From assembly GCA_009783245.1 (NCBI GenBank), contig WRHL01000002.1, positions 9,233-73,232 on the forward strand: a DNA stretch of 64,000 nucleotides. Direction: 5' to 3'. This stretch comes from Coriobacteriia bacterium (GTDB taxonomy: Bacteria; Actinomycetota; Coriobacteriia; Coriobacteriales; UBA8131). This document shows, in pieces, positions 1 to 64,000 of the stretch (position 1 is its first letter; every line of letters starts with the position of its first letter). The position numbers and the translations under genes were made by a program. A model generated the notes under the pieces. It searched no databases, was not told where the DNA came from, and worked only from the letters and a program-made list of their open reading frames with translations.

Positions 1-1
1 G

Positions 2-946
2 GGTTGAACGGATGTACTTCGCCCGTGGCTCGCCCACCGCGCCTTCTATGGAGGCTATCATGGCCGAGCTCTCACCGCAGACAAAAGCGCCGCCGCCCCG
101 TACCACCTGCACGCGCAGCTGCTTGTCGCTGCCCAGTACAGAGTCGCCCAGGATCCCAGCTGCCTCGGCATCCAGGATGGCCTGCTTCATGGTGCGCAGC
201 GCCGTGGTGTACTCGTCGCGGATGTACAGGTAGGCATCGGTGGCCCCCACGGCCACGGCACAGATGGCAACACCCTCCAACACGCTGTGCGGGTCACCCT
301 CCAGCATGGAGCGGTCCATAAAGGCGCCAGGGTCGCCCTCGTCGCCGTTTAAGATCACGTATTTGGGGTTGTTGTTATAACCGGCGGCAATGCGCCACTT
401 GCGGCCAGCAGGGAACCCAGCGCCTCCCCTGCCGCGTATGCCTGAGCGCTCCACCTGGGAGATGATCTCCTCCGGTGTCATGGTCAGGGCCTTCTTCAGC
501 GATTCATACACGCCACGCGAAAGCGCGTCGTCCAACAGCTCGGGATCCAGCTCTCCCACATTGCGCAGTGCGAGTTTCTTTTGTGACGAGTAGAACGGGT
601 TCTCTTCCCTTCCTGTCACTCGCTGCCCCGCATCATCGCGGTACAAGAGCCGCTCGACGGGCTCGCCGCCCAGGCTCTCGATTATTGCTGCGGCATCCTT
701 GGGTTTGACCCGGTAGTAGGAGATGTCATCCGGCATGACCTTCACAACCGGCCCGTAGCCACAGAAGCCGTGGCAGCCGGTCTGCTTGACCAGGGGCTCC
801 ACCGTGGCATCCGTGGCCGCAGCGCCCGCAACGCCGGCAGCAGCGGCTAACGCCAACTGCTCTTTAAGCGCGGTGACAACAGCCTTACTGCCACTGGCAA
901 TGCAGCCGGTGTCGCAGCAGACAAGGATGGTCCTCTTGGCGCTCAT
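2..946 (-). CDS. nuoF: NuoF/HydB-like NADH-binding flavoprotein subunit with N-terminal thioredoxin-like [2Fe-2S] domain (3' part outside window)
   Basis: Not in ORF track; translated by hand. ATG at 946 overlaps the nuoE stop (ATGA). MSAKRTILVCCDTGC...QTGCHGFCGYGP, SGIRGRGGAGFP, NGDEGDPGAFMDRS, GGGAFVCGESSA. Confidence 0.9.
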   Translation of the reverse strand, partial: MSAKRTILVCCDTGCIASGSKAVVTALKEQLALAAAAGVAGAAATDATVEPLVKQTGCHGFCGYGPVVKVMPDDISYYRVKPKDAAAIIESLGGEPVERLLYRDDAGQRVTGREENPFYSSQKKLALRNVGELDPELLDDALSRGVYESLKKALTMTPEEIISQVERSGIRGRGGAGFPAGRKWRIAAGYNNNPKYVILNGDEGDPGAFMDRSMLEGDPHSVLEGVAICAVAVGATDAYLYIRDEYTTALRTMKQAILDAEAAGILGDSVLGSDKQLRVQVVRGGGAFVCGESSAMIASIEGAVGEPRAKYIRST

Positions 947-1428
947 GCGACCACCTCCCCTGCTTCCCTGCGACGATAGTCGGCGATGACCTCAGCGATT
1001 ATCTCGTCGGTGAGGTTGCCGTAATACTCCTCGCCTATCTGCATGGCGGGAGCCAACGCGCAACAGCCCAGGCAGGCGACCGTCTCTATGGTGAAGAGGC
1101 CGTCTGCGTCGGTGCCGCCCAGACCCACGCCTAACAGACGTTCCAGCGACTGGAGCACGCCCTTGGAGTCCTTGATATGGCAGGCCGTGCCGTCGCAGAC
1201 CTTGATGACGTGCTTGCCGCGCGGTGTCAGGCTGAAGGTATGGTAGAAGGTGGCCATGGCATAGGCCTGCGACAGGGGGACCTTCAGATAGTCCGCTGCC
1301 GCGACTATGTGCTCTTTGGGCAGGTAGCCGCACTCCTTTTGGATATCCTGAAAGACAGCAAGCGTGTGCTGCCTTTCAGGTGGGTATGCCTGGAGCAGCT
1401 CAGTGAGCTTCTCCTGCGCCAGGATCAT
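943..1428 (-). CDS. nuoE: NuoE/HydC-like [2Fe-2S] subunit
   Basis: ATFY motif, C-x4-C (VCDGTACH) and C-x3-C (ACLGCC.LAP); overlaps cooS stop. Confidence 0.92.
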   Translation of the reverse strand: MILAQEKLTELLQAYPPERQHTLAVFQDIQKECGYLPKEHIVAAADYLKVPLSQAYAMATFYHTFSLTPRGKHVIKVCDGTACHIKDSKGVLQSLERLLGVGLGGTDADGLFTIETVACLGCCALAPAMQIGEEYYGNLTDEIIAEVIADYRRREAGEVVA

Positions 1429-3365
1429 ATTCCCAGCGCCTTCCTCTTTGCGTTGATGTGGTCGAGTATGCCCTGCGCGGCCGCGTGCGGGTCGGTCTCA
1501 ACCAGGAACTTGCCACCGGTCAGGCCCTCTATGTCGCTGGTCAGCACCTGCGACACCAGCGGGCTGCCCAAAACGGGCGGCACCACGCCTACGTGGGTCA
1601 ACACGCCAAGCGCAACCACCCAGGTGCCAATGGACACGGCCTTCTCGTGCTGTAGCTCTGGCGCAGAGGCGGCCACGGGCAAATCCTTGATCTGTACACC
1701 CAGATAGCCGGCCAGCGCACCCAGAAGGTCGCCGATGCGGGAGTTGTCCACGCAGCTGCCCATGTGCAGGACGGGGGGCAGCGGCCCACCCAGGCCCGCG
1801 GCCTCGCCTACGGCGGTCAGCACGCCCAAGAGCTTCTCGCCGGCGTACTTCTTGGCGCCCTCCGGAGAGAGGAAGCCGTACTTGGCCAGGGCGTGGGCCG
1901 TGCAGCCCGTCGCCACTATGAGCACGTTGTTCGCAAGCAGGTCCTTGACCATCTCGATGGTGGTCTGGTCCTGCGTCACCTTCACGTTGTTGCAGCCGGC
2001 AAAGCCCACGGCGCCCAGCACGTTGCCGGCCACTATGTTGTCGATCAGCGGCTTGAGCGGGTCCTCCGCGTTGACCGCGGCCAGTGCCTGGACTATGGTC
2101 TCCAGGCTGAAACCGCCCCAGGCCTCCGACTTGTGCGTGGGTATCTGCACCTTGGCAGCGTCGCGCTTCGCAAAGGCGGCGATGGCCATACGCACGGCCT
2201 CCTGTGCCTTCTCGTCAGCGTTTTGCGGGGTGAAGGGCAGGTACTCCGCGTCGGGCAGCTGCCCGATGGGCGTGGTGGTGACCACCTTGGTGTGGTAGCA
2301 GGCGGCGACCTTGGTGATGGAGGGCATGAAGCACTGCACGTCGACCACCATGAGCTCCACGGCCCCGGTGATGATGGCCAGCTCCTGGCTCAGGTAGTTG
2401 CCGGCCAGCGGTATGCCCTGGCGCATGAGCACCTCGTTGCCCGAGCAGCAGATGCCGGCTATATTGATGCCAGCGGCGCCGGCCGCTATGGCCTCGCCTT
2501 CCAACTTGCGTGCCCACTCCACAATCTTCTCGGACACCTCCGGCATATGCCCGTGTACCACAATATTGACCTTGTCGTTGCTCAGGACGCCCAGATTGGC
2601 CTCGGTCTTGACGGGGTACGGGATGCCAAACAGTATGTCCTGGATGTCCGTGCCCATCTGCAGGCCGGCGTAACCATCCACCAGGCCCAGTTTGACGCAG
2701 GACAGCAGCAGGTTGATCGGCGATCCGTCCACGCCCATGGAGGTCTGGTGCATGGCCGTGCGGATCTCGCGGTCCGGGTTCTTGGGCAGCACGCCCAGCT
2801 TGCCCCAGGTCTCCACCAGCGCGGGTGAGGCGGTAGCCGTCAGCCATTTCATGGGCTCATCCGTCTGGTTGCCAAAGTCAGCCAGGGCGGCGTTGGCGAT
2901 CTCCAGCGCCAGCTCATCGGTGGACTTGCCCTCAGTTGAGATGCCCAGCTTGGCCGCCACGGGCCCTATCTTGTCCGCACCCCTGATCTCATAGGGCGCC
3001 GTGCCCTCAGCCGCCGCCTTGAGGCAGTGGATGGCAGAATACGCGTGGTCAGCGTGGGAGGCCGCGCCGCCCACCGTGGTGCGCAAAAGGTTACGGGCGA
3101 CGATAAGGTCGGCGTCCGCGCCGCAGATACCTTCACGGGGCTCGCCAAAGGGATTGATCCGGCAGGGGCCCTGCAGGCAGTTGCGACAGCAGATGCCCAG
3201 GTCACCAAAGCCGCACTGCGGCTTCTGCTGCTCAAAACGGTCCCAGGTGGTCTCGATATGCTCGCGGTTGGCCTTCTCCAGCATCTCGGCTGCCGCGGGG
3301 TCTATGGTCTGCTGGCAGTAGTGTTGATGGGCGTGGGTATGAGAACCTTGATTTGTATCACACAT
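1425..3365 (-). CDS. cooS: Anaerobic Ni-Fe carbon monoxide dehydrogenase catalytic subunit
   Basis: D/B-cluster CGFGDLGICCRNCLQGPC...GICGA; catalytic SHADH; C-cluster ligands VHGH, ICCSGNE, DVQC, GCNN, TGC, GSCVDNSR; EKA lysine. Confidence 0.97.
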   Translation of the reverse strand: MCDTNQGSHTHAHQHYCQQTIDPAAAEMLEKANREHIETTWDRFEQQKPQCGFGDLGICCRNCLQGPCRINPFGEPREGICGADADLIVARNLLRTTVGGAASHADHAYSAIHCLKAAAEGTAPYEIRGADKIGPVAAKLGISTEGKSTDELALEIANAALADFGNQTDEPMKWLTATASPALVETWGKLGVLPKNPDREIRTAMHQTSMGVDGSPINLLLSCVKLGLVDGYAGLQMGTDIQDILFGIPYPVKTEANLGVLSNDKVNIVVHGHMPEVSEKIVEWARKLEGEAIAAGAAGINIAGICCSGNEVLMRQGIPLAGNYLSQELAIITGAVELMVVDVQCFMPSITKVAACYHTKVVTTTPIGQLPDAEYLPFTPQNADEKAQEAVRMAIAAFAKRDAAKVQIPTHKSEAWGGFSLETIVQALAAVNAEDPLKPLIDNIVAGNVLGAVGFAGCNNVKVTQDQTTIEMVKDLLANNVLIVATGCTAHALAKYGFLSPEGAKKYAGEKLLGVLTAVGEAAGLGGPLPPVLHMGSCVDNSRIGDLLGALAGYLGVQIKDLPVAASAPELQHEKAVSIGTWVVALGVLTHVGVVPPVLGSPLVSQVLTSDIEGLTGGKFLVETDPHAAAQGILDHINAKRKALGI

Positions 3366-3424
3366 GGATGTTTCCTCCTTTTAAGTGGTGTCGCGGTTTT
3401 TCGCGGTGTGTCGTTGTAGGGGCC

Positions 3425-3943
3425 TCAGGCCACGGTCGCCTCTGGCACAGCTGCCATTTCGACCAGGTATTTCACGCGCTTGCCCTTGCTGTAGGTGTCG
3501 GGGTCCTCAAACACCAGGGCCTTGGTAGGACAGGCCTGCACGCAGGCTGGGTCATCCCCAGGCGCCACGCACAGGTCGCATTTGCTGATACTGTAGGTCC
3601 CAGCCCTGAGCCTGCCCTCCTCGATGGCCCCAAAGGGGCAGGCGATGAAGCACATCGAGCACCCTATGCAGCGGTTCTTATCGTAAAGTACCACGCCGTC
3701 CGGGTTCAGGCTCAACGCCTTGGTCACGCAGGCCCTGACGCATTGCGCATCCTGACAGTGGCGGCACCCCAGGGGAAAGCCCCTGCCGCTCCCGCCCACC
3801 TCGACATGCACCCCGCTGAGCTGCAGATCCGGCTCCGCCAGAGCGCCGTACAGCGTCCGCGAGCTGGAATGCGCCACGCAACACGCAATCTCGCAGGAAT
3901 GGCACGCCATGCATCTTTCATCGTCGATTAGGATTTTTTTCAC
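3425..3943 (-). CDS. cooF: CooF-like 4x[4Fe-4S] electron transfer protein
   Basis: CMACHSCEIAC, CRHCQDAQCVRAC, CIGCSMCFIACP, KCDLC...ACVQACP. GTG start at 3943 preceded by AAGGAGG. Confidence 0.9.
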   Translation of the reverse strand: MKKILIDDERCMACHSCEIACCVAHSSSRTLYGALAEPDLQLSGVHVEVGGSGRGFPLGCRHCQDAQCVRACVTKALSLNPDGVVLYDKNRCIGCSMCFIACPFGAIEEGRLRAGTYSISKCDLCVAPGDDPACVQACPTKALVFEDPDTYSKGKRVKYLVEMAAVPEATVA

Positions 3944-4080
3944 GCTGATCCCTCCTTTTTCCTCTTCTGTATGGGTCATTATCCTGATACTCAACCTGAG
4001 TATTGCTTCTTGGACTGACTGCTCTGAAAAAGTAGATCATTGATTCTGGCACCAAATTGATAACAATAAGTACCATTTTC

Positions 4081-4110
4081 AGTATAAGCGGTGCGTCATA
4101 CTTCCTGCAA
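4081..4110 (-). promoter_or_regulatory. Putative sigma70-type promoter of the coo operon
   Basis: Minus strand TTGCAG (4110-4105), 18 bp spacer, TATACT (4086-4081). Confidence 0.45.
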
Positions 4111-4302
4111 TGCATTTCATCGGCGCTGACAGCTGTCGTACCCCCTATGGTCTGTTCCAGCGTGCCGTCGGCTCGACTCAATGACTCTCCCTCCTTTCTC
4201 ATGATAAAACCGTGCCGACAATTCGGCGCACTGGGTCGTATTACTGTTGACGGATCCACAAGGAGGAACCGACACGCCGTTAACTGGAGTGAGGGAGGAA
4301 TC

Positions 4303-5988
4303 ATGAAAAGAAGACTGACCATAGTATTGAGCGTGGCGCTGGCTGCTGTCTTGGCACTGTCGTGTTGGGGGTGCGCGCCAAAGGTCGATGTTGCAGAGGA
4401 AGCAGCCACCGGGCGACCACCTGACAGCACGGCCACTGTGCCTACCTCTGGCAACACAGCCCTTCCGCCTTCTTCACTGTATGAGGGCGAATTCAGCGAA
4501 AGCTATGAGCTGTGGGGGGATTTCAATACCGAGGAGTACTCAGCGCTTACCGAGAACGGCTTCCTCAGCGTGGCCACCAACCCCACCTCGACCTTCTCGT
4601 CAAGTGTGGATACCGCAAGCTACGCGAACCTGCGACGCATGATCAACAGCGGTTATGACCTGAAGAGCATCCCCTCGGGGGCCATAAGGACCGAGGAGTT
4701 CCTCAACTATTTCAACTATGACTTTGTAAAGCCCAGTGACGGTGATGCCTTTGCCATCAGCGTGCAGATCGCTGACTGCCCCTGGAACAAGGATACGCGC
4801 TTGATGATCGTCGGCTTGCAGGCCCAGGATTTTGAGACTGCTACTGCAGCTGCCGGTGTCAACGCGGAACTGGGGTCGAACCTGGTCTTCCTCATCGATG
4901 TCTCGGGTTCCATGAACAGTGCGGACAAGCTCCCTCTGCTCAAGGAAAGCTTCTCCTATCTGGTCGACCAGCTGAACCCCAATGACCGGGTCTCGATTGT
5001 CACCTATGCCGGCTCAGACCGCGTGGTGCTGGAAGGGGTTTATGCCAGTGAGAAGAAAACGATACTCAAAGCCCTTGAGGGTTTGCAGTCAGGTGGCTCA
5101 ACCGCCGGCGCAAAGGGGCTGACGCGTGCCTACGATATTGCTGGGAAGTACTACATCGAGGGCGGCAACAACCGAATCATCCTGGCTTCTGACGGTGATC
5201 TGAATGTGGGCATCAGCAGCGAAAGCGAGCTGCATGATTTTGTAAGCGAGAAGCGCGCCAGCGGCATCTACCTTTCTGTGCTTGGCTTTGGTACAGGCAA
5301 TTACAAGGACAACAAGATGAAGACCGTCGCACAGTATGGCAACGGCACCTATTATTACATCGACTGTATCGAAGAGGCCATCAAGGTCTTTGGCGAGGAT
5401 TTGAGCGCTACCCTGTTCAGCGTTGCCGATGATGTGAAGGTAGAGGTCGAGTTCAACCCTGCCTACATCAAGGGCTATCGTCTGATAGGTTATGAGAGCC
5501 GTCTGATGAGCCATGAGGATTTCACCAACGATAAGGTGGATGCTGCTGAGGTAGGGGCCGGACACCAGGTAATCGTCGCCTATGAGATAGTCATGGCTGA
5601 TTCCGCCTTTGAGATCGGCGGAGCGCCGTTGAAGTACCAGGGGCAGGGCGCTGGCGTGGGTTCAGGCGAAGGTGTCGGAGCAGGCAACGGTGCAGGTGTC
5701 GAGAACGGCGAGTGGCTCACCCTGGCGCTACGCTACAAGGACCCTGGAGCTACTGAGTCAAAGCTCAGGGAGCGCGCAGTAGGCAAGGCTGCCTATGTCA
5801 GCGAACCCAACGAGGACTGGATCTTCGCCTCGGCGGTCATCGAGTTCTGCATGGTGGTCTCCCAAAGCGATTACGTGGGTACCGCAACCCTGCAGGGGGC
5901 AATAGAGCGTGCGCAGGCGGGCGAGAAGTCCGACCCGTACCGCACGGAGTTCATCTCCCTGGCCCAGAAGCTGGCATATCGCGATTAA
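4303..5988 (+). CDS. YfbK-like von Willebrand factor A domain lipoprotein
   Basis: RBS GGAGGAA before ATG 4303; lipoprotein signal ending ..SCWGC; VDTASY, RTEEFLNYF, MIDAS DVSGSM, SDGDLNVG, YRLIGYE. Confidence 0.88.
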   Translation: MKRRLTIVLSVALAAVLALSCWGCAPKVDVAEEAATGRPPDSTATVPTSGNTALPPSSLYEGEFSESYELWGDFNTEEYSALTENGFLSVATNPTSTFSSSVDTASYANLRRMINSGYDLKSIPSGAIRTEEFLNYFNYDFVKPSDGDAFAISVQIADCPWNKDTRLMIVGLQAQDFETATAAAGVNAELGSNLVFLIDVSGSMNSADKLPLLKESFSYLVDQLNPNDRVSIVTYAGSDRVVLEGVYASEKKTILKALEGLQSGGSTAGAKGLTRAYDIAGKYYIEGGNNRIILASDGDLNVGISSESELHDFVSEKRASGIYLSVLGFGTGNYKDNKMKTVAQYGNGTYYYIDCIEEAIKVFGEDLSATLFSVADDVKVEVEFNPAYIKGYRLIGYESRLMSHEDFTNDKVDAAEVGAGHQVIVAYEIVMADSAFEIGGAPLKYQGQGAGVGSGEGVGAGNGAGVENGEWLTLALRYKDPGATESKLRERAVGKAAYVSEPNEDWIFASAVIEFCMVVSQSDYVGTATLQGAIERAQAGEKSDPYRTEFISLAQKLAYRD

Positions 5989-6028
5989 AACTGACAGGCG
6001 ATGTCCAGAAGCTGGCACGGCGCCAACT

Positions 6029-6107
6029 GGGACAAGGGGCAGTGGGACAAGGGGCACCGCTGCCCCTTGTCCCGTGTTGCGGTGGGACAGAAGGGACGGT
6101 ACCGTCT
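6029..6107. repeat. REP-like palindromic cluster (variant GGGACAAGGGGC..GCCCCTTGTCCC and GGGACAGAAGGGACGGT)
   Basis: Direct and inverted copies between convergent genes. Confidence 0.65.
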
Positions 6108-6108
6108 A

Positions 6109-7452
6109 CTACCCACCCACCTGAGCGATCTCAAATTCCAGGGTCGGCGGCAGCGAGGTGGTCGAGGTCGCCTGCCGGGGAGTCCCAGAGAAGCCTCCCC
6201 AGAATCGTTGCCAGCTGATCTTCACGCCTTCCCACCAACTGGGCTCGGGCACGTTCTCAGTTGCCACCAGATTCACATGGGAGATGACCTCCCGGTTCTG
6301 CGTCCAGATGATGGAACCCACCACATCACCCTTCATGATGGAGCCTTCCCTCTCGATCAGCTTCACTTCCTGGGTGATCGGGCCGTCGTAATCAAAGAAG
6401 ACGGTTGAGACCGGCTGTTCGGCGACCACGGACACCGTCTTATCTATCCAACTAGGGCAGGCGAGGTTCGCGACCGGTATGGTCGAATTGATCAGCTCGA
6501 TGGTACGGTAGTGCGCAAAACCCCATTCCAGCAACACCCGCGCGTCATCAAAACGCTGATACTCATCGCCACAGTGGAAGACAACCGCATAGAACTCAAA
6601 GCTGTTGCGCTTGGCGCTTGCGACCAGACAATAGCCGGCCTCATCGGTGAAGCCGGTCTTCACGCCGTTCGCGCCTGGCATAGAATCCAGCAGTTGGTTG
6701 GTCGAGTAGAAATACTCCTCGCGGTCATCGATCTCAAGGCTGGCCGTCGACAGGGTGACAACCTCGCGGAAGATCTCGTTCTCCATGGCAACGCGCGTCA
6801 GGGTCAGATAATCCCGGGCCGTTGTGTAGTTGCCGTCATCCTCAATGCCGGAGGCGTTGGAGTACTGCGTCCCGGTCATGCCCAGCGCCTCGGCCTTCTC
6901 GTTCATCATCTTCACAAAGCCGAACTCCGTGCCGCCCACATTCTCGGCGATCGCCACGGCGGCGTCGTTGCCCGAGGGCACCATCATGCACAAGAGCAGC
7001 TCCCGCAGCGTCAGCCTGTCGCCCTGTAGCAGATGCGACGAGGAACCCTCGGTATAGGCCGCCCCATAAGTCACGTACATGGGGGTGTCGGGACTCGAGT
7101 TCTCCAGCGCGACCAGCGCGGTCATGATCTTGGTGGTCGATGCCATGGGCACACTCACATCCGCGTTGCGCTCCCACAGGATGGTGCCGTCCTTCGCGCA
7201 AAGCGCCGCGTAATCAGCCTCTATGTCGGGCGCATCGGGCACCGAGATATAGGCTGAGCTCGTCGGCCGGTCCTGGTAGGCCTCGCTGATGGTCCTTCCG
7301 CTGACCGTGTCCTCAGGCCGGATGTCGGCAAGCGCGGTGACAGGAGCCGCAAAGAGGCTCCCCGCCACCAGTACAAGGGCAAGTGATATACGGAGAAGGA
7401 CGGGGCTCACCCCGCGCCCGCGCGAAGGCCTCGGCTTATGCATACAGCTCAC
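6109..7452 (-). CDS. dac: D-alanyl-D-alanine carboxypeptidase (peptidase S11)
   Basis: SxxK (ASTTK), SGN and KTG motifs; N-terminal hydrophobic signal; start uncertain. Confidence 0.92.
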   Translation of the reverse strand: MSCMHKPRPSRGRGVSPVLLRISLALVLVAGSLFAAPVTALADIRPEDTVSGRTISEAYQDRPTSSAYISVPDAPDIEADYAALCAKDGTILWERNADVSVPMASTTKIMTALVALENSSPDTPMYVTYGAAYTEGSSSHLLQGDRLTLRELLLCMMVPSGNDAAVAIAENVGGTEFGFVKMMNEKAEALGMTGTQYSNASGIEDDGNYTTARDYLTLTRVAMENEIFREVVTLSTASLEIDDREEYFYSTNQLLDSMPGANGVKTGFTDEAGYCLVASAKRNSFEFYAVVFHCGDEYQRFDDARVLLEWGFAHYRTIELINSTIPVANLACPSWIDKTVSVVAEQPVSTVFFDYDGPITQEVKLIEREGSIMKGDVVGSIIWTQNREVISHVNLVATENVPEPSWWEGVKISWQRFWGGFSGTPRQATSTTSLPPTLEFEIAQVGG

Positions 7453-7858
7453 GTGGCTCCATCACGCGGAAGCCCGCTGCGATGATGACCGCCTCGGCTT
7501 CCTCATGCGCGTCGACGCGCAGGATGTCTACGGCGTGGCCGGCGCCTGAGGCAAAGCAGTAGGCGTACTCAACGTTGATGCCCGCAGCGTCCAAGGCCTC
7601 CAGCAGGGCGGCAAGGCCACCCGCGTCATCAGAGACCTCCACCGCGAACACCTTGGTCAGCGAAGCGCGAAAGCCCTTCTCGTTGAGGACTGCATAGGCC
7701 TCGCGGGGCGTGTCGGCGATGATGCGGGCCACGCCAAAGCTGGCGGTGTCGGCCACGGTCAGGGCGTGCATGGATATGCCGGCGTCACCCAGGGTGCGAC
7801 AGAGCGCAGCGAGCCGGCCCTTATCGTTCTCAAGGAAAACGGTTATCTGGTCGATCAT
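7436..7858 (-). CDS. ACT domain-containing protein
   Basis: QITVFLENDKGRLA...INVEYAY; tandem ACT family typically coupled to paaK. Confidence 0.9.
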   Translation of the reverse strand: MIDQITVFLENDKGRLAALCRTLGDAGISMHALTVADTASFGVARIIADTPREAYAVLNEKGFRASLTKVFAVEVSDDAGGLAALLEALDAAGINVEYAYCFASGAGHAVDILRVDAHEEAEAVIIAAGFRVMEPRELYA

Positions 7859-9216
7859 CAGCGCTCCCCTCCCTTGTTGTCACGGTTGTCGATGACGCGG
7901 CGCGCCTTGCCTTCGCTGCGTTCGATGGACTTGGGCTCGACCACCTTGACCTCGACGCTCACCTGCAGGTTGCTTCTCAGCTCGGCGCTGATGCGGCGCT
8001 GCAGGTCCTCGATCTTGCGGATCTCGTCAAAGTCGAAGTCCGGTACGGTCTCCACCTTGAGCGTCATGCGGTCAAGCGGCCCCTTGCTGGTCAGCACTAT
8101 CTGGTAGTAGGAGGTGACTTCGCTGAAGCTGGCGAGCACCTCCTGGAACTGGCTGGGGAACACATTGACGCCGCGGATGATGAGCATGTCGTCCGTGCGG
8201 CCTTGGATGCGGTCCATGCGCCGAAGCGTACGGCCGCAGGCGCACGCGCCCGGCAGGATGCGGCTGATGTCGCGGGTGCGGTAGCGGATCAGCGGCGAGC
8301 ATTCCTTGGTGAGCGTGGTGAAGGCCACCTCGCCGTACTCCCCCTCGGGCACCGGCTGGAGGGTGTTGGGATCCAGTATCTCCATGATGAAGTGGTCCTC
8401 AGCCACATGCAGGCCGTTTTGGTGGCGGCACTCGCAGGAGACCCCGGGGCCCATGACCTCGGACAGCCCGTAGATGTCCACCACCTTCACACCGAGCTTT
8501 GCCTCTATCTCGCGGCGCATGCCCTCTGAGCAGGGCTCTGCGCCACAGATCGCCCCCGATATCTTGAAGTCCTCAGCGGGGTTGAAGCCCATCTCGATGG
8601 CCGTGTCGGCAATGAGCAGCGCATAGGAGGGCGTGCAGGCGAGTATATCCACGCCAAAGTCGCGCATCATCTGCACCTGGCGCCGGGTGTTGCCGCTGCT
8701 CATGGGCAGGATGGTCGCGCGCATGCGGATACCGCCCTCATGCGCTCCCAGGCCGCCGGTGAACAGGCCGTAACCGTAGGACACCTGCAAAAGCGAGTGC
8801 TCGTCGCCGCCCACCATGGCTATGGTGCGGGCGAAGGTGTCGCCCCAGTTCTCTATGTCCTTTTGCGTGTAGCCCACCACCGTCGCGTTGCCGGTGGTGC
8901 CTGACGAGGCGTGCAGGCGCTGCACACGCGCATCGTCAACAGGGTAGGCGAAGAGGTCAAAGGGGTAGGCATCCCGCAGGTCCTGTTTGAGGGTGAAGGG
9001 CAGTTTCTGCAAGTCGGCAAGGCTGGTTACGTCAGAGGGCTTGATGCCCTTCTCGTCAAAGGCCCGCCGATAGAAGGGTATGCTCTCATAGCAGTGGGTA
9101 ACCGTGGACTGCAGCCGCACAAGCTGCAGGGCCTCTAACTCACCGCGGTCCATCATCTCTATGTCTGGTTGGAAGTACTTCTCCGGCCCAAGTACCCTAC
9201 CGGTTGAATCTGCCAC
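7858..9216 (-). CDS. paaK: Phenylacetate--CoA ligase family protein
   Basis: HASSGTTG, YGYGLFTGG, DIYGLSE, RYRTRD, GRTDDM. GTG start at 9216 after AAGGAAGG; the ORF-track extension is repeat-derived. Confidence 0.93.
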   Translation of the reverse strand: MADSTGRVLGPEKYFQPDIEMMDRGELEALQLVRLQSTVTHCYESIPFYRRAFDEKGIKPSDVTSLADLQKLPFTLKQDLRDAYPFDLFAYPVDDARVQRLHASSGTTGNATVVGYTQKDIENWGDTFARTIAMVGGDEHSLLQVSYGYGLFTGGLGAHEGGIRMRATILPMSSGNTRRQVQMMRDFGVDILACTPSYALLIADTAIEMGFNPAEDFKISGAICGAEPCSEGMRREIEAKLGVKVVDIYGLSEVMGPGVSCECRHQNGLHVAEDHFIMEILDPNTLQPVPEGEYGEVAFTTLTKECSPLIRYRTRDISRILPGACACGRTLRRMDRIQGRTDDMLIIRGVNVFPSQFQEVLASFSEVTSYYQIVLTSKGPLDRMTLKVETVPDFDFDEIRKIEDLQRRISAELRSNLQVSVEVKVVEPKSIERSEGKARRVIDNRDNKGGER

Positions 9217-9261
9217 CTTCTGCGTTCCTTCCTTGTAGCTTGCATGGGGTGTCTGCCACCC

Positions 9262-9367
9262 TGAGGCCTGGGGCCTGAACCTAACTACCCTAGGGCCTGG
9301 GGCCTGGGGCCTTGGGGCCTTGGGGCCTGGGGCCTGGGGCCTGAGCCTAACTACCCTAGGGCCTGAC
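9262..9367. repeat. Tandem GGGGCCT(T) repeats flanked by a ~30 bp direct repeat
   Basis: Six GGGG tracts at 9299-9339; GGGGCCTGARCCTAACTACCCTAGGGCCTG occurs twice. Confidence 0.85.
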
Positions 9368-11608
9368 TGGCTCCTTTGTCCCGACCTCGATGATCTCAGG
9401 CTCGGGGTCATACACAGACCTGAAGTCGGTCTTGTGGATGAGCTCGCCCTCCTTATTATAAACGTACCTGGTCACCACTATGCTCCGGCCGCGGACGCCT
9501 TCCTGCTTGGTCCGCTCCTCACCTTTATACATCTCTGGGTTATCCACCTTCTTGGTCTCAAAATCCGTACGGTCATAGAACCCGGTGTCCTCGAACTCCA
9601 CCCGGTATCCTGGGTCAGTACCCCACAAGGTACAGGTCACCGAGCTGTCGGTGTAACTCATGGTCAAAAGCAGCCACTGACCGGTATCGTTCTCGAACTT
9701 GAGGTCCGGCCAGCGCCAGGAGATGGTGGAATCGCGCCCCGCCGGGTAGCTTATCATGTAGAACCCGTGTTGCACCCGCTCCACAATGGGCACGCCGGAT
9801 TCAAGGGCAGCGTTGAACACGGTGGTCGCAACCTGGCAGATACCGCCGCCTATCTCGTCGACATACTCGCCCTCTACAATGGCCGTCGCCTCCTGGAAGC
9901 CCCGCTCCGCATTGCATTCACCGGCGGTGTCATTGAAGGACCAGATGCCGCCCGGCTCGATCAACGAATAGTTGATCAGGTCTGAGACAAGGTGGATATT
10001 GGTTATCTTTGCGTCTGAGACGTACAGGTAATCGGTGGTATAGGAGGCGAGCATATCGGTGATACCCATCTCCTCGAGCCCTGCGGTGGTAAGTGTCGGC
10101 TCAAGCTCTGTGACGCTGAGCTGCACCCTGCGATCCTTGACAGGCTCGCCCGTGGGAAAGAGGATGGCGTTGAGGTCGACGGTCACCTGCGCGTAGTTGA
10201 TGCCGGTGCCGTTGATGCTTGGGACAATGGTCAGCTTGTCGTCCACAAGCTCGAAGCGCGCATTCTGAGGGCGAACGCCGCCGGGGTCGCGGTCGCCTAT
10301 GATGTCATGGATGCCCGCTTCCAGCAGGCTTTCCGACACAAAGGCCACAAGCCTTATGCTTGAGCTTCCATCTTCGCCCTTGCCTTCGCCTTTGCCTTCA
10401 CCCTTGGCAGCGCCGGCTCCGCTGGCGCCTCCGCCCGTGCCCACGCCTCCGCCCGTGCCAGCGCCTTCGCCCTCGCCCACGCCTTCAACGGTGGTCCTGA
10501 CCCACGAGCCAAGCGTGTTCGAATCAAGGTTCCAGGAATCCTCATTGCTGTAGACAAGCGCAACCGGCCGCTCAATGGCCTGCTGCGCCAGAAGCGCCAC
10601 CTCGGCCGCCATTTCATCGTCTATGTCCACCGGCACCATGCTCATCGGGATGACCACTGCGCGCCTGTTGCCGGTACTCAGGAAAGCCTGCTCAAGAAGG
10701 TCGACAAAGGCCTCGTTGTCAACGCCTGTCCCCTCCACGCTGGGGACAACAACAAACTGCCCCTCTTCAAAGCGGATATCGGCATTCTGCATACTCTGGC
10801 CAAGAGAATCGCCCAACAACAGCTCAAGCCCCTCTAGGAAACTCTGGTCATACTGCACTTCAGCGGACAACTCGACGCCACCAAAAGCCGCCTTCAGGCG
10901 CCCCGGCAGGTCGAACCCCTTCCCAACCCTAAAGGCCTCCTCGGCAAGCTTGCCGGCATCCACCTTGGCCCCAACGGTGATGTCGGTGATCCGCCAGGAC
11001 TGGGAATCCCCAAAATCCTGACTGCTCTGGTACACGCCGCCAGGATGATACAGCTCGATGGTCTGCTCGTTCGCCCCCGCCTTTGCCAAGTCCTCGTTCC
11101 CAAACAGGAAGACGGGCTCATCCGAGAGCAGCTCACTCATACGCACCTCTAACAGCACCTCGGCTTCCCATTTGGTCAGCCCGCCAAGGTCCACGCCCTG
11201 CATCGTGACTCCCTTATGGACCTTGCCGGAGTACTTGGCGATATCGACAACCAGCCCTAACACCGCAATGGCAACAATGAGGATGAGCACACCAAGCGCT
11301 ATCTGCTTTATCGTGAAACGTCTTGGGGAGAATACCTTCTGACGAGAAGGACCGGTCTTGATCCCCTTGGTCCCTGCGTCGGGGCGCGCCTTCCTGGCCC
11401 TGATGGCGTTGTCCCTGGGAGCCGAGCTCCTGCCACCCTCCCTGGGGACTTGGCTCCTGCCACTCTGCGGCGTCTTGCCGGAGGGCCTGCTACTGCCTGT
11501 GCCTGGGCTGGGGTTCCTTGCGCCAGTACTCCTGGCGGCAGGTGACGAGCCTGAGCGCGACGTGCTTGTTCCAGGCCGTCTACGTGGGGGAGGGTTCTGG
11601 GGGCTCAC
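9356..11608 (-). CDS. VanW-family membrane-anchored protein with peptidoglycan-binding repeats and G5-like tail
   Basis: Basic N-terminus plus TM helix; GGGICQVATTVFNA, PAGRDSTI..DLKFENDT. Confidence 0.88.
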   Translation of the reverse strand: MSPQNPPPRRRPGTSTSRSGSSPAARSTGARNPSPGTGSSRPSGKTPQSGRSQVPREGGRSSAPRDNAIRARKARPDAGTKGIKTGPSRQKVFSPRRFTIKQIALGVLILIVAIAVLGLVVDIAKYSGKVHKGVTMQGVDLGGLTKWEAEVLLEVRMSELLSDEPVFLFGNEDLAKAGANEQTIELYHPGGVYQSSQDFGDSQSWRITDITVGAKVDAGKLAEEAFRVGKGFDLPGRLKAAFGGVELSAEVQYDQSFLEGLELLLGDSLGQSMQNADIRFEEGQFVVVPSVEGTGVDNEAFVDLLEQAFLSTGNRRAVVIPMSMVPVDIDDEMAAEVALLAQQAIERPVALVYSNEDSWNLDSNTLGSWVRTTVEGVGEGEGAGTGGGVGTGGGASGAGAAKGEGKGEGKGEDGSSSIRLVAFVSESLLEAGIHDIIGDRDPGGVRPQNARFELVDDKLTIVPSINGTGINYAQVTVDLNAILFPTGEPVKDRRVQLSVTELEPTLTTAGLEEMGITDMLASYTTDYLYVSDAKITNIHLVSDLINYSLIEPGGIWSFNDTAGECNAERGFQEATAIVEGEYVDEIGGGICQVATTVFNAALESGVPIVERVQHGFYMISYPAGRDSTISWRWPDLKFENDTGQWLLLTMSYTDSSVTCTLWGTDPGYRVEFEDTGFYDRTDFETKKVDNPEMYKGEERTKQEGVRGRSIVVTRYVYNKEGELIHKTDFRSVYDPEPEIIEVGTKEPVRP

Positions 11609-12351
11609 CGTGTCTTTTCCCCTCTACCACGCTTTGGTTCCTTGTAGGGGCCAGAACGCCTCTCCGAGGTGGACGCTGCAGTAGGTAGGGTGGAATAGCC
11701 GAGCTTCTCCTTCTGACCCTTTTGCGCCTTGAGCGCCATGGCGAGGCCGTCGTCTGTGTTGGGACGCACTCCCTGACGCAGGTAGATACCTGCGGTTATT
11801 ATCGACAGGATCACTCCTGCGTAGAGCAGCCACAGGCCACCCGGCGCCTGGGCAGCTCCCCAGCCGGGTAGAAAACGCAGTTCGACAAGACCTAAGCCAG
11901 GTAACATCGGCCAGAGCAGGACCAGCGAACAGAAGCCTACCATGAGGATGGCTGTGGTGAGCTTGCCTAAGAAGATGACCTTGAAGCCCCTGTTGAATCT
12001 CCTCTTCTGGTAGATGGTCAGGGCAAGCATGCAGGCATCGCGCGCGAAGAGGAGTACCAGTATCCACAGCGGCATGCGCCCAACCAGGAAGATGGCAACG
12101 ATGCTGAACCCGATGAATACCCTATCGACCAAGGGGTCGAGCCACTGTCCCAACCGGGAAACGGAGTTGGTGATGCGGGCAATGAAGCCGTCGACGGCGT
12201 CGGTCAGCGACGCAGCCAACAGGATGATGAAAGCCAGGAAGTTGTTCTCGTATCTGACCAGCAGCACAAAGAAGACCGGGAGCAACAGCAACCGGATCAC
12301 AGAAAGAAGATTGGGGATGGTGAGAATCCTGTTCGATACTTCCTGCGGCAC
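11605..12351 (-). CDS. pgsA: CDP-alcohol phosphatidyltransferase (PgsA-like)
   Basis: TIPNLLS; D-x2-DG-x2-AR...GQWLDPLVDR. GTG start at 12351 after GAGGAG. Confidence 0.88.
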   Translation of the reverse strand: MPQEVSNRILTIPNLLSVIRLLLLPVFFVLLVRYENNFLAFIILLAASLTDAVDGFIARITNSVSRLGQWLDPLVDRVFIGFSIVAIFLVGRMPLWILVLLFARDACMLALTIYQKRRFNRGFKVIFLGKLTTAILMVGFCSLVLLWPMLPGLGLVELRFLPGWGAAQAPGGLWLLYAGVILSIITAGIYLRQGVRPNTDDGLAMALKAQKGQKEKLGYSTLPTAASTSERRSGPYKEPKRGRGEKTR

Positions 12352-12579
12352 AGACTCCTCTTCCTGACCTCGTTCAGACGCCCAATATGCCTCACAGAGC
12401 TGCAACTTCTGAGCTTCAAGCGATAGCAACAGCTCCTCTGTGACAAGTATACGCGAAATAGCCTCAGCTAGTCAGGCTGTTGTGTGATAATTGACGTAAC
12501 ACTGACAGACTGAAAGCCGTCTCTGGCGCTGCCTTTTTATTGGGGCTGGCTAGGAAAGCAGCCTATGGTTACCCGTATT

Positions 12580-13860
12580 CTAGACGGCCTCTAGCGCCTG
12601 CTTGACGTCGGCGAGCAGGTCGGCCGTAGCCTCTATGCCGCAGGAAAGGCGGATCATATCCGGCTCGATGCCGGCTGCCGTCAGCTCCTCGTCGCTCATC
12701 TGGCGATGCGTGGCGTTCGCAGGATGCAGGACGCAGGTGCGTGCGTCGGCCACATGGGTGGCGATCTGCCCCAGCTTAAGGCTCTTCATGAACTGCTCGG
12801 CGCCCGCGCGCCCGCCAGCCACCCTGAAGCTCACCACGCCGCAGGAACCACCTGGCAGGTACTTCAACGCCAGCTCATGGTAAGGGTCGCCAGGCAAGTC
12901 GCAGTATTTCACCTGCACCACCTTGGGGTGAGCGCTGAGGTACTCGGCAACAGCCAGCCCGTTGATGCAGTGCTGCTTCATGCGCAGGTGCAGGCTCTCC
13001 AGCCCCAGGTTCAACAAAAAGGCGTTCTGCGGTGACTGCGTGGAGCCAAAATCGCGCATGAGCTGCGCCGTTGCCTTGGTGATGAAGGCGCCCTCCAGCC
13101 CAAAACGCTCGGTATAGACAACGCCGTGGTAGCTCTCATCCGGCGTGGTGAGGCCGGGGAACCTATCCGCATGGGCGTTCCAGTCAAACCGCCCCGCGTC
13201 CACAATGCAGCCGCCCACAGCAGAGCCGTGGCCGTCCATGTACTTGGTGGTCGAGTGCACCACAATGTCGGCGCCCCACTCGATGGGACGGCAGTTGACC
13301 GGCGTGGGGAAGGTGTTGTCGATGATCAGCGGCACGCCATGCGCGTGCGCTGCCTGCGCCCAACGCTCGATGTCAAAGACGGTCAGCGCCGGGTTGGCGA
13401 TGGTCTCGCCAAAGACCGCCTTGGTGTTAGGCTCAAATGCCGCCTCAAGCTCTGCGTCCGAGCAGTCAGACGGTAAGAACGTGAACTCGATGCCCATGCG
13501 CTTCATGGTGACGGCGAACAGGTTGTAGGTGCCGCCATACAGCTCAGAGGACGCGACTATATGGTCGCCAACCCCCGCGATGTTGAACACAGAGAAGAAG
13601 CTCGCCGCCTGTCCCGACGAGGTGAGCATGGCCGCTGAGCCGCCCTCCAGCTCGCAGATCTTCGCGGCGACGTTGTCATTGGTGGGGTTCTGCAGCCGCG
13701 TGTAGAAATAGCCCGCCTCCTCCAAGTCGAAGAGCTTGCCCATGAACTCGCTGGTATCGTACTTGAATGTGGTGCTCTGGATGATGGGCACCTGGCGCGG
13801 CTCGCCGTTTTTTGGCTGGTACCCGCCCTGCACACAGATGGTCTCTATGGACTTGCTCAT
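12580..13860 (-). CDS. metY: O-acetylhomoserine aminocarboxypropyltransferase (sulfhydrylase)
   Basis: YTRLQNPT, DNTF, HSTTKY (PLP Lys), HPANATHRQ. Confidence 0.93.
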   Translation of the reverse strand: MSKSIETICVQGGYQPKNGEPRQVPIIQSTTFKYDTSEFMGKLFDLEEAGYFYTRLQNPTNDNVAAKICELEGGSAAMLTSSGQAASFFSVFNIAGVGDHIVASSELYGGTYNLFAVTMKRMGIEFTFLPSDCSDAELEAAFEPNTKAVFGETIANPALTVFDIERWAQAAHAHGVPLIIDNTFPTPVNCRPIEWGADIVVHSTTKYMDGHGSAVGGCIVDAGRFDWNAHADRFPGLTTPDESYHGVVYTERFGLEGAFITKATAQLMRDFGSTQSPQNAFLLNLGLESLHLRMKQHCINGLAVAEYLSAHPKVVQVKYCDLPGDPYHELALKYLPGGSCGVVSFRVAGGRAGAEQFMKSLKLGQIATHVADARTCVLHPANATHRQMSDEELTAAGIEPDMIRLSCGIEATADLLADVKQALEAV

Positions 13861-14025
13861 GATGATGTGCTCCCTTTTCTACAGGTAAAATTTGCAGCGT
13901 ATTATCTTATACCATTAAGCAGATAACGATAAGCCTGAGTCCCTCAAACGGCGCCGGCAACCATCCCAGACCCAAGTCCCTTCCGGCGCCGTGGTTGTAG
14001 CCTGCTGCCAAGGTGGCATGTGTGT

Positions 14026-14157
14026 ATGACAAAGGGCTTCATGACATATGACAAAGGGGACGGTCCCTTTTGTCATATGAAGTCCGGGGTGGCAATATGA
14101 CAAAGGGGACGGTCCCTTTTGTCATGATGCCCTTTGTCATGATGCCCTTTGTCATGA
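14026..14157. repeat. REP-like palindrome cluster
   Basis: Two full ATGACAAAGGGGACGGTCCCTTTTGTCAT units plus several CCCTTTGTCAT half units. Confidence 0.9.
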
Positions 14158-14195
14158 AGCCCGGGGTGACAGCAGATTGCAGTAGTTTCTTATTA

Positions 14196-15503
14196 TCAGG
14201 CGTGTTCGAGGACGCGGGGGGCAACCTGCTTCTTGCGGGAGAGGATGCCTGGCATCCAAACACTGCCCTCGGCGAAACTTATGTCAAAGGCGCGCTCGAC
14301 CACCCGGGGGTTCCCTGCAAGCAGAAGCTGCGAGCCCTCCGCGATGACGTCGGTGACCAGCAGCAAGGCGAATTCATAGCCGCGCTCGGCCACCTTCTTC
14401 TCCAAGTGGGATATGAGCTCAGTCTCGTGCTTGAGGATGCTCGCAAGTGAGACGGTCTCATATTGCGCGATGAGCACGGTCTTATCGGCAACCTCGAACT
14501 CCTTGGCGTCAGTGCCCGTGATCGCCTCGATGGTCGGCGGACTCGCCGCATCGCGGCTCCCAAAGAGCTCGATGCCGAATTGCAGGGCGTCCACTCCTAC
14601 GAGTTCGCCCAGATAGGCTGCGACCTGGTGGTCGATGGGTGTGCAGGTGGGCGACTTGAGCAGCACCGTGTCGGTCATGACGGCTGAGAGCAGCGCAGCG
14701 GCGATGCCCCGGGGTATCTCCACCTTATGGCGCTGGAACTGAAGCGTGACTATGGTAGCTGTTGAACCTACGGGCAGGTTGAGGAACTGGATGGGCGAGT
14801 TTGTCTGGACATCACCGATGCGGTGATGGTCGACTATCTCCAGCACGTCGGCATCCAGGATCCCCGGAGCGCTCTGGGCGACCTCGTTGTGGTCGACCAG
14901 GATGACGCGGCGGCGGGGTGGACGTGCCAGGTTTGAGCGGGTGATGATGCCGATGCACCTGTTCTCATCGTCAAGGACCACTGCCTCGCGCAGGGACGCG
15001 GAGAGGACGTCGTCGATGACGTCTTTGAGGAGCGCCTCGGGCTTGAGGGTGAGCGCGCGCCGGTCCAGATGACCCTCTACGCTGTCTGCGAGTGTGTCCT
15101 GGCGTGTGCGTTCGCTGTCGAGCTCCGAGATGAAGATCTCCGCGAGCATGCGGGTGGTGAACAGGCCGTGGTAGGTGCCATCCAGCTCGGTGACCACCAG
15201 GGCCCTGATCTTGCTATCGCGCATGCGGAGCCCCGCATCCAGCAGGCTGGCGTCTATGGGGACGCTGATGACCGGGCTGGTCATGACGTCGCTGACGCGG
15301 CTGAAGAGGTGCGGTATGACCGCGGGTGGCTGAACGCCGTATCGATCGAACACCCAGCGCGTCTCATGGGGCAGCGGGCCGAGCCGCACCGCCTCATAGG
15401 CTTGCTCGGGATTGAGCTGCCCTTTGAGATAAGCGTAGGCGACGGCGCTGCTGATCGAGTCGTTGTCTGGATTCTTATGGCCCAGTACCAGTATCCGATG
15501 CAA
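14196..15503 (-). CDS. ppaC: Mn-dependent family II inorganic pyrophosphatase with CBS pair (no DRTGG)
   Basis: GHKNPDNDS, LVDHNE, DHHR, SRKKQ; CBS insertion; TTG start. Confidence 0.93.
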   Translation of the reverse strand: MHRILVLGHKNPDNDSISSAVAYAYLKGQLNPEQAYEAVRLGPLPHETRWVFDRYGVQPPAVIPHLFSRVSDVMTSPVISVPIDASLLDAGLRMRDSKIRALVVTELDGTYHGLFTTRMLAEIFISELDSERTRQDTLADSVEGHLDRRALTLKPEALLKDVIDDVLSASLREAVVLDDENRCIGIITRSNLARPPRRRVILVDHNEVAQSAPGILDADVLEIVDHHRIGDVQTNSPIQFLNLPVGSTATIVTLQFQRHKVEIPRGIAAALLSAVMTDTVLLKSPTCTPIDHQVAAYLGELVGVDALQFGIELFGSRDAASPPTIEAITGTDAKEFEVADKTVLIAQYETVSLASILKHETELISHLEKKVAERGYEFALLLVTDVIAEGSQLLLAGNPRVVERAFDISFAEGSVWMPGILSRKKQVAPRVLEHA

Positions 15504-15613
15504 AGTTCCTCCCCTGACGGAATCTGTCTATTGCGGTACAAGGGGGACGATGACACCCCCACTGTCCGTACCAGTATAGAGGATACGCTGGATGAAGTGC
15601 TGGGAATTGCCCG

Positions 15614-16579
15614 TCAGTCCAGAGGGAAGAGCGTGTAGGCGGTGCGGTCCTTGGAGGGGACGCGACAGACCTCTATGTGGAAGGCCTGCTCGATGGCGCC
15701 GGAGTCGAAGACCTCCTCCACGCTGCCGGCGCAGATGCAGCGGCCTTTCTTCATGACCACCATCGCGTCGGAGTAGCGCAGGGCCAGGTCGAGGTCGTGG
15801 ATGACCATGAGGATGGTCTTGCCGGAGATGCGGTTGAGCTCGGTGATCAGCTGCATGATGTCGTGGCAGGCGCGCACGTCGAGGTAGGTGGTGGGCTCGT
15901 CGAGCGCGATGATATCAGTGTCCTGGGCGAGCGTCATGGCGATGAAGGCGCGCTGCCGTTCCCCGCCGGAGAGGCGACGTACGTCGTGGTTGCGGAACTC
16001 CTCGATGCCCGCCAACAGCATCGCCTCCTCGATCTGCCGCTTGTCCTCAGCGTCAAGATGCGAGCGCATCTGGCTGTGGTAGGGATAGCGGCCGCAGGCT
16101 ACCAGCGCCTCGACGCTCATGGCGGGAGGCCGGGCGCCCTGTGCGAGCAGGGCCAGATGCCGCGCCCGCTGCCTGCCCTTCATCCCCAGGCTGGGTTTGC
16201 CGTCGATGAGCACCTCGCCACCGTGTGGCTCGATGATCCCGTCGATGAGCTTGAGCAGGGTCGACTTGCCGCAGCCGTTGGGCCCCACGATGCTGGTTAT
16301 CTCGCCTCGAGCGATGTCAAGGCTCAGGCCCTCGATGAAGGGCTTCTTGGTGTAGGTATAGCTGAGGTCCTTCACGCTGATGGCCTGCGGCGATACGCCC
16401 CTGGCAGGGGTGGATGCAACAGGGCGGGCGGCGGCGGATGTGACAAAGGGGACGGTCCCTGATGTGACAAAGGGGACGGTCCCTTTTGTCATGTCTTCTG
16501 AAGATGTGACAAAAGGGACCGTCCCCTTTGTCACATCCGCAAAACGCTCCGTCCCCTTTGTCGCATCTGTCTTACGCAT
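15614..16579 (-). CDS. Iron-complex/heme ABC transporter ATP-binding subunit, with repeat-derived N-terminal extension
   Basis: GPNGCGKST, LSGGERQR, LDEPT, HDL; ATG overlaps the permease 3' end. Confidence 0.92.
   Translation of the reverse strand: MRKTDATKGTERFADVTKGTVPFVTSSEDMTKGTVPFVTSGTVPFVTSAAARPVASTPARGVSPQAISVKDLSYTYTKKPFIEGLSLDIARGEITSIVGPNGCGKSTLLKLIDGIIEPHGGEVLIDGKPSLGMKGRQRARHLALLAQGARPPAMSVEALVACGRYPYHSQMRSHLDAEDKRQIEEAMLLAGIEEFRNHDVRRLSGGERQRAFIAMTLAQDTDIIALDEPTTYLDVRACHDIMQLITELNRISGKTILMVIHDLDLALRYSDAMVVMKKGRCICAGSVEEVFDSGAIEQAFHIEVCRVPSKDRTAYTLFPLD
16437..16567. repeat. REP-like palindrome cluster inside the ABC ATPase CDS
   Basis: GATGTGACAAAGGGGACGGTCCC units, read as TKGTVPFVT. 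Confidence 0.9.
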
Positions 16580-17579
16580 CGCCGTGCTTCCTGTTCTTGA
16601 TTATCAGGTAGACAAAGAAGGGGCCACCGATAAAGGCCATGAGTATGCCCACGGGGATCTCATAGGGTGCAAAAGCCGTCCGCGCCAACAGGTCGCAGAA
16701 GACCACAAAGGCCGCGCCAAAGGTCGCGCTCAGGGGTAGGACTACGCGGTTATCGTGCCCCACCAGAAAGCGGATGAGGTGCGGCACTATCAACCCCACA
16801 AAGCCAAGCAGGCCCGCAAAGCTCACGGCACAGCCAGCCAGAAGCGCAGCCAGCCCCAGAAGCGACATGCGCCAACGCCCCACGTTCATGCCCAGGGAGT
16901 GCGCCGTCGCGTCGCCCAGCGACATGATGTTGAGCTTGTTCGCCACCAGCACCGCCACTACCAGACCGATGATGATATAGGGCGCTGGCCAGATGAGGTT
17001 AGTCATCAGCACGCCGGACAGGCCGCCTACCAAGAAGCGTGATGCCCCTATGTAAGCGTCAGGGTTGACGATAAGTATGGTGTTCATCCCCGCCGCGAAG
17101 ATGCTGGATAACGCGATACCTGCCAACACCACCGTCAGGCGGGAGGCTCCCATGCCCAGCGAGATGAAGAAGATGATGACGGCGGTGACCAGGGCGCCGG
17201 CAAAGGCGGCAAGCGGCTGCAGGGCGAACAGGCCGGGCACAAAGGCGCTCACCAAAAGCACGGCAAAGCCGGCGCCGGCGTTGATGCCTATGATGTTGGG
17301 GCAGGCCAGCGGGTTGTCGAGCACCGCCTGGATGAGCGCGCCGGCCATGGCGAGCGCGGCTCCGGCCAGAAGCGCGGCCAATACCCGCGGAAGCCGCACG
17401 TTGAGCAGTATGCTCTTGGCGCTGTCGCTTAAGGGGTGGCCGGTGATGAGCGCCCAGAACTCCGGCAGGCCCACAGAGCTCGACCCCACAAAGAAAGCGA
17501 CAACTGTGGCCAGCACAAGGAATGTGACGGTCGCCGTTATCGCTATAGCCTTGGTGCGTCTAGCCCTCAGAGGCTTCAT
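16572..17579 (-). CDS. FecCD/BtuC-family ABC permease
   Basis: RLPRVL, NPLACP.IIG, GFVGLIVPH, EIPVG. Confidence 0.93.
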   Translation of the reverse strand: MKPLRARRTKAIAITATVTFLVLATVVAFFVGSSSVGLPEFWALITGHPLSDSAKSILLNVRLPRVLAALLAGAALAMAGALIQAVLDNPLACPNIIGINAGAGFAVLLVSAFVPGLFALQPLAAFAGALVTAVIIFFISLGMGASRLTVVLAGIALSSIFAAGMNTILIVNPDAYIGASRFLVGGLSGVLMTNLIWPAPYIIIGLVVAVLVANKLNIMSLGDATAHSLGMNVGRWRMSLLGLAALLAGCAVSFAGLLGFVGLIVPHLIRFLVGHDNRVVLPLSATFGAAFVVFCDLLARTAFAPYEIPVGILMAFIGGPFFVYLIIKNRKHGDA

Positions 17580-17644
17580 AGACCCCCACTTGTCACACGG
17601 TTACCACTGCCGGACTGCACCCCTGCGCCCTTATCGTTAAGAAT

Positions 17645-18679
17645 CTAATCATACAATATGTCTGAAAGCGTCTGGTAGCTCTGGCCCCAGTTCGCGTTTG
17701 GCTTGTAGAGGAACAGTTTCTTGTCAAGCGTGATGTAGCGCCCGTTTCGCACCGCGTCCAGGGTGGCCCAGGCGGGGTTGGCCGCGGTGGCCTCCTCCAG
17801 GTTCTTCAGGGCGGCGGCGTCGTCGTTGCCCATGGGGACCACCAATATGAAGTCGGGGTTCAGCTCGATGATCGACTCAAGGCTGAAATCCCGCAGCAGG
17901 CTTGCGTGCTCATCGGCGAGGTTTATCACGCCCAGCTCAGCCAGCATGGTGCCCGTCATGGTTGAGGAGTCCTGCACCCGCGTCCCCCCCGAATAGGTGG
18001 TCATGAGCAGCACCGTGGGCTTTGAGTTGTACGTGGCGGCCTTGGTTTTGACGGTGTCTATCTGCTGCTGGACCGCAATGCCGTTTTGCTCGTACCGGTC
18101 GTCGCGGCCGGTGATGTCGCAGCAGACGCGCAGCATCCGCAGGTAGTCCTCAAAGTTGGTCACGTTGAAGTAGGCGACCTCTATGTTGGAGCTTTTGAGT
18201 GCGTCGCGCAGACCCACCTGGCTTGCCGAGGCATCCTTGCCGGTCGACAGACCGCTCATGATGACAAGGTCGGGCTCCAGGGCGATGATGAGCTCCAGGC
18301 TTGGGTCGGCAAAATAGCCCACCTCGGCGATATCCGCGCCGGTAAGGCCGTAGTCCTCAAAAGCGTCGCTGGTCGCCCCAATAAGCGTACCGCCAGCCAG
18401 CTCCCAGATGTTGGCAAAGCTGCCCATACAGGCCACCACGCGCTGGGGATTGTCCACCGTGACCTCATAGCCCAGGTCGTCGGTGAAGGTGCAGGCGGTT
18501 GCCTCGGCGGCCTGCCCGGTGGCCTGCCCTGTGGCCTCTCCGGTCGCCTCTCCGGTTGTCTGCCCCGGTGTCTCCTTGGCGGGTTCCTCCGTCTTGCAGC
18601 CCACCACCAGGGTGGCAGCAAGGCACACGCACAGCGCGCACGCAACAAGACGGGAGATCATTCCTTTACGATAGAACAT
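17645..18679 (-). CDS. Iron-complex/cobalamin-type ABC substrate-binding lipoprotein
   Basis: Lipobox LVVGC; FTDDLGYEVTV..PQRVV; SLELIIALEPDLVI; 12-bp repeat linker (TGEA/TGQA). Confidence 0.9.
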   Translation of the reverse strand: MFYRKGMISRLVACALCVCLAATLVVGCKTEEPAKETPGQTTGEATGEATGQATGQAAEATACTFTDDLGYEVTVDNPQRVVACMGSFANIWELAGGTLIGATSDAFEDYGLTGADIAEVGYFADPSLELIIALEPDLVIMSGLSTGKDASASQVGLRDALKSSNIEVAYFNVTNFEDYLRMLRVCCDITGRDDRYEQNGIAVQQQIDTVKTKAATYNSKPTVLLMTTYSGGTRVQDSSTMTGTMLAELGVINLADEHASLLRDFSLESIIELNPDFILVVPMGNDDAAALKNLEEATAANPAWATLDAVRNGRYITLDKKLFLYKPNANWGQSYQTLSDILYD

Positions 18680-18682
18680 GGT

Positions 18683-19693
18683 CTAGTTTCCTTCCGATTC
18701 CAACTCCAGCTGCTGCCCATGCGCGCAGTAGTCGTCCTGCGCCATGATGTCGCCTTCATGGTAGTAAGCCGCGCGCGCCCTACAGCCGCCGCAACCATCC
18801 TTATAGTCGCAGGTACCGCAGGCGCCGCTGTACGCCTGCGTGCGCAGGGTCTGAAACACCGCGCTGTTCTGCCAGATCACATCAAAGGGCGTCACACGCA
18901 CGTCGCCCGCCTCCTCGGTCATGTACGCGCAGGGGCGCACAATGCCCTCGGATCCAATGACGCAATAGGTCAGCCCCGCCAGGCAGCCGCGACTGAAGCG
19001 CGTCTCAATGCCCAACTGCTTGGCAACCCGGGTGAACTGCGGCGCGCAGGTGGGCTTCACGTCTATGGATACCTCGGCCTGCTTGGTCATGATGGCCCGC
19101 AGCAGCTCCTCGTTCTCGCGCACCGCAAGCGAGGTCTCTTTGATGTACACGCCACGTCCCACGGGGATCAGAAAGAAGATGTAGTGGGCAACCGCCCCGA
19201 TCTCTGCGGCAAAGTCAGTGATGGCGCAGACCTCGTCCCTGTTCCAGTCCACCACCGTGGTGTGCAGCTGGAAGGGCAGCCCCGCCTTCTTGCAGTTCTC
19301 AATACCCGCCAAGGTGAGCTTGTGGGCGTCCACAAGGCCCCTGAACTCGTCATGCTTTGCCGCGTCTAGGCTGTCTATGCTGATGCCCATGGCCACGGCG
19401 CCGCACTCCTTCAGGCGCCAGGCCACCTCCTCGGTGATGAGGATGCCGTTGGTGCCAAAGACCGGTCGCAGCCCCTTGCCAGCGGCGTAGGCGACCAGGT
19501 CGAAGATGTCCGGACGCAGCAGCGGCTCGCCGCCCGAGAAGATCATTATCTTGAAGCCGGCCTTCGCGATCTGGTCGATCATGGTGAAGGCCTCGGCGGT
19601 TGTGAGTTCCTTCTCCTGGCTCTCGTCCGCGTCCTGGTAGCAATGCTTGCACTTGAGATTGCACTCGTTCGTGGTCATCCACGACACAATCAT
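18683..19693 (-). CDS. ahbD: Radical SAM/SPASM protein, NirJ2/AhbD (heme b synthase)-like
   Basis: MIVSWMTTNECNLKCKHCY, SGGEP, KPTCAPQF.R, SPASM CLAG..CGTC..CGGCRARA. Confidence 0.8.
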   Translation of the reverse strand: MIVSWMTTNECNLKCKHCYQDADESQEKELTTAEAFTMIDQIAKAGFKIMIFSGGEPLLRPDIFDLVAYAAGKGLRPVFGTNGILITEEVAWRLKECGAVAMGISIDSLDAAKHDEFRGLVDAHKLTLAGIENCKKAGLPFQLHTTVVDWNRDEVCAITDFAAEIGAVAHYIFFLIPVGRGVYIKETSLAVRENEELLRAIMTKQAEVSIDVKPTCAPQFTRVAKQLGIETRFSRGCLAGLTYCVIGSEGIVRPCAYMTEEAGDVRVTPFDVIWQNSAVFQTLRTQAYSGACGTCDYKDGCGGCRARAAYYHEGDIMAQDDYCAHGQQLELESEGN

Positions 19694-19928
19694 GGTCGTT
19701 CCCCTCTTCCTTCCTTGGCTCCCCAGCCTCCGCGCCAAATTGCTAGCGCGCGATAACCTTTTATACAAGCGCAGAAGACTACCCTATTACGCCGCTTAAC
19801 GCAATGATGTAAGCCAAGCGATTGCTGAATGGTTTCTTATGACGATAAAACCGGCTCGACCCCCACCCATGACAACCCGGTGGCGCGGTCTCTCCTCGCC
19901 TACCGTCATCCCCCACGCGCCCCCAACT

Positions 19929-20110
19929 GGACAGAAGGGGACGGTTCTAAGGACAGAAGGGGACGGTTCAGGACAGAAGGGGACGGTTCTAAGGACAGAA
20001 GGGGACGGTTCTATTCTGGCCTTTTCAAGGCCAGAATAGAACCGTCCCCTTCTGTCCTTAGAACCGTCCCCTTCTGTCCTGAACCGTCCCTTTTGTCATA
20101 CCCTTTGTCA
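19929..20110. repeat. Composite REP/BIME-like hairpin array
   Basis: Four GGACAGAAGGGGACGGTTC units, central TATTCTGGCCTT/AAGGCCAGAATA stem, three inverted units. Confidence 0.9.
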
Positions 20111-20212
20111 CGTCAAGGCGCGAGGGAGACTGGCAGTGGGCGTGCGGAAACCGCGCCTCCTGCAGTCTAGCGCAAGGCGGAGACCCGTCGTTCTCGTTAT
20201 CAAATAGAGCGG

Positions 20213-22888
20213 CTAACCCTGTTGCCCATCCCCGTTCTCAGTGGGATAGACCTGCTGCGACCAATGCGGAGCTGGTTGCTGAACGAACTCTGGCTGCTGT
20301 TCCCAAGGCTGAGCAGGTTGTTGGGTCGGAATGAATCCGGGTGATGTAAAGCCTCCAGGCACCTGGCCGTCAGACGGCACAAAAGCTTGCGCCGGGGCAG
20401 GCTGTGTGACGGTGAAACGCTTGACCGCAAAGTTATAGAGGGCGCTGATGCCAAAGCAGATGATGCCGCCTCCGATGAAGGCCACAACACGCATGATGGT
20501 ATTCAGCGCGCCCAGGTCGAAGAGCACCAGTTTGAGCACACAGAGGATGACTATCACCAGGCCATACAGGCGCAGAGAGCGGACGCGGGACCAGAAGCCC
20601 AGAGCGATGATGAGCAGGGCTATGACCATGCTTGCGAGGCTGAGCACATAGGGCTGGTCGAACCAGTTGGTCAAGCCAGCGATGCAGCTGAGGAGCAGGC
20701 AGTGGATGGCTAGTGCGCTGAGGGCCTCGATGTCGGAGTTGGGAAGACGCATCCCCGGAGTGCGTAAAGCTGCGGTGTTTGCCTGTGCGGCCAGGCGGAT
20801 ACGACTGAGGATGAGAAGGAGCGCCATCGCCACTGCAATCAGGTGGAAGACTGCGGCGAGGGTGTTGGTGTAGGCCAGGTTGTTGAAGGAGAACTCTATG
20901 CTGAGGAGGAAGTAGAGGAGGTACTCGTTGATCCTGAAGAAGATCTTTGGCGTGTCTTGCCTGGTCAGATGCAGGATGAGCAGTATGGCGATGCAGAGCA
21001 GTTCCATGAGGGCCAACGAGGAGGCGATGTCACTATTCCACAGGATGACTACCAAGGATAGCTCAAAGAACACCAGTGTGGTGAGCTTGAACGCCAGTTT
21101 GAAGTTATTGCTCTTTGTGGGGCCGAACTGCCGATAGGCAAGGTAGGAGAGGCCCAGGAGAATTGCGAGATAGATAAAGGGAAAGACCAGCGATAGGGCG
21201 GCAGAGAGCGTACCTGAGCCTGTAACCAAGCCAAACAAACCAAACTGCGAGAGGGATGTAAAGCCTGATACCAGCTGATAGAGGGCATCGATCAGAAGCA
21301 GGATAAAGGCCACATGGCCGTATATCTGTGAGTTATTCAGCTTCCTGAGAAGCAGGCAGAAGAGTGCAGGCAGGGCAAGGAGTAGAAGGCTGGGGCCTGC
21401 CGCATGATGATAGTCGTGGAAAAGCAGGTTAATGGAAAGTACAAGGCAGGAGAATGCGAGCAGGGAGAGGTTGGTTGTGAGGTTGAGGGTTTGGCTGGAA
21501 TCGCTCTTCTTACGCAAGAGCGTGTTCAGCAAGAGAACTGCAAAGATGACTATCAGAGCCGCTATGGTTCCTGCAAGAAAGGATCCGTAGCTGCTGGGGT
21601 GCGAATAGAGGAGCTCATACAGCTTGGCGGAGAGTGCCGCGATATTGGCTACCAGTGACGATCCCCAGAGCAAGAGGTTCAGCAATTGAAGGATCACCTG
21701 TGCACTGGAATTCTGAACGCGGGCAATGGACTTGAGCAGAAGGTAAGCCAAAACGCAGCTGCAGATGAACTGCAGGATGAATCCAAGAGAGAACACTATT
21801 GTGGGTAGGAGGGAAGCCGAGCCGGGGTCTACCCAGATGAGGTTCCTCCACATGAATAGTGAGGCGTACACGGTTATTGCCAGGGAGGCAAAGAGGCTGA
21901 ACCGGTACATCTTCTTGCACCAGAGGATGCTGCCAGCTACTATGAAGACCGTTGAGACAAGCTGATAGGCTAAAAGCAGCAACAGCGTGCTCTCATTAGA
22001 CAGGGCAACGGTATAGCCAAAGCAAACCGAGAGTATCATGCCAACATGAGCGATAACCCCCATGAGAAGTGACTGAGTCTGCTTCATAACGAGAAGGGCG
22101 GCGGCAAGCCAGGCCAGTAGGAGCACAAGGGCAACTATGTCGTTGAGCAGATTGAAGTACAGGTGCGTCATCTGAATGGCAATGAAGAACGCCCCGCAAC
22201 CGGTGCCCAACAACGCCTTGGTGAAGTTGTTGTTGTAGCGCCTGTTCAGCAGGAAGCCGGGAACGGCCAGCACGGCGCAGAGAATGAACATAAGGGCGAC
22301 CTTCATGAGGTCGTTGAGCAGAGGGACCACCAGGAAACCCAGGAAGATCAGGCCGAGAAACACCAGGACGGAGGCGACAATACCTACGATGTTCTTGCCG
22401 AACAGGTTCTCCAGGGAGCGGCTGGGGGCCTTTGCGGGTTGAGGGGGTGCGGGATATATCGCTTGATTCGGCATTGGAGGAGGCGTGGGCGCCTGCAGGG
22501 GTTGAGGCATGGGCATTGGCTGTTGCCAAGGGATTGGAACAGGCTGATGCATGGGCATCTGCTGGGGGATTGGCATAGGTTGCGGCATGGGCGTTGGCTG
22601 TTGCCAAGGGATTGGAACAGGCTGATGCATGGGCATCTGCTGGGGGATTGGCATAGGTTGCGGCATGGGCATCTGCTGGGGGATTGGAACAGGTTGTGGC
22701 GTCGGCACATGCTGCTGGTATGGAGGTAAAGGCACTGACAGATCCTGGGAGTTATATGGTGTTTGAGCCTGACGCTTCAGATTATTTATCTGGCGCTCCA
22801 ATGAATTGAATCGCACTACGATGACAACCACTATGACAAGGATGGCAACAACACCCAAACAGAGGAAAGCTCCAAGAATAGTATCCAT
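20213..22888 (-). CDS. DUF2339-like polytopic membrane protein with Pro/Gln-rich repeat region
   Basis: LENLFGKNIVGIVASVLVFLGL; many TM helices; C-terminal LKLVLFDL..RVVAFIGGG; 78-bp internal duplication. Confidence 0.8.
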   Translation of the reverse strand: MDTILGAFLCLGVVAILVIVVVIVVRFNSLERQINNLKRQAQTPYNSQDLSVPLPPYQQHVPTPQPVPIPQQMPMPQPMPIPQQMPMHQPVPIPWQQPTPMPQPMPIPQQMPMHQPVPIPWQQPMPMPQPLQAPTPPPMPNQAIYPAPPQPAKAPSRSLENLFGKNIVGIVASVLVFLGLIFLGFLVVPLLNDLMKVALMFILCAVLAVPGFLLNRRYNNNFTKALLGTGCGAFFIAIQMTHLYFNLLNDIVALVLLLAWLAAALLVMKQTQSLLMGVIAHVGMILSVCFGYTVALSNESTLLLLLAYQLVSTVFIVAGSILWCKKMYRFSLFASLAITVYASLFMWRNLIWVDPGSASLLPTIVFSLGFILQFICSCVLAYLLLKSIARVQNSSAQVILQLLNLLLWGSSLVANIAALSAKLYELLYSHPSSYGSFLAGTIAALIVIFAVLLLNTLLRKKSDSSQTLNLTTNLSLLAFSCLVLSINLLFHDYHHAAGPSLLLLALPALFCLLLRKLNNSQIYGHVAFILLLIDALYQLVSGFTSLSQFGLFGLVTGSGTLSAALSLVFPFIYLAILLGLSYLAYRQFGPTKSNNFKLAFKLTTLVFFELSLVVILWNSDIASSLALMELLCIAILLILHLTRQDTPKIFFRINEYLLYFLLSIEFSFNNLAYTNTLAAVFHLIAVAMALLLILSRIRLAAQANTAALRTPGMRLPNSDIEALSALAIHCLLLSCIAGLTNWFDQPYVLSLASMVIALLIIALGFWSRVRSLRLYGLVIVILCVLKLVLFDLGALNTIMRVVAFIGGGIICFGISALYNFAVKRFTVTQPAPAQAFVPSDGQVPGGFTSPGFIPTQQPAQPWEQQPEFVQQPAPHWSQQVYPTENGDGQQG

Positions 22889-22935
22889 ACCTGCTCCTTA
22901 AGGCCTTTCATACTCAGTGATGTTACAATTCTACT

Positions 22936-23778
22936 ATGAAAGGAACTATGCTTAAACGCGCTCTCGCTGTTATTGCGGCCTTCGCCTTGCTGACGCAGGC
23001 TGCCTGTACCCCAACTGAAGTGAGCCTGGCTGACCCTGCGCCGCTGGATACCGATGTGCTCACCGACACCCAGATGACACCTGAATCCCTTGCCGTCGAA
23101 CAGGGCGACGAGTCCGAAACTTCTCTTGGTGAAGAGGAGTCAGCTGAGGCAGAAGCTGAGGAGGAAGAGGAAGAGAAGGCAGAGGAGCCGTCGGAAGGCG
23201 AAGAGACAAGCAGGTCCCCTGTCGAGCTGAACATCATAACCGATTTCCGCAGTAACTTTGTACATGGCGATAAAGACGCAGCCCATCAGAAATACATCAT
23301 GCTGCACGACACCGAAGGTTGGTCGAGCCCTGCGAATACCATCGATTGGTGGGACAGCAACGGCAATCTTGTCGCCGCCCATTTCATTGTTGGCACCGAT
23401 GGAGCTGTCTACCAATGTGTTCCCCTGGATAAGATCGCCCACCATGCCGGCTACGGAGACACCGGCCACAATGCGTATTACGGTATCTCTGAGGATGGCC
23501 GAGACGATATGAAAGGGACGGTCTGGGTTGGCAGTTGGGCCTCTGACTATGGGATGAATGCCTGGTCCATTGGCATCGAGATGGTGCACGTGGGCGGCTC
23601 TGGTGACTACCCCCAGGCACAGCTCGACGCCCTGGACGCACTTATCGCCTATATCGACGGTTATTACGGCTTCCAAAGCACCATCATCGACCATAAAGCC
23701 TGGCGCAGCGGAAACTCCGACACCTCACCGGAATTTGCCGGCTACCTCTGGAACTACCAGAACTACCGCCACCACTGA
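22936..23778 (+). CDS. N-acetylmuramoyl-L-alanine amidase (Amidase_2) lipoprotein
   Basis: Signal ending ..QAAC; MLHDT, AAHF, WSIGIE, DHK; acidic linker. Confidence 0.85.
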   Translation: MKGTMLKRALAVIAAFALLTQAACTPTEVSLADPAPLDTDVLTDTQMTPESLAVEQGDESETSLGEEESAEAEAEEEEEEKAEEPSEGEETSRSPVELNIITDFRSNFVHGDKDAAHQKYIMLHDTEGWSSPANTIDWWDSNGNLVAAHFIVGTDGAVYQCVPLDKIAHHAGYGDTGHNAYYGISEDGRDDMKGTVWVGSWASDYGMNAWSIGIEMVHVGGSGDYPQAQLDALDALIAYIDGYYGFQSTIIDHKAWRSGNSDTSPEFAGYLWNYQNYRHH

Positions 23779-23796
23779 ACCGTCCTCTTCTGTCCC

Positions 23797-26700
23797 CTAC
23801 CGCAGTTCCAGCAGCAGGTTGATCAACGCGCTCAGCAGTCCTACACCTGCCTGAACGGGATACATCAGGCGTTGGGATTTCACCAGATATAGCCCGCCAC
23901 GCGCCTTGAGGGCAGCAGCCTGCTCAGCGGAAAGCTCCAGGGGCTCCAGCACCAGCTTGCCGCGCTGCAGGGCGACGCTGGTGATGCCCAGCTCGCCAGC
24001 CAGCGCCTTGGCGCGAGCCCGGTCGACCAGGTTCTGTGCCGGTGCAGGTAGGGCGCCGTAGCCCCCCACCAGCGCGGCTTCTATGCCTACAACCGCGTCC
24101 TCATCGGCGGCCGCGGCCAAACGCCTATAGAACAGCACCCGCTCATCGGCGGCCGCAACGTATTCCTCGGGCAGAAGGAAGGCAACCGGCAGGTCGATGC
24201 GCACCTCGGGATAGGCCACCTCATCCCTGGCGTCTTCGGCGCCACCGGCGCGTGCCGCTAAAACGGCCTCCTGCAACATGGAGGCGAACAGATCAAAGCC
24301 TACGGCTGAGAGCATCCCGTGTTGCTCGGCACCCAAAAGCGAGCCGGCCCCACGGATCTCCAAATCGCGCATGGCTATCTTCATGCCCGAGCCCAGGCCC
24401 TGGAACTCATCTATGGCAGTCAGCCGCTCAACCGCCTCTTCTGTCAGCACATTCTGCGACGGGAACAAGAAGAACGCATAAGCCTGGGCGTGCGAGCGCC
24501 CCACGCGCCCCTTGAGCTGGTAGAGCTGTGCCAGTCCCAGACGCTGTGAGTCCTCTATGATCAGCGTGTTGGTGTGCGGGTTGTCCAGACCACTCTCGAT
24601 GATGGTGGTTGCCACCAACACGTCGAACTCGTTGGCGGCGAAGTCCTCCATCACAGCCTCCAGCTGCGTGCCGCTCAGCTTGCCATGCGCTACGCCTATG
24701 CGCGCCTCCGGAGCCGTTGCCACCACCCGCGCCACTGCGTCGTCGATGCTCTTCACGCGATTGGACACGTAATACACCTGCCCGCCCCGCTCCATCTCTC
24801 GCCGGATCGCCGCGCTGACCACGTCCTCGTCCCACTCCCCTACGTGCACGTGGATGGGCGTACGGCTTGCCGGCGGCGTGTCGATCAGCGACATGTCGCG
24901 CACTCCGCTTATGGCCATCTGCATGGTCCGCGGTATGGGCGTGGCAGAAAGCGTCAGCACGTCCACCTGCTCACGCATGCTCTTGAGGTGCTCCTTGTGC
25001 TGCACGCCAAAGCGCTGCTCCTCGTCCACCACAATCAGCCCCAGGTCCTTGGGGTTGACATCTGACGATAAAAGCCGGTGCGTTCCCACCAACACATCCA
25101 CTGTACCTGTAGCAAACCCCTCCAGTATCTTCTTCTGCTGACTGGGGGTGCGAAAACGGCTGAGCACCTCCACGTTGACGGCAAAGCGCTCAAAGCGCTC
25201 CAGAAAGGTGAGGTAGTGCTGCTGCGCCAGGATGGTGGTGGGGCAAAGCAGCATGACCTGCTTACCACTCTGAACGGCCTTGAAGGCCGCCCGCAGTGCG
25301 ACCTCGGTCTTGCCAAAGCCCACATCGCCACATATCAGGCGATCCATGGGCCGCGCTGACTCCATATCTGCTTTTACATCAGCGATGGCCGCCAGTTGAT
25401 CGGCGGTCTCCTCATAGGGAAAGGCCAGTTCCATCTCATATTGCAGGTCGTTGTCTTGCGTATAGGCGTAACCCTGCGCCGTGCTGCGGCGTGCATAGAG
25501 GTCTACCAGGTCAAAGGCCAGCTTGTGAGCCGCCTTGCGCGCCTTGCCGGTGGCTCGCGACCAGTCGCTGGTGTTCAAGCGGGTCAGACGTGGTGCGGAA
25601 CTCTCGGGCCCCACATAGCGCGTTATCTTGTCTATCTGCTCCACCGGCGTAAAGAGCTTGTCGCCATGGGCGTATTCCAGGTAGAGGTAGTCTCGCTCGA
25701 TGCCGGCGACCTCCTGCCTGACAATCTCCTTGAAAAGCGCGATGCCGTGGGTGGCGTGCACCACATAGTCCCCCGGCTTGTAGGGGAAGGTCAGCGACGT
25801 GGGGTCTACCGCCCGGCGCGAGCGCCCTCTGCGCGAGACCGCCTGCGAACCGCTGCCCTCGCTCAGGGAGAGCAGGCCGATCTGCGCTGCTGGGATGATG
25901 AGCGAGGTCGCAAAATCCATGTCGACGATGTTCAGCACCGTCCTGCTCAGCTCACCTGCGCCCTGCATCCAGCCCTGCGCCTCGCCCTTCACCTCGCCCA
26001 TCACCTCGCCCTTGCCCTCAGCCCTACTGTCGCCCTTGCCCTGCGTCTGGAACTCTGCAAAGGGAAGATGGGCATCGCTTAAGACCAGCTCAGCCCCTGC
26101 GCGTGCGCGACGGTCCGCTATGCCCAGCACCGGAAGGAACCTTGAGGCCAGAAGCGAGCGAACGCTTGCTGCTAGCCGCTCGTCTGAGGAGGTATCGGCG
26201 TGCTTGACCTCCAGCCGGGCATCAAGGTTGGCGCCCCCGCTGATCAGCGAGAGCAGGGTCAGCCGCTGCTGGGTCCCAAAGTCCAGCTGGGCGGGATGCA
26301 TATACAGGTCCTCCAGCGGGGCTCGCGCCAGCTTGGCTGATGCCTCCAGCTCCTCAAAGTAGCGCAGGCTGTCGTCTATAAGCGAGCGAGGTTCGATAAG
26401 CGCGACCATGGCCGAGTCATGCAGATAAGCCAGAGGCGTTACGCAATCCGTATAGAGGTAGGGCAGGTAGCGATCCAGCTCGTTGAAGAAGACACCCTGC
26501 CCGATCTGCTCCGCGTGTTGCAGCACCTGCGCTGGTAGCTTGGCAGCCGCAGCGCCGGTTAAAAGCGGTATCTCTCTCAGCGCCCGCGCCCTGGTCTTCT
26601 TATTGAGAGCCAACTCTCGCGCCGGGTAGATGTCCACGCTATCCAACATGCCGATGGACTGGCCGGTAGCAGGGACCAGCCGCCTGATGACCTCCACAAA

Positions 26701-27423
26701 CTCGCCAAAGAGCTCCACACGCACGGGATAGGAGTGCCCGGCGGGATAGATATCCAGCGTGTCGCCGTGCAGAGCAAAACTACCCGGCTGCTCGGCGCGG
26801 TCCAGTTTATCCAGGCGCTCATAACCCCTGCTTACGAGAAGGGCGCTTAACCCATCGTAGCTAGCCTCGGCGGAGAGCTCCTCTCCCGCCACAAAGCACA
26901 ACGGCGCAAAGACACTTGTGGATGTGACAAAGGGGACGGTCCCTTTTGTCACATCTTCAGACTTGACAAAAGGGACCGTCCCCTTTGTCACATCCGTCCC
27001 CCTTGTCACAGGGGGTGGCACCAGCCGCAGCAATGAGCGAGCGCTGGCAACAACCACGCCCGGCTCGCCTTCTGCCAGCGACTGGATGGCCCGAGCCCGT
27101 TGCCCAACCTGCTGCACGTGCTTGAACTCCCTAGGCAGATCTCTCCAGGGCAGATCGGTGCGCAAAGGCAGCTGCATCACTGCATCATTGCCTAACCAGA
27201 CGGCAAGGTCCCGCGCGAACAGATAGGCCGCCTCCTCACCAGAGACCACCACCAGTATCGGTCGCGGGTCTTTAGCATAGGTGGCTGCCAACAGGAAAGG
27301 CCGTGCAGACAAGGGCACGCCTATGACCACGTCTCGCCCCGTCTCAAGCTTTGCCGCCAGCGTATCCAGCGCCTTGCATGCAAAAAGCGCCTCGGCAAGC
27401 CTCTGAATCAACATCTGCGACAA
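23797..27423 (-). CDS. mfd: Transcription-repair coupling factor
   Basis: CarD/RID (GDYVVHATHGI), GDVGFGKTEVA, DEEQRFG, SATPIPRT, QLKGRVGR, TRCF C-terminus. Confidence 0.97.
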   Translation of the reverse strand: MSQMLIQRLAEALFACKALDTLAAKLETGRDVVIGVPLSARPFLLAATYAKDPRPILVVVSGEEAAYLFARDLAVWLGNDAVMQLPLRTDLPWRDLPREFKHVQQVGQRARAIQSLAEGEPGVVVASARSLLRLVPPPVTRGTDVTKGTVPFVKSEDVTKGTVPFVTSTSVFAPLCFVAGEELSAEASYDGLSALLVSRGYERLDKLDRAEQPGSFALHGDTLDIYPAGHSYPVRVELFGEFVEVIRRLVPATGQSIGMLDSVDIYPARELALNKKTRARALREIPLLTGAAAAKLPAQVLQHAEQIGQGVFFNELDRYLPYLYTDCVTPLAYLHDSAMVALIEPRSLIDDSLRYFEELEASAKLARAPLEDLYMHPAQLDFGTQQRLTLLSLISGGANLDARLEVKHADTSSDERLAASVRSLLASRFLPVLGIADRRARAGAELVLSDAHLPFAEFQTQGKGDSRAEGKGEVMGEVKGEAQGWMQGAGELSRTVLNIVDMDFATSLIIPAAQIGLLSLSEGSGSQAVSRRGRSRRAVDPTSLTFPYKPGDYVVHATHGIALFKEIVRQEVAGIERDYLYLEYAHGDKLFTPVEQIDKITRYVGPESSAPRLTRLNTSDWSRATGKARKAAHKLAFDLVDLYARRSTAQGYAYTQDNDLQYEMELAFPYEETADQLAAIADVKADMESARPMDRLICGDVGFGKTEVALRAAFKAVQSGKQVMLLCPTTILAQQHYLTFLERFERFAVNVEVLSRFRTPSQQKKILEGFATGTVDVLVGTHRLLSSDVNPKDLGLIVVDEEQRFGVQHKEHLKSMREQVDVLTLSATPIPRTMQMAISGVRDMSLIDTPPASRTPIHVHVGEWDEDVVSAAIRREMERGGQVYYVSNRVKSIDDAVARVVATAPEARIGVAHGKLSGTQLEAVMEDFAANEFDVLVATTIIESGLDNPHTNTLIIEDSQRLGLAQLYQLKGRVGRSHAQAYAFFLFPSQNVLTEEAVERLTAIDEFQGLGSGMKIAMRDLEIRGAGSLLGAEQHGMLSAVGFDLFASMLQEAVLAARAGGAEDARDEVAYPEVRIDLPVAFLLPEEYVAAADERVLFYRRLAAAADEDAVVGIEAALVGGYGALPAPAQNLVDRARAKALAGELGITSVALQRGKLVLEPLELSAEQAAALKARGGLYLVKSQRLMYPVQAGVGLLSALINLLLELR
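26920..27010. repeat. REP-like palindrome doublet inside mfd
   Basis: In-frame peptide VTRGTDVTKGTVPFVKSEDVTKGTVPFVTST. Confidence 0.9.
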
Positions 27424-27500
27424 AACACGCCCTTCTCGTTATCAACGAAAACGCCAAAAGCCCGCAAAGTCTATCCTTGCGGGTTAAGGGCAATTGTAGC

Positions 27501-27673
27501 ATGACAAAGGGGACGGTCTGACAAAAGGGGTCTGACAAAGGGGACGGTCCCTTTTGTCATGGACAGAACCTTCAACCATGCTGAGGCTGCTACAATGTGA
27601 CAAAAGGGACCGTCCCCTTTGTCAGACCGTCCCCTTTGTCAGACCCCTTTTGTCAGACCGTCCCCTTTGTCAT
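27501..27673. repeat. REP-like inverted cluster in the mfd/nth divergent promoter region
   Basis: 27501-27560 and 27596-27673 are inverted mosaics of TGACAAAGGGGACGGTC units; TACAAT boxes at 27493-27498 (-) and 27591-27596 (+). Confidence 0.9.
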
Positions 27674-27694
27674 CCCGGTTATGAGGAGCTCCCC

Positions 27695-28351
27695 GTGCCA
27701 CGTGAGTCTAAAGCCAGTAAGCAGAACCGGGCGCTAGTCGTTGCCCGGCGCATGAATGAGCGTTACCCTCAGGCAGAATGCGCGCTCTCTTTCCACAATG
27801 CATTCACCCTGGTCATCGCCGTGCTCCTCTCGGCGCAGACCACCGACGTCGCGGTGAACAAGGTGACCCCGGAGCTCTTCTCCCGCTGGCCTGACCCCCA
27901 AGCGATGGCCCAGGCAGACCTCAAAGACATAGAGCAGGTCATACGCATCATCGGTTTCTACCACGTCAAGGCCAAGAATTGCGTCGCCTGCGCCCAGATG
28001 CTGCTTGCGGAGTTTGGCGGTGAGGTCCCCGCCACCATGGAGGAACTGACACGCCTGCCCGGCGTGGGGCGAAAAACCGCCAACATCGTGCTCAACAATG
28101 CCTTTGGCATTGTCGAGGGCATCGCCGTTGACACCCATGTATTCCGGATCGCCCACAAGCTGGGTTTCTCGTCAAAAACCTCGGATACTCCGAGCAAGAC
28201 GGAGCGGGATCTGCTCGCACTCTTCCCACGCGAGCTCTGGGGGCCCATCAACCACCAGTGGGTGCTCTTTGGGCGTGAGGTCTGCATAGCCCGCCGCCCT
28301 CGCTGCCTTGAGTGCCCCATAAACGATCTCTGCCCCAGCAACCAAGTCTAG
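27695..28351 (+). CDS. nth: Endonuclease III
   Basis: LSAQTTD, HhH LPGVGRKTAN, VDTHV, C-x6-C-x2-C-x5-C. GTG after GAGGAG. Confidence 0.96.
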   Translation: MPRESKASKQNRALVVARRMNERYPQAECALSFHNAFTLVIAVLLSAQTTDVAVNKVTPELFSRWPDPQAMAQADLKDIEQVIRIIGFYHVKAKNCVACAQMLLAEFGGEVPATMEELTRLPGVGRKTANIVLNNAFGIVEGIAVDTHVFRIAHKLGFSSKTSDTPSKTERDLLALFPRELWGPINHQWVLFGREVCIARRPRCLECPINDLCPSNQV

Positions 28352-28524
28352 GACAAAAGGGATGCTGGTCCCATGCCTTAGTGCTGAGCGGTGGAATTGA
28401 AGCAGGCCTGCTGTCAACGCCACAAGGGATACGGCGTTGACAGCAGGCGCTGTTCCAATTCCACCGCATAGCGCCACAGCGGGAAGTGACTATCGATGTA
28501 TAGCTCGAGTTTGTCCGCAGCCTG

Positions 28525-28559
28525 AGTGAAAAGTCCCAAAAATGGGACTTTTCACTTTT
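28525..28559. terminator. Stem-loop terminator between convergent genes
   Basis: AGTGAAAAGTCCCA-aaaa-TGGGACTTTTCACT followed by TTT. Confidence 0.7.
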
Positions 28560-28570
28560 CGTGCGATCTG

Positions 28571-31500
28571 TCAGCGATACTCGCGGTTGCCTTCCTTGCG
28601 GCGGCGACTACGCAATAACGACAGCAACAGCAGGGTCAACGTTATCAGCACAAAGGTCCCGATGATGAGCAGGGATTGCATGTCCAGCTTGTTGCCGGTC
28701 TGGTTATCGCCAGCACTCAGCGGAGTATCGGTGTCGTCTATCGTGCTTGTGTCATCACCATCAGCGCTATCATCGTCAGCGGCATCATCCGCCACCGAAA
28801 CCTGCAAGGTCAGGCTCGCAGAATACCCGTCACTGAACTCAGCTACAAAGGTATAGTTCCCATCCTTCAGTGTCTTCAAGTAGCTTTCCTCAAAGGTAAT
28901 CACGGTTTCTGCACGTGCAGTGTCACCACGCAACGTGTAGTTCTCAGAATCGACAACAGCGCCATTCAGCGTCAATCGCAAGAGCTTCCCTGGATCCGCG
29001 CTTATCTTTGCAGCAGCCGTGCCGCTTCCCTTCCAAGCACCAAATTGGCTTTGGACGTTATATGTGCGGGTAGCATCAGTACCCCCGCTGCCCTGCCCTG
29101 TGATGTTCAACGTAATGCTGCCAGACACGCCTGAACCATCCTGAGCCGTAGCGCGCACCACCACCGTGCCATCGGCACGAGCCGTCACCAAGCCGCCAGA
29201 GCTTAATGAGGCATAGGCTGATCCGCTCACAATGCTCCAGGTAACCGACGTGTTTGTTGCGTTAGATGGAGAGATATAGGCATAAAGTTGTAGGGTTTCG
29301 CGCGGCGCACCAATGGAAGTAACTCCCCCTGCGCTACTCACCGTGATGCCCGTCACATAGACCCTTGAGACGGGCACATCCCGATAGTTCGCAGTCACGG
29401 TAGCCGCGTTGGCCGGCATAGTATAGGTGGTGCTCGCACTTCTGGGGTTGGCAATAGCCCCACCGCTGCTCCCTGACCATTGGTCAAAGACCTTGCCCGC
29501 AGGCGCCGCAGCAGCAGAAATACTCACCACCGTACCAGCAGGGTAGTTGCCGCTACCGTAACCACCGTTAACCCTCAATGTATAGGTGACAGGCGCATCA
29601 GCTACAAAACCCGCCCTCAACGTGACGGCGCCGGTCGGCATGCTGAAAGTAGCGGGATTGGCCATGCTACCACCCGCAAGTGACGCGCCGCTTATCGTCC
29701 AACCGGTGAAGTGATACCCAGGATTCGCAGTAGCTGTAACACTCACGGGCGTCGCTGCCTCATAATTCCCACTCGCCGTGCCCATCACCGAGCCTCCGGC
29801 GCTTGTAGTAACCGTAAAGTTGTACTTCGGCACTGCCGCAACCTCAAAACTCACGTCAAAACTCGTAGCAATACCGTTTGCGCCGCTCACCGTCACAGTA
29901 GCCTCATACTCACCCACAGCAAGCCCCGTCATCGGCGCCACACTGAAGCCAACGATCCCGTCCACAGCGATACTCGTGAGCATAGCGTCAGAAAGCCTGA
30001 AGGCATAAGTATCCGCACCACTCAGCGCAACACTCAAAGCGCCTGTGGGCTGATTCCCGGTATTGCTGACGATAACAGACAGGGCTGTCTGGGTCCCATA
30101 ACCAGCGACGACGGGGTCAAAGACCTGCATCCCACTGGCATCCAGCGAAACGCCGTAAGTCGACGCGGGCGCCGCAGCGGTGACCTCAACGCTGAAGCTT
30201 GCGGTCTGGATGGTATCGCCTCCGATGAAAAGGCGGTTGTCGGTGTAGGTCACCGTGACCGTCTGGGTGCCTACCGTGTCAAGCACCGCACCATCAGCAG
30301 GGTCGGTCACCACCAGATAGGTGACATCCTCGAGATACGAGTCATCAGAGGGACTGACCCTATAGGTTGCCATGACTTCCAGCCCTGTCAAATCCAGCGC
30401 CTCGCCTTCGATGTAGCTGGTCTTGGCAGGCTCAGACGTCACCTCGATGCGTTCCAGGATGGTCAGCCAGTCGATCGTATAGAAGGTGATGATGAAGAAC
30501 GCGTTTTCTGTGATAGAGCCGTCGGTAAAGTAGACCATGACCTTAAAGGGGGTCCATTCGTCAAGCACCGTGCCGCTTGCAGGGTCGATGACCACCAGAT
30601 CCGTGACGTCTGCCGAAGAACCGTCGCTGTATAGGGCAACCACCTTAAGGCCCGTCAGGTCGAATGTCTCCCCATACATGTAATTCGTCTTTGTCGGAGC
30701 CTCCTCGATCACCAAAGCGGTCAGATACGGCTCCGGTGCAGCAACCACCTCGACCGTGAAGCTCGTGGTCTTCATCACGGTATCCTCGGTATAGCCGATA
30801 AGTACGGTGACGGTACCGACCACATCCAGCTGGGAATACGCAGCCGGGATGATGTCGATATACTCCGTGACATCAGCAGTGGAACCGTCAGAGTACGTTG
30901 CCGTGACCTCTAGGCCTGTGTAGTCAAGTAGCTGCCACTCATGATAGCTGGTCTTTCTGGGCTCGGCCGTCACCGCGATGCTCTCCAGCTGCGGCTCACC
31001 CCCCAAGACGGAATACACATGCACCACAGGCTCCCCGCCAACAGCATAGAGGCTGTAGACATACAGCGTCCTGGTATCCGCGTCAAAGCAGGAACCGGCT
31101 ATCTCCTGCCCGGCGCTGGTCGCCGTATTGGGCAGGTTCATGTAGGCCATCGAAGACGGTACAACGCTTTCCCGGGGGATGGCGCCTGTGGCGGCCTGTC
31201 CCAGAGTCTCATAATCGTAGAAGTTCCAGACGTTCTCAAAGGTGGCATTCCAGTTGGCGCCACCATAGCCATAGTCAACGCGACCAGTGGAAAGGTGGTT
31301 GAAGCTCACATAGCCCTTCTTGTCGGGCAGGTCGATAAAGACCCCGCTGCCAACCGAACAACCGGCGCCCCACCAGCCCTCCCAGGGGCTTATGGGATTC
31401 TTGCTGAAGGCGGTGCTTGTGTAGAAGACATTCCCGTCCCTGAGCGCAGGGTCGCTGATTGAGTAGTTGAAGACCGGCTGCACGCTCATAGTGCCGCCGC

Positions 31501-32698
31501 CACCGGGCACATCCACCGCAGCCAGAGCAGGTCCCCAGCTGGCTGAAGCGTTGATGCTGTATTCGCCTCCAAAGCCCAGACCCAAGGTCTTGCCTCCGGT
31601 ATATTGGCTGGCAAAGCCCTCAGGGATGTTGGTCACTCCGCCCCAGAAGGACTTGGCGGGCGCGCCGCCCAGATCGGACGGCTGATACCACTGGGCAACC
31701 TCGACCAAGGTGCCGCTGCTCAGATCAGCTGCTCGCAGCGTGGGAAAATCGATGGAGCCCGTATAGTAGAAATGGTAGTTGGTCCAATAAAGCAGGCCTG
31801 TGCTCTGCTCGTAATACAGGGAGCCGTTGGAGAATTCAGGCGCGTACCTTGGCAGCTCACCAAAGACGGAGCGTAGCTCAGCTGTGGGCACCGCAGAAGT
31901 GTCGCTGCCCACAATGGCGCCCGGTGCGGGGATGGCCACCTCATAGGCGGTTTGAGCGTAGGTGCCGGTGGCCAGGATCATGCGCTGCTCCCCGTCCACG
32001 GTCCGCAGGGTGATCCCGCTGGGGTAGAAGCTCTTCTCATCATGGATAGCGCCTGGCACCGCTGGCAAAGCAAAGCTACCCACATATTCCAGGTCAGACC
32101 CATCCACCACGCCCGGTATGCGTACCTGGACAGGCGGCATATCGGTGCGAGGCACCACCTCAAACGTGAGGCTTACCTCCGGGCCAAAGAAAGGCGCGCT
32201 CGCCCAATCGCGTACGTAGGTGTAGGGAGCCCATTCGGCCAGCTGCCAGGTCAGGGTGTAGGTGCCCGGCGTAGCGGGGGCCATCAGCGAGGTGTAGAAG
32301 GAGACGGTCTCACCGGGGTCAAAGGAATAGGCGTGGCCGGGGGTTATCAAAAAGGTGCCAAAATCCGCGTTGTAATCAGGGTTGCGGGTCAAAAAGGTGG
32401 TGGGATGCAGCTCGTCGGCGTAGTCGTCCACCCACGTCAGCGTTCCGATGTTCTTAACGATGAGTTCGAACTTGAACACCTGGCCGGCCGGTATCTGCGG
32501 CGGTGCGTCACCGGGTGTGTAGACCGCGTCATCTATGCGGACTTCCAGCAACTCTGCATCCATACCCGGATCCGCATAAGCCGTCACCTTGGATGGTGAC
32601 AGAAGCAGCAGGGACGCCAGCCCTGCTATAAACAGAATGGCAGTCAGAAAAGAGACGATCCTTTTGGATTGCGCCTTGATAGGCTTCGAAACACTCAC
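28571..32698 (-). CDS. Large surface-anchored protein with Ig-like repeats (Big_3 x3, InlB-B-like, Big_2)
   Basis: Signal peptide; three 'P.KTSY.....LD.TGL.V.A.YS' repeats; GYHFTGW and GKVFDQW repeats; C-terminal NQTGN, TM helix and basic tail. Confidence 0.85.
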   Translation of the reverse strand: MSVSKPIKAQSKRIVSFLTAILFIAGLASLLLLSPSKVTAYADPGMDAELLEVRIDDAVYTPGDAPPQIPAGQVFKFELIVKNIGTLTWVDDYADELHPTTFLTRNPDYNADFGTFLITPGHAYSFDPGETVSFYTSLMAPATPGTYTLTWQLAEWAPYTYVRDWASAPFFGPEVSLTFEVVPRTDMPPVQVRIPGVVDGSDLEYVGSFALPAVPGAIHDEKSFYPSGITLRTVDGEQRMILATGTYAQTAYEVAIPAPGAIVGSDTSAVPTAELRSVFGELPRYAPEFSNGSLYYEQSTGLLYWTNYHFYYTGSIDFPTLRAADLSSGTLVEVAQWYQPSDLGGAPAKSFWGGVTNIPEGFASQYTGGKTLGLGFGGEYSINASASWGPALAAVDVPGGGGTMSVQPVFNYSISDPALRDGNVFYTSTAFSKNPISPWEGWWGAGCSVGSGVFIDLPDKKGYVSFNHLSTGRVDYGYGGANWNATFENVWNFYDYETLGQAATGAIPRESVVPSSMAYMNLPNTATSAGQEIAGSCFDADTRTLYVYSLYAVGGEPVVHVYSVLGGEPQLESIAVTAEPRKTSYHEWQLLDYTGLEVTATYSDGSTADVTEYIDIIPAAYSQLDVVGTVTVLIGYTEDTVMKTTSFTVEVVAAPEPYLTALVIEEAPTKTNYMYGETFDLTGLKVVALYSDGSSADVTDLVVIDPASGTVLDEWTPFKVMVYFTDGSITENAFFIITFYTIDWLTILERIEVTSEPAKTSYIEGEALDLTGLEVMATYRVSPSDDSYLEDVTYLVVTDPADGAVLDTVGTQTVTVTYTDNRLFIGGDTIQTASFSVEVTAAAPASTYGVSLDASGMQVFDPVVAGYGTQTALSVIVSNTGNQPTGALSVALSGADTYAFRLSDAMLTSIAVDGIVGFSVAPMTGLAVGEYEATVTVSGANGIATSFDVSFEVAAVPKYNFTVTTSAGGSVMGTASGNYEAATPVSVTATANPGYHFTGWTISGASLAGGSMANPATFSMPTGAVTLRAGFVADAPVTYTLRVNGGYGSGNYPAGTVVSISAAAAPAGKVFDQWSGSSGGAIANPRSASTTYTMPANAATVTANYRDVPVSRVYVTGITVSSAGGVTSIGAPRETLQLYAYISPSNATNTSVTWSIVSGSAYASLSSGGLVTARADGTVVVRATAQDGSGVSGSITLNITGQGSGGTDATRTYNVQSQFGAWKGSGTAAAKISADPGKLLRLTLNGAVVDSENYTLRGDTARAETVITFEESYLKTLKDGNYTFVAEFSDGYSASLTLQVSVADDAADDDSADGDDTSTIDDTDTPLSAGDNQTGNKLDMQSLLIIGTFVLITLTLLLLSLLRSRRRKEGNREYR

Positions 32699-32937
32699 CT
32701 TTAACCCTCCCCAGCGATAAAAGCTCTGCTCTATTGTGCCGCTAATGCGGTATATATGTATCCAGAATGATAGCAGTTTTCTTTATTGATGTGATAAGAG
32801 AGCACATTAAAACTTCGCCTTTCTCGTTATAGGGCTTTTCTCCCCTATTTACCGCAGGTTGTGAGACAATGGATGATTGTATGTGTTGAACAGACAAGTG
32901 CCTGTAAGTGGGCAGGGGGAGTTTGAGAGGCAGCATA

Positions 32938-34536
32938 ATGAGAATCATCAAAACCATACTGGCAATGGGGCTTGCTGTGTTGTTGGCAGTGGGCTTTGCA
33001 GCTTGCAACAAAGAGGTCCCTGATACGCAGGTGGCAGCGACTGTCAACGGCACTGACATCATGGAAGCGGATATCACCGCCCGCATCGAAGCGCTCCGGA
33101 TCGACCCCTACACAGGTGAGGTCCTGGATGATGTCTCCTGGGCTAAACTGCTGGCTGATTATGATTTCACACCTGAGTCACTCAGGGAGTATGTTATCCG
33201 CTACGACTTCGCCTTCTATGTACTCTTCATACAGAAGGCCGAGGCCGAGGGGATAGTGGCGGACGCCGCAGAGATCGACTCGACGATAGCCACTATCAAG
33301 TCCAGCATCGTGAGCTCTGGTGAGACCTATGAGAACTATCTCGAATCCATGGGCATGGCAACAGAGGATGCCCATCGCTGGATACTTGAGGCGAACTATA
33401 TCAAGGATGCTGCTGCCGAGAAGATGGTCAGCAAGAATCCGCCTGCGAAGTCTGAAGTCGACGCTTACGTCAGTGAGAACGCTGCCATGTATGCTGGAAA
33501 GCGCCTTTGGCTTATCGCCTTGCTTGCCGATAACAGCGACCCCGAGAGGACCAACGACCTCACCAGAGCCCGGGCAGAGGCAGCCTACCAGGAACTGCAG
33601 AATGGCGCCGACTTCTCAGCGGTCGCCAGGAAGTACATGGAGGGCTCCCAGTTGGCAGAGGACGGCGGTGACCTGGGTTGGGGCTATGAGTATTACACGC
33701 CGCAGGAGGTGCGTATCGCCCTTGCCACGCTGGAGCTCAACGAGATCTCAGAAGTGATTGAGGTTTCAGAGGCTGAAGACAAGGGTGACGAGCCGGACAC
33801 ACCTGAGCCCGACATCTCCTTTTATATCGTCAAATACACCGATGATTTCGTGCTCACCGATGAGGAGTATTACGAGCCTGTGGATATCTCAAGAGTTCCC
33901 CAGGAAATATACGATGAGCTGGCCGAGATGTTCACTGCCCAGTTCGAGCAGGACAGGTTGAACCAGTTCTTCCTGGATATCGCTGAATCGGACGAGATCG
34001 TCATCAACCCCATGCCAGAGGGCTTGTCGTATGACGTGGACATGAGCCTTGCAGACACGCCGGATGAAGAAGGCGAGGGTGAAGGTGAGGGCTCGGAGAG
34101 CGAGGTACCCGAGCCAGAGCGCTATGACGCCTTCATGAACCCAGCAGTCCCCGATCCTACCTATGATGAAAACGGTCTGGGCATCAGCGACCTCGTTGTA
34201 GGAGAAGGCCTTGAGGTGAAGAAGGGCGACCTTGTCGAGGTACACTACATCGGCACCCTGACAAACACCGAGGTCTTCGACAACTCCTATGACCGCGGTT
34301 CGCCCTTCACCGTTACGGTGGGCGCTGGAGGAGTCATCCAGGGCTGGGAGCTTGGCCTGGTGGGTGCGAAGGTGGGCGGCACCCGCATCCTGGTCATCCC
34401 GCCAGAGCTTGCCTACGGCAGTGCAGAGAGGGGTAGCATCCCGGCTAACTCGACCCTCATCTTCCAGCTCGAGATAGTCTCCGTCAACGGCGACTCCACC
34501 GGCTATTCCGGTACCGGCATCAAACCGACTAACTAG
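32938..34536 (+). CDS. PrsA/SurA-like foldase lipoprotein fused to an FKBP-type PPIase
   Basis: Lipobox FAAC; VAATVNG; parvulin-like DFSAVARKY..GGDLGW; FKBP VHYIGTL..FDNS..GVIQGWE..IPPELAYG. Confidence 0.85.
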   Translation: MRIIKTILAMGLAVLLAVGFAACNKEVPDTQVAATVNGTDIMEADITARIEALRIDPYTGEVLDDVSWAKLLADYDFTPESLREYVIRYDFAFYVLFIQKAEAEGIVADAAEIDSTIATIKSSIVSSGETYENYLESMGMATEDAHRWILEANYIKDAAAEKMVSKNPPAKSEVDAYVSENAAMYAGKRLWLIALLADNSDPERTNDLTRARAEAAYQELQNGADFSAVARKYMEGSQLAEDGGDLGWGYEYYTPQEVRIALATLELNEISEVIEVSEAEDKGDEPDTPEPDISFYIVKYTDDFVLTDEEYYEPVDISRVPQEIYDELAEMFTAQFEQDRLNQFFLDIAESDEIVINPMPEGLSYDVDMSLADTPDEEGEGEGEGSESEVPEPERYDAFMNPAVPDPTYDENGLGISDLVVGEGLEVKKGDLVEVHYIGTLTNTEVFDNSYDRGSPFTVTVGAGGVIQGWELGLVGAKVGGTRILVIPPELAYGSAERGSIPANSTLIFQLEIVSVNGDSTGYSGTGIKPTN

Positions 34537-34698
34537 CCAGGGACCAGGGAACAGGGACTGCCGACAAGATTTGTTTCACAGAAGTATGTGCTGCTGAACA
34601 GAGGAACGGACCAAACGTTATGACCCACCAGGCGCCGTATAGTCGAGCATCATCGCCTGCCATTGGGTCTCATCGCTTACGGAGAATGGCATGATGGT

Positions 34699-36705
34699 AT
34701 GAGCCGCGAACTCTGCATGGGCAACCAGGCGCTGGCTCTTGGCGCGCTTAAGGCGGGCATCAACGTTGCCGCGGGCTATCCCGGCACCCCCTCCTCCGAG
34801 ATACTGGAGACCCTGGACGTGCAGGTGAAGGCCCGTGGCCTGACTGCCCTGCATGTGGAGTGGTCCACCAACGAGAAGGCCGCGCTTGAGCTGGGCTTTG
34901 GCGCCTCCCTCGCTGGCGCGCGGGCGCTGGTCACCATGAAGCAGGTGGGGCTCAACGTGGCCTCCGACGCGCTGATGACCCTGCCCTACCTGGGCGTCAA
35001 AGGCGGCCTGGTACTGGTTGTCGCCGACGACCCCGGCCCCATCTCCTCGCAGACCGAGCAGGACACCCGCCAGTTCGCAGGCTTTGCCAAGGTGCCGGTG
35101 CTCGACCCCTCCACACCCGAGGAGGCCCACCGGATGATACAGTCCGCCTTCGACCTCTCCGAATGGCACGCGACGCCAGTCATCGTGCGCCCCTCAACGC
35201 GTATCTGCCACGGGGCGGTGGGGCTTGATACCAGCTACGACTACGTCCCCCACGCGGTCTCCGGCTTTGAGCGCGACCCGCGCTGGGTCATCTTCCCGCG
35301 GCGCACCTATGAGGGCCACCTCGAGCTGCTGAGCCGCCTGTCCGCCATCGCCGCTGACTTCAGCGCCAGCCCCTATAACGCCCTCATCAACACCCACGCC
35401 ACCGCCCCCGCCCACCAGGGCATCGTGGCCGGCGGCATAAGCTACGCCTACCTGCATGATGCCCTGTTGCAGCTTGATGACCTGGCGTCTCTGCGCCTGT
35501 TCAAGTGCGGCACCCCCTTCCCCTTCCCCCAAACCCTTGCCCTGCAGTTCTTGGAGGGCTTACGAGAGATACTGGTCTTTGAGGAGCTGGAGCCCGTCCT
35601 GGAACGCGAGTTTTTGCAGTTGATAGGCAGACACCAGCTCAAGGTGAAGGTATTCGGCAAACTAAGCGGGCACGCCAACCTGGCTGGGGAGAACTCGGTG
35701 TCCCTTATCGCCCGTCAGGTAGAAGCGCTCTATGGCGACAACGGCTTTGCCCCACCTCTCGACGTCACACCTCAGACCTCCACTGGGTCTGGATCCAACC
35801 CTGCGGCTGTTGCCCCCGACCTCCCAGCGCGTGCACCGGTGCTCTGCGCCGGCTGCCCCCACCGCGCCTCCTTCTACGCGGTCAAGCAGGCGCTCAAGGG
35901 CCGGCCGGCCGTCTTCAGTGGGGATATAGGCTGCTATACGTTGGGCAATGCGCTACCTCTGGATATGGTGGACAGCTGCGTGTGCATGGGCGCTGGTTTC
36001 ACGGTGCCCCAGGGTATGCAATGGGCGCAGCCGGATGTCCTGCATCTGGGATTTGTAGGCGATTCGACCTTCTTTGCCAGCGGGTTGACCGGTGTGGTAA
36101 ACGCCGTCTACAACCAGGCACAGGTCACACTCTGCGTGCTGGACAACGCGACAACCGCCATGACCGGCTCGCAGCCCCATCCCGGGACGGGGATCCGCCT
36201 GGGTACCCACAGAGCAGCTCAGGAGAGCACGGATGTGGCTGGGGGGGAAAGCGGAACTAACGCAGAAGGTGCGGCTGACGGGGAAGACGCGATGGGCGCG
36301 GGTGGCGCGACTAGCGCGGCGGACACCAAAGGCGCCCTGGACATCCCCGCCGTCCTGCGCGCGCTTGGCGTCAGGCACGTAGCCCAGGTCGACCCCTTTG
36401 ACCTCAAGGCCGCCCAAGAAGCCGTGCGCGAGGCAGTGAGCCACAGCGGTGTCAGCGCTGTGGTCTTCAAAGCGCCCTGCATCACCGTTGCTCCACCACA
36501 AACCCGGCGCGGCGTTGACCCCGGGCTCTGTTCCGCCTGTCATAAATGCATTCGCGAGATAGGCTGTCCCGCCCTTATCGTCACCTCTGAGAAGAAGGCC
36601 CGTATCGACCAGGCGCTCTGTTATGGCTGCACGCTGTGCGCCCAACTCTGCCCCACCCACGCCATACAGCCCCTGCAGGCGGCAAAAGGCGGTGGGGCCG
36701 CATGA
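34699..36705 (+). CDS. iorA: Indolepyruvate:ferredoxin oxidoreductase alpha subunit
   Basis: GYPGTPSSE, NEKAA, LCAGCPHR, GDIGC, GDSTF, TAMTG, C-terminal ferredoxin. Confidence 0.95.
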   Translation: MSRELCMGNQALALGALKAGINVAAGYPGTPSSEILETLDVQVKARGLTALHVEWSTNEKAALELGFGASLAGARALVTMKQVGLNVASDALMTLPYLGVKGGLVLVVADDPGPISSQTEQDTRQFAGFAKVPVLDPSTPEEAHRMIQSAFDLSEWHATPVIVRPSTRICHGAVGLDTSYDYVPHAVSGFERDPRWVIFPRRTYEGHLELLSRLSAIAADFSASPYNALINTHATAPAHQGIVAGGISYAYLHDALLQLDDLASLRLFKCGTPFPFPQTLALQFLEGLREILVFEELEPVLEREFLQLIGRHQLKVKVFGKLSGHANLAGENSVSLIARQVEALYGDNGFAPPLDVTPQTSTGSGSNPAAVAPDLPARAPVLCAGCPHRASFYAVKQALKGRPAVFSGDIGCYTLGNALPLDMVDSCVCMGAGFTVPQGMQWAQPDVLHLGFVGDSTFFASGLTGVVNAVYNQAQVTLCVLDNATTAMTGSQPHPGTGIRLGTHRAAQESTDVAGGESGTNAEGAADGEDAMGAGGATSAADTKGALDIPAVLRALGVRHVAQVDPFDLKAAQEAVREAVSHSGVSAVVFKAPCITVAPPQTRRGVDPGLCSACHKCIREIGCPALIVTSEKKARIDQALCYGCTLCAQLCPTHAIQPLQAAKGGGAA

Positions 36706-37376
36706 GCGAGATAGTCATTGCCGGCGTTGGCGGCCAGGGCACCGTGTTAGCGTCCAAACTGCTGGCCAAGGCGGCGCTGCTTGAGGGCCATGCGGTGCGT
36801 ACTGCGGAGACCATCGGCATGGCACAGCGCGGTGGTACGGTCCTGGGCCACGTGCGCATTGCACGCGAGAATAACTACGGCGGCGCCCGCACCGGCTCCC
36901 ACAGCGACTTGCCACTCTCACCCTTGGTCAGCGCTCAAAGCGCTGATCTGCTCATCGGCTTTGAACCAGGTGAGACGGTACGCGCCCTGCCCTTTGTGCG
37001 CAATGGCGGGGCGGTAGTCACGGCAATGCAGACCCTGGTGCCTGCAGGAGCCGCAGCTTCAAGCATCGTCCAAGGCTACAACGGCGCTGCCGAGCTCGCC
37101 TACCTGCAGGGCTGCCAGACCACTGGGCGCCTGGGTTCGCTCATGGTGGTCGATGGCGTTGCCGCCTGCTCCCGGCTGGGCTCCTTCAAGGCGCTCAACG
37201 TCCTTTTGTTGGGCGCAGCCCTGGCAACAGGCAGCATCGAGCTGAGCGAGCAGGCTCTGCTCGCCGCCATCGACGCGCTGGTCAAACCGCAGTTCAGGGA
37301 GCTGAACAAGCAGGCCCTCGCACAGGGCATGAGCCTCTTGGCTGCCCAAGGGGATTTGGAGGAGACGCGGTCATGA
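36702..37376 (+). CDS. iorB: Indolepyruvate:ferredoxin oxidoreductase beta subunit
   Basis: AGVGGQG, ETIGMAQRGG; ATGA overlap with iorA. Confidence 0.93.
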   Translation: MSEIVIAGVGGQGTVLASKLLAKAALLEGHAVRTAETIGMAQRGGTVLGHVRIARENNYGGARTGSHSDLPLSPLVSAQSADLLIGFEPGETVRALPFVRNGGAVVTAMQTLVPAGAAASSIVQGYNGAAELAYLQGCQTTGRLGSLMVVDGVAACSRLGSFKALNVLLLGAALATGSIELSEQALLAAIDALVKPQFRELNKQALAQGMSLLAAQGDLEETRS

Positions 37377-38653
37377 GCAAAGCGGTCGCCAGCAGGGCAG
37401 CTCAGAGTAAGACAACCCAAGGTGTACGCGAGCAGGCGCTGGAGGAATCCCTGGAGCTCCTCAAGACCATTACAACAAGAAGCTCCTTCTACGCCAGGAA
37501 GTTCGCGGGTATCGATCTTGCGACCATCAAAGACGCTGAGTCCTTCCAGGCTCTCCCCCTGACCACAAAGGAGGACCTGCGCGATGCCTATCCGCTGGGC
37601 CTTGCTGCGGTGCCTCCCTCGCAGATAGTCCGCATCCATTCCTCCAGCGGTACCACCGGAACGCCGGTCATCATCCCTTATACCGCAAAGGATGTGCAGG
37701 ATTGGGCCATCATGTTCGCCCGCTGCTATGAGTTCTCTGGCATCACGCGGGAGGATCGCATCCAGATCACCCCTGGCTACGGTCTCTGGACGGCCGGTAT
37801 CGGCTTCCAATTGGGAGCGGAGCTGCTGGGCGCCATGGCCATCCCCATGGGCCCCGGCAACACGGACAGGCAGCTGCAGATGATGATGGACCTTCAGACC
37901 ACCGTCCTGGGAGCCACCTCCTCCTATGCCCTGCTGCTTGCCGAGACCATCGCAGAGCGCGGCATTGGTGATAGGATCAAGCTGCGCAAGGGCGTCATAG
38001 GCTCGGAGCGCTGGGGCGAGAAGATGCGCACCCGTATCGCCAGTGAGCTGGGCGTGGACCTGCATGACATCTACGGGCTCACCGAGATCTACGGCCCCGG
38101 CATAGGCATCAATTGCGAAGCCCAGACAGCCATGCACTGCTGGGATGACTATCTGTACCTCGAGATCATCGACCCGGACACCGGCGCAGTGCTCCCAGAC
38201 GGCGAAAGCGGCGAGCTGGTCATCACCACGCTGCAGAAGGAGGGAGCGCCGCTCATCCGCTACCGCACGCGCGACCTGACACGCATCGTACCCGGGGATT
38301 GTCCCTGTGGCAGCCCCTACACGCGCATCGAGACGCTCATCGGCCGCAGTGACGACATGATCAAGGTCAAAGGCATCAACATCTTCCCCGCGCACATAGA
38401 GGAGGCCTTGAGCGTAACCGAAGGGGCATCCAGCGAATACCAGGTCATGATCGACCACCTCAACGGCAAGGACATCATGACCGTCTTCTTTGAGACCGCC
38501 TCACCCGAGGAGCATCGCCCCTACATCGAGCTGGCCCTGCACCAGGCCATCAAGGACAAACTCTCCCTCTCTGTTGTCTCTAAGGCGGTCAACCTGGGCG
38601 ACCTGCCCCGCTCGGAGAAGAAGACCAAGCGCATCTTCGACAACCGCTACTGA
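37373..38653 (+). CDS. paaK: Phenylacetate--CoA ligase family protein (second paralog)
   Basis: HSSSGTTG, GYGLWTAG, DIYGLTE, RYRTRD, GRSDDM. Confidence 0.92.
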   Translation: MSKAVASRAAQSKTTQGVREQALEESLELLKTITTRSSFYARKFAGIDLATIKDAESFQALPLTTKEDLRDAYPLGLAAVPPSQIVRIHSSSGTTGTPVIIPYTAKDVQDWAIMFARCYEFSGITREDRIQITPGYGLWTAGIGFQLGAELLGAMAIPMGPGNTDRQLQMMMDLQTTVLGATSSYALLLAETIAERGIGDRIKLRKGVIGSERWGEKMRTRIASELGVDLHDIYGLTEIYGPGIGINCEAQTAMHCWDDYLYLEIIDPDTGAVLPDGESGELVITTLQKEGAPLIRYRTRDLTRIVPGDCPCGSPYTRIETLIGRSDDMIKVKGINIFPAHIEEALSVTEGASSEYQVMIDHLNGKDIMTVFFETASPEEHRPYIELALHQAIKDKLSLSVVSKAVNLGDLPRSEKKTKRIFDNRY

Positions 38654-38659
38654 TGTGAC

Positions 38660-38766
38660 AGACGGTGTCAGTAGAGTGTGTCATGGGGTCGTATCTGTTG
38701 ACACATTCTCCGTCGGAGAATGTGTCAACAGATACGACCCCATGACACACTCTACTGACACCGTCT
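38660..38766. repeat. Perfect 107-bp palindrome (53-bp arms, 1-nt centre)
   Basis: 38660-38712 is the exact reverse complement of 38714-38766. Confidence 0.95.
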
Positions 38767-40234
38767 AGCTGCTCGTCTCCTGCTCGCGGATCCTCACCTT
38801 GAGTTTCTTGAACTCAAAGGCAACAAAGATCGCAGCCGTGATAACGCTGAGCGCATCGGCAACGGGAAAGGCATAATACAGTCCCTCAAGGGAGTAGGCC
38901 GAGGGAATGAGCAGCGGGATGATAACGGGCATCAAGAAGATGAGTGGGATGAGATAGAGGATCTGCCTGGTCAGTGAGAGGTACATCGATTTCAGAGGTT
39001 GTCCGCTCGCCTGGAAATAGTTCGACCCCAATACCTGCAACCCCATGACCGGTATCAGGAAGAGCTGCACAATAAGCGCTTTCGTCGTGAATGCCAAAAG
39101 ATCGTCTTCAACACCAAAGAGTCGTACAATCGGCCCAGGGATCAGATGGACCAGGATCCAGAAGACAGCCCCGATGACGATGATCCATACCAAGGCGACC
39201 TGGAAGGTCTTTATCACACGCTTGAAATTCTTGGCGCCGTAGTTGTAGCCAAAGATCGGTTGCGCGGCAATCGCCACTCCCATGATGGGGAAGAGTGTGA
39301 ACATCGCCACGCGGTTCACCACGCCAATGGTGGCAAGCGCCCCTTCTGAGCCTATGGGACTGAGCGCTCCAAGCGCAACCAGTTGATAGTTGATGATCAG
39401 GTTGACAACCGCGCTTGCGATTTGCAGAACAAATGCAGCAGACCCAAGAACAAGTATCGAACGGACGAGTTTCAGCTTGAGTGGAAGGTTCCTGACCCTG
39501 ATCTTGAAGGGCGCCTTCCTGCTGAAGACAAAGTACCAAAACACCAGGACAGCGCTGAACGCCTGACCAAGCAGGGTTGCCAGCGCCGAGCCGGTGACAC
39601 CCCAGTCAAGGACCATGACAAAGAAGAAATTGAGGATGATGCAGATGACGGTCCCCGCTACCATTGTATAGAGGGCACGGTTTGGATCGCCCGCGGTGCG
39701 GATATAGTTATTGAATCCCATGCTGAAGAACTGGAAGATGAAACCAGCTGCGATGATGCGGATGAAGATGGAAGCCTCATGCCAGACTTCCTCGGTAGCG
39801 CCGGAAAGCCTCAACACCACATCCTCAAAGGCAAAGGTGCCCACCGTGCAGAGGACCGAGGCGATGATGGTCAGCGTCAGCGCGTTGCCCAGTATCTTCT
39901 CGGCATCTTTATGCTTTCCCTCGCCAAGGCGCAGGGCGATCAGCGCATTGCCGCCTGTGCCGATCAAAACGCCAACAGACATGGAGAAGATCATGATGGG
40001 CATGGAGATGGTGGAAACAGCAAGGCCAACGGGCCCTACTGCCTGCCCCAGGAAGATCGAGTTGATGATGTTGTAAAGCCCGCTGACAATAAGACCGATG
40101 ATAGAAGGAATGGCGAACTCGACCATGAGCCTGGAGATCTTCGTTGTTCCCAGCCTGTCGACCTGCTTTTTACTCTTTGCCTCCAGCAGCTCATCCTGTG
40201 ACGGCTGCCCAGGGCTCTGCTCTACAGAAACCGT
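38765..40234 (-). CDS. MATE family efflux transporter (MepA-like); start codon uncertain
   Basis: RLGTTKISRLMVEFAIP, LYNIINSIFLG, GYNYGAK. First ATG (40126) lies inside the conserved N-terminus; ACG at 40234 follows an SD. Confidence 0.88.
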   Translation of the reverse strand, partial: TVSVEQSPGQPSQDELLEAKSKKQVDRLGTTKISRLMVEFAIPSIIGLIVSGLYNIINSIFLGQAVGPVGLAVSTISMPIMIFSMSVGVLIGTGGNALIALRLGEGKHKDAEKILGNALTLTIIASVLCTVGTFAFEDVVLRLSGATEEVWHEASIFIRIIAAGFIFQFFSMGFNNYIRTAGDPNRALYTMVAGTVICIILNFFFVMVLDWGVTGSALATLLGQAFSAVLVFWYFVFSRKAPFKIRVRNLPLKLKLVRSILVLGSAAFVLQIASAVVNLIINYQLVALGALSPIGSEGALATIGVVNRVAMFTLFPIMGVAIAAQPIFGYNYGAKNFKRVIKTFQVALVWIIVIGAVFWILVHLIPGPIVRLFGVEDDLLAFTTKALIVQLFLIPVMGLQVLGSNYFQASGQPLKSMYLSLTRQILYLIPLIFLMPVIIPLLIPSAYSLEGLYYAFPVADALSVITAAIFVAFEFKKLKVRIREQETSS

Positions 40235-40321
40235 GTCTACCCTCTTCTTCTATTGTGGGGGATTCCCACTTAGATCCATTATCCCTGTACTGACAGTGTA
40301 CCTCATAACCAGGACACTACG

Positions 40322-41164
40322 TCAAAGATCGCGCAGGCTCACCTCGCCGGCAGCAATCGCCCTGTCACCCAGTGGCGTAGCCAGAACCAACCTGCCCTGC
40401 TCGTCGATCCCTGTGACAATACCGTGTTCGACCTCATCGCCCAGGGCATTCCTCACGCAGACCGTTTCTCCAAGCTGCGCCATGTGCTGCATATATCCAA
40501 CGAGAAACCCGGCAAAGGAACCGCTCGCAGCCTGCCACGCAGCAAAGCGCCTAAGCAGCGTCTTGAGCATAGCGGTGACCACATCCTCAAGAGGAAGGCT
40601 CCCCGCGTGTCCGTCAGCAAGATAGGCGGCCTCAGAGGTTCCCGCCCCCGTGGCTGGGCGCCACACGTTCACTCCCATGCCGATAACAGCGAACTGTTCC
40701 GTGCTGTCAGCTACCCGGGCCCCAAAGACGGCAGAGGCCGGCTTCAGCTCTATGAGGATGCCTACGAGCTTGCCGGTTGGAGCGAGTATGTCGTTTGGCC
40801 ACTTGATGCGCAGTTCGCTGGCGCTGAAGCCCTGCAGGGCCTCCCGCAGCGCCAGCGCAACCAGGGGGCTCAGGCTGGCCACAGCAGAAGCGTCACTTTT
40901 TATGGCAGAAAGCTCCAGCAGCACTGAGAGGTAGAGCCCGCCAGCAGGAGACGCCCAGTTGCGGCCAAGCCGACCGCGGCCAGCCGTCTGTGTCTGGCTG
41001 ATGACAACAAGTGGTTGATCCATCGGGAAACGATGCGCCTGCGCCTGTACCAGTATCTCATCATTGGTTGAAGTGACGCTGTCAAGCGCTATCAGCTGAC
41101 AGACGCCCTCCAGCTGGGTGGTCAAGCGTTCGACATCCATCACAGCTCCGTCATTGCGAGCCAC
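40322..41164 (-). CDS. birA: Biotin--[acetyl-CoA carboxylase] ligase (no HTH)
   Basis: STND, QTAGRGR, KWPND, KLVGILIE. Confidence 0.93.
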   Translation of the reverse strand: MARNDGAVMDVERLTTQLEGVCQLIALDSVTSTNDEILVQAQAHRFPMDQPLVVISQTQTAGRGRLGRNWASPAGGLYLSVLLELSAIKSDASAVASLSPLVALALREALQGFSASELRIKWPNDILAPTGKLVGILIELKPASAVFGARVADSTEQFAVIGMGVNVWRPATGAGTSEAAYLADGHAGSLPLEDVVTAMLKTLLRRFAAWQAASGSFAGFLVGYMQHMAQLGETVCVRNALGDEVEHGIVTGIDEQGRLVLATPLGDRAIAAGEVSLRDL

Positions 41165-41238
41165 GCCTCAGGCGTGGCGTGGCGTGGCAATCCACGGTAG
41201 CGCTTTGGGATATGTGGCGTTACCACAGCGCACAGCCT

Positions 41239-41829
41239 TTATCTCTCGTCCCGTTCATCCCGGTTGTACTCGTTCATCGCCTTGCTGATGCCCTCGACAA
41301 CCGCCATGCGCACTATGGGAACCGCCTGCGCAATGGTCACCCTGAACTCCTCAAGCTCTGAACCCCGCATCTTCTGCAGGACAAAGCTGTGGGCTTGCAG
41401 GCGGCCGGGAGGACGTCCGATCCCAACACGCACGCGAGCATAGTCCGGACCCAGGCTCTGATGCAGCGAGCGTAGGCCCTTGTGCCCGGCGTGCCCACCG
41501 CCCAGCTTGAGCCTGATGACCCCGGCAGGCAGATCGAGCTCGTCGTGCACAACCAACACGCTGTCGACATCGAAGTTATAGCGGCCCGACAACCCTTTAA
41601 CCGGGCCGCCGCTCAGGTTCATGAAGGTCTGCGGTTTCACCAGAAGGATGGGATCGCCCTCAAGCAGGGTCTCGCCCACCTGGGCGTTGGCCACCAGCTT
41701 CCAATACTTGATGCCCAGCTCAGCGGCCAAGGCATCAACCACGGCAAAGCCCGCGTTATGGCGGGTATCAGCATACTCCGCTCCGGGGTTTCCCAATCCA
41801 ACGATAACCTGCGGCCCCTTGAGCTTCAT
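41239..41829 (-). CDS. pth: Peptidyl-tRNA hydrolase
   Basis: GLGNPG..Y..TRHNAG, KPQTFMNLSG, HDELD, GIGRP. Confidence 0.96.
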   Translation of the reverse strand: MKLKGPQVIVGLGNPGAEYADTRHNAGFAVVDALAAELGIKYWKLVANAQVGETLLEGDPILLVKPQTFMNLSGGPVKGLSGRYNFDVDSVLVVHDELDLPAGVIRLKLGGGHAGHKGLRSLHQSLGPDYARVRVGIGRPPGRLQAHSFVLQKMRGSELEEFRVTIAQAVPIVRMAVVEGISKAMNEYNRDERDER

Positions 41830-41831
41830 GG

Positions 41832-42806
41832 TCAGAGCTGGAAATCGGGATCAAAGAGCTCGGAGACCGATGCCTCCTGGTAGACGTTCATGATCGCGTT
41901 CGCCAGAAGCGGCGCAACAGTAAGCACCTTGATCTTATCGTTCTGCCTGCTTGCTGGCACCGGCACCGTGTCGCAGACCACCACTTCCTCCAGCTCGGCT
42001 TCCATGAGGCGCTCATACGCCGGCCCTGAGAACAGGCCGTGCGTCGCGCAGATGTAGACCGCTGTCGCGCCCTCCCTCTTCAGGGTCTCGGCGCTCGCCT
42101 TCATGGTCCCAGCCGTGTCTATCATGTCGTCGTTGATGATGCAGACCTTGCCGGCCACGTCACCAATGACGCTGGAGACCTCCGCCACGTTGTGCAGCGG
42201 CCTGGATTTGTGCATGATGGCAAGGTCCGCGTCAAGCATGTCGGCGAGCTTCTTGGAGGCCTTTGCGCGGCCCACGTCCGGCGAGACCACGCAGATGTTC
42301 TTGAGCCCCTTCTTCAGGAAGTAGTCCGCGAATATCGGCAGCGCGGTCAGATGGTTGACCGGCGTGTCAAAGAAGCCCTGTATCTGCCCCTGGTGCAGGT
42401 CAATGGCAATGGTCCGGTCGACCCCTGCCACGGTGAGCAGGTTGGCGACCAGCTTGGCAGAGAGCGGCTCGCGCGAGGCCGATTTCTTATCCTGCCGGGA
42501 ATAGCCGTAGTGCGTGATGACTGCGGTAACCGTACGGGCAGAGGCCCGCTTCGCGGCATCGGTCATGATGAGCAGCTCCATCAAAGCGTCGTTGACGTCG
42601 CCTTCTTCATAGCTGGCGACCGACTGCACAATGAAGACGTCAGAACCGCGCACGCTTTCCAGATAGCGGGCATAGATCTCGCCGTTCTTGAAGGTCGTCA
42701 GCCTGATCTTCCCCAGCTCGACCTCCGCTATATCGGCGATCTTCTGCGCCAACTCCGGATTGCTTCTTCCCGCATAGAGCTTGAGACTCTTATTCACCTC
42801 GGTCAT
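41832..42806 (-). CDS. prs: Ribose-phosphate pyrophosphokinase
   Basis: YSRQDKK, DLHQGQIQGFF, SPDVG, DDMIDTAGT. Confidence 0.97.
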   Translation of the reverse strand: MTEVNKSLKLYAGRSNPELAQKIADIAEVELGKIRLTTFKNGEIYARYLESVRGSDVFIVQSVASYEEGDVNDALMELLIMTDAAKRASARTVTAVITHYGYSRQDKKSASREPLSAKLVANLLTVAGVDRTIAIDLHQGQIQGFFDTPVNHLTALPIFADYFLKKGLKNICVVSPDVGRAKASKKLADMLDADLAIMHKSRPLHNVAEVSSVIGDVAGKVCIINDDMIDTAGTMKASAETLKREGATAVYICATHGLFSGPAYERLMEAELEEVVVCDTVPVPASRQNDKIKVLTVAPLLANAIMNVYQEASVSELFDPDFQL

Positions 42807-44179
42807 CAGCGTTTTTCCTTCCTGTGCTTCACTGTCCAGCCTTCAATGATTTTCTGCTCGGTGCGCTCAAGGGCCAGGGCGCCGTCCGGCACCGGTTTGG
42901 TGATCACGCTTCCCGCCCCGATCACCGTATCCGAACCCACAGTCACCGGCGCCACCATCATGGTATCCGAACCCACAAAGGCCCGGTCGCCAATGACGGT
43001 AGGATGCTTATTGGCGCCATCATAATTGCAGGTGATCGATCCTGCTCCGATGTTCACGCCCACACCCAACATCGCATCGCCCATATAGCTGAGGTGCGGC
43101 ACCTTGCTGCCCTCACCTATAGTCGAGTTCTTTATCTCTACATGGGTGCCCGCCTTGGACCCGGCTTTCATCACGGTGCCCGGCCTGAGGTAGGCCCGAG
43201 GACCACAGGCCACTTCAGCCTCGAGCCTCGCCCGTATCAGCACACTCTCATCCACCCGGCAGTCTGGGCCTATGACGCTGTCAGTCACCCGGGTATTGGG
43301 GCCTATGACGCTGCCGCTCGCAACTGTGGTTTTCCCCCAGAGCATGGTAAGCGGCAGCAGCTCGACATCGCTTTCCAGGACCACATCCGGGCCAATCCAG
43401 ACCTGATCCGGGTCGAGCATGGTCACCCCAGCCTCCAGATGCCGGTTGTTTATCCTTTGCTGCATGACCTTGGTCGCCTGGGCCAGCTGCGCTCTGCTGT
43501 TGATCCCCTGGGTCTCCTCAGCCAAGGCGATGTGTGCCTTGACGGTCATCCCTTTTGCAACACAGATGCCAACGATATCCGTCAGGTAGTATTCGCCTTG
43601 AGCGTTGTCATTCTTCAGCTCAGCGAGGTTTTCCAACAACACGCGCACGTCAAAGCAGTAGGCTGCGCTGTTACACTCCTCAAGCGCCCGCTCCTCATCA
43701 GTCGCGTCCTTCTCCTCGACAATACGGAGCACGTTGCCCTCTGCATCACGTACCACCCTTCCGTACCCGGTGGGGTCTGCAAGCAGGTGGGTCAGCATGC
43801 AGATGGCTGCCCCGCCCTGTTGCTGTGAGGCGACCAATGCGGTAATGGTGTCAGGGGTGATGAGCGGCGTGTCTCCGCAGAGCACAAGCAGGGACGGCGG
43901 CGTGTCCTCGCGGGCAAGCAGGTCAGCGACCATCATGACAGCATGCCCGGTTCCCAGCCGCTCCTCCTGGATCACCACCGTGGTATCTTCAAGCAGCGGC
44001 TCTACCTGTTCGCGGGCAAAGCCGACAACAGTGATCACCTCTGCGCTTCCCGCCTGTCTCGCCGCATCTACAACCCAACGGATCAGCGGTTTCTCCAGCA
44101 GTCCATGCGTGACTTTCGCGCGTGTGGACCTCATGCGGGTGCCCGCTCCAGCAGCGAGGATCAGTGTTGAAAATGCCAT
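42806..44179 (-). CDS. glmU: Bifunctional UDP-GlcNAc pyrophosphorylase / GlcN-1-P acetyltransferase
   Basis: LAAGAGTRMRS, LGTGHAV, GYGRV, EYYLTD, HLSYMGD, NYDG. Confidence 0.97.
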   Translation of the reverse strand: MAFSTLILAAGAGTRMRSTRAKVTHGLLEKPLIRWVVDAARQAGSAEVITVVGFAREQVEPLLEDTTVVIQEERLGTGHAVMMVADLLAREDTPPSLLVLCGDTPLITPDTITALVASQQQGGAAICMLTHLLADPTGYGRVVRDAEGNVLRIVEEKDATDEERALEECNSAAYCFDVRVLLENLAELKNDNAQGEYYLTDIVGICVAKGMTVKAHIALAEETQGINSRAQLAQATKVMQQRINNRHLEAGVTMLDPDQVWIGPDVVLESDVELLPLTMLWGKTTVASGSVIGPNTRVTDSVIGPDCRVDESVLIRARLEAEVACGPRAYLRPGTVMKAGSKAGTHVEIKNSTIGEGSKVPHLSYMGDAMLGVGVNIGAGSITCNYDGANKHPTVIGDRAFVGSDTMMVAPVTVGSDTVIGAGSVITKPVPDGALALERTEQKIIEGWTVKHRKEKR

Positions 44180-44421
44180 GGGAATTCCTATCTCCAACCC
44201 CCCGGGAACATTGGATTCCATAGTAACATAACCCCATCCTCGCAAGCTGTTCCCAAAGAGCAGGACAGGCCGCGATCACGCTGATGGTGGCGGCGGTATT
44301 ACGCGAGAGTCCCAGTATTTTTACAAGTTGATAACAGGCGTTTCGCAAATATTGCTCAACATGCAACTATTTATCCACTGAGCATAAAAGACCAGTGGCC
44401 CCGTTGAATGAGTGTGGTTCC

Positions 44422-45525
44422 ATGAATCCCAAGAAGCGCCTATATCGAAGCAACGACTCTGTCTTTGCCGGTGTCTGCGGAGGTATCGCTGAGTACCTTG
44501 ATTTCGACCCCACCATCATACGCATCCTCACGGTACTTCTGGTCCTCGCTGGCTTTGGGATACCGATAATCGCCTATCTTATCGCCTTGATCGTCATGCC
44601 CAAGCAACCGAATGACTACACCGGCTATATCGACGTTGAGCCAAGCTCCCCGCGCACCTACTCAGCCACTCCCCAAGCGGCTACAGCTGACCAGGCTTCC
44701 CAAGCCGCCTCGTCTGCATCCGCGTCCCAGGCAGCGTCCGCGTCCCAGTCCTCCTGGACGGCTCCCCCTGACCAAACCGCCGCCGATCAAACCAACGCTG
44801 ATCACGCAACCACCGATCCTTCTCCCCAAGCTACCTATACCGCAGCCCCTGGCTCATCGGCCCCTGGCCCATCGCCTCAGCCTGACTATAGCGCAACCCC
44901 TCCAGGCCGGGCATACACAACCAGCAACCCCCAGGCCTATGATGCCGGCCCCATCAACAGTCCCGTCCAAGAAGCAGCAAAGCCTCGACGCAGGCTCCAA
45001 ACCGGCATCATCCTGGGGATCATCCTTGTCTGCGTTGGCTTGATCGCGCTCTTTGGGGTCTTCCTGAATATCTCCCCCTGGCGTTTCTGGCCCTTGATCG
45101 TTGTCATCCTGGGCTTTGCTGTGCTTTGCACCCCTGGCGAAAAAGGATGGAGCCTGGCGCGCGCTGGGAATGGGATCGTGCTGGTGGTCATCGGCTGCGC
45201 CCTGCAACTGTGGGCGCTGGGTATCGTCTCGGCCTTTGCCTTCTGGCGCATCTTGATCTACCTGTGGCCGGTCCTGCTCATCGTCATCGGCCTCTCCATC
45301 ATCGGCGCCGCCACCAAGCAGTCGGCCTTCAACCTCTTTGGCTCACTGCTGCTCTGCGCCACCATCCTGGTAGGGATGTGGAGTTTTGGCCAGATCGGTG
45401 GACAGGCGGTGGATGTCGTCCTCCCTGGAGGACGCGTTTTCTCGATAACCATTCCTGCGCCGGACATCTTCCCCTTTGACAACGATCCCCTGTTCAAGGA
45501 GATACATATCCTCCCCTTCCGCTGA
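44422..45525 (+). CDS. PspC domain membrane protein with C-terminal LiaF-like TM region
   Basis: KKRLYRS..FAGVCGGIAEY..DPTIIR; low-complexity linker; WRFWP and LWPVLLI. Confidence 0.85.
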   Translation: MNPKKRLYRSNDSVFAGVCGGIAEYLDFDPTIIRILTVLLVLAGFGIPIIAYLIALIVMPKQPNDYTGYIDVEPSSPRTYSATPQAATADQASQAASSASASQAASASQSSWTAPPDQTAADQTNADHATTDPSPQATYTAAPGSSAPGPSPQPDYSATPPGRAYTTSNPQAYDAGPINSPVQEAAKPRRRLQTGIILGIILVCVGLIALFGVFLNISPWRFWPLIVVILGFAVLCTPGEKGWSLARAGNGIVLVVIGCALQLWALGIVSAFAFWRILIYLWPVLLIVIGLSIIGAATKQSAFNLFGSLLLCATILVGMWSFGQIGGQAVDVVLPGGRVFSITIPAPDIFPFDNDPLFKEIHILPFR

Positions 45526-45553
45526 CAGATCGACTGGATTGGATGAGTTCTAC

Positions 45554-45988
45554 ATGGGCCCTGGATTCAACAAGAACACGATAGTCGTCCTTATCGGCGG
45601 CTTCTTCATCCTCATGGGAGTATGGTTCCTCTTCTCGCAGGTCTTTGGGGTCGCTTTACACATGTTCTGGAGGACTTTCACCATCATCCTCAGCATACTC
45701 TGTTCACTGACGATAATAGCGGGGGGCGTATTGTTGCTTGTCAGCGCACGGCAGAAGTCAACCGACCAAACCCCGGGTAAGAGCAAGAAGCTCTGTCGTT
45801 CGACCTCCAACAAGAAGCTGGGCGGCGTTTGCGGAGGCATCGCTGCCTACCTGAACATCGAACCGGTGATCATCCGTGTTGTCGTCGTCGCCCTCTGCCT
45901 CATCAGTTTCTACCTGATTGTGCCGCTCTACCTCATCCTCTGGATGGTAATGCCTCCCGATTCCAGGGAATTCAACACGTGGGTATAG
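45554..45988 (+). CDS. Membrane protein with C-terminal PspC domain
   Basis: KKLCRS..KKLGGVCGGIAAYLNIEPVIIR..YLILWMVMP. Confidence 0.85.
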   Translation: MGPGFNKNTIVVLIGGFFILMGVWFLFSQVFGVALHMFWRTFTIILSILCSLTIIAGGVLLLVSARQKSTDQTPGKSKKLCRSTSNKKLGGVCGGIAAYLNIEPVIIRVVVVALCLISFYLIVPLYLILWMVMPPDSREFNTWV

Positions 45989-46388
45989 GCGCTTTGAGCA
46001 ACGTGACAGTGGAGCGGTATCACGGCCTCCAGCCAGGCATCCTACCGGATGCCGGCGAATCCTGCACCTTGGCTCAATCCTTGGTTCTATTCTGTTATCG
46101 TGGGTTTTATCGTTATTTCTTCCTGCATTCTTACATATTACCGCCTACTTACTCATTCATGAAAAGTCAAGACCCTATTCTTCTCCAAAAGCATTGCGAA
46201 TTGGTGTAGAATGGCTTCAAGCCGTTCACAAGACGGCTCGTTTTATCCGCTGCTTTAATGTGTTTGTCATTTAAGCAGTTTGGCAAACAGTATTTGGTAG
46301 CATAAACACACCACCTCAACGTAGTAGCTGCCGGAGGGAGCCGCAAGGATTGCGGCTTTGCACGATGGTATTGTTGTGGAGGATTATC

Positions 46389-47072
46389 GTGGGTTCAAAC
46401 CGTAAGGCGTCAAAGAGGATTGCGAAAGCTTCTTCCTCTTTCGTTCTTACTTTCATTCTTTCCATTACGGCTTTCACGCTTGCATTTGGAGATTTCGTTC
46501 CTGTCACAGAGGCCAGGGTCCTGGGCGTTGGACGTATCCAGAGCACTGTTCCTGACGCGCCCGTTGCCCCTGAGGAGAAATTCGCGCTTCCTATCGCAGA
46601 GAACCTCCTTGAGCAGGCAAATGAACTGGCTGAGCCAATCGCCCGCGAGGTCGCACCCGTTGCCGTCGCACAGCCTGCACGGATATCTTGGGATGACTAT
46701 GCTGATATGGTGTCCGGCTCCGGAACTCCCTTTACCGCTGAGTACGGCTGGAAGAGCACCATGGCCACCAACTATGCGACCTCCGTTTTCGGCGACTTCA
46801 GCGGCGATCAGTTCCTTGAGCAAACAACCGCCATGGGAACCACCACCACCACCACAAGCATGGGCGTTGCCCACAAAAGCATGCCCCTGGGAACCGTCAT
46901 TGAGTTATACTGCCCTGACACCGGACTCAGCTGTATCGCAACGGTGGACGACCGTGGCCCCTACGGTGGCTACTGGGGCGGCCAGCCCGATACCTTCGAC
47001 CTCCAGATGGGTGTCACCGCCGCACTTGGCAACCACTACGGCTGGTATCAGGTGCTGTATCGGATTGTCTAG
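46389..47072 (+). CDS. Exported RlpA-like double-psi beta-barrel protein (lytic transglycosylase-like)
   Basis: GTG after GGAGG; N-terminal TM; VAHKSMPLGT, ATVDDRGPY, FDL. Confidence 0.8.
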   Translation: MGSNRKASKRIAKASSSFVLTFILSITAFTLAFGDFVPVTEARVLGVGRIQSTVPDAPVAPEEKFALPIAENLLEQANELAEPIAREVAPVAVAQPARISWDDYADMVSGSGTPFTAEYGWKSTMATNYATSVFGDFSGDQFLEQTTAMGTTTTTTSMGVAHKSMPLGTVIELYCPDTGLSCIATVDDRGPYGGYWGGQPDTFDLQMGVTAALGNHYGWYQVLYRIV

Positions 47073-47508
47073 AAACGTCATCTCCATAGAAGAATCCACC
47101 TTCAGCGGCAGCTCAGTGAGCGCCGCTGTTTGTGTATTGCCGCCAGATTCCCGGGTGACTGAAGAGCTTGCCGACGCTGTACTTACCCTGCGACCTACGC
47201 TTGCTCAACACGCCTGTAAACAGCAGGGCATGGGTCTGTTTGGCGATAAGATGGTCGGCGCTACCCTGCCGCATCTTCTTGAACATCTGGCAATCGATCT
47301 TCTGGTGGAGGAACAGCAGCAAGAGGTTGGCAACAACAACGCCCAGCACCTACCTTCTCGTCAGACCATAGCCGGTGCAACCACCTGGCTTGACCGTGGG
47401 CAAGGGAAGATGCAGGTGCGGATCTCCTGTACCGCTCAAAACGCTGAAAGGACCTGCGCGGCGATTACCAGCGCAGCTACACTGCTCAACGGCCTGCTTG
47501 GCCGGTGA
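47065..47508 (+). CDS. Stand-alone cyanophycin synthetase N-domain-like protein
   Basis: LRPTLAQHAC-x18-HLLEHLAIDL resembles the CphA1 N-domain C-x19-HxxEH motif. Probable TTG start overlapping the upstream stop. Confidence 0.65.
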   Translation: MSRNVISIEESTFSGSSVSAAVCVLPPDSRVTEELADAVLTLRPTLAQHACKQQGMGLFGDKMVGATLPHLLEHLAIDLLVEEQQQEVGNNNAQHLPSRQTIAGATTWLDRGQGKMQVRISCTAQNAERTCAAITSAATLLNGLLGR

Positions 47509-47545
47509 ATGTGGTAGTATTCCACAAATAAAAAGGAGCGCTACC

Positions 47546-48811
47546 ATGACTGCGACAGGACACATACAGTTTGATGAGTGGGTGGATCTTTACGCCTCAC
47601 GTGTTGAGACCATGCGAACCAGCGCTGTCCGTGACCTTTTTGCTGCCGCTTCGCGCTCAGATATCATCTCGCTCTCCGGAGGCATGCCGGACATCCGCCA
47701 CCTTCCGCTAGACGAGGTGAGCAAGGTCGCGGCCAACGCGGTACTGCAAGAAGGTATTGCAGGGCTGCAGTACGGTGATACTACGGGGCGTATGCAAACC
47801 AAACAGATAATCTGTGGCCTTGTGCGCGACCTGGGTATCTTTGTCGCACCTGAGGACCTTACCGTGACCACGGGCGCCCAGCAGGCACTTGACCTGCTCG
47901 CGAAATCATTCATCAACCCAGGGGATAACGTCATCACCGAGGGGCCGACCTATCTGGGTGCCCTGCAGGCGTTCTCCGCCTACCAGCCAAAGGTCCATAC
48001 CATCCCCTTTGATGAGGACGGTATGCGCATGGATCTGCTGGAGGCAAAGCTTGAGGAGTTGGGCCCGCGTGGTGCGAAATTCATCTACACCATCCCCACC
48101 TTCCAAAACCCCGGCGGTGTGACCATGAGCCTGGGTCGGCGCCTCCAGCTGCTCAAGCTGGCACGCACCTACCAGATACCGATTATTGAGGACGACCCCT
48201 ACAGCAGACTCCGTTTTGAGGGAGAGACGGTGCCAAGCCTGCGCTCGCTTGATGAAGAGGTTATCTATCTGGGTACCGTATCCAAGGTCTTTGCGCCGGG
48301 TCTCAGGACAGGTTGGGTTATCGCTCCGCGTCCTATCCTCCAAAAGCTCAATATGGTCAAACAGGGCACGGACCTCTGCGGTTCAGCCCTCAACCAGGTT
48401 ATCGTGGAGCATTACTTCAACGAAATCCCCTGGCGCGAGGTGCTTGAAACCATGATCAATACATACCGGGAGCGGCGCGATGCCATGCTCACGGCCCTGG
48501 AGGAGTTCTTCCCTCCAGAGGCCGCATGGACTCGTCCGTCTGGCGGTTTCTTTGTCTGGATCACATTGCCGGAATACGTCAACACGCCCCAGATCCTCTC
48601 TGTCGCGCTGGAGGCTGGCGTTACCTTTGTCCCAGGTGACGGCTGCTTCCCCAGTGACAGCGGTAGAGGGCACAATACCATGCGGATTGCCTTCTGTTAT
48701 GAGGAACCCGAGAACCTCCGTGAAGCCATCCGTCGACTCTCATTGGTCATTGAGGAGCGCCTGGAGCTTTATCGCGCCTTCATCAACGCCGGTGTTCTTA
48801 AGGAGGACTGA
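47546..48811 (+). CDS. PLP-dependent aminotransferase class I (LysN/ARO8-like)
   Basis: SLSGGMP, TGAQQAL, FQNPGG, EDDPY, SKVFAPGLRTG; SD AAGGAG. Confidence 0.92.
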   Translation: MTATGHIQFDEWVDLYASRVETMRTSAVRDLFAAASRSDIISLSGGMPDIRHLPLDEVSKVAANAVLQEGIAGLQYGDTTGRMQTKQIICGLVRDLGIFVAPEDLTVTTGAQQALDLLAKSFINPGDNVITEGPTYLGALQAFSAYQPKVHTIPFDEDGMRMDLLEAKLEELGPRGAKFIYTIPTFQNPGGVTMSLGRRLQLLKLARTYQIPIIEDDPYSRLRFEGETVPSLRSLDEEVIYLGTVSKVFAPGLRTGWVIAPRPILQKLNMVKQGTDLCGSALNQVIVEHYFNEIPWREVLETMINTYRERRDAMLTALEEFFPPEAAWTRPSGGFFVWITLPEYVNTPQILSVALEAGVTFVPGDGCFPSDSGRGHNTMRIAFCYEEPENLREAIRRLSLVIEERLELYRAFINAGVLKED

Positions 48812-49800
48812 TGGCATACAAGATCGCTGTGCTCATGGGTGGCAGCTCCTTTGAGCGGGAATTCTCGCTGGAGAGTGGCAAGCATGTCCTTAGGACACTT
48901 GAGGCGGAGGGGCATACGGTCCTGCCTTTGGATACCTCTTCGTCGCTTGTCGAGGTCCTCCGTGACGCTAAGCCCGATGTTGCTTTCATCGCCTTGCACG
49001 GTGGGCATGGTGAGGATGGGACCGTCCAATCCCTGCTCGAATACCTGGCAATTCCCTTTGTGGGCTCACCATCCAGGGTCTGTCGTACAGCCTGGAACAA
49101 GAGCATGCTGCCCTGTATGGTGCTGTCGCGCCGTAAGGGAGCAGACGGCCCTTCTTCCTGGCCGAACTCGATCTGCCTGTCTGCCAGTAGCTTCAAGGAC
49201 CTTGGCGCCGCCACAGCCCTCGATCTACTGCCTAAGAGGATCCCTTCTGGGTATCCCTTTGCCGTACTTCCCGCCTGTGGCGGGTCAGCCATGGGAGTCA
49301 ACAAGGTTGAATCCTTTGACGAGCTGGCTCCTGCCATTTTGGAGGCGCTTTCCTTTGATGATGAGGTGTTGATCGAGGAGTGGGTCAGCGGCGTTGAGTT
49401 GGCTGTCAGTGTGATCGGGACAGCAGAAGATGCCAGAGCGCTTCCACCTGTTGAGATCTGCCCACACACAGGTTTCTTCAATACCGAAGTCCGCCTCAAC
49501 AGCGACCTGGTGGATTACTATGCTCCGGTCAGGCCGCAGTCGCTTTCACCGGATGAAGCAGAGGCTGCGCGTATCCGCACGCTTATCGAAGACGCGGCGC
49601 TTGAAGTACACCGCAGCTTTGGCTGCAGGGACCTCAGTCGCGTGGATATGTACTGGGACGGGCAGCAGGTGAAAGTCCTGGAGATCAATGTCTCTCCAGG
49701 CATGGCAGAATTCTCTCTTCTTCCCGTTGCATGCAAGGCAGCAGGGACTTCCTTTGGAGCCCTGCTGAATGAGTTGCTGGACCAGGCTGTGAGCCGTTGA
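48811..49800 (+). CDS. D-alanine--D-alanine ligase-like ATP-grasp protein (atypical)
   Basis: MGGSSFEREFSLESG, LHGGHGEDG, GGSAMG, SRVD, EINVSPG; omega-loop YxxKY replaced by TEVRL. Confidence 0.85.
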   Translation: MAYKIAVLMGGSSFEREFSLESGKHVLRTLEAEGHTVLPLDTSSSLVEVLRDAKPDVAFIALHGGHGEDGTVQSLLEYLAIPFVGSPSRVCRTAWNKSMLPCMVLSRRKGADGPSSWPNSICLSASSFKDLGAATALDLLPKRIPSGYPFAVLPACGGSAMGVNKVESFDELAPAILEALSFDDEVLIEEWVSGVELAVSVIGTAEDARALPPVEICPHTGFFNTEVRLNSDLVDYYAPVRPQSLSPDEAEAARIRTLIEDAALEVHRSFGCRDLSRVDMYWDGQQVKVLEINVSPGMAEFSLLPVACKAAGTSFGALLNELLDQAVSR

Positions 49801-49916
49801 CCTCTGGCAGCCGTTGACCTTCCAAACAAGGAAGGTACCCAAAAGCCAGCTTCATCCAGGAAGCCGACAGATGAGAACAGGGCTCAGTGGTTATCTGGAT
49901 AAAGACTCTGAGAAGG

Positions 49917-50396
49917 CTAGAAGCTTGACCAGTAGTTAGCTGGCAAGCCGTAGATTGTGGGATCGTAGATCGCTGTTGCCAGGATCACGCCTGCGGCAAT
50001 CAGTCCTAGCGCCCCCAGGATGATCCCTGCAATCGCCATTCCCTTTCTTGAGCTCTTCAATCCCAGGATGCTGAAGATTATCGCAAGTATGGCAAGGGGG
50101 AGGTCCAAGGCGTTGAAACAACAGAGGAGTACCGATGCGATACCGATTATCATGCCTGTCAGCGCGAATCCCTTACGGTCTTTTCCTGCTTGCTCTACCC
50201 CATAGGTTGGGATCGCCTGTCCCGGCGCATACACAGGTTGAGGGGTAACGGGCGGGATGCCAATGCTGCTCATCTGTTGCGGGTTCACCATCGGTTGCGT
50301 CTGTGCGGTCCATGCTTGACCATCCCAGTACCTGACTAATGAAGTGTCCCCAGCCGGATCAGGATACCAACCTGCTGGAGTCTGCCCGTTTGCCAT
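49917..50396 (-). CDS. DUF2510/DUF4190 membrane protein
   Basis: PAGWYPDP...RYWDGQAWT; TM helices with GMAIAGIILG. Confidence 0.85.
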   Translation of the reverse strand: MANGQTPAGWYPDPAGDTSLVRYWDGQAWTAQTQPMVNPQQMSSIGIPPVTPQPVYAPGQAIPTYGVEQAGKDRKGFALTGMIIGIASVLLCCFNALDLPLAILAIIFSILGLKSSRKGMAIAGIILGALGLIAAGVILATAIYDPTIYGLPANYWSSF

Positions 50397-50523
50397 GTTA
50401 CTCTCCCTAATCTCACGTACAACTGTTATTGCGACTATCCTATATCATACCGCATCTTAATCAGGCAACGTCAGCGAATTGTGAATTATAGAGCGAAGCG
50501 TAGTGACCGCCAGCTTCCAGCAG

Positions 50524-52395
50524 TTACTCATGGCTGCCCTGCTCAACGATATCGCCGTTCTCCATGACCAGAATCAAATCAGCGTTACGGATAGTAGAGA
50601 GGCGATGGGCGATGATGAAGCTCGTCCGGTTGGCCATAAGGTTGTCCATCGCCTTCTGGATCTGGATCTCTGTGCGGGTGTCCACAGATGAGGTCGCCTC
50701 GTCCAAGATGAGTATCCTGGGGTCATGCAACACAGCGCGGGCGATGGTCAACAGCTGCTTCTGCCCCTGGGAGACATTGGAGGCCTCCTCGTTGAGCACC
50801 ATGTCATAGCCGCCCGGAAGCGTGGAGATGAAGTGGTCCGCCTGTGCGATACGCGCCGCAGCCCTGACTTCCTCATCAGTCGCCTCCAGCTTGCCGTAAC
50901 GGATGTTGTCGGCAATACTGCCGTTGTAGAGCCAGGTGTCCTGCAGCACCATGCCAAAAAGCGAGCGCAGGTCGTCACGCTTGAACTGCCGGATATCATG
51001 GCCGTCCACCATAATCGAGCCTTCGTCCACATCATAGAAGCGCATCAAAAGCTTGACGATGGTCGTCTTGCCGGCGCCCGTATGCCCCACGATGGCGATC
51101 TTCTGTCCCGGCTCCACCTGCGCGGTGAAATCCCGGATGACCGGCTTTGTGGCGTCGTAGCCAAAACGTACACCCGCAAAGCCTACCTCGCCCACAACCC
51201 CCGCAGGGTCAACGCTCTCCTCGTCGCTGACATCGGCGGGTAGCTCCTCCTCCTCCAAGAAGGTGAAGATGCGCTCCGCCGCAGCCATGGTCTGCTGGAG
51301 CACATTGGAGATCTGGCTGACCTGCATGATGGGCTGCTGGAAGTTGCGCATGTACTGCATGAAGGCCTGGATGTCGCCTACGGCGATGCGGCCGTTAATG
51401 GCCAGGTAACCGCCTATGACGCAGACCACCACGTAACCCAGGTTGCCGATGATGTTCATGATGGGCATCATCATGCCTGAGAGGAAGTTCGCGCGCCAGG
51501 CCGCGTTGTACAGGGTCTCGTTACTCTCGTTGAACTGCGCAAGCGCCCGCTTCTCGCCGTTGAAGGCACGCAGTATGGTGTGGGCGCCAAAGTTCTCCTC
51601 CACCATGCCGTTGACCTCGCCTAGGTACTCCTGTTGCGCGGTGAAGTGTTTCTGGGAACGCTTCACGATCACAGCGATGATGCCGGCGCTGAGCGGTAGG
51701 GTCACCAGGGCGATGAGCGTCATAAGCCAGCTGATGCTGAACATCATGATGAGCACGCCGACCAATGTGGTGATAGAGGTGATGATCTGGGTGATGGAGC
51801 GGTCGAAGCTCTGCTGGACAGCATCCACGTCGTTGGTGATACGGCTCATCACGTCGCCCGTGGCTGTCTTGTCATAGTAGCTGAAGGGCAGGCGCATGAT
51901 CTTCTCGTCGATATCCCGCCGAAGCGAATAGCAGATCTTGTTCGCAACGCCCGTCATGAGGAAGCCCTGGACAAATTGGAACAGCGCGCTGACCAGGTAC
52001 AGGCCTATGAGCAGCAGGAGGATCCGGCCTATGGCCGTGAAGTCGGGGCCTGTGCCGGTGCCGGCGATCTGGGCCATGATGCCCTCAAAGAGCTCTGTGG
52101 TGGCCATGCCCAAGACTTTGGGGCCGATGATGCCGAAGATGGTAGAGATCATGGCGAAGATGATGACGATGACCACGGCCGGCTTATGCCTGCCCAGGTA
52201 TCTGAGGAGCTTCTTCAGCGTGCCCTTGAAGTCCTTTGCCTTCTCGCCAGGCATCGCCATGTTATGGCCTCCGCCACCGGGGCCGCGGCGCCGACGGGCG
52301 GACTGCCGCTTGCTCTGCTGGGCGGCCCGTAGCTGCTTTAAGCGGATGTCATCGCGCGATGGTGTGCCTGTCTCTGTTGTCTGGTCGGCAGCCAT
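50524..52395 (-). CDS. ABC exporter ATP-binding/permease subunit (premature stop; homologous frame continues to 50461)
   Basis: GHTGAGKTT, SQGQKQ, LDEATSSVD, AHRLST. Confidence 0.93.
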   Translation of the reverse strand: MAADQTTETGTPSRDDIRLKQLRAAQQSKRQSARRRRGPGGGGHNMAMPGEKAKDFKGTLKKLLRYLGRHKPAVVIVIIFAMISTIFGIIGPKVLGMATTELFEGIMAQIAGTGTGPDFTAIGRILLLLIGLYLVSALFQFVQGFLMTGVANKICYSLRRDIDEKIMRLPFSYYDKTATGDVMSRITNDVDAVQQSFDRSITQIITSITTLVGVLIMMFSISWLMTLIALVTLPLSAGIIAVIVKRSQKHFTAQQEYLGEVNGMVEENFGAHTILRAFNGEKRALAQFNESNETLYNAAWRANFLSGMMMPIMNIIGNLGYVVVCVIGGYLAINGRIAVGDIQAFMQYMRNFQQPIMQVSQISNVLQQTMAAAERIFTFLEEEELPADVSDEESVDPAGVVGEVGFAGVRFGYDATKPVIRDFTAQVEPGQKIAIVGHTGAGKTTIVKLLMRFYDVDEGSIMVDGHDIRQFKRDDLRSLFGMVLQDTWLYNGSIADNIRYGKLEATDEEVRAAARIAQADHFISTLPGGYDMVLNEEASNVSQGQKQLLTIARAVLHDPRILILDEATSSVDTRTEIQIQKAMDNLMANRTSFIIAHRLSTIRNADLILVMENGDIVEQGSHE

Positions 52396-52396
52396 G

Positions 52397-54898
52397 CTAT
52401 GCACCCCCTCTCCCAAGCAACTCACGTTCCGAGAGCTGAGAGGAGGCGATCTCCTTATAGGCGACGCAACTGGCAAGCAATTCCTTATGTGTGCCAGAGC
52501 CCACTATGCGTCCCTTGTCGATGACGAAGATCTGGTCCGCATCCATGATGGTACTGACGCGCTGGGCGATGATGATGAGCGTGCTGTCGCTGGTGTAGAC
52601 AGCCAGGGCTTTGCGCAGAGCCGCGTCTGTGGTGAAATCAAGGGCTGAGAAGCTGTCATCGAAGAGGTAGATATCCGGTTTCACAGCAAGCGCCCGGGCT
52701 ATGGAGAGCCGCTGCCGCTGACCACCGGACACACTTGACCCACCCTGCGACACAGGAAGGTCAAAGCCCTCCTCGTTCCCTTTTATGAACTCCAGGGCCT
52801 GGGAGACCTCTGCGACCTTCTCCAGGTCCTCTAAGGACAGCTCACCGGAGCCATAGCAGATATTGCTCTCGACGGTTCCCGCCATCAGCATACTCTGCTG
52901 CGGCACATAGCCTATGGCGCTGCGCAGCTCCTCCTGCGTGAGCTCGCGCACGTCAACGCCGCCCACCCTGACCGCTCCCTCGGTCGCGTCATAGAAGCGT
53001 GGGATGAGGTTGATGATGGTCGACTTGCCCGAACCGGTGGAGCCGATAAGGGCGGTGGTCTGCCCTGGTTTCGCGGTGAAGTCGATGTGACTGAGCGCCT
53101 CCTCCTTTGCCCCTTCATATTTGAAGGTCACATCCCTGAATTCCACCAGCCCGCGTTTTGCCGGGTCCATGGACCTGGGTTGGGCTGGGTCGACTATGGA
53201 GGGCTTGGTATCCAGCACCTCGTTGATACGTTTGGAGCTTACCGTCGCACGCGGTATGAAGACAAAGAGCATGGCGATGAACATGAAGCTCATCATGATC
53301 TGCATGACGTATTGCATGTAGGCCATCATGTCGCCTACCTGCATCTGAGAGGCCGCCACCTGATGGGAGCCTACCCAGATGATGAGTATGGTCAGACCAT
53401 TCATGAACAGCATCATGACCGGCATCATGAAGGTCATGGCGCGACCGACAAAGAGGTTTGTCTGGGTGAGCTTCTTGTTCGCGACCTCAAAACGATCTTC
53501 TTCAAAACCCGTTCGGGAGAAGGCCCGGATGACCATCAGGCCGTTGAGGGACTCCCGGGCAACCAGGTTAAGGCGGTCGATGAGGGTCTGCATGATACGG
53601 AACTTGGGCATGACAACGGCAAAGAGCACCAGCATGATGCCGATAAGCACAACCGCTGCCACCCCGATGATCCAGCTCATGGACACCGACTTGCCCAGGG
53701 CCATGAACACGCCGCCTATACCCATGATGGGCGCGTAGCAGACCATGCGGATGCCCATGGTGAGCATCATCTGGATGACGGTGACGTCGTTGGTCGAGCG
53801 GGTGATAAGCGATGCCGTTGAGAAACGGTCGAATTCCGCATGGGAGAAGCTGGTGACCTTGGTGAAGATCGCCTTGCGCATGTTGCGCGCTACCCCGGCG
53901 CCTATCCTTGAGGAGAGGTAGCCAACCAATATGGTCGCTACACCGGACACGGCAGTGATCAGAAGCATCATCAGGCCGATATAGAGGATGTAGTTGATCT
54001 CTATCGCAGTCATGTCGCAACCGAGCTCGCGATAGAAGCCAGCGACCAGCATCATGCCGCTCTGTGCCTTGAGGCTGTCGTCCATGGCCGCAGCCTGGGC
54101 GTGTGCTTCTGCAAGCCACTCCTGAGGCAGGATGTCCAGAAGTGGTTGGAACTGGTAGATCTGTGCGAAATCGAGGGTTTGGATGTCAGTGGTATCACCG
54201 CTGCCCTCACTGCCGCCTATGGCGTCAAGGAGCGCGCTGTCATCAAATCCCGTGTCCCCGCTTTCCTCCTGAATCGCCTCCAGGAGCGTCTGGCCTTTAT
54301 CCGCAGCATCCTGCTTCATCTGATCAAGAGTCAGCTGGGCAACCTCATCCACGGTCATTCCCGGCGGAAGGGGTCGGCTGACGTCTTCGAGCTGATGCCT
54401 GATCCTATCCAGGATCTGTTCTTCGACCTTCTCTTCTATGACCGACTCCAGCGAGCCGTCTTCCCTGGCCTCCTGCACCTTCTTAAGGAAATTCACCATG
54501 GTCCAGGTGGCGCTGCCAAAAGCTGCGTCCGCTTGCGCTCGCTCCTCGGCAGTGAGGCCCTGTTTGAGCACGTAGACCTGCTCTTCTGCTGCTTTGGGGA
54601 AGGTCGCACTGTAGGGCTTGCCGTCAGCGCCCAGCGCGTCGCCGGAGACCAGCTGATAGCTGCGCTCCATGACTGCTCTTTCATCGTCATCCATGAAGCT
54701 GGTGATGAAGGTATAGCCGTCCTGCGAGATCGCTTTGGGGCTGGACTCCTCCACACCGCCCTGCTGGATACCCACGTTGACTATCTTGCTCATATAGTTG
54801 GGAAGGTTGAGCTCGCAGATCGCCTGAATGAAAAGCAAGACGATGGCGAGCAAAAGGCCCACCAGGAAGGGTTTGAGGAAATGTCTGAGCTTCAGCAT
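52397..54898 (-). CDS. ABC exporter ATP-binding/permease subunit with large extracellular loop
   Basis: GSTGSGKST, SGGQRQR, degenerate FDDSFSALD/AQR (heterodimer partner). Confidence 0.93.
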   Translation of the reverse strand: MLKLRHFLKPFLVGLLLAIVLLFIQAICELNLPNYMSKIVNVGIQQGGVEESSPKAISQDGYTFITSFMDDDERAVMERSYQLVSGDALGADGKPYSATFPKAAEEQVYVLKQGLTAEERAQADAAFGSATWTMVNFLKKVQEAREDGSLESVIEEKVEEQILDRIRHQLEDVSRPLPPGMTVDEVAQLTLDQMKQDAADKGQTLLEAIQEESGDTGFDDSALLDAIGGSEGSGDTTDIQTLDFAQIYQFQPLLDILPQEWLAEAHAQAAAMDDSLKAQSGMMLVAGFYRELGCDMTAIEINYILYIGLMMLLITAVSGVATILVGYLSSRIGAGVARNMRKAIFTKVTSFSHAEFDRFSTASLITRSTNDVTVIQMMLTMGIRMVCYAPIMGIGGVFMALGKSVSMSWIIGVAAVVLIGIMLVLFAVVMPKFRIMQTLIDRLNLVARESLNGLMVIRAFSRTGFEEDRFEVANKKLTQTNLFVGRAMTFMMPVMMLFMNGLTILIIWVGSHQVAASQMQVGDMMAYMQYVMQIMMSFMFIAMLFVFIPRATVSSKRINEVLDTKPSIVDPAQPRSMDPAKRGLVEFRDVTFKYEGAKEEALSHIDFTAKPGQTTALIGSTGSGKSTIINLIPRFYDATEGAVRVGGVDVRELTQEELRSAIGYVPQQSMLMAGTVESNICYGSGELSLEDLEKVAEVSQALEFIKGNEEGFDLPVSQGGSSVSGGQRQRLSIARALAVKPDIYLFDDSFSALDFTTDAALRKALAVYTSDSTLIIIAQRVSTIMDADQIFVIDKGRIVGSGTHKELLASCVAYKEIASSQLSERELLGRGGA

Positions 54899-54914
54899 AT
54901 GGCTTTCTCTCCGG

Positions 54915-55601
54915 CTATGCGCCAGCGGCCAGGAGCGCGTGCTCGAAGTAGGGGTACATATCCGGCGCACTACCCTCATAGATGGTGCCGATGACACCCT
55001 CTTTATCTATGATGAGGGAATAGGGGATGCCGTTTGAGGGATAGATGCGGGCGATGGCGCTGTCATCATCGAGTCCCCAGATGAAGCTATAGGCCTTCTC
55101 CTGGGCGAACTTTCTGGCCAGCGTGCTGTCGTCACTGCGGTTTATAGCCAGGATGACCACATCCGGGTAGTCCTCTGTAATCCTCTGCATGGCCGGCATC
55201 TCCTCGATGCAATAGCCGCACCAGGTCGCCCAGAAGTTCAGAAGGACCACCTGCCCCTGGTAGTCGGACAACCGTGCCGTGGCGCCGTCCATGGTGATGA
55301 ACTCGAAGTCCGGGGCAAAAGCGCCTTTTTCGACCGCCGTCTTCTTCTCCTGCTGGTTCTGCTGGCCCTGTTGGCCTTGTTGGCCTTGTTGGCCTTGTTG
55401 GCCTGATGCCTGTGCGGAGGACCCACCGGGGTTGTCGCCGGTGTTGTTAGCCGGAGAATCTTTGGCGCTGCCTCTGGGCGATAGTATGAAGCAGCCGGTC
55501 AAGCTGCTGGTAAGAAGCGTTGCGAACAGCAAGAAGCAGACAAGCAGGCTGAAACCTTTCAGACAGGTGCCGTTTCTATGTGTGTGCATGCTCTTCCTCA
55601 T
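54915..55601 (-). CDS. TlpA/ResA-family thiol-disulfide oxidoreductase lipoprotein
   Basis: Lipobox LTGC; APDF, LNFWATWCGYC..EMP, GIPYS; (GQQ)n linker. Confidence 0.92.
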   Translation of the reverse strand: MRKSMHTHRNGTCLKGFSLLVCFLLFATLLTSSLTGCFILSPRGSAKDSPANNTGDNPGGSSAQASGQQGQQGQQGQQGQQNQQEKKTAVEKGAFAPDFEFITMDGATARLSDYQGQVVLLNFWATWCGYCIEEMPAMQRITEDYPDVVILAINRSDDSTLARKFAQEKAYSFIWGLDDDSAIARIYPSNGIPYSLIIDKEGVIGTIYEGSAPDMYPYFEHALLAAGA

Positions 55602-56445
55602 CTGTGTGTTCTTTCAATGTGAATGTAAAGCATATCGCCTGAGCCTCACAACTGCTCACACAGTTTCCACATTGTATACATTCCCTGTCGCTCACCCGCA
55701 GGATGTCCGCTTTACATGTGGCGCGGCAGGTCCCACAGTCGGTGCATTTTTCTGTGTCCACCCGGTAGCGCAAAAGCGCGATGCGGTTGAAGAAGGAGTA
55801 GAGCGCGCCCAGTGGACAGAGGAAGCGACAGAAAGGCCGGTAGATGAACAGGGCAGCCACAACCAACGCGACCAATACGGCCACCTTCCAGCTGAAGAGC
55901 GGGCCGAGCATCCTCTGCAGACCGCTGTCTGCCGCGACGAGCGGAAGACCTGCCTCAAGCGTGCCGGCGGGACAAAGCCAGGCACAGAAGGCCGGCGTGC
56001 CGACACCAGTGCTGGCAAGCAGTATTAGCGGCGCGACGATTACCAGGCCAACAAGTATCAGGTACTTGCCCCAGGAGAGGACCCGCGACCAGGCGCCCTT
56101 CTTGAGCTTTGGCAGGGGCAGTTTGTCTATGAGGTCCTGGATGAGCCCAAAGGGGCAGAGCCAGCCACAGACGGTGCGCCCCAGCAGGGCGCCAAAGGCC
56201 AAAATGGTGCCTATCATATAGAAGGGTAGCCGTTGCCCGCTTGCAACCAGCGCCGCCTGCAGCGAGCCAATGGGGCAGGCCCCCACTGCGCCGGGACAGG
56301 AATAGCAGTTGAGCCCCGGGACGCAGACACCCTTGAAGCTGCCTTGATAGATAGTGCCTGTTGTGAACCCCTTGAAGTTCAGATTGCAGAGCAGGGCTGC
56401 CAGCAGTTGGATAAGATGCCGCTTGAACCTCGCGATTGTGGTCAT
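55576..56445 (-). CDS. Membrane 4Fe-4S binding protein (NapH/MauN/YccM-like)
   Basis: CVPGLNCYSCP..ACPIG, CGWLCPFG, CAWLCPAG, FCRFLCPLG, two C-terminal CxxCxxCxxxC. Confidence 0.9.
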   Translation of the reverse strand: MTTIARFKRHLIQLLAALLCNLNFKGFTTGTIYQGSFKGVCVPGLNCYSCPGAVGACPIGSLQAALVASGQRLPFYMIGTILAFGALLGRTVCGWLCPFGLIQDLIDKLPLPKLKKGAWSRVLSWGKYLILVGLVIVAPLILLASTGVGTPAFCAWLCPAGTLEAGLPLVAADSGLQRMLGPLFSWKVAVLVALVVAALFIYRPFCRFLCPLGALYSFFNRIALLRYRVDTEKCTDCGTCRATCKADILRVSDRECIQCGNCVSSCEAQAICFTFTLKEHTDEEEHAHT

Positions 56446-56447
56446 GT

Positions 56448-56597
56448 TCACCCCAGGCCTATGCACTCATAGCAGATGAGCGCGGCCTTGCGGAGGACGT
56501 CGACAAAACCGCCCTGCGTGATGCCCACCACCACAAGAGCCAGGCCTATCGCAAGGATCACCAGCCCAATTGGTATATGTCTCAGTTGTTTCAACAT
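56448..56597 (-). CDS. Small CxxC-motif membrane protein (CD1871A-like), 49 aa
   Basis: Below the ORF-track cutoff: MLKQLRHIPIGLVILAIGLALVVVGITQGGFVDVLRKAALICYECIGLG*; stop ends 2 nt before the polyferredoxin ATG. Confidence 0.85.
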   Translation of the reverse strand: MLKQLRHIPIGLVILAIGLALVVVGITQGGFVDVLRKAALICYECIGLG

Positions 56598-56681
56598 AGT
56601 GCCATTGTACCGTTTTATAATGGAGGGAGAAGAAATCGCAGGTTGGGCGTAGGGTTGCGCACGCGGCCAGGCGCACGGTTG

Positions 56682-56717
56682 GATGCACGGTGAGATGTAC
56701 GGTGAGATGCACGGTGA
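56682..56717 (+). repeat. 12-bp tandem repeat GATGYACGGTGA x3
   Basis: Immediately upstream of the aminotransferase RBS. Confidence 0.8.
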
Positions 56718-56724
56718 GGAGTGG

Positions 56725-58014
56725 ATGATGACCGCTTATTCAGAATGGGGAAAGCAGCAACTGCAGGAGGAGCTCGACCTTCTCGTCAAACACTATGAGG
56801 GCTTCAAGGCGCAGGGGCTCAAGCTCAACATGGCTCGCGGCAAGCCGGCGCCCGAGCAGCTCGACCTTTCTAATAAGATGCTCCAGGCTCTGCCCGCTGA
56901 TGCCCGCCCACTTGACCGCAACGGCGAGGACACCCGCAACTACGGCCTGCTGTTGGGAATCCCCGAGGCCCGCGAACTCATGGGGCAGATCCTGGGCGCG
57001 CCCGCCTCTGAGGTGCTGATTGGCGGCAACTCCTCGCTGAACCTGATGTATGACACCGTAGCCCGCTCGATGCTCTTTGGCGTGCGCGGCTCTGTGCCCT
57101 GGTGCCAGCTGGATACGGTGAAGTTCCTCTGCCCTGCTCCCGGTTATGACCGCCATTTTGCGGTGACCCAGAGCCTGGGTATTGAGAACGTTGCGGTTGC
57201 GATGACCGTGGATGGCCCTGATATGGACGCGGTGTGCGAGCTTGTTCAGACGGACCCTGCTATCAAGGGCATCTGGTGTGTGCCCAAGTACTCCAACCCC
57301 CAGGGCTATACCTACTCTGAGCAGGTGGTCCGACGCTTTGCGGGGCTTGTGCCTGCCGCATCGGACTTCCGTATCTTCTGGGATAACGCCTACGCCGTCC
57401 ACGACCTTGTGGAGCCGGGCGATGCGCTTTTGAGCCTCAGGGAAGCCTGCCTTGAGGCGGGTACTGGTGACAGCTACTATATGTTCTCCTCCACCTCCAA
57501 GGTGACCTTTGCCGGCGGTGGTATCAGCGCACTTGCCACCTCGGCGGACAACCTAGCTGAAATCGAGCAGCAGCTCAGCTTCCAGACCATAGGGCATGAC
57601 AAGGTCAACCAGTTGCGCCACGTGCGCTTTTTGGGCGACCTTTTGGGCGTCAAAGCTCAGATGCGCAGGCAGGCCGCACTTATCGCGCCTAAGTTCCAGC
57701 TGGTGCTCGAAGCCTTTGACCGCGAGCTTGCGGGGCTTGGTGTCGCACGTTGGACCAGGCCAAACGGTGGCTACTTCATCTCCTTTGACGGGCTTACAGG
57801 TACGGCTGCCCGTACGGTCTTGCTTGCCAAAGAAGCCGGCGTGGCCCTGACTGGGGCGGGCGCCACCTACCCCTATGGCATCGACCCAGATGACAGCAAC
57901 ATCCGTATAGCGCCTACCTACCCCTCCCTGGAAGAGCTTGCCCTTGCCTGCGAGTTGTTCTGCCTTTGCGTGCGGATCGCCGCCCTGGAAAAGCTCCTGT
58001 CACCCCGGGCTTGA
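56725..58014 (+). CDS. Aminotransferase, Rv3722c/AspB-like (putative aspartate aminotransferase)
   Basis: LNMARGKP, PGYDRHF, VPKYSNP, WDNAY, STSKVTF, RIAPTYP. Confidence 0.9.
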   Translation: MMTAYSEWGKQQLQEELDLLVKHYEGFKAQGLKLNMARGKPAPEQLDLSNKMLQALPADARPLDRNGEDTRNYGLLLGIPEARELMGQILGAPASEVLIGGNSSLNLMYDTVARSMLFGVRGSVPWCQLDTVKFLCPAPGYDRHFAVTQSLGIENVAVAMTVDGPDMDAVCELVQTDPAIKGIWCVPKYSNPQGYTYSEQVVRRFAGLVPAASDFRIFWDNAYAVHDLVEPGDALLSLREACLEAGTGDSYYMFSSTSKVTFAGGGISALATSADNLAEIEQQLSFQTIGHDKVNQLRHVRFLGDLLGVKAQMRRQAALIAPKFQLVLEAFDRELAGLGVARWTRPNGGYFISFDGLTGTAARTVLLAKEAGVALTGAGATYPYGIDPDDSNIRIAPTYPSLEELALACELFCLCVRIAALEKLLSPRA

Positions 58015-58031
58015 TGTTTGCCACCACGGGT

Positions 58032-58064
58032 TCATGACAAAAGGGACCGTCCCCTTTGTCATGA
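58032..58064. repeat. Single REP-like palindrome
   Basis: TCATGACAAAAGGGACCGTCCCCTTTGTCATGA between convergent genes. Confidence 0.9.
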
Positions 58065-58205
58065 GCGCCTGCTCGTCCAAACCGCGCGTGGGATGCATGC
58101 GCTGGGCGAAGAGATGTCGCGCGACTTGAGGGTGTGCGCTGGGAGGGGACACGGGGTTTTCGTTATATGAGAACCCCGAATAGGAACCAAGACGTTTTGT
58201 CGAGC

Positions 58206-59522
58206 TTAGCCTATCCCCAGCACTTGCATAACAAGGAGGACAGCGGAGAGGACCACCACCACAATGATGGTGAGGTAACAGAGGAAGTTCGCCAGAGGGC
58301 CGTTCTTATACGCGCCCATGACGCGCTTGTTGTTGATGATGCGCACCAAGAAGACCAGCAGCACCGGCAGCAGGATGCCGTTGACGAACTGCGCCGTGAG
58401 CATGACGCCCATCAGGTTGATGTTGGGAACCAGCACCACCACACAGGCTATGACGATAATAACGGTGAAGAGCGTCTTGAACGTGGGAGCCTCTGCCCAG
58501 GTGCGGTCAACGCCGCGTTCCCAGCCAAAGGCCTCGCAGATGCAGTAGGCGGTGGTCAGCGGCAGGACGCAGGCCGCCAGGAAAGAGGCGCCCACAAAGC
58601 CTATACCAAAGAGCTGCTTGGCATAGATGCCCACCAGGGGCTCCAGCGCGTTGGCGGCGCTTTCTGCGTCCACCACCTCGATGCCCTGGGAGTGGAGCAC
58701 GGTGCCGGTTGTGATGATGATGAACCACACCACCAGGCAGGCGACAATGGCGCCGGAGAAGACGTCGACGCGCTGGGTGACAAGCTCTTTGATGTTGACG
58801 CCTTTCTCCACCACGTTACTTTGGCCAAAGAAGAGCATCCACGGCGCTACGGTGGTGCCGATGATGGCGATTATCAGCGCGAAGAAGGTCTTGTCGAAGA
58901 TGATCTTGGGCACAACGGTGTTGATGGCAACCTCACCCCAGTTGGGCTTGGAGATGAACGCGGCAACCACGTAGGTCAGAAAGACCAGGCTGATGATCAT
59001 GAATATCTTCTCGGTGCGCTTGTAGGAGCCGCCGGTGATAAGTGCCCAAACCGCGATACCGGCTATGGGGACGCTGATGTATTTGCTGACGCCAAACAGC
59101 TCCATGCCCGCCGCGATGCCGGCGAACTCACTCAGCGTGGTGCCGATGTTGCCAATGAGCAGTGCGACCATGGCAAATGCCGTGAGCTTGAGGCCAAAAC
59201 TCTCGCGGATGAGCGCGGAGAATCCCTTGCCGGTCTGTGCGCCCATGCGCGCGGCGGACTCCTGCACCACCATGAGGAAGAGCATGGCAAAGGGGATGGT
59301 CCAGAGCGCCGCGTAGCCAAAGGAGGCACCTGCGACCGAGAAGGTGGAGATGCCACCGGCGTCGTTACCAGCGAGCTCTGCGATGATGCCGGGGCCCATA
59401 GCAGCGAGGAACAGCACAAGCTTGGACTTGCGCTTGGGCTTGGGCTTTGGCTGCCCGGCCGCTTGCACCTGCGGGCTCTGCTCGATTCTCTTCTCGAGCT
59501 GTTCTTTCCTGTCCTTGGTCAT
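58206..59522 (-). CDS. NRAMP-related Mg2+ transporter (NRMT-like)
   Basis: MGPGII..AGNDAGG instead of the NRAMP DPGN; GTTVAPWM; about 11 TM. Confidence 0.88.
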   Translation of the reverse strand: MTKDRKEQLEKRIEQSPQVQAAGQPKPKPKRKSKLVLFLAAMGPGIIAELAGNDAGGISTFSVAGASFGYAALWTIPFAMLFLMVVQESAARMGAQTGKGFSALIRESFGLKLTAFAMVALLIGNIGTTLSEFAGIAAGMELFGVSKYISVPIAGIAVWALITGGSYKRTEKIFMIISLVFLTYVVAAFISKPNWGEVAINTVVPKIIFDKTFFALIIAIIGTTVAPWMLFFGQSNVVEKGVNIKELVTQRVDVFSGAIVACLVVWFIIITTGTVLHSQGIEVVDAESAANALEPLVGIYAKQLFGIGFVGASFLAACVLPLTTAYCICEAFGWERGVDRTWAEAPTFKTLFTVIIVIACVVVLVPNINLMGVMLTAQFVNGILLPVLLVFLVRIINNKRVMGAYKNGPLANFLCYLTIIVVVVLSAVLLVMQVLGIG

Positions 59523-59535
59523 CAGAGTTCCCTGG

Positions 59536-61404
59536 CTAGACGTACAGGCCGTTGAAGACGCCGCTGTAAAGCAGGATGGCGTGTATACCGGTCTGTATCA
59601 CCAGGCCAAAAGCCATCATGCCCAAGGATAGGATGACACTTGAGAGCGGCCTGTCCTTATCGAGCCTGCGTCGCGCTATCATCGTCACAGTCGCGCTGGT
59701 TGCTATGATTGCGAAGCAGGCCACAAGAGCAGGGATGAAGCCTTGGATGAGCAGGTCATGTAGAGGCTGAGCTGTGAATCCCACTTCGCCGGACGAGGGG
59801 CCTGTCGCACCGATGGAGTAGAAGAACAGTAGTGCGAACAGCATGGCTACCACGGCAGTTATGATACTTGCCAAAAAATTACGCCCGAACAGACGCCCGA
59901 TGGTTGGCGCATCGCTCGCGGAGCTGTACTCCAGAAGGTCGGTGACGGAGAAACTGACTATGTCTGAGGCGATGAGCAGGACAAAGGGCATGAAGACAAG
60001 AGCTGGTGCGAACTGAGGCAGGTTCCCGCTCATAGTGATGAGGAAGGCCATAGCCGCCCAGATGATGAACCAGGTCTCCCTGCGTAACAACCAGAGCAGC
60101 AGGCTGCCTAGCCCGTGTTTCTCGGCATCGCGTCCCAGGCCACTGGCGCCCGCTATCTGGAGGTCCTCGCTGTGCTCCTCCTCCAAGACATCCAGGGCGT
60201 CATCTACCGTGACAATACCCAACAAGACCTTGTTCTCATCCACAACGGGCATGGCTAACAGGTCATACTTCGAGATGGCCTCAGCTACATCCTCCTGATC
60301 GTCGTCAGGGGACACGGTAATCAGGTCGCGGAACGCAAGGTCAGATACATAGGTATCATTATCGGCCAACACCAGGGACCGCAGCGATAGCGCCCCGATG
60401 AGCCTCTTGTCCTTGTCCACGGTGTAGACGTAGTGCACGGTCTCATGGTCCTCTTCCAGATGGCGGAGCTTCTCGATGGTCTCACCAACCGTTGCGTCCT
60501 CCTGTACCGAAACGAACTCCGGGGTCATGATGCCGCCGGCGGTCTTCTCCTTGTAACCGAGCAAAGAGCGGATACGTTTCTGATCCTGCACACCCATAAG
60601 CCAGAGCAGGGTCTCGGCCTTCTCGTAGGGCAAATCGCCCAGGATGTCAGCCGCGTCGTCGGGATCCATCTGAGCGAGCAGGTCAGCCGCCTGATGCTCG
60701 GTCAGATCGTCGATCATGTCGGTCTGGTACTCATCCTCCAACTCCGAGAAGGTCTCTGCCGCTTGCTGCTTGTCGAGGTGCTCGAAGACCAGCGCGCGCT
60801 GCTGCGGGTCAAGTTGTTCAAGGATGTCAGCCACATCAGCCGGATGCAGCTCGGAGAGGCGCTTATGTGACAGGGAGAGTTTGACGTTTGAGAGATCACG
60901 GTCAACCAGATCCATGTAGTTCCAGGCGATGATGTTCTCTTCCAATGGGCGCTTGAAGAGTTTGCTCAGTGAGAGTACAGCCCGTTCCAGCGGCCGGCTC
61001 AAGCCGCGGAGCACACCACGGAGGCCCACCTCGGCGCCCAGCAGGCGCAGCTGGTTCCCCGAGCTTGACAGCTTGAGGTCATTGACGCGTACAACCTTGA
61101 GACCCTGCGTGTCCACGATCTGTTTGTTCATCAAATCGCGCGCAAGCAGGATCTCATCGGGTTGCAGGTAGCTGAAGCGTATATCATAGCTGGGTATGTT
61201 CAGCAGGATCTTCTCGTCCTCGTAGCTCTCAACGTATTTGCGCCATGACACCATGAACGGTGTTTTTGACGGCCCGAGAAACGCGAGTGATGTGATGCGC
61301 GGAAATACCTCTTTTGTCTGGATGGCGAGGTCGCTGATGCGACCGATCTCTTCTCCTTGGGAGTCGAAAACCGGTTTTCCGAGCATCTGGGAAAGGTAGA
61401 GCAT
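59536..61404 (-). CDS. mgtE: MgtE-like protein (PRC-barrel, MgtE_N, CBS pair, divergent TM domain)
   Basis: KQIVDTQG..RVNDLKL, LHPADVADILE, MDPDDAAD, TAGGIMT, GIVTVDD. Confidence 0.85.
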   Translation of the reverse strand: MLYLSQMLGKPVFDSQGEEIGRISDLAIQTKEVFPRITSLAFLGPSKTPFMVSWRKYVESYEDEKILLNIPSYDIRFSYLQPDEILLARDLMNKQIVDTQGLKVVRVNDLKLSSSGNQLRLLGAEVGLRGVLRGLSRPLERAVLSLSKLFKRPLEENIIAWNYMDLVDRDLSNVKLSLSHKRLSELHPADVADILEQLDPQQRALVFEHLDKQQAAETFSELEDEYQTDMIDDLTEHQAADLLAQMDPDDAADILGDLPYEKAETLLWLMGVQDQKRIRSLLGYKEKTAGGIMTPEFVSVQEDATVGETIEKLRHLEEDHETVHYVYTVDKDKRLIGALSLRSLVLADNDTYVSDLAFRDLITVSPDDDQEDVAEAISKYDLLAMPVVDENKVLLGIVTVDDALDVLEEEHSEDLQIAGASGLGRDAEKHGLGSLLLWLLRRETWFIIWAAMAFLITMSGNLPQFAPALVFMPFVLLIASDIVSFSVTDLLEYSSASDAPTIGRLFGRNFLASIITAVVAMLFALLFFYSIGATGPSSGEVGFTAQPLHDLLIQGFIPALVACFAIIATSATVTMIARRRLDKDRPLSSVILSLGMMAFGLVIQTGIHAILLYSGVFNGLYV

Positions 61405-61680
61405 GGTTCTTCTCCTTCCTTACCGCACACAGACGCAGGTATCCACAACTTACACGTGGAACCGTCTGTGGTTATTCGCAGCTGGTTCGGCAGCCCTTTC
61501 GGCCGCCGGGAAGGAGGAGACCGAATGGGCTAAGGTTTGTGAATATGATCGCTACTATGAGGGTGATCGTTCACAATAGCCCTTTCTCCTGGACAACATT
61601 CCTGCAGGGACAACGCGACGATGCGCCTGCAGTCCCCCCTGCTGTTCAGACGGATGCCACGCAAGGCCCGTCTGACCCTT
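61405..61680 (-). promoter_or_regulatory. Long structured 5' leader with candidate uORF and anti-SD
   Basis: TACAAT -10 at 61690-61685; multiple hairpins; anti-SD 61509-61520 complementary to the mgtE SD 61412-61419. Confidence 0.6.
61530..61574 (-). CDS. Candidate 14-aa leader peptide MNDHPHSSDHIHKP
   Basis: AGGAGAAAGGG SD, GTG start, TAG stop; 4 His and 2 Pro. Confidence 0.5.
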   Translation of the reverse strand: MNDHPHSSDHIHKP

Positions 61681-61821
61681 GAGCATTGTACGTTATCGCT
61701 GCTTAAATGGCAAATTTGGGTAGCCTTGAAGGGAAATGTGGTCTTATCGCGGCTGGCATCCACACCGTGTTGTGGTAGTATATCTTCTTGCCCTTTGACG
61801 CATCCAAACAGTCTTCTTCGT

Positions 61822-61898
<77 letters not shown>

Positions 61899-61937
61899 TC
61901 AGAGGAGTTATGCCCTAAACGGGCATAACTCCTCTGA
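61899..61937 (+). terminator. Stem-loop after tRNA
   Basis: TCAGAGGAGTTATGCCC-taaac-GGGCATAACTCCTCTGA. Confidence 0.7.
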
Positions 61938-61951
61938 CATTCTGTGACCAT

Positions 61952-61982
61952 TATGACAAAAGGGACCGTCCCCTTTGTCATA
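61952..61982. repeat. Single REP-like palindrome
   Basis: TATGACAAAAGGGACCGTCCCCTTTGTCATA upstream of the nrfA TATAAT box. Confidence 0.9.
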
Positions 61983-62028
61983 CGTTATCCTCTATAATGG
62001 ATGAAAACCGTACCAACAAAGGAGAAAC

Positions 62029-63261
62029 ATGAGAAATCTGAGACCTTTTGTTTGGCTCTGCGCCCTTATCCTGGTCGCAACACTGGCTGCTGCTACCGCC
62101 TGTACCTCACCACAACCGACAACCGAGAAAAGCGCTGACCCACAAGCGGCAGCAACACAGATCAGCGATTTGAATATAGTCACGGCCGAGCAGTGGAAGG
62201 GCTCCTATCCACTGATCTACGACTCATATCAGATGAATGCTGACAGGATGTCAAACCCCAGCTATTTAGAGCAATACCCCTTTCTTGTGATCATCTATAA
62301 CGGCATGGGGTTCGCAAAGGATTACAACGAGGCGCGCAGTCATGTTTATACCCTGCAAGACGTTGCAGCAACAGCACGCGCCCATGAGACAGCAAACTGC
62401 TTGACCTGCAAGACACCAACAATGAACGCTCTGGTAAGTGCGGAGGGTGTTGGTGTTTACTCGGTGCCTTTTGATGAGATCTATTCTCAACTCAATGAGC
62501 CCGTCAGCTGCTACAACTGCCATGAGAACAGCGCAGGCGAATTGGTGGTTACTGCTGGTTTTCTCAAGGACGCCCTTGGTGATGATATCGCCAAGGTAAA
62601 ACCGGGTTTGCTTGTGTGCGGGCAGTGCCATATCGAGTATTACTTCGACCCTGCAACCAAGGCGACAACCTTACCCTGGAACGGTATTTCTGGTATGACC
62701 CCCGATGCGATACTCTCCTATTACAATGACCTGGGCTTCTCCGACTATACCAACTCCTATAGTGGTGCTGGAATGATCAAGATCCAACACCCTGAATTTG
62801 AGACCGTTCAGGGGCATGGTGGTTTCTCTGCGACGGTTTGTAAGGCGACCTGTATCACCTGCCATACGCGCTTAGCGCTTGACGACGAGGGTGAGGGCTA
62901 TACCTCGCACAACTGGATCAGCCCGTTGGAAAACCAGAATCTGATGGAGACGAGATGTAACTCCTGTCATCTTGACCTTGCGAGGACGATCTCGATCATC
63001 CAAACGGAGACCAAAGATCGGTTGGTCGTTATAGGGGAGAAACTCGCTGATCTGCACATCAAGATCGGAGAAGCTGCTGAGGCAGGAGCCTCTGAAGAGA
63101 AACTAGCCGAACTGCGCTCCATGGTAAGAGACGGGCAGTTCTATTATGACTTCGTCTTTGCCGAGAACAGCTTTGGAACACATAACTCGCATCTGACAAA
63201 GACCCTTCTCAACAAATCCGAGAAGATCGTCGATGAGGCTCTTGCCCTGCTTCAAGATTAG
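62029..63261 (+). CDS. nrfA: Ammonia-forming cytochrome c nitrite reductase, pentaheme lipoprotein
   Basis: CLTCK active-site motif plus CYNCH, CGQCHIEYYF, CITCH, CNSCH; KIQHPEFE; ENS.GTHN; signal ending ATAC. Confidence 0.93.
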   Translation: MRNLRPFVWLCALILVATLAAATACTSPQPTTEKSADPQAAATQISDLNIVTAEQWKGSYPLIYDSYQMNADRMSNPSYLEQYPFLVIIYNGMGFAKDYNEARSHVYTLQDVAATARAHETANCLTCKTPTMNALVSAEGVGVYSVPFDEIYSQLNEPVSCYNCHENSAGELVVTAGFLKDALGDDIAKVKPGLLVCGQCHIEYYFDPATKATTLPWNGISGMTPDAILSYYNDLGFSDYTNSYSGAGMIKIQHPEFETVQGHGGFSATVCKATCITCHTRLALDDEGEGYTSHNWISPLENQNLMETRCNSCHLDLARTISIIQTETKDRLVVIGEKLADLHIKIGEAAEAGASEEKLAELRSMVRDGQFYYDFVFAENSFGTHNSHLTKTLLNKSEKIVDEALALLQD

Positions 63262-63350
63262 TCGAAGCCTGCTCCAAGCTGTTTGAGCTGTGAAACCGTG
63301 GGTCTCCCCGCCCACAAGTCAGATACGTACAGGCAACTGATTGGTGCTCC

Positions 63351-63695
63351 CTATGCGATGAAGTGGTTGAGGATGAGACCAGCCGCAAGGGACAGAAGGT
63401 TGAGGAAGACTGATAAGGCGAGGGATTTTGGGAACTTGAAATCGCAGAGATAGCGGTACACTGCAGCCTCGATGAAAACCGTTGCCAGTTCAGCCAGCGT
63501 TAAGGTGAGATAGTATGCTCCTTCTCCAAACAGGTTCACTGACAACAGCAACAGGAGGTTCAGAGCTGGGTTGGTGAGCAGGTTAGCCAGCAGACTGTAA
63601 TAGACGTATTCCCTGCGCCTGAACAGGAGGAAGATGGCTGCTCCCTCTACCAGTACCGTTATCAGTAGATAAGCAAGGAATACCAGATATATCAT
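63351..63695 (-). CDS. Hypothetical 4-TM membrane protein
   Basis: LITVLVEG..ANLLTNPALN..AE....IEAAVY; overlaps the upstream stop. Confidence 0.75.
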   Translation of the reverse strand: MIYLVFLAYLLITVLVEGAAIFLLFRRREYVYYSLLANLLTNPALNLLLLLSVNLFGEGAYYLTLTLAELATVFIEAAVYRYLCDFKFPKSLALSVFLNLLSLAAGLILNHFIA

Positions 63696-64000
63696 TGCCC
63701 GTTGTTGTTGTAGTTACCGCCCTGGTTCTGGCCCTGGTTCTGGCCCTGGGTTGGGCTCTGATATGGGGCCGGGGCTTGATACTGACCCGGGGCCGGGGCC
63801 TGATACTGGCTTGGGGTCGGAGCCTGGCCTTGATAGGGAGCCGGGGCTTGGCCCTGATATTGGCCCTGATATTGACCCTGATATCGAATCTGACCCTGAT
63901 ATTGACCCGGAGCCGGAGCCTGATTCTTCTTCTTGCGAGCACGCACTATCAACACGATAACAACAACGATTATGGCAACAACAATCAAGACAAGGCAAAT
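63692..64000 (-). CDS. C-terminal part of a membrane-anchored protein with Gln/Gly/Tyr/Pro-rich tail (5' end outside window)
   Basis: TM helix, KKKN, then QYQG/QAPAP/QGQN repeats. Confidence 0.7.
   Translation of the reverse strand: MCLVLIVVAIIVVVIVLIVRARKKKNQAPAPGQYQGQIRYQGQYQGQYQGQAPAPYQGQAPTPSQYQAPAPGQYQAPAPYQSPTQGQNQGQNQGGNYNNNGQ

Follow-up and report, generated by a model that had tools for sequence, protein, structure and literature searches.

A high-copy palindromic repeat lies in frame within the mfd gene of an uncultured Coriobacteriales bacterium

The mfd gene of an uncultured Coriobacteriales bacterium carries an in-frame, 90-nt copy of a palindromic repeat that is present in high copy number in the same genome. 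We consider it very probable that these 90 bases represent a REPIN-like hairpin that is read through during translation, giving an Mfd protein with a disordered surface loop of 30 residues. The DNA analysed here, called the window, is a stretch of 64,000 nucleotides from a bin of 1.99 Mb that is distributed over 117 contigs and is 79.7% complete, and the public runs that hold the window are labelled termite gut metagenome. The transcription-repair coupling factor is encoded by a single ORF:

Positions 23797 to 27423, minus strand: mfd, 1208 amino acids, intact, recognised from the ORF list, its Pfam domains and orthologues in 31 of 31 genomes.

Those 31 genomes came from the bacterium's own family and its order, and in the best aligned segments the protein is 70-82% identical to its relatives. 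As the defining architecture of Mfd/TRCF we took a UvrB-homology N-terminal module, an RNAP-interaction domain, an SF2 translocase and a C-terminal TRCF domain; PF17757, PF02559, PF00270, PF00271 and PF03461 all exceed their cut-offs, and the ORF shows UvrB_inter at residues 193-275, CarD_TRCF_RID at residues 553-609, and the DEAD, Helicase_C and TRCF domains.

The repeat copy within mfd is an inverted doublet joined to one half arm, with the following parts:

Positions 26921 to 27010: inserted repeat element of 90 nt, or 30 codons, reading VTRGTDVTKGTVPFVKSEDVTKGTVPFVTS in the mfd frame; it has no counterpart in 26 of 26 relatives and has a paralogue on contig C32.
Positions 26926 to 26950, plus strand: unit 1, an exact 25-nt core (0 mismatches).
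Positions 26951 to 26964: 14-nt loop joining the two inverted units, ACATCTTCAGACTT, which recurs in the C32 paralogue.
Positions 26965 to 26989, minus strand: unit 2, an exact 25-nt core in inverted orientation (0 mismatches).
Positions 26994 to 27010: extra half arm CCGTCCCCCTTGTCACA, on one side only in mfd; the element on C32 carries nested half arms at either end.

The inverted arms at 26920-26956 and 26959-26995 are each 37 nt long, are 95% complementary and are separated by 2 nt. In translation the ORF reads ...LLRLVPPP VTRGTDVTKGTVPFVKSEDVTKGTVPFVTSTS VFAPL..., and the insert adds 30 residues to a short Mfd linker that lies immediately upstream of the UvrB_inter domain. Its palindromic unit translates as V-T-K-G-T-V-P-F-V whichever orientation is chosen, because any near-perfect palindrome must encode the same peptide in both; the second frame of the unit gives DKGDGPFCH or DKRDRPLCH and the third, as read from the sequence, holds TGA. 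An earlier, sequence-only reading of this DNA had described about 90 bp of in-frame palindrome between LLRLVPPP and VFAPL of an intact Mfd, with TKGTVPFV encoded in both orientations. The ORF, the Pfam domains, the orthologue alignment and the AlphaFold2 model all agree with that description, the full peptide of the unit being VTKGTVPFV either way.

A second copy of the element on contig C32 (G000:C32, about 7202-7290) shares 87 of 88 aligned bases with the mfd insert, the alignment having a single 1-nt gap, and its 14-nt loop is the same. It sits between two convergent predicted genes and is accompanied by further nested half arms on both sides; the mfd copy has no such outer arms on one side. 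The two copies are nearly identical and share the loop, and the doublet therefore appears to have been copied as a unit. The insertion into mfd is recent-looking, and no target-site duplication is visible in the sequence at its two ends.

Read support for the insert was taken from assembled contigs of public runs. Its left junction is found in a 464-nt contig of run X2, from a second study, that covers positions 26500-26950, and its right junction is found in a 489-nt contig of run X1 that covers positions 26979-27467; each matches with 0 differences. No joint corresponding to an empty site was found among the contigs of public runs. None of the contigs listed spans the whole insert, and its exact internal size rests on the assembly. 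In run X3 the repeat is present at high summed depth without mfd flanks, so other members of the community, or other loci, carry it. An assembler working on a bin of 117 contigs that is 79.7% complete might have made a false join, or added bases, where the mfd contig meets a repeat, in which case the true gene would carry another insert or none, and it is true that the short-read contigs of the public runs break within the repeat and that none of those listed crosses the whole of it. Nevertheless, the sequence on either side belongs to one gene, read in a single frame and collinear with its orthologues, each junction was recovered without a single difference, the left one in the second study and the right one in a further run, and the empty-site joint did not appear in the public-run contigs. 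We regard an assembly artefact as exceedingly improbable.

The Mfd ORFs of 29 relatives were aligned, and 26 rows cover the site (those of L024, L036 and L038 do not); the insert peptide is missing from all 26. Between the conserved ...LLRxVPP and VFAPL... the relatives have 3-7 residues, with the exception of L013, which has a different stretch of 17 residues. The peptide is likewise missing from all 20 site-covering proteins among 22 metagenomic Mfd sequences taken from a large protein collection. The closest of the metagenomic proteins (P0002-P0005, P0007, P0009 and P0016) carry other insertions, of roughly 10-35 residues, at exactly the same place, and the linker is therefore a permissive spot that has been altered repeatedly. 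The repeat may have overwritten an old variable region of mfd, rather than filling an empty site. Mfd of M. tuberculosis (6aca) aligns to either side of the insert, with residues 60-167 before it and 170-339 after it, and the site corresponds to the junction of domains D1a and D2 in the structure of E. coli Mfd. A metagenome scan for near relatives of this Mfd with the site empty or filled returned only loci of 36-65% identity, its patterns being too general.

Palindromes in the same linker of the relatives' mfd genes were considered as possible decayed copies of the repeat. The inverted repeats of L013 are no better than weak and imperfect (76-80% complementary), those of L016 are two short pairs (13-15 nt, 87-92% complementary) and the linker of L014 has no inverted repeats; this is too little for any of them to be called a decayed copy.

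The 25-nt core of the family, GACAAAGGGGACGGTCCCTTTTGTC, has 21 matches in the window (both strands, up to 3 mismatches) at 11 distinct sites, and it was found 0 times in each of 100 shuffles of the window. Apart from the mfd insert, the window holds these members:

Positions 14050 to 14123: two direct family units from the core search, intergenic by our own gene call.
Positions 16442 to 16532: three family units from the core search at the 5' end of a predicted gene (15614-16579, minus strand), probably upstream of its true start.
Positions 27534 to 27623: an inverted doublet in the spacer between mfd and a divergent endonuclease-III-like gene, lying in the longest ORF of the latter as CDKRDRPLC...
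Positions 58036 to 58060, minus strand: a single intergenic family unit from the core search.
Positions 61955 to 61979, minus strand: a single intergenic family unit from the core search.

Genome-wide, the core occurs 92 times in forward and 89 times in reverse orientation at up to 2 mismatches, against 0 and 0 for a reversed control; allowing up to 4 mismatches gives 191 sites, 112 of them exact, and again 0 with the reversed pattern. The unit is a palindrome of 29-33 nt, [A/G]TGACAAAGGGGACGGTCCCTTTTGTCA[T/C], with arms of 12 bp and one G-T position that sets its orientation. Units are often paired and often flanked by nested half arms: the 63 neighbouring pairs comprise 39 in '+-' arrangement, 10 in '++', 8 in '--' and 6 in '-+', with loops that vary. 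The consensus of 150 aligned copies has no conserved flanking motif. Two other approaches to the family were set aside. Spacing of arms by multiples of three (128 of 245 same-orientation spacings) supports no claim, given a high 9-mer background (484 in the control against 1382) and the non-independence of mirrored arms. Rfam, used at a permissive E-value, returned generic long-hairpin matches to models of eukaryotic microRNA precursors, far below their gathering scores, and none of its families fits.

Gene counts across the genome come from our own crude caller, based on codon usage, which predicts 1578 genes and a coding fraction of 87%. By these predictions 125 of the 191 cores (65%) are intergenic and 32 (17%) fall within 22 genes. 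A further 23 are placed in the first 30 codons of a predicted gene, where they probably precede its true start; 10 straddle the end of a gene and 1 is near a 3' end. With 125 of 191 cores intergenic in a genome that is 87% coding, the family is strongly depleted in genes; it is still frequent there. The 32 intragenic cores are read in one open frame in 21 cases and in the other in 11, giving VTKGTVPFV or DKGDGPFCH/DKRDRPLCH, and never in the frame that contains TGA. Exact cores are equally common inside and between genes (19/32 and 70/125). The heptapeptide KGTVPFV occurs 30 times in 21 of the 1578 crudely predicted genes, compared with 0 times for a reversed control, in keeping with an earlier proposal that the family generates a recurrent peptide module in this proteome. 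Repeat peptides of this kind also appeared in our orthologue search as spurious similarity matches between unrelated proteins.

Pfam families were sought in the 26 stop-to-stop ORFs whose core is 60 codons or more away from both ends; 19 ORFs gave matches and 7 gave none. Units lie within or between domains of a DAO oxidoreductase, Mfd, RsgA, a class-V aminotransferase (Aminotran_5), a DUF512 radical-SAM protein, peptidase U32 (two sites), TsaD, a PyrK-like protein, HemC, an MFS transporter, a type II dehydroquinase (DHquinase_II) and RlmKL (three sites). Among these, a Pfam domain is itself split or spanned by units in the DAO, Aminotran_5, DUF512, U32, TsaD, MFS, DHquinase_II, HemC and RlmKL proteins. 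Ambiguous cases were left uncounted: a fumarase/DUF2229 ORF, a two-ABC ORF and LigB-AMMECR1, where the unit may separate two genes; PhoU and HycI, where it may precede the true start; and the CobB/Q and Carb_kinase sites, which have 4 mismatches. Comparison with orthologues or with homologues in the PDB was made for Mfd, AroQ, HemC, RlmKL and TsaD. The insert is missing from 5 of 5 orthologues of AroQ and from all 3 RlmKL orthologues found; for HemC the comparison rests on the one orthologue found among the five relatives searched, which also has no insert. TsaD has 39 residues after its HLEGHIY motif and PDB entry 8iey has 5. One single unit in RlmKL, with 2 mismatches, codes for ITKGTVPFVI, the counterpart of WQPGT-P--LL directly ahead of DPxCGSGT in E. 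coli RlmL, with a net gain of just 3 residues; by this alignment, native residues seem to have been replaced by repeat-coded ones.

No exact core was found in representative genomes of other species, in a search from which records of this genome itself may have been left out, and the 23-nt core had 0 matches in viral contigs. At up to 3 mismatches, 6 of the family's 34 genomes contain the core, and none apart from the genome studied here has more than 6 matches; these are distinct variants, and they too form inverted pairs. The 15-nt arm TGACAAAGGGGACGG, at up to 1 mismatch, has 295 matches in its own genome, and elsewhere 36 in G018, 24 in G144, 22 in G197, 17 in G017 and 14 in G134, genomes of at least two families, compared with 0-2 in controls; most of the others among the 201 genomes of the order have 0-3. 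Related repeats thus exist across Coriobacteriales, and by far the largest expansion among the genomes searched is the one described here.

Two genes of the genome belong to PF01797 (Y1_Tnp, Y1 transposase). Both have the NCBIfam model REP_Tyr_transpos (NF047646) as their best match, at 51.7 and 27.5 bits and thus below its cut-off of 80. The intact gene (G000:C32:2253-3140) encodes a RAYT-like protein of 296 aa, and its 3.3-kb locus contains 0 repeat arms; the second gene is cut off by a contig end. Homologues of the RAYT-like protein are present in 77 of the 201 genomes of the order, most of which are without the repeat. Co-occurrence was tried as a link between RAYT and repeat and was rejected as evidence either way, the matches not tracking repeat abundance: G018 has 36 arm matches and no RAYT-like match, and in family f13 a match is present in 28 of 31 genomes with almost no arms. 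The sequence-only reading had spoken of a selfish DNA family. Active mobility, which that term implies, is suggested by the copy number, by exact identity and by one near-identical paralogue; no transposase was found to be linked to the family.

It is highly unlikely, in our assessment, that the repeats are something other than mobile DNA: a DNA-uptake signal, for example, or the site of an abundant DNA-binding protein, maintained by a different molecular drive and written into coding sequence. Such a drive would fit the identity of the 25-mer in 112 of 191 copies, the recurrence of the arm TGACAAAGGGGACGG in Coriobacteriales of at least two families and the failure to find a cognate transposase. 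It fits poorly with nested arrays of half arms and doublets whose loops vary, with an 88-nt composite that was duplicated together with its loop, and with the 65% of copies that are intergenic in an 87% coding genome; moreover, relatives do not have the extra residues, so at most sites residues have been added and not recoded.

We modelled residues 1-360 of Mfd with AlphaFold2, using an alignment of 24 sequences. The model has a mean pLDDT of 88.9 and a pTM of 0.87, and its sole segment below 50, residues 143-166, lies inside the insert; in a Foldseek search it most closely matches 2b2n and 6ac6, two structures of the Mfd N-terminus (E about 1e-18). By this prediction, the insert is a disordered loop that leaves the Mfd fold intact.

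Recruitment of the peptide module for a function, for example as a new interaction loop of Mfd, is very improbable. The RlmKL unit, with ITKGTVPFVI just before DPxCGSGT and a net gain of 3 residues, illustrates that repeat-coded residues can join a fold; in Mfd, however, the insert is predicted to be disordered, it is absent from every relative's Mfd that covers the site, and its DNA is identical to that of intergenic copies, so there is no sign of selection at the level of the protein.

The sense-strand RNA of the mfd insert folds as one hairpin of about 35 bp at -80.1 kcal/mol (z = -11.9), a stability reached by 0 of 200 shuffles; as DNA, the doublet folds at -46.5 kcal/mol. A perfect hairpin of 35 bp might be cut by a double-strand RNase or might stall ribosomes, lowering the amount of Mfd or switching it off. 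Such action at the level of RNA is the main rival, and it would make the gene a hypomorphic or regulatory allele instead of one that encodes a neutral loop. In its favour, besides a single long hairpin of a stability that no shuffle equals, both units are exact copies and so have undergone none of the decay that would relax the stem. Nevertheless, the rest of mfd is intact, with all of its Pfam domains and its 70-82% identity to relatives in the best aligned segments, which argues for continued selection on the protein, and the same doublets are found in TsaD, RlmKL and other housekeeping genes. We consider interference by the RNA hairpin to be unlikely.

The reading that we prefer is that of a tolerated insertion. 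The element is a composite, made up of two inverted palindromic units of 29-33 nt, a 14-nt loop and one half arm, and it belongs to a high-copy family. From a larger nested element of the C32 type, a copy would have passed, by insertion or by recombination, into the linker between the first N-terminal block of Mfd and its UvrA-binding domain. The gene is kept open by a length that is a multiple of three, by units of which, whatever their orientation, two of the three frames are free of stops, and by a linker that tolerates added length. The ribosome most likely reads through the insert to produce Mfd with a disordered surface loop of 30 residues. Transposition is the route by which we infer that it arrived, with the two RAYT-like Y1 transposase genes as candidate agents, and the Mfd protein is probably made and working, the insert probably being tolerated rather than useful. 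Plain read-through needs no extra assumption in a frame without interruptions, and we therefore set aside RNA splicing, ribosomal bypass and intein-like removal.

These findings extend protein-coding palindromes to an uncultured gut lineage of the Actinomycetota. The load is unusually visible, at about 20 genes in a 2-Mb genome, including mfd, tsaD, rsgA and rlmKL, and it amounts to a compact natural collection of tolerated loop insertions. It also offers a test case for REP-like spread without an obvious flanked RAYT and, in RlmKL, a case of repeat-coded residues in place of native ones beside a catalytic motif. For annotation there is a warning: the repeat peptides KGTVPFV and DKGDGPFC produce spurious similarity among unrelated proteins of the lineage. 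A more far-reaching proposal, which we hold to be unlikely, is that an order-wide palindromic superfamily with a conserved arm (..CAAAGGGGACGG..) is served by an unrecognised trans-acting enzyme, that its units are structural in enzymes such as RlmKL, ahead of DPxCGSGT, and that the mfd hairpin throttles transcription-coupled repair. Were this true, the superfamily, expanded in this genome, would be a real source of protein and regulatory novelty and the element would alter the mutation and repair regime of its host.

The doublets of REPIN/RAYT systems, reportedly described by Bertels and Rainey in 2011, are said to fold into a single long hairpin and seem to be copied whole; REPs of such systems are mostly extragenic and often lie downstream of convergent or co-directional genes. 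The family described here resembles them: it consists of an imperfect palindrome of 20-40 nt in tens to hundreds of copies (191 sites, against 0 in the control), it is mostly extragenic (125 of 191 sites by the crude caller, with the C32 copy lying between convergent genes), its inverted doublets (39 of the 63 pairs are '+-') form a single hairpin, as the folding of the mfd doublet illustrates, these seem to be copied as units, and its genome contains Y1 (IS200-like) transposase genes. It differs from them in the absence of a single-copy RAYT flanked by cognate REPs, the intact RAYT-like gene having 0 arms in 3.3 kb and scoring below the REP_Tyr_transpos cut-off. As for the features of MITEs, no direct duplication flanks the mfd insert and the consensus has no conserved flank. 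Our literature search found no report of REPIN/RAYT in Actinobacteria, nor of such repeats in Coriobacteriia or Coriobacteriales, which accords with an earlier impression that the family had not been described for this group.

In-frame insertion of REPs, including insertion into excision-repair genes, is already in print for several phyla. The sections of Di Nocera et al. (2013) on intragenic REPs describe GTAG- and CGTC-tagged elements within ORFs of several species, the dimers coding for 20-30 residues, and many of the host genes named there serve DNA synthesis and excision repair (for the latter uvrA, uvrB, uvrD and polA), with others encoding tRNA synthetases and pseudouridine synthases (PMC3733652). 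The words 'Actinobacteria' and 'mfd' have 0 occurrences in the main text of that paper. Like the intragenic REPs of those sections, the repeats reported here are short high-copy palindromes that are mostly intergenic, are often inverted dimers and lie wholly within ORFs in a minority of cases; the dimer in mfd codes for 30 residues, and other units are found in tRNA and rRNA modification genes. According to the same paper, tagged REPs carry an unpaired terminal GTAG or CGTC on one side of a stem of 8-9 bp with a loop of 4-5 nt, and the CGTC type has a CCA tail (PMC3733652). In contrast, the consensus of 150 copies has no unpaired terminal tag: there is no GTAG, the palindrome has CGTC only at its apex or centre, and a CCA tail is not conserved. 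The units here are, in addition, commonly accompanied by nested arrays of half arms, and their host belongs to a phylum outside the list given in those sections.

Rickettsia palindromic elements (RPEs; Ogata et al. 2000, 2002) are presented in the relevant part of a review as the extreme case of in-frame fusion; they are about 150 bp in length and some of their families are nearly half intragenic (PMC10969869). The analogy with them, which had been drawn from the sequence alone, holds functionally: as in the review's account of RPEs, dispersed palindromes lie in frame in many unrelated housekeeping genes, to which they add a conserved peptide without breaking the ORF. Unlike RPEs as they are described there, the units here are 29-33 nt long, their doublets measure about 90 nt and the intragenic share of the cores is 17% (32 of 191); the host of RPEs is an obligate intracellular alphaproteobacterium and the host here is a free-living gut actinobacterium. 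The insertion in mfd is thus an intragenic REP-like or RPE-like event, new in its lineage and in the sequence of its repeat and familiar in its mechanism.

The Mfd linker that carries the 90-nt repeat insert in this genome also holds other insertions in close relatives, of about 10-35 residues and unrelated in appearance:

P0002-P0005, P0007, P0009 and P0016, Mfd proteins of related metagenomic bacteria
L013:4608-4672, the Mfd locus of a relative

The linker of P0005 reads ...GTKGDRTEGDGS...RTVPFCPSS and, as sequence, is reminiscent of both repeat frames (VTKGTVPFV and DKGDGPFCH/DKRDRPLCH).

Beyond mfd lie another inverted doublet and two further genes:

27534-27623, inverted doublet in the spacer that separates mfd from a divergently oriented endonuclease-III-like gene
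28571-32698, minus strand, predicted surface protein of 1375 aa, adjoining the endonuclease-III-like (nth-like) gene

The annotated start of the endonuclease-III-like gene is probably too far upstream, because its longest ORF (start TTG 27554) runs through the spacer doublet. The predicted surface protein, which has repeated domains and a membrane anchor at its C-terminal end, is without relation to the repeat finding in mfd.

Elsewhere in the genome, a nested element is the insert's closest paralogue, and about 4 kb away on the same contig lies one of the two RAYT-like genes, the candidate agents of repeat mobility:

C32:7150-7330, large nested element, a doublet with three half arms per side, between two convergent genes
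C115:1-1987 (L069), second RAYT-like gene, truncated, on a 2-kb contig

The truncated gene is adjoined on the opposite strand by a 354-aa ORF that, judged by eye, looks like an IS transposase.

At many element loci the repeat units often come with another short motif, which occurs as TTGTCACCCCGGGCTTCA and as the complement of that sequence, for example:

C2:23282-23355 (14050-14123 in the window), motif beside units
C7:17386-17459, motif beside units

The motif may belong to a longer composite element. Arm variants (TGCCAAAGGGGACGG, AGACAAAGGGGACGG and TGACAAAGGTGACGG) are present in 14-24 copies, arranged as inverted pairs with a spacing of about 50 nt, in G144, G197 and G134, near-complete genomes of a different Coriobacteriales family, which suggests that a palindromic repeat superfamily spans the whole order.

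A single unit also lies within a coding sequence beside a catalytic motif:

C93:2697-2721 (locus L063), minus strand, unit with 2 mismatches in an RlmKL-like gene

Its product, ITKGTVPFVI, aligns with the E. coli RlmL residues immediately preceding the DPxCGSGT motif, and native residues adjoining that motif appear to have been replaced by repeat-coded ones, since in this alignment the RlmKL-like protein is longer than E. coli RlmL at the unit by only 3 residues net.
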